IMG/VR virus record: IMGVR_UViG_3300015185_000027
DNA: 8,073 bases
Origin: a virus
Taxonomy: Duplodnaviria > Heunggongvirae > Uroviricota > Caudoviricetes
Direction: 5' to 3' (one strand)
In this document: one piece after another, positions 1 through 8,073 of the stretch
How the letters are laid out: each line of letters starts with the position of its first letter
Position numbering within the stretch: position 1 is the first letter of the stretch
Notes under the pieces: model-generated
Databases searched by the model: none
Seen by the model: the letters and a program-made list of their open reading frames with translations, nothing else
What the model was told of the DNA's origin: nothing
Made by a program: the position numbers and the translations under genes

Positions 1-17
1 GATTCAGTCTGTGTCAT
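1..17 (-). CDS. Start of a tail assembly protein K-like gene (first ~5 codons only; the rest lies beyond the window's left edge)
   Basis: ATG at 17..15 lies 10 nt downstream of the L stop (28..30); minus-strand translation begins M-T-Q-T-E. Position after L matches lambda order H-M-L-K. No clear Shine-Dalgarno sequence and only 17 nt visible, so weak. Confidence 0.3.
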
Positions 18-27
18 AAACCGGGAT

Positions 28-726
28 TTACTGCGAAAGTTTATTAATGGAAAGGAAACCGCCAAAATTGCCGACATTCCTGCGCAGTTCACACCCGCGC
101 ATGCACTTGCTGCATCTGTCCTTACGGATATCCGTGGTGGGTTTATCGAACTCATCCGCCACAGCCCCGCCCGTGTAACCACACTCATCAGAGCGGTAGG
201 TCCACATACAGGTGTTCGCCAGCATGATACGACCGGGAAACTGCGCTCCGTCCGTCTCGGTCGGTGTGGCCAGCACAAACGAGGCCGTCATGGCTGTCAG
301 CTGCGACATCTGCTCCACCACCCAGCGGTCGCTAAGCTCCTGCTCCGGGTCCGCTTCCGGATTGCCCGCCACAAAATTCACCGCATCCAGAAAACGGGCA
401 TACACCCGGCGGCGGACCACCGTGGCCCCCACCAGACTCTGCAGGTCTTCCGCCATCCCGGTGACAAGGCCGAACAGATTGGACACCGTCAGCGACGGTC
501 TGGCACTGCTGCCTTTCCCGTTCATTTCAAAGCCGCTGCCATCAATCGGGTACGCCTCATACTTACGCCCCTGCCAGGTGACCGGCTCCCCTTTTTCATT
601 CAGCTCATTACAGAAAAAATACCGCTCACCGCCCTGTACCGTCAGGTCGATTTCCCAGAGTACCACCCGCGGTGACTGCTCTGATTTAACCGACTCGTTC
701 AGACTTTCTTCGTGAATATCCTGCAT
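28..726 (-). CDS. L: Minor tail protein L (lambda gpL family), 232 aa
   Basis: Same length as lambda gpL and collinear similarity from my recollection of that protein (MQDI...VVLWEIDLT...GGERYFFCNE.NEKGEPVTWQGR...GFLSINKLSQ at the C-terminus). C-terminal Cys cluster (C..C, then C..C..C) consistent with the Fe-S-binding region reported for gpL. Start ATG 726..724 overlaps the M stop (TGATG). Confidence 0.9.
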   Translation of the reverse strand: MQDIHEESLNESVKSEQSPRVVLWEIDLTVQGGERYFFCNELNEKGEPVTWQGRKYEAYPIDGSGFEMNGKGSSARPSLTVSNLFGLVTGMAEDLQSLVGATVVRRRVYARFLDAVNFVAGNPEADPEQELSDRWVVEQMSQLTAMTASFVLATPTETDGAQFPGRIMLANTCMWTYRSDECGYTGGAVADEFDKPTTDIRKDRCSKCMRGCELRRNVGNFGGFLSINKLSQ

Positions 727-1067
727 CAGTTCACCACCTGCTCAATCGTACAACTGAAATCACTGTACCTGGCGTTATCTGTGACGCTCCACTCCCGGCA
801 TACCACCCTCACCGTCCGGTTATGTTTCGGCGGTCGCCACAAAAAGGCACGGTAACCACCATGCCACGATAAAAACTCTTCCAGCCATCGCCGGGTCGCC
901 TCATCCGTCACCCGGAACACCGCCTGAAACGTCTTCAGTCGGGCATTAAGTCCCGTCGGGCGGCGCTGTTCATAACCGTCACCAAACCGTACCCTCGCCA
1001 CCGACGGTTTCTCACTCACCTGCATCCCTTCACGCGGGACCAGATGCAGCGTTTTTATCTCAGCCAC
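726..1067 (-). CDS. M: Minor tail protein M (lambda gpM family), 113 aa, GTG start
   Basis: Contains the VRFGDGYEQR...GLNA.LKT motif and ends ...EQVVN, matching my recollection of lambda gpM. The start codon is GTG (plus-strand 'cac' at 1065..1067) preceded by GGAGGAA 8 nt upstream; it overlaps the tape measure 3' end by 8 nt. Confidence 0.85.
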   Translation of the reverse strand: MAEIKTLHLVPREGMQVSEKPSVARVRFGDGYEQRRPTGLNARLKTFQAVFRVTDEATRRWLEEFLSWHGGYRAFLWRPPKHNRTVRVVCREWSVTDNARYSDFSCTIEQVVN

Positions 1068-4000
1068 TCAGCATTCCTCCGTCACGTCGCATGGACAGCA
1101 TCACCGCCTGCACCCGCTGGTCAATCAGTTGCACAAGGCTGCCCGCAGCTTCCGGCCCTATCTGGCCATTAGTCCCGTCATTCTGAATGGCGATATGGTA
1201 GACCGGGGAATACACCAGACCTGCACTGCCGTTCATACTGCCCACCGCTCGCACACCCAGCGAGCCATCCGCCGCCCGGGTCAGGGGCATAATGGCTTCA
1301 GGACCGGCCTCCCCCATCAGTCCCGCCCCTTTTGCAAAGGCAAAGTACGTGGGCGTATCCACAATACTGTTGCTGTACGCACTCAGGTTTGCCGAGGTAT
1401 ACACCCCGCCTTTTGCATTGGCCACCGCACCGCCCAGCCAGCTACCAATACTGCCGATAAATCCTCCCGCTCCGGACATACTGTTTGCCGCCGTCTTGAT
1501 CCCGTTGACAATCGCGGCATTCATAAGAACTTTTGATATTTCCTGCAGCACTGATGAGGCCCAGCTGCGCCATTCCACTTTATTTCCGTTCAGCATCTCC
1601 GTGATGTTATTCACCATCCCTGAGATACCCTCCGTCGCCAGCTGTGCTGCCTGTGAGGCGTAATCGGACGCATTATCCACCCAGTTACTGAATCCCTCCT
1701 GCAGCCCTTTCTGCCAGTCCGCACGCTGCACATCCGATTCGGCATAAAAGGCTTCCTGCTCTTTCAGACGTTCACTCAGATACTGCGCGTTCTGTGCCAG
1801 AGCCTGTCTGTAAAAATCCTCACTGATATCCCCGGTCTGATACTGAGACTGAAGGTCCGCATCCTTCTGGCGGAAACTGTCGCGGATCTGCTGCAACTCC
1901 CGCATGCGTTCACGGAGCCGCTCTCCCTGCCCGTACCCCAGCAGTTCCGCTTCATTTGATGCACGCGCAGCCACATTATCATTCTTCAGGGTCTCTTCCC
2001 GGGACCGCAACTGCTCCCGGATTTTTTGCTGGTCAATCAGGGCCGCATTGCGCAGCAGTTCCTGCTTCTGCATCTCCGTCAGGGTTTTCAGTTCGCCCTG
2101 CGCAGTCTGGTATTTCAGCTTCGCCAGCTCTGTATTCTGCCCCGCAAGTGCCAATTGCTCTTTCTGCTGCTTCAGCAGCCGGGAAAAACTGTCTTCCGCT
2201 TTTTCCGTCTCTGATTTTCCACCCCGGGATTTGGGTTTATTCGCCTCGTTATTGCGCCAGGCTTCCAGGGCATTACTGATATAACGTTGTCTCGCCTCCT
2301 GATACGGTTCACCCACAAAACCGAGGTCATCCGCCGCATACCCCAGTCGGACACGCTCTTTTTCTTCCCCTTTCAGTCTGGACAGGGCCAGCTCACGCTC
2401 TGTTTTTGTCAGGGCACTCTGCTGTTTATCATCCAGAGTGGCCTGTGGCAGCCGTAACGGCACATTCACCAGTCCCTGCCGCTGCTGAAGCAGTTCATTA
2501 CCCAGCCCCAGCAGACGGTTGAATTCCGTATGCTGACCGTTCATAACCAGCATGGACTGGTACACCTTATTCTGCTCTGCCGCCTGCTGACGAATTAACG
2601 CCACACGACGGTCTTCCAGCCCGGCAAGCACATCCTGAATGGACTGCGCTTTTTCCTGCATCTGTGCCAGACGGGACTGCTCAACGGCAAGCTGCTCTGT
2701 TGCCTGAGAAAGCCCTTCCGTCACGGTCTTCACCGATGTCAGATGGTTTATCATGAATCCGTCACCGGTTGTCCAGCCAGGGTTAGCCAGAACATACTGA
2801 TATCCAGCGATTTTTTCCTGCAGGGATTTCACCCGGCTGGCCTGTTCATCAATCAGCCGGTTCTGCTCTGCCAGCGCCGCCCGTGTTCGTCCTTCATTAT
2901 CTGAGGCTTCAGGCAAAGACATTGACGGCGTTTTATGCGCGATTTCATCTATCGTCAGTGCATACTGGCGCGCTGACTCCCTGGCCTGCTCCTGATTCTG
3001 GTACAGCGTATACCATGCTGCTGCCCCCAGCATCACCAGTCCGGGTACGCCACCAACCAGTCCCAACGCACCAGTCATCAGACGTGAGCCCACCGCCGTT
3101 GTACTGTTCAGCGCATTCTGGGCTGCGGTTCTGGCAGCAATATTTCTGTTCAGGCGTTCCTGTGTGGCCGCCAGACGGGCTTCTGCAGCAATCTGCATCT
3201 CCGTCCCGCGGGCTGCCGCCACAGCCTGCTGTGCACGGTACACGGCTGCCCTTGCCCGCGCCGTGGCAATCTGCGTCCCCCTGAGCTGTGCTTCCGCCAG
3301 TGCCACTTCATTACGTGCTGCCGTCACAAGTCCTGCCGTGGCAGACACCGCTCCGGAGGCCATATTGCCAAAGTACCGGGCAACCCCGACGGCAACCAGC
3401 GCCCCCGCGGCTGTTGCCACATTATCAATATTACCGGCAACACCGTTCAGCACGCCGGAGAGCGTTTTCGTCGCTCCGCTGGCTTCATTCGCGCCACCCA
3501 CCCAGGCCATAAAGGCGTTTTCCACCTTTGTGATCCCGTCAGAGACCGTTTCCGGCATGGCGGCATATTCATCACGCAATACCCCCAGCTGGCTGATTAA
3601 CGCAGGAACGACTTTATCCGCCGTCAGTTTGCCGTCGTCCGCCATCGCCTTAAGGTCTTTACGGGCCACGCCCATACCCGCAGCCAGTGCACGTACGATC
3701 CGGTCTCCGCTTTCATTGACCGAATTAAATTCCTCACCGCGTAACACACCCTGTGCCAGCGCCTGGCTGAACTGGGTGATCACCGAGCCCGCCTCTGCCG
3801 TACTGGCACCGGAGATTTTCAGCCCCGTGGAAATGGCCTCCGTCACCTTCAGCACATCATCAGCACTGTAACCATATTCACGCATTGAGGCTGCCGAGCG
3901 GGCAAACAGGGCCGCATTATCTGAAAATGCCGTGCCCGTCCGCTGGCTGATATCCATCAGCACTTTCTGTGATGACGAAAATTCATCGGATGACTGCGAC

Positions 4001-4302
4001 GCCTGTTTCAGTCGGGCATTCACGGAACTCCATTCATCGGCCAGAGAAATCAGGTGTCCGGTGGCAAAGGCACCTGCAAATGCCCCCGCCGTTCCGGCAG
4101 CTGAAGCGCGGATTTCCGTCAACTGGCTGTTCAGCTCAGCCAGGGCGCGTCGCTGCTCCCGGGCGACTGCGGCAGCCTGACGCCCGCCATTCTGCAGGGT
4201 CCGGTAATATTCACTGCCCATGCGGGAAGCCCGCTGGATCTCCGACTGGAATGACTGCGAATTTGCCGAAATTTTGATAATCAGTTCACGTAACGTCGCC
4301 AT
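1060..4302 (-). CDS. H: Tail length tape measure protein (gpH-like), 1080 aa
   Basis: Very long ORF sitting between the G/G-T chaperone pair and M, as in lambda. Long Ala/Gln/Arg/Glu-rich stretches that look helical, a central Gly/Ala-rich hydrophobic segment (GALGLVGGVPGLVMLGAAAWYTLY, about 3003..3074) and a Gly-rich C-terminus, all typical of tape measure proteins. ATG at 4302..4300 preceded by GGAGAAAGGTGA. Confidence 0.9.
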   Translation of the reverse strand: MATLRELIIKISANSQSFQSEIQRASRMGSEYYRTLQNGGRQAAAVAREQRRALAELNSQLTEIRASAAGTAGAFAGAFATGHLISLADEWSSVNARLKQASQSSDEFSSSQKVLMDISQRTGTAFSDNAALFARSAASMREYGYSADDVLKVTEAISTGLKISGASTAEAGSVITQFSQALAQGVLRGEEFNSVNESGDRIVRALAAGMGVARKDLKAMADDGKLTADKVVPALISQLGVLRDEYAAMPETVSDGITKVENAFMAWVGGANEASGATKTLSGVLNGVAGNIDNVATAAGALVAVGVARYFGNMASGAVSATAGLVTAARNEVALAEAQLRGTQIATARARAAVYRAQQAVAAARGTEMQIAAEARLAATQERLNRNIAARTAAQNALNSTTAVGSRLMTGALGLVGGVPGLVMLGAAAWYTLYQNQEQARESARQYALTIDEIAHKTPSMSLPEASDNEGRTRAALAEQNRLIDEQASRVKSLQEKIAGYQYVLANPGWTTGDGFMINHLTSVKTVTEGLSQATEQLAVEQSRLAQMQEKAQSIQDVLAGLEDRRVALIRQQAAEQNKVYQSMLVMNGQHTEFNRLLGLGNELLQQRQGLVNVPLRLPQATLDDKQQSALTKTERELALSRLKGEEKERVRLGYAADDLGFVGEPYQEARQRYISNALEAWRNNEANKPKSRGGKSETEKAEDSFSRLLKQQKEQLALAGQNTELAKLKYQTAQGELKTLTEMQKQELLRNAALIDQQKIREQLRSREETLKNDNVAARASNEAELLGYGQGERLRERMRELQQIRDSFRQKDADLQSQYQTGDISEDFYRQALAQNAQYLSERLKEQEAFYAESDVQRADWQKGLQEGFSNWVDNASDYASQAAQLATEGISGMVNNITEMLNGNKVEWRSWASSVLQEISKVLMNAAIVNGIKTAANSMSGAGGFIGSIGSWLGGAVANAKGGVYTSANLSAYSNSIVDTPTYFAFAKGAGLMGEAGPEAIMPLTRAADGSLGVRAVGSMNGSAGLVYSPVYHIAIQNDGTNGQIGPEAAGSLVQLIDQRVQAVMLSMRRDGGMLSG

Positions 4303-4320
4303 TCACCTTTCTCCGGGCGT

Positions 4321-4341
4321 AAAAAAACCGCCTCAGCGGTT
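4321..4341 (-). terminator. Weak terminator-like hairpin plus U-run between the G-T stop and the tape measure start
   Basis: Minus strand reads GAACCGC-TGAG-GCGGTTTTTTT: a 4-6 bp GC stem, 4-nt loop, then a run of 7 T. It is followed directly by the tape measure ribosome-binding site. Short stem, so at most a partial terminator or attenuator. Confidence 0.3.
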
Positions 4342-4349
4342 CTCATCAT

Positions 4350-5029
4350 TCATGACTGTGCTGCAAAGCTCAGCGCGTCTTCCAGCGCCGCAAACGGATC
4401 CACCTCCGGCTTATCCTCATCCTCGCCCCAGCAGAGCATGGCGTCCTTCAGTGCAACATTCATCCCCTGTGCCCCAAAAACCGCTTTCACGATCTGTGCA
4501 TTACGGATATCCCCGCGCTCATCACCCAGCGGGGATACCCTGTCGAACTCCATCCACATCATCGCCTCGCTCACACTCAGGCTGTGCCGCAGTTCGGATA
4601 AGGTGCGCCCCAGACGGAGCGCAAGTCGCATCAGAAAGCGAATTTCCGGGCGGGCTACTTTTTTCTGGCCGACTCTGCATCAGCGATCAGTTCCAGTGCC
4701 TGACGCAGCAACCGGGCATGTACCGGACCATAGACGGCCAGCACCTGCTCACGGTCGTCCGGAGCGAACACCCGCTGCAGATCCGTATCACACAGGACAT
4801 CGCAGAACAGCGTCACATCCGCTTCCAGGTTACGGCGGGTTTTCGCCACCACCGACAGGGTATCGTCATCCTCTCCATCACCATTGAGCACTTCCTGCCA
4901 CAGATACCAGGCCTCTGCCGAAGGCTCCCGCAGCACCACGCTGACATTACCCCATTCCGGCACCTTCACCGTTTTATGACGAAACCCTGACAGTCTGGCC
5001 AGCGCCAGCGTTTTCAGATCCTTTTTCAT
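4350..5029 (-). CDS. Tail assembly chaperone G-T fusion made by programmed -1 frameshift (~226 aa); the T part has no start of its own
   Basis: The -1 frame is open from the slippery site through 4350: ...ARKK then VARPEIRFLMRLALRLGRTLSEL...FAAQS, stop TGA at 4350..4352. The overlapping G and T frames in this position match the conserved G/G-T arrangement of long-tailed phages. Confidence 0.65.
4655..5029 (-). CDS. Tail assembly chaperone G-like (zero-frame product), 124 aa
   Basis: Small acidic ORF immediately upstream of the tape measure and downstream of the major tail gene, ending ...ADAESARKK-TAG with a slippery heptamer at its last codons. I place the start at ATG 5029..5027 (MKKDLKTL...) with AAGGGG upstream; the ORF-track start at 5077 would overlap the major tail gene by 34 nt. 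Confidence 0.75.
   Translation of the reverse strand: MKKDLKTLALARLSGFRHKTVKVPEWGNVSVVLREPSAEAWYLWQEVLNGDGEDDDTLSVVAKTRRNLEADVTLFCDVLCDTDLQRVFAPDDREQVLAVYGPVHARLLRQALELIADAESARKK
4658..4664 (-). promoter_or_regulatory. Slippery heptamer A-AAA-AAG (-1 ribosomal frameshift site) followed directly by the zero-frame TAG stop
   Basis: Minus strand reads GCC AGA AAA AAG TAG; A_AAA_AAG is a canonical -1 slippery sequence (the same heptamer as in E. coli dnaX). A one-base backward slip continues into the T frame (GTA GCC CGC ...). Confidence 0.7.
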
Positions 5030-5043
5030 GATGACCCATCCCC

Positions 5044-5760
5044 TTATCCGGCGGCTGCGCTCACTGTCACGGTGCATTCAACAGACGTCACACTCTGTGC
5101 TTTCTCTGCCGAATCGGTCACCACGCAGGTATATTTCCCCGCATCAGCGGACTGCGCACCTGGCTTACTGAAGGTGTCTGTCGTCTGCCCGTCAACCGGC
5201 TGACCATCCTTCTTCCAGGCGTATTTATACGGCGGCGTTCCCCCGTTGGCACTGACTGACATTGTCAGCAGCGCACCTGTATTCACGGTAAGTGTTTTAT
5301 CCAGATTTTTCACAAACGCCAGCGGTACCACAAAGGACACCGGTTTGCCTTTCATACGCAGTGAAAACGTTGCTGCCACCACGCCGTTGGTACCGGATGA
5401 CCAGGTGTGCTGACGCACTTCCGCCAGGAACTTAAAGCCCTTACCGGACGGAAACAGCACCTTAAACGCATACAACGCGTCATTGTCATAGGCATCACGC
5501 AGGGCGTTCTGGGCCTGATTCAGATAAAAATTACCCGACATGGAAATCTCAGACGACGCCCCCAGACCGTTGATGTTCTCCTGCTCGGTGGAGCAGAGCG
5601 TGGTCACATCAATATCCTGTTTCTGACCGGCGGTGAACTGGACTTCCTTGATGGTGCAATCCAGGCGCAGATATTCCGCCTTATCCATAGTTTCAGCAGT
5701 CGCCGGGGCAGATGAAATCATCACCTGCGTCAGCTGTGAGCGTTCATACAAAGCAGACAT
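5044..5760 (-). CDS. Major tail protein (gpV-analogous) with a C-terminal Ig-like domain, 238 aa
   Basis: Sits immediately upstream of the G/G-T pair. ATG at 5760..5758 preceded by a strong AGGAGG site; the ORF-track N-terminal extension to 5895 would overlap the upstream gene and cross the intergenic hairpin, so I reject it. The C-terminal ~80 aa (..TPPYKYAWKKDGQPV...AGKYTCVVTD..) has the Ig-like signature known from lambda gpV and other tail tube proteins. Confidence 0.85.
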   Translation of the reverse strand: MSALYERSQLTQVMISSAPATAETMDKAEYLRLDCTIKEVQFTAGQKQDIDVTTLCSTEQENINGLGASSEISMSGNFYLNQAQNALRDAYDNDALYAFKVLFPSGKGFKFLAEVRQHTWSSGTNGVVAATFSLRMKGKPVSFVVPLAFVKNLDKTLTVNTGALLTMSVSANGGTPPYKYAWKKDGQPVDGQTTDTFSKPGAQSADAGKYTCVVTDSAEKAQSVTSVECTVTVSAAAG

Positions 5761-5776
5761 TCTGCCTCCTGATAAT

Positions 5777-5798
5777 AAAAAACCCGCACGCGGCGGGG
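5777..5798 (-). terminator. Terminator-like GC hairpin plus U6 in the intergenic region upstream of the major tail gene
   Basis: Minus strand reads CCCGC-CGCGT-GCGGG-TTTTTT (5-bp GC stem, 5-nt loop, six T), placed 13 nt upstream of the AGGAGG of the major tail gene. Could equally be an RNA processing or stability element. Confidence 0.3.
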
Positions 5799-5824
5799 TA
5801 TGGTTTTGTAGAAAAAAGAAAAAG

Positions 5825-6169
5825 TCACACCGTGACCTGAAACTCCAGGGTTGCACGGTAACAGCGGTTTTCCGGAATATAGTCCTGCATTTCACTGACG
5901 GATCCCGGGGCCAGCAGCATTATGGCTTCACGGGCGTCCTGACGTATCTGACGCGCCTGCGTCACAGTCCCGGCATAAACGTCTATCTGCACCGACACTG
6001 AGGACTCCGCCTGCCCGCCCATCACGTCCGCTGACACCGATGAAATCAGGCTGAAAACCACCCACGGAAGCGCCACCGACGGCCTGCCATCCAGCAGGGG
6101 GACCACATACGGGTACACCTGCCCGCCGGCAAGATGCGCCAGATGAGGATACAAATCCGCCTCCGTCAT
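5825..6169 (-). CDS. Small tail-proximal structural protein, probable tail terminator or tail completion protein (DUF3168-like; position of lambda gpU), 114 aa
   Basis: ORF of 114 aa immediately upstream of the major tail gene; start ATG overlaps the upstream stop (ATGA). Family assignment is from position and motif recollection (..VYPYVVP...PWVVFSL..), not a search. Confidence 0.55.
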   Translation of the reverse strand: MTEADLYPHLAHLAGGQVYPYVVPLLDGRPSVALPWVVFSLISSVSADVMGGQAESSVSVQIDVYAGTVTQARQIRQDAREAIMLLAPGSVSEMQDYIPENRCYRATLEFQVTV

Positions 6170-6612
6170 CGTCTCAGTACCTCATCAATGGCCCGGTTCA
6201 TCCGCGCAATCGCCACCTGAGCTGCCTGTTCACTGCGCACATCAAACGCCGGGCGCACAAACGGGTGCGGTGGCATATTCACAGTCCCCATTTCCACAAA
6301 CCGCCAGTAGAAAGCATTGCGCGGGTTATCCGCCTTCATAGTGTTATCGCTGTTACCGGTGTCCGGATTAACACCACGGATATGGACACCGGATTCCATC
6401 CCGCCATCGCGGGAGCGCCGGGAAAGGATCACCACATTGCGGCGCAGTTTTCCCCTGCGTACCGGTGCCCGTGACACCACTTCTTCTTTCAGCACATTCG
6501 CACCCGCACGGGTTGCCTCACGCAGCACCCGGTTATTTTCCGCACCACTCAGAAGCTGCAAATCGCGGCTGATGTCCTCCAGCCCCGAAAAATCCAGCAG
6601 GGTTTCGATCAT
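6166..6612 (-). CDS. HK97 gp10-family phage protein (neck / tail completion component), 148 aa
   Basis: An N-terminal Leu-rich stretch followed by ...RAPVRRGKLRRNVVI resembles my recollection of the HK97-gp10-like family. Coupled to both neighbours by ATGA overlaps. Confidence 0.65.
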   Translation of the reverse strand: MIETLLDFSGLEDISRDLQLLSGAENNRVLREATRAGANVLKEEVVSRAPVRRGKLRRNVVILSRRSRDGGMESGVHIRGVNPDTGNSDNTMKADNPRNAFYWRFVEMGTVNMPPHPFVRPAFDVRSEQAAQVAIARMNRAIDEVLRR

Positions 6613-6959
6613 TTTTCCCCTCCCAGCCGACAGAGAATTTCCAGACGCCCGCCGGTCGCATCCGGCACGGGCAGCCCGACAACGTTCAGGATCCGGTCAC
6701 GCCATGGACCACTCAGCACATGAAGTCGTGACGCTGCCGTGATTTCCCGACCGGACTGACCGCGCACCCAGATGCGGATTTCCGCCTGCGCCATTTCCGC
6801 ACCGGACTGCATCCGCTCCCGGCTGCTCCTGCCACGGATATCCGCATGAATTTTCCCGCATGACACCCATTCTTCCGTCATTTCTCCGGCAGCGTTACGG
6901 GTTAACACCGGATTCAGAACACTTATCATCTGTGTCAGACGACCTGCAGATATTGCCAT
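6609..6959 (-). CDS. Head-tail adaptor / head closure protein (Phage_H_T_join-like), 116 aa
   Basis: Size, position directly after the gp6-like gene, and general sequence character fit head-tail joining proteins of HK97/SPP1-type phages. ATG 6959..6957 preceded by GAGGAGG. Confidence 0.6.
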   Translation of the reverse strand: MAISAGRLTQMISVLNPVLTRNAAGEMTEEWVSCGKIHADIRGRSSRERMQSGAEMAQAEIRIWVRGQSGREITAASRLHVLSGPWRDRILNVVGLPVPDATGGRLEILCRLGGEK

Positions 6960-6968
6960 TCCCCCTCC

Positions 6969-7295
6969 TCATAACACCGTCGGACAACGCAAATCGTAAA
7001 TCAGCACGGAAACAGAAAACGGCAGCTCCCCCTGAAGCAGTTCTTCCCGCTCCGCAAGATCCGGATTCCGGTACAGCATCCCGGTCAGTCGCATGGCAGC
7101 CCCCTTCATCCGGGTTAATGCCTCGCCCGGGATCAGTTCACCGTCCTCACGGATCACTTTATCCCGGCTGCCCTGAATGTAGGCCAGCAGCACGGCGGTA
7201 GCCTGACAAACCTTGTCCATCAGCATGTCATCATCCGCGTCATGGTCGACACGCAGATGTGCCTTGATCTCTTCCAGTGTCAGTAATGCCGTCAT
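6969..7295 (-). CDS. gp6-like head-tail connector protein, 108 aa
   Basis: N-terminus MTALLTLEEIKAHLRVDHDADDDMLMDK... is the characteristic start of the HK97 gp6-like connector family as I recall it. ATG 7295..7293 preceded by AGGAGG and overlapping the upstream stop (ATGA). Confidence 0.75.
   Translation of the reverse strand: MTALLTLEEIKAHLRVDHDADDDMLMDKVCQATAVLLAYIQGSRDKVIREDGELIPGEALTRMKGAAMRLTGMLYRNPDLAEREELLQGELPFSVSVLIYDLRCPTVL

Positions 7296-8073: not shown

What the first reader, a model, noticed from the sequence alone, without database searches (positions are those of the whole stretch)
4350..5029. Programmed -1 frameshift site A-AAA-AAG placed directly before the G stop codon
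The chaperone ORF ends AGA AAA AAG TAG. The heptamer A_AAA_AAG (4658..4664, minus strand) is a classic -1 slippery sequence, and a one-base slip reads straight into an overlapping 102-codon frame ending at 4350, giving the expected G/G-T pair of tail assembly chaperones. The stop codon immediately after the slip site may add ribosome pausing. Lambda uses G GGA AAG at the equivalent place, so this is a different heptamer solving the same problem.
Basis: partly seen in the sequence, partly recalled or inferred. Interest (0 to 1): 0.5.

Follow-up and report, generated by a model that had tools for sequence, protein, structure and literature searches.

The report
Known prophage tail-chaperone G/GT frameshift site
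This is a real programmed -1 ribosomal frameshift site in the tail-assembly chaperone gene of a very common E. coli prophage, but it is already published and this exact sequence was measured at about 7% frameshifting in a reporter, so it is ordinary apart from being left out of database annotation.

Summary
On the minus strand a 124-codon Phage_TAC_1 gene (5029..4655) ends AGA AAA AAG TAG. A -1 slip on A_AAA_AAG (4664..4658) opens a 102-codon frame ending at 4350 that carries a Phage_tail_T domain. The G/G-T interpretation is supported. The pair lies between the major tail gene and the tape-measure gene. T has no Shine-Dalgarno sequence of its own. The nine "intergenic" codons upstream of the annotated T start evolve like coding sequence in the -1 frame. 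T is in the -1 frame of G in 49 of 51 distinct homologous loci, and HK97-like and Burkholderia KS9 homologues carry an annotated frameshift at the aligned Lys codon.

It is not new. Sharma et al. 2014 list this gene family (ECs1801, cluster A_AAA_AAG_25: motif at residue 124, products of 124 and 226 aa) as a true -1 frameshift. Antonov et al. 2013 cloned a 75-nt cassette identical to window 4684..4610 and measured 7% +/- 0.79 frameshifting.

Two things remain open: databases annotate T as a separate 93-aa gene, and nobody has tested whether the abutting stop codon stimulates the shift. My survey shows the stop directly abuts the slip site in 26 of 48 informative loci, including all 12 that lack a full heptamer.

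The parts
4655..5029 (-). Gene G: tail assembly chaperone, 124 aa plus a TAG stop. This is the product of normal translation.
   Evidence: ORF. Pfam PF06222 Phage_TAC_1, E = 1.7e-61 over the full length. Own Shine-Dalgarno AAGGGGA, duplex dG -8.4 kcal/mol. Annotated as 'phage tail assembly chaperone' in RefSeq.
4658..4664 (-). Slippery heptamer A_AAA_AAG, formed by the last base of the Arg122 codon and the two final Lys codons of G.
   Evidence: Kept in 82 of 82 close relatives and in 17 further distinct diverged loci. Listed as cluster A_AAA_AAG_25 in Sharma et al. 2014.
4655..4657 (-). 0-frame TAG stop directly abutting the heptamer. It is a candidate 'shifty stop' stimulator; this role is inferred and not shown.
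   Evidence: The stop is adjacent in 14 of 17 distinct A_AAA_AAG loci and in 12 of 12 intact loci that have only NNA_AAG.
4350..4658 (-). -1 frame T segment: 102 sense codons (VARPEIRFLM...AAQS) plus TGA. It is translated only as the C-terminal half of the 226-aa G-T fusion.
   Evidence: PF06223 Phage_tail_T, E = 1.5e-18. In the -1 frame in 49 of 51 distinct homologous loci. The linker codons show third-position variation in this frame.
4680..4682 (-). TGA in the -1 frame. It closes that frame upstream and confines any productive shift to 4679..4655.
   Evidence: overlap of 22 nt.
4629..4631 (-). ATG that databases use as the start of a stand-alone 93-aa 'tail assembly protein T'. It is most likely an internal Met codon of G-T.
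   Evidence: Annotated as the T start. SD duplex dG is -3.5 kcal/mol, equal to the median of all 200 ATG triplets on this strand, against -6.6 to -12.8 for the nine real starts. The Met is absent in Rahnella L132 and Burkholderia phage KS9.
5044..5760 (-). Major tail subunit gene with a C-terminal Ig-like domain, the upstream neighbour that defines the G/GT position.
1060..4302 (-). Tape measure protein gene (1080 aa), the downstream neighbour that defines the G/GT position.
   Evidence: (PF06120, PF20155, PF09718).

Best explanation
The region is the G/G-T tail assembly chaperone pair of an HK97-like, lambda-type siphovirus tail module in a common E. coli prophage (the type found in Stx phages 2851 and YYZ-2008 and in Sakai Sp9).

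Most ribosomes translate G (124 aa) and terminate at TAG 4657..4655. A minority, about 7% in a reporter, slip one base backwards on A_AAA_AAG (4664..4658). E. coli's single tRNA-Lys (anticodon UUU) pairs weakly with AAG and re-pairs with AAA. These ribosomes then read GTA GCC CGC... in the -1 frame and make a 226-aa G-T fusion (...ESARKK-VARPEIRFLM...) ending at 4350.

By analogy with lambda gpG and gpGT, G and the G part of G-T coat the tape measure protein, while the T part recruits the major tail subunit. The fixed low G-T:G ratio is set by the slip frequency.

What is shown: the sequence anatomy, the domain identities, the family-wide conservation, and fusion synthesis from this exact cassette in E. 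coli. What is inferred: the role in tail assembly, and whether the shift is a tandem P/A-site slip or a P-site slip with the stop codon waiting in the A site.
For: - Anatomy.
- Domains: PF06222 on G and PF06223 on the -1 frame.
- Position: the pair lies between the major tail gene and the tape measure gene.
- Published experiment: the 75-nt insert of Antonov et al. 2013 (Phage_TAC cluster, fs-gene 15618692; 7% +/- 0.79) is 100% identical to window 4684..4610.
- Published catalogue: Sharma et al. 2014 list ECs1801, 'tail assembly chaperone [true]', cluster A_AAA_AAG_25, with the motif at residue 124 and products of 124 and 226 aa. ECs_1801 is 97% identical in DNA to the window's G-T and identical across the slip region.
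- Annotated homologues: HK446, HK544 and KS9 carry annotated programmed frameshifts, and their slip sites fall on the aligned Lys codon.
- Survey: T is in the -1 frame in 49 of 51 distinct loci, always with an A_AAN slip codon inside the open overlap.
- No independent start: the ATG at 4631 has no Shine-Dalgarno sequence.
- Coding linker: the codons upstream of that ATG show coding periodicity in the -1 frame, with entropy 0.65/0.69/1.26 at codon positions 1/2/3.
- Function: the lambda G/GT mechanism is summarised in Atkins et al. 2016.
Against: - No direct evidence comes from an induced prophage or from virions. The 7% figure comes from a GST-MBP reporter carrying about 138 nt of context.
- No conserved stimulatory RNA structure or upstream SD-like element was found. 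The bare heptamer gave only 0.29% in a different assay, so what raises the rate is unexplained.
- Every database record I looked at for this prophage type annotates T as a separate gene.
- The Met at 4631 is conserved in most homologues, so some independent initiation cannot be excluded.
Confidence: 0.93

Rival explanations
1. T is a separate protein translated from its own start at ATG 4631, as all database records for this prophage annotate it, perhaps by re-initiation after termination at the G stop 24 nt upstream. On this view the heptamer is incidental.
For: - Annotated this way in RefSeq and GenBank.
- The Met is conserved in most homologues.
- In the Klebsiella clade a -1 frame ATG lies 5 nt after the G stop and is annotated as the T start.
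- Antonov et al. note that frameshifting and coupling can coexist in some clusters.
Against: - ATG 4631 has SD pairing no better than a random ATG: -3.5 kcal/mol, the median of 200.
- The nine codons upstream of it are conserved as protein, with third-position wobble in the -1 frame.
- Rahnella L132 and phage KS9 have no Met at that position.
- T keeps the -1 frame relative to G in 49 of 51 loci, which an independent gene would not need to do.
- The fusion product was observed at 7% from this sequence.
- Phage_TAC is not among the clusters reported to show internal initiation.
Confidence: 0.05
2. The frame change is made by RNA polymerase (transcriptional slippage adding one A in the A run), not by the ribosome. 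The resulting mRNA would encode the same ...RKKVARP... fusion.
For: - An extra A in the A6 run gives exactly the same protein, so neither protein data nor the published reporter can tell the two apart.
- Several homologues have longer runs of 8 A (L086, L099-L104), where polymerase slippage becomes plausible.
- Poly-A runs are known slippage sites.
Against: - The run here is only 6 A. The literature quoted implicates runs longer than 7 A.
- The sister cassette with G_GGA_AAG (only 3 A) gave 6%, about the same as this one.
- Many homologues use G_GGA_AAG, G_GAA_AAG or NNA_AAG, which polymerase slippage cannot explain.
Confidence: 0.02

Closest known systems
E. coli O157:H7 Sakai prophage Sp9 gene ECs1801 (Sharma et al. 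2014, cluster A_AAA_AAG_25; Antonov et al. 2013, GeneTack Phage_TAC cluster)
   Same: It is the same gene. G-T DNA is 97% identical and the slip region is identical. Products are 124 and 226 aa with the motif at residue 124. The tested 75-nt cassette is identical to the window.
   Different: Nothing relevant differs. There are 18 substitutions over 680 nt, all outside the slip site.
Phage HK97 gp13/gp14 and its relatives HK446 and HK544 (annotated programmed frameshift)
   Same: G is homologous (63% aa identity) and so is the T domain. The gene order is the same and the slip falls on the aligned Lys AAG codon.
   Different: - HK97-type sites read G_GAA_AAG in the 0 frame (GGGAAAAG), with the G stop 15 nt downstream.
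- They carry an extra small gene (gp15) before the tape measure gene.
- The window has the full A_AAA_AAG heptamer with the stop abutting it.
Phage lambda G/GT (Levin et al. 1993; Xu et al. 2004, 2013, 2014)
   Same: - Same position between the major tail and tape measure genes.
- A -1 shift near the end of G gives a low-abundance G-T fusion.
- The T domain belongs to the same Pfam family, PF06223.
   Different: - Lambda G belongs to another chaperone Pfam family, not PF06222 (my own knowledge).
- Lambda's heptamer is G_GGA_AAG, about 6 codons before the stop (motif at 135 of 141).
- Lambda's rate is about 3-4% (a 30:1 ratio), against 7% in the reporter here.
E. coli dnaX and IS911/IS3-family A_AAA_AAG frameshift sites
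   Same: They use the identical heptamer and rely on the same property of tRNA-Lys(UUU) on AAG.
   Different: Those sites have defined stimulators: an upstream SD-like sequence and a downstream hairpin or pseudoknot at a 5-9 nt spacing. They reach 40-50%. Here no SD-like element or conserved structure was found and the rate is about 7%.

Membership tests
Tailed-phage G/GT tail assembly chaperone pair with a conserved -1 frameshift (Xu, Hendrix and Duda 2004) | Two overlapping ORFs located between the major tail subunit gene and the tape measure gene | tested here: met
   Major tail gene 5760..5044, G 5029..4655, T frame 4658..4350, tape measure gene 4302..1060.
Tailed-phage G/GT tail assembly chaperone pair with a conserved -1 frameshift (Xu, Hendrix and Duda 2004) | A slippery sequence in the 0 frame inside the short window where both frames are open | tested here: met
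   A_AAA_AAG at 4664..4658 lies inside the 22-nt open overlap 4679..4658.
Tailed-phage G/GT tail assembly chaperone pair with a conserved -1 frameshift (Xu, Hendrix and Duda 2004) | The downstream ORF lacks its own translation start signals | tested here: met
   ATG 4631 has SD dG -3.5 kcal/mol, the median of random ATGs; the other nine genes have -6.6 to -12.8. The Met is missing in L132 and KS9.
Tailed-phage G/GT tail assembly chaperone pair with a conserved -1 frameshift (Xu, Hendrix and Duda 2004) | The frame relationship and slip position are conserved among diverged homologues | tested here: met
   49 of 51 distinct loci have T in the -1 frame with an A_AAN slip codon at the aligned position. 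The two exceptions are a record cut at its end and a copy with an indel.
Tailed-phage G/GT tail assembly chaperone pair with a conserved -1 frameshift (Xu, Hendrix and Duda 2004) | The fusion protein is actually made by frameshifting | not testable with these tools
   Published reporter data on the identical 75-nt sequence give 7% +/- 0.79 (Antonov et al. 2013, Suppl. Table S2). There are no data from phage-infected or induced cells.
Tailed-phage G/GT tail assembly chaperone pair with a conserved -1 frameshift (Xu, Hendrix and Duda 2004) | G-T is required, at the right ratio to G, for tail assembly | not testable with these tools
   Known for lambda only (review).
Pfam PF06222 Phage_TAC_1 / PF06223 Phage_tail_T | Score above the curated gathering threshold | tested here: met
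   G scores 206 bits against a cutoff of 25. The -1 frame scores 67.4 bits against a cutoff of 25.9.
Stimulated A_AAA_AAG frameshift sites of the dnaX / IS911 type | SD-like sequence 6-17 nt upstream of the heptamer | tested here: not met
   The upstream sequence GCAGAGTCGGCC has no run of 4 or more nt matching the SD. The SD column for this cluster is empty in Sharma Table S8.
Stimulated A_AAA_AAG frameshift sites of the dnaX / IS911 type | Conserved hairpin or pseudoknot starting 5-9 nt downstream | tested here: inconclusive
   - Folding z-scores are -0.42 for 141 nt and -1.79 for 75 nt.
- The alifold of 14 diverged loci places the first pair 31 nt downstream, with a covariation term of about 0.
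- Sharma et al. report a 130-nt 'HP' at a 5-nt spacing, but with ddG 0.020 +/- 0.023, no better than the average.

The most novel reading that the evidence does not exclude
The 0-frame stop codon that directly abuts the slip site may be a selected stimulator (a 'shifty stop') across the HK97-like Phage_TAC_1 family. With the stop waiting in the A site, peptidyl-tRNA-Lys on AAG could slip to AAA by itself. That would explain three things: 12 intact lineages have lost the P-site half of the heptamer but always keep NNA_AAG followed directly by TAA; 14 of 17 A_AAA_AAG loci also abut a stop; and the native cassette gives 7% although the bare heptamer gave 0.29% in another assay. As far as I could find, this has not been described for this family.
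Probability: 0.35. Interest if true: 0.3.

Novelty: already known. Interest (0 to 1): 0.12.

Why it matters
As a discovery it matters little. The G/GT frameshift is textbook phage biology, and this exact site has been catalogued and measured.

Its practical value is for annotation. This prophage module occurs in 1246 of 5426 complete E. coli genomes and in 92 phage records. Every record of this type that I inspected splits G-T into a chaperone and a free-standing 93-aa (or shorter) 'protein T' that probably does not exist as such.

A small open mechanistic question remains: what raises the slip rate from the sub-percent level of the bare heptamer to about 7%, and does the abutting stop codon do it?

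Tried and rejected
- **Heptamer count in the window:** not significant on its own (2 found, 0.77 expected).
- **Downstream stimulatory RNA structure:** three approaches found nothing convincing.
  - The MFE of 141 nt is no better than shuffles (z = -0.42).
  - The 75 nt from the heptamer onward fold only weakly better than shuffles (z = -1.79).
  - The consensus fold of 14 diverged A_AAA_AAG+stop loci has no pairs within 30 nt of the site and a covariation term of about 0.
- **The 8-bp hairpin at 4623..4604:** it encodes the conserved ALRLGR peptide and is broken in L121 while the peptide is kept, so I read it as a by-product of protein conservation.
- **Upstream SD-like element:** none in the window. 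Some homologues have GAGG or GGAG 8-12 nt upstream, but this stretch encodes an acidic tail rich in GAG and GAA codons.
- **Locus search with the 9-sequence alignment:** failed for lack of conserved blocks. It worked after I dropped the Burkholderia sequences.
- **First viral-contig scan:** returned only relatives at 98% identity or more, which are uninformative for conservation.
- **Xu et al. 2004:** not held in the library, so statements about that paper rest on citations in other papers and on my own knowledge.
- **Terminator consensus scan of 4200..5200:** found nothing, although folding shows a typical hairpin plus U-tract after T.

Full report
[quoted passage not shown].

- The ORF starting at ATG 5029 encodes 124 aa ending ESARKK, with its TAG stop at 4657..4655.
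- A_AAA_AAG occupies 4664..4658 in the X_XXY_YYZ register.
- From GTA (4658) the -1 frame is open for 102 codons (VARPEIRFLMRLALRLGRTL...) to TGA 4352..4350.
- That frame is closed upstream by TGA 4682..4680, so only a 22-nt window allows a productive shift.

The heptamer alone is not improbable: 2 copies in the window against 0.77 expected. What matters is its context.

**Identity of the genes.** G matches Pfam Phage_TAC_1 end to end (E = 1.7e-61), and the -1 frame matches Phage_tail_T (E = 1.5e-18). The upstream neighbour is a tail tube protein with an Ig-like C-terminus. The downstream neighbour is a 1080-aa tape measure protein.

The window is a widespread E. coli prophage tail module:

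- It is 100% identical to E. coli NCCP15648.
- It is present in 1246 of 5426 complete E. coli genomes, often in several copies.
- It is present in 92 phage records, mostly Stx-converting phages such as 2851 and YYZ-2008.

In the records of this type that I opened, G and a 93-aa 'tail assembly protein T' starting at ATG 4631 are annotated separately, with no slippage. In Sakai the second ORF is annotated even shorter.

**Comparative evidence.** Homologues at 63% protein identity in the HK97-like phages HK446 and HK544 carry a two-piece CDS labelled as a programmed frameshift, and so does Burkholderia phage KS9. In the protein alignment the slip codon of these phages is the Lys AAG that aligns with the last codon of the window's G.

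I collected 44 further loci from one-genome-per-species contigs and 9 phage loci. After removing duplicates there are 51 distinct loci.

- T lies in the -1 frame of G in 49 of them.
- The two exceptions are a record cut at its end and a Leclercia copy with an indel in G.
- A further copy, in a Symbiopectobacterium endosymbiont, is degraded, which leaves 48 informative loci.

| Slip site at the aligned position | Distinct loci | Distance from slip site to the G stop |
|---|---|---|
| A_AAA_AAG | 14 | 0 nt (this class includes the window and spans Pectobacterium, Brenneria, Serratia, Symbiopectobacterium, Enterobacter, Kosakonia, Phytobacter and Rahnella) |
| A_AAA_AAG | 3 | 24-30 nt |
| A_AAA_AAA | 1 | 33 nt |
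| G_GGA_AAG | 6 | 3 nt |
| G_GGA_AAC | 2 | 3 nt |
| G_GAA_AAG (HK97 type) | 10 | 3 or 15 nt |
| NNA_AAG only (no full heptamer) | 12 | 0 nt (TAA) |

**Is T made on its own?** Four observations argue against it.

- The ATG at 4631 pairs with the anti-SD at only -3.5 kcal/mol, exactly the median of all 200 ATG triplets on this strand. The nine real gene starts in the window score -6.6 to -12.8.
- The nine codons between the G stop and that ATG, annotated as intergenic, are conserved as protein (V-x-x-P-x-x-x-F-L-M). Their variability is concentrated at the third codon position of the -1 frame, with entropy 0.65/0.69/1.26.
- Rahnella (FLF) and phage KS9 (LELT) lack the Met altogether.
- All 82 close relatives keep AGAAAAAAGTAG, although they are too similar for this to carry weight.

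**Prior publication.** Two papers already cover this site.

*Sharma et al. 2014* (NAR 42:7210, PMC4066793). The supplementary tables list a prophage cluster A_AAA_AAG_25, represented by ECs1801, 'tail assembly chaperone; [true]'. It has 53 genes, the motif at residue 124, a normal product of 124 aa and a frameshift product of 226 aa. These are exactly the numbers found here. I fetched ECs_1801 from the Sakai Sp9 prophage. Its G-T region is 97% identical to the window and identical across the slip region.

*Antonov et al. 2013* (NAR 41:6514, PMC3711429). They tested two cassettes of the corresponding GeneTack cluster (Phage_TAC) in a GST-MBP reporter in E. coli.

[quoted passage not shown] It matches window 4684..4610 with no mismatch.
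- The second insert, G_GGA_AAG_CCG_TAA (the mEp390 type), gave 6%.
- Phage_TAC is not among the clusters for which they report internal initiation.

**Mechanism.** The best-supported account is standard -1 programmed ribosomal frameshifting, driven by tRNA-Lys(UUU) re-pairing from AAG to AAA. It yields a minor G-T fusion whose T domain, by analogy with lambda, links the tape-measure/G complex to the major tail subunit (review).

What stimulates the shift is not settled.

- In Sharma's lacZ assay the bare heptamer gives 0.291%. It gives 4.26% with the IS911 stimulators and 39% with the IS3 pseudoknot.
- The native cassette gave 7%, measured in a different assay.
- I found no SD-like element, and no structure that is either unusually stable or conserved with covariation. 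Sharma's own measure for this cluster is null, with ddG 0.020 +/- 0.023.
- The abutting stop is the obvious candidate. It is adjacent in 26 of the 48 informative loci and in every intact locus without a full heptamer. This fits the old 'shifty stop' idea, in which the peptidyl-tRNA slips while the A site waits for a release factor.
- Because these loci are related by descent, the counts are not independent events. The idea remains an inference.

**Rivals.**

- *Independent initiation of T.* This is contradicted by the points above but cannot be excluded as a minor route.
- *Transcriptional slippage.* It would give the same protein, but it is unlikely with only six A residues. It also cannot explain the G_GGA_AAG and NNA_AAG homologues, or the equal efficiency of the G_GGA_AAG cassette.

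**Verdict.** The residual value is a systematic annotation error in a very common prophage and the small open question about the adjacent stop codon.

Noticed in passing
window 4322..4344 (minus strand): Terminator-like hairpin GAGAACCGC-UGAG-GCGGUUUUUUU in the 47-nt gap between the T stop (4350) and the tape measure start (4302). The consensus scan missed it, but folding shows a 9-bp stem followed by a U-tract. HK446 has annotated rho-independent terminators at comparable positions in its tail operon.
   Followed up: partly
window 5783..5797 and 5822..5838 (minus strand): Two terminator-like hairpins with T-runs just upstream of the major tail gene's Shine-Dalgarno sequence (CCCGCCGCGTGCGGG TTTTTTATTA). 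The position is equivalent to the terminator annotated in HK446 between gp11 and the major tail gene.
   Followed up: no
L003 1561..1569; also L093-L097, L107, L088, L112, L114: HK97-type homologues carry GGGAAAAG or GGAAAAG read as G_GAA_AAG in the 0 frame, not in lambda's G_GGA_AAG register. The P-site tRNA-Glu would mispair at the middle position after the slip, so these sites may work mainly through the A_AAG half.
   Followed up: partly
L089, L098, L108, L110, L113, L116-L119, L128, L129, L133: Twelve distinct loci (Klebsiella, Raoultella, Pantoea, Erwinia, Kalamiella, Phytobacter, Silvania) have no slippery heptamer at all. They have only NNA_AAG followed directly by TAA, with T still in the -1 frame. 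In the Klebsiella clade a -1 frame ATG lies 5 nt after the stop, so re-initiation is an alternative there.
   Followed up: partly
L137 20472..20681 (E. coli Sakai ECs_1802); window 4350..4631: Database annotation of T is inconsistent. It is a 93-aa ORF from ATG 4631 in RefSeq PGAP and phage records, and only a 210-nt ORF in Sakai. None of the records of this prophage type that I opened shows the G-T fusion.
   Followed up: yes
window 5044..5760 (minus strand): The major tail subunit carries a C-terminal immunoglobulin-like domain (Ig_3, Ig_2 and I-set hits at residues ~150-227) fused in frame to the tail tube domain.
   Followed up: no
window 7292..7996 (minus strand): The C-terminal part of the ORF that RefSeq calls the portal protein contains a 25-aa direct repeat, KEAVSHI[P/H]VPRDGRDYDPDVLQKAV, present twice about 55 residues apart.
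   Followed up: no
L109 (Leclercia NCTC13032) and L122 (Ca. Symbiopectobacterium endolongispinus): Two homologous loci look damaged. L109 has an indel that truncates G and puts T in the same frame as G. L122 is a degraded copy in an insect endosymbiont.
   Followed up: no

What the first reader, a model, noticed from the sequence alone, without database searches (positions are those of the whole stretch)
5761..5870. Structured, U-rich region between the head-tail joining genes and the major tail gene
The 64-bp gap upstream of the major tail gene is the largest non-coding stretch in the window. On the coding (minus) strand it carries a U-rich tract (CUUUUUCUUUUUU) right after the upstream stop, then a GC hairpin with U6 (5777..5798), then a strong AGGAGG site. 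A second nested inverted repeat (ACCGTG...CCTG...CAGG...CACGGT, 5829..5859) lies in the last codons of the upstream gene. This looks like a partial terminator, an RNase processing site or a transcript-stability element that could set the ratio of tail-tube to joining proteins; it also sits at the junction between the HK97-like and lambda-like modules.
Basis: partly seen in the sequence, partly recalled or inferred. Interest (0 to 1): 0.4.

Follow-up and report, generated by a model that had tools for sequence, protein, structure and literature searches.

The report
Terminator hairpin before major tail gene
The gap in front of the major tail gene of this E. coli prophage holds an ordinary terminator-shaped RNA hairpin that nearly all HK97-like phages keep at this spot and that the HK97 genome record already marks as a putative terminator.

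Summary
Only one part is more than chance: the GC hairpin (5797..5783, minus strand), its U6 run (5782..5777) and the AGGAGG site.

On its own the hairpin is unremarkable (-8.5 kcal/mol, z -1.4), and the whole 110-nt region folds no better than shuffles (z -0.04). Its position, however, is strongly conserved. In the tube-protein family, 103 of 108 distinct junctions carry a GC hairpin plus T-run ending 18-26 nt before the start codon, against about 0.03 expected. These junctions come from E. coli, Salmonella, Klebsiella, Morganella, Cronobacter, Phytobacter and Burkholderia phages. The stems differ through compensatory changes.

HK97 (AF069529) and HK542 already annotate a terminator at this position. 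Lambda has a 7-nt gap and no hairpin.

The U-rich tract and the nested inverted repeat in the upstream gene's last codons are specific to this clade and not conserved.

The junction is not HK97-like versus lambda-like: the tube gene is HK97 gp12-like.

Similar hairpin/U-run/ribosome-site units precede the tape-measure gene (4341..4326) and, in the related phage YYZ-2008, the capsid gene.

Most likely it is an intrinsic terminator that Q-modified polymerase reads through. Its role in gene dosage or mRNA stability is untested.

The parts
5783..5797 (-). GC stem-loop CCCGC-CGCGU-GCGGG (5 bp, all G-C; 5-nt loop)
   Evidence: Found by the terminator scan. Folds at -8.5 kcal/mol, 83% of the ensemble. 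Nearly invariant in 81 close relatives while the spacer beside it varies. Stems covary across 22 diverse phages.
5772..5782 (-). U-tract UUUUUUAUUAU immediately 3' of the stem
   Evidence: A T-rich run follows the hairpin in 103 of 108 distinct junctions, including those of GC-rich Burkholderia phages.
5758..5770 (-). Shine-Dalgarno AGGAGG (5770..5765), 4-nt spacer, ATG start of the major tail (tube) gene (5760..5758)
   Evidence: PHROG and Pfam profiles align from residue 1 of the ATG-5760 protein. The distance from the hairpin end to the ATG is 18-26 nt across the family.
5798..5824 (-). G-free, pyrimidine- and A-rich spacer (CUUUUUCUUUUUUCUACAAAACCAUAC) between the stop codon and the hairpin; hypervariable
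   Evidence: Substitutions and indels that are not multiples of three occur among near-identical prophages, with gaps of 58-68 nt. Relatives have a different sequence here. This shows the gap is not translated.
5829..5859 (-). Nested inverted repeat inside the last codons of the tail-terminator gene; specific to this clade and not part of a conserved element
   Evidence: -13.4 kcal/mol, z -2.2. Across 19 relatives 52.6% of cells are paired against 51.0% in shuffles (86 of 500 shuffles reach the observed value).
5822..5838 (-). Weak hairpin AGGUCAC-GGU-GUGACUU spanning the stop codon, followed by U5CU6; a possible weak tandem terminator found only in this clade
   Evidence: -6.3 kcal/mol, z -2.2. 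One variant compensates for a change (L012) and two variants break the stem (L047, L071).
5825..6169 (-). Upstream gene: tail terminator / tail completion protein (gp17/DUF3168-like, equivalent to HK97 gp11)
   Evidence: Pfam PF11367 and PHROG 347; 48% identical to HK97 gp11 and 63% to the HK542 protein.
5044..5760 (-). Downstream gene: major tail (tube) protein, HK97 gp12-like, with a C-terminal Ig-like domain
   Evidence: PHROG 158, E 1.7e-116; Pfam Phage_TTP_11 and Phage_tail_2 plus Ig domains; 79% identical to HK97 gp12 over residues 1-140.
4319..4341 (-). Sister element: hairpin AACCGC-UGAG-GCGGUU plus U7 in the T-H gap, followed by GGAG and the tape-measure ATG (4302)
   Evidence: -10.8 kcal/mol, z -4.0. 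An equivalent hairpin precedes the tape-measure gene in HK97 (where it is annotated), HK542, SP-016, Klebsiella ST13, AsXd-1, L146, L168 and PARCL1pr.

Best explanation
The element is an intrinsic (Rho-independent) terminator-type hairpin with a U-tract. It lies in the gap between the tail-terminator gene and the major tail (tube) gene of an HK97-like late operon, and the tube gene's ribosome-binding site follows it directly.

It is one of several such units that punctuate the late operon at the borders of translationally coupled gene blocks. In this phage type they sit before the capsid, tube and tape-measure genes and after L.

Shown here: the anatomy, the orientation, the strict conservation of position, and the compensatory evolution of the stem.

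Inferred:
1. Unmodified RNA polymerase terminates or pauses here. The site would then insulate the tail genes from transcription that did not start at the Q-controlled late promoter, for example in the lysogen.
2. During lytic growth the Q-modified polymerase reads through. The hairpin remains in the long late mRNA, where it can also block 3' exonucleases and mark a segment boundary.
3. The high output of tube protein comes from its own strong ribosome site in a U-rich, unstructured context, not from the terminator.

With only 5 G-C pairs, this copy is probably a weak, leaky terminator compared with the 7-9-pair stems of HK97 and the Burkholderia phages.
For: - Hairpin plus U6 on the sense strand of the operon.
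- The same architecture is present in 103 of 108 distinct junctions of the tube-protein family, against about 0.03 expected.
- Stems differ through compensatory changes: CCCGC, ACCGCC, AGACCGC, AAGCTGC, CCACC, CCCGGC, GGCCCGC. Covariation score is 0.408 against 0.170 in shuffles (0 of 500 reach it), and 87% of cells are paired against 33-54% when slid.
- Both the stem and the T-run are kept, even in GC-rich Burkholderia phages.
- In close relatives the hairpin, U-tract and ribosome site are nearly invariant, while the adjacent spacer is riddled with substitutions and indels.
- The HK97 record annotates a 'putative terminator' at 6692-6719 between genes 11 and 12, plus six more in its late operon. 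The HK542 record annotates rho-independent terminators on both sides of its tube gene.
- A complete phage carrying this module (YYZ-2008) has an antitermination (Q) gene upstream in the same orientation and further hairpin/U-run units before its capsid and tape-measure genes and after L.
- That Q-loaded polymerase ignores intrinsic terminators is established knowledge (for example PMC6606751, listed).
Against: - No RNA-end or termination data were available for this site.
- The stem here is short (5 bp, -8.5 kcal/mol) and no better than 13% of shuffles.
- A terminator placed just before the most abundantly needed tail protein runs against the stoichiometry argument.
- The U-tract could instead be conserved as a translational enhancer, and the hairpin as an RNA-stability element, so conservation alone does not separate these roles.
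- Whether the Burkholderia, Morganella and other relatives use Q-type antitermination was not checked.
Confidence: 0.6

Rival explanations
1. The element is an mRNA processing and stability signal (selective RNA processing and stabilisation). The late transcript would be cut in the unstructured spacer upstream. The hairpin would then cap the 5' end of a tube-gene segment, or the 3' end of the head and neck segment. A second hairpin downstream closes the segment: after the tube gene in HK97 and HK542, and before the tape-measure gene here. The resulting long-lived segment would raise tube-protein output.
For: - Hairpins flank the tube gene in HK97, HK542, ENT39118 and L179, and flank the tube-G-T block in this window.
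- The spacer 5' of the hairpin is G-poor and unstructured in all relatives.
- This direction of effect fits the need for about 30 times more tube protein than joining proteins.
- Intergenic stem-loops set subunit ratios in this way in the cip-cel operon (PMC4423207, listed).
Against: - A stability hairpin does not need an adjoining U-tract, yet the U-tract is conserved everywhere.
- No cleavage-site motif is conserved in the spacer, which is hypervariable.
- There are no RNA-end data.
Confidence: 0.22
2. The element provides translation-initiation context. The U-rich stretch between the hairpin and the Shine-Dalgarno site would act as an S1-binding or standby enhancer. The hairpin would lock upstream RNA away so that the ribosome site stays open, giving strong independent initiation after a block of translationally coupled low-abundance genes.
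For: - The distance from hairpin to ATG is constant and short, 18-26 nt.
- The U-run always abuts the Shine-Dalgarno site.
- The same unit sits in front of other genes that begin a new translational block, such as the capsid and tape-measure genes.
- Upstream genes overlap start-to-stop, so they are translationally coupled.
Against: - The tape-measure protein and gene K products are low-abundance, yet their genes have the same unit in front.
- HK97 and HK542 also have such hairpins 3' of genes.
- The spacing equals the minimum needed to fit a U-tract plus a ribosome site, so it need not have been selected.
Confidence: 0.12
3. The element is the 3' end of an Hfq-binding small RNA, either derived from the 3' UTR or transcribed from its own promoter, like other sRNAs encoded on prophages of enterohaemorrhagic E. 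coli.
For: - A U-rich stretch followed by a terminator hairpin and poly-U matches the usual Hfq-binding module.
- Prophages of the same strains encode many sRNAs (PMC4104026, PMC13502914).
- There are weak sub-threshold Rfam hits to isrK.
Against: - No Hfq crosslinking peak in the published Sakai table lies at the Sp10 copy, 1956518-1956585.
- HnrS/EcOnc11 maps between the lysis and terminase genes instead.
- No promoter-like site lies nearby.
- The isrK hits (18-27 bits against a gathering score of 50) rest only on the generic terminator hairpin.
- The region 5' of the hairpin is not conserved.
Confidence: 0.04
4. The element has no function. It would be a chance hairpin, a scar of module exchange, or part of an N-terminal extension of the tube protein, since the reading frame is open back to GTG 5895.
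For: - Taken alone, the hairpin's energy is not exceptional.
- ORF 5044..5895 runs through the gap.
- RefSeq annotates a longer tube gene in YYZ-2008 that starts at the upstream stop codon.
- The identities of the two flanking genes to relatives are incongruent.
Against: - Position is conserved with covariation across distant hosts.
- Gap-length variants that are not multiples of three occur among near-identical prophages, which rules out translation of the gap.
- Protein profiles start at ATG 5760.
Confidence: 0.02

Closest known systems
Putative terminator between genes 11 and 12 of phage HK97 (AF069529, 6692-6719), and the rho-independent terminator at 6642-6664 of HK542 (NC_019769)
   Same: - The flanking genes are orthologous: tail terminator upstream and HK97-type tube protein downstream.
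- The strand is the same, and so is the order hairpin, U-run, ribosome site, ATG.
- The distance to the start codon is the same, about 20 nt.
- The stem core is similar (CCCGC...GCGGG in HK97).

   Different: - The stem here is shorter: 5 bp against 8-9 in HK97 and 7 in HK542.
- The loop differs.
- This prophage lacks the second terminator that HK97 and HK542 carry right after the tube gene; its tube-to-G gap is only 14 nt.
- The spacer sequence upstream is unrelated.
Terminators within Q-antiterminated late operons of lambdoid phages (tR' and terminators associated with morons)
   Same: It is an intrinsic-terminator shape inside an operon transcribed by Q-modified polymerase. A Q gene is present upstream in YYZ-2008.
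   Different: - It is not next to the late promoter.
- It does not follow a moron.
- Lambda itself has no hairpin at its U-V junction, where the gap is 7 nt.
Intergenic stem-loops of selective RNA processing and stabilisation systems (for example the cip-cel operon, PMC4423207)
   Same: These are intergenic hairpins inside an operon that encodes subunits of one assembly needed in very unequal amounts.
   Different: Those hairpins act after endonuclease cleavage and need no U-tract. No processing has been shown here.
T7 T-phi terminator after the major capsid gene (from my own knowledge, not tested here)
   Same: It is a leaky intrinsic terminator inside a phage structural-gene transcript that is thought to shape relative mRNA doses.
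   Different: T-phi lies downstream of the abundant gene, so it raises that gene's relative dose. The element here lies upstream of the abundant gene.

Membership tests
Intrinsic (Rho-independent) terminator | GC-rich stem-loop | tested here: met
   5 G-C pairs with a 5-nt loop, -8.5 kcal/mol. This is at the weak end of the range for such stems.
Intrinsic (Rho-independent) terminator | U-tract immediately 3' of the stem, on the transcribed strand | tested here: met
   UUUUUUAUUAU starts at the first base after the stem, on the strand of all the genes. The plus-strand version has only a poor T-run.
Intrinsic (Rho-independent) terminator | Structure maintained by selection (covariation, conservation of position) | tested here: met
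   103 of 108 distinct junctions carry it. 5 of 7 pairs show changes on both sides, and no shuffle out of 500 reaches the observed covariation score.
Intrinsic (Rho-independent) terminator | RNA 3' ends or polymerase release at the U-tract | not testable with these tools
   No Term-seq table could be read. This needs Term-seq or in vitro transcription.
HK97 gene 11-12 intergenic terminator (orthologous element) | Lies between orthologues of gp11 and gp12, about 20 nt before the gp12 start codon | tested here: met
   The upstream protein is 48% and the tube protein 79% identical to HK97. The distance to the ATG is 22 nt here and 20-21 nt in HK97.
HK97 gene 11-12 intergenic terminator (orthologous element) | Sequence homology of the hairpin itself | tested here: inconclusive
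   The core CCCGC/GCGGG is shared, but the element is too short and too variable across the family to tell common descent from convergence.
Rfam families (isrK RF01394, Trp leader RF00513) | Score at or above the family's gathering threshold | tested here: not met
   isrK scores 18.3 bits at this site and 27.1 bits at 4321-4388, against a threshold of 50. Trp leader scores 16.9 against 41. The alignments rest on the terminator hairpin only.
Hfq-bound prophage sRNAs of enterohaemorrhagic E. coli (EcOnc series, HnrS) | Published Hfq crosslinking peak or mapped sRNA at the locus, with its own promoter | tested here: not met
   No entry in Table S2 of PMC4104026 lies at the Sakai Sp10 junction. 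HnrS maps elsewhere. No promoter-like site lies nearby.
Lambda-type U-V junction | Tight junction between the tail-terminator and tube genes, with lambda V-type tube protein | tested here: not met
   Lambda has a 7-nt U-V gap and Sakai Sp15 has a similar tight junction. Here the gap is 64 nt and the tube protein is HK97 gp12-type.

The most novel reading that the evidence does not exclude
The hairpin, U-run and ribosome site would together form a dedicated post-transcriptional expression module of HK97-like late operons, conserved from enterobacterial to Burkholderia phages. Its main job would not be termination. Instead it would define stable, separately translated mRNA segments, through a 5' or 3' protective hairpin plus a U-rich ribosome-loading site, and these segments would set virion subunit ratios.
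Probability: 0.2. Interest if true: 0.4.

Novelty: new member of a known kind. Interest (0 to 1): 0.15.

Why it matters
The practical value is small.
- It fixes the true start of the tube gene at ATG 5760. The longer RefSeq model in YYZ-2008 runs through non-coding sequence.
- It shows that the terminator annotated in HK97 in 2000 is not incidental. It is kept with compensatory changes across hosts as distant as Burkholderia, always just in front of the tube gene's ribosome site.

This raises a modest open question. Why do Q-antiterminated late operons keep terminators in front of their most abundant structural genes? Term-seq on induced lysogens or simple reporter assays could answer it. It does not point to a new kind of system.

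Tried and rejected
1. Small RNA. I checked whether the recently described multicopy prophage sRNA HnrS (EcOnc10-12) or any other published Hfq peak lies here. HnrS maps between the lysis and terminase genes of Sakai Sp10. No peak in Table S2 lies at the Sp10 copy of this junction.

2. Rfam. There are only sub-threshold hits to isrK, Trp leader and a viral frameshift element, all explained by the generic terminator shape.

3. Long-range pairing of the pyrimidine tract with the Shine-Dalgarno site, seen in the predicted fold of the gap. It adds only about 3 kcal/mol, the whole gap has z -0.7, and the tract is absent or different in relatives.

4. N-terminal extension of the tube protein through the gap (ORF 5044..5895). 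Rejected because of indels that are not multiples of three and because the protein profiles start at ATG 5760.

5. Terminator for the plus strand. The T-run is poor and not conserved.

6. Nested inverted repeat as a conserved structure. Rejected.

7. Direct experimental evidence. Literature searches for termination or processing at this junction found none. The HK97/HK022 genome paper (PMID 10860721) is not held. The Term-seq supplements are not held.

8. The genome-contig scan returned only 3 loci. The viral collections supplied the comparison set.

Full report
**Context.** All genes in the window lie on the minus strand and form the head-tail joining and tail part of a lambdoid late operon:

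| Gene | Coordinates |
|---|---|
| Adaptor Ad1 | 6969-7295 |
| Head closure Hc1 | 6609-6959 |
| HK97 gp10-like neck protein | 6166-6612 |
| Tail terminator (gp17/DUF3168-like) | 5825-6169 |
| 64-nt gap | 5761-5824 |
| Major tail (tube) protein with C-terminal Ig domain | 5044-5760 |
| Chaperone G | within ORF 4655-5077 |
| Chaperone T | 4350-4631 |
| Tape measure | 1060-4302 |
| M | 726-1067 |
| L | 28-726 |

The 701 bases around the gap occur at 95% identity or more in 92 phage records, mostly Stx1a-, Stx2a- and Stx2c-converting phages and YYZ-2008. They also occur in 1245 of 5426 complete E. coli genomes, often in several copies. This is therefore a very common prophage module.

**The observation.**
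- stop codon TGA, 5827..5825
- CUUUUUCUUUUUU, 5824..5812
- hairpin CCCGC-CGCGU-GCGGG, 5797..5783
- U6, 5782..5777, continuing as AUUAU
- AGGAGG, 5770..5765
- AUG, 5760
- the nested inverted repeat, 5859..5829

Judged within the window alone, none of it is statistically striking.
- The 110-nt region folds exactly like its shuffles (z -0.04).
- The hairpin is -8.5 kcal/mol (z -1.4).
- The gap as a whole has z -0.7.
- The inverted repeat is -13.4 kcal/mol (z -2.2).
- The simple terminator scan finds 11 sites in the window against 6.5 +/- 2.8 in shuffles.

**Comparison with relatives settles the question.** The N-terminal domain of the tube protein is 79% identical to HK97 gp12. It has relatives down to about 35% identity in phages of Salmonella, Klebsiella, Morganella, Cronobacter, Phytobacter and Burkholderia.

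I fetched the junction from annotated phages and from IMG/VR contigs. I then located each tube-gene start with tblastn and scanned for hairpin plus T-run with one fixed rule.
- Of 257 loci, 251 have such a site ending 18-26 nt before the start codon. That is 103 of 108 distinct junction sequences.
- The rate elsewhere on the sense strand is 0.69 per kb, so about 0.03 would be expected per 45-nt window.
- The five exceptions are two single-base stem mutants that keep a T-run, one 4-bp variant, one rearranged locus, and Pseudomonas phage PARCL1pr, which has only a 6-nt gap.

The stems are not the same sequence. Examples are CCCGC/GCGGG here, AACCCGCC in HK97, AGACCGC in HK542, AAGCTGC in Morganella phages, GCCACC/GGTGG, GCCGCC/GGCGGC, CCCGGC in Phytobacter and GGCCCGC in Burkholderia phages. 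On an alignment of 22 diverse junctions:
- 87% of cells are paired, against 33-54% when the 3' partners are slid.
- 5 of 7 pairs show changes on both sides.
- The covariation score is 0.408 against 0.170 in shuffles, and no shuffle out of 500 reaches it.

Among 81 near-identical prophages the hairpin, U-tract and Shine-Dalgarno site are almost invariant. The spacer between the stop codon and the hairpin, in contrast, is full of substitutions and indels that are not multiples of three.

**What is not conserved.** The nested inverted repeat lies in the last 12 codons of the tail-terminator gene. Across 19 relatives its pairs are no better kept than in shuffles: 52.6% against 51.0%, with 86 of 500 shuffles as high. 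It is a local feature of a conserved peptide-coding stretch.

The U-rich tract varies in length. It is partly deleted in some close relatives and replaced by C/A-rich sequence in HK97, HK542 and others.

A weak hairpin over the stop codon (5838..5822, -6.3 kcal/mol), followed by the U-rich tract, could act as a feeble tandem terminator. It is broken in two of the four variants seen.

**Already known.** The HK97 GenBank record (AF069529) annotates a 'putative terminator' at 6692-6719, between genes 11 and 12. It annotates another right after gene 12 and five more along the late operon. These lie at the portal/protease border, after the capsid gene, before H, before I and before J. The HK542 RefSeq record annotates rho-independent terminators on both sides of its tube gene. 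The element in this window is the counterpart of the first of these.

Lambda has a 7-nt U-V gap and no hairpin, and so does the lambda-type tail module of Sakai Sp15.

**The module-junction claim.** The gap is not where HK97-like meets lambda-like sequence. The tube gene is HK97-type, and the order adaptor, closure, gp10, gp11, tube, G/T, H, M, L matches HK97.

There is, however, a mosaic joint among HK97-like phages between these two genes:

| Protein | Identity to HK97 | Identity to HK542 / SP-016 |
|---|---|---|
| Tail terminator | 48% | 63% |
| Tube protein (N-domain) | 79% | 50% (HK542), 78% (SP-016) |

**A wider pattern.** The same unit of hairpin, U-run, ribosome site and start codon sits in the T-H gap of this window. 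There the hairpin is AACCGC-UGAG-GCGGUU (4341..4326) with U7, at -10.8 kcal/mol and z -4.0. An equivalent unit lies in front of the tape-measure gene of most relatives.

In the complete phage YYZ-2008 further units precede the capsid gene and follow L. That phage has an antitermination (Q) gene upstream in the same orientation. The late operon is thus punctuated by terminator-shaped hairpins at the borders of translationally coupled gene blocks.

**Mechanism.**

*Shown:* an RNA hairpin with an abutting U-tract on the sense strand, under purifying selection for pairing and for the U-run, at a fixed short distance from the tube gene's ribosome site.

*Inferred:* because both the stem and the U-tract are kept, even in GC-rich Burkholderia phages, the selected activity is most likely intrinsic termination or pausing of unmodified RNA polymerase.
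- Q-loaded polymerase is known to ignore such signals. In lytic growth the site should therefore be read through, and it would act mainly on transcription that did not start at the late promoter.
- The hairpin would also persist in the mRNA as a barrier to 3' exonucleases.
- I put this at about 0.6.

*Main rival (about 0.2):* the hairpins define stable processed segments. The tube gene is bracketed by hairpins in HK97 and HK542, and the tube-G-T block is bracketed here. This rival fits the stoichiometry better.

A role of the U-run and hairpin in translation initiation is also possible (about 0.1) and does not exclude the others.

Termination here would lower the transcript of the protein needed in the largest amount.

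**Other readings tested.**
- *Small RNA.* The Hfq crosslinking table for strain Sakai has no peak at the Sp10 copy of this junction. The multicopy prophage sRNA HnrS lies between the lysis and terminase genes.
- *Rfam.* Only sub-threshold hits, carried by the terminator shape.
- *Translated extension.* The open frame through the gap (ORF 5044..5895) is not translated, given the frame-breaking length variants and the profile matches that start at ATG 5760. The 786-nt tube gene model in RefSeq YYZ-2008 is therefore probably too long.

**Verdict.** This is a real, conserved, terminator-type element. It is ordinary in kind and already annotated in the type phage. The breadth of its conservation and its constant position in front of the tube gene are a modest addition. 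Its actual role needs RNA-end mapping or reporter assays.

Noticed in passing
window 4319-4341 (minus strand), in the 47-nt gap between T (ends 4350) and the tape-measure gene (starts 4302): A second terminator-shaped hairpin, AACCGC-UGAG-GCGGUU plus U7, followed by GGAG and the tape-measure ATG. It folds at -10.8 kcal/mol (z -4.0), stronger than the element under study. It explains the weak Rfam isrK hit at 4321-4388. Equivalent hairpins precede the tape-measure gene in HK97 (where it is annotated), HK542, SP-016, Klebsiella ST13, AsXd-1 and even PARCL1pr.
   Followed up: partly
window 5044-5895 (minus strand); L001 6373-7158 (YYZ-2008 YYZ_gp59): The tube-gene reading frame stays open through the whole gap, back to GTG 5895. 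RefSeq YYZ-2008 annotates a 786-nt gene that starts at the GTG overlapping the upstream stop codon. Length variants of the gap that are not multiples of three, and profile matches that begin at ATG 5760, indicate that the longer model is an over-extension.
   Followed up: yes
window 5825-6169 versus 5044-5760 (minus strand): The identities of the two flanking genes to relatives are incongruent. The tail terminator is 48% identical to HK97 but 63% to HK542 and SP-016. The tube protein is 79% identical to HK97 but 50% to HK542. In L012 the tail-terminator gene is 89% identical while both of its neighbours are 99%. This indicates a mosaic joint at or near the gap.
   Followed up: partly
window 846-865 (minus strand), inside gene M (726-1067): A strong terminator-like hairpin, GGCATGGT-GGTT-ACCGTGCC (8 pairs) plus T5, lies inside a coding region on the sense strand. 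It is also present in YYZ-2008 at 41257-41276. Its significance is unknown and it may be chance.
   Followed up: no
L001/L267 (YYZ-2008) record positions 30055-30072 and 42103-42120: Further hairpin plus U-run units of the same design lie directly upstream of the capsid gene and just after gene L of the same phage type. The late operon is punctuated at several block borders.
   Followed up: partly
L002 (E. coli 2013C-4465), locus 528-2964: In one genome an ISEc31/IS30 composite is inserted in the last codons of the tail-terminator gene. It truncates that gene but leaves the hairpin and the tube gene intact.
   Followed up: no
window 7292-7996 (minus strand): The ORF upstream of the adaptor gene gives a weak sub-threshold Pfam hit to carbohydrate-binding module CBM_5_12 (23 bits against a cut-off of 26). 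It corresponds to the C-terminal part of the 861-aa protein annotated as 'portal protein' in YYZ-2008, which is split into two ORFs in Sakai Sp10.
   Followed up: no
window 5044-5500 (minus strand), tube protein residues about 149-227: The major tail protein carries a C-terminal immunoglobulin-like domain (Pfam Ig_3, Ig_2, I-set). The domain is present in HK97 gp12 but absent from the shorter HK542, Morganella and Burkholderia homologues.
   Followed up: no
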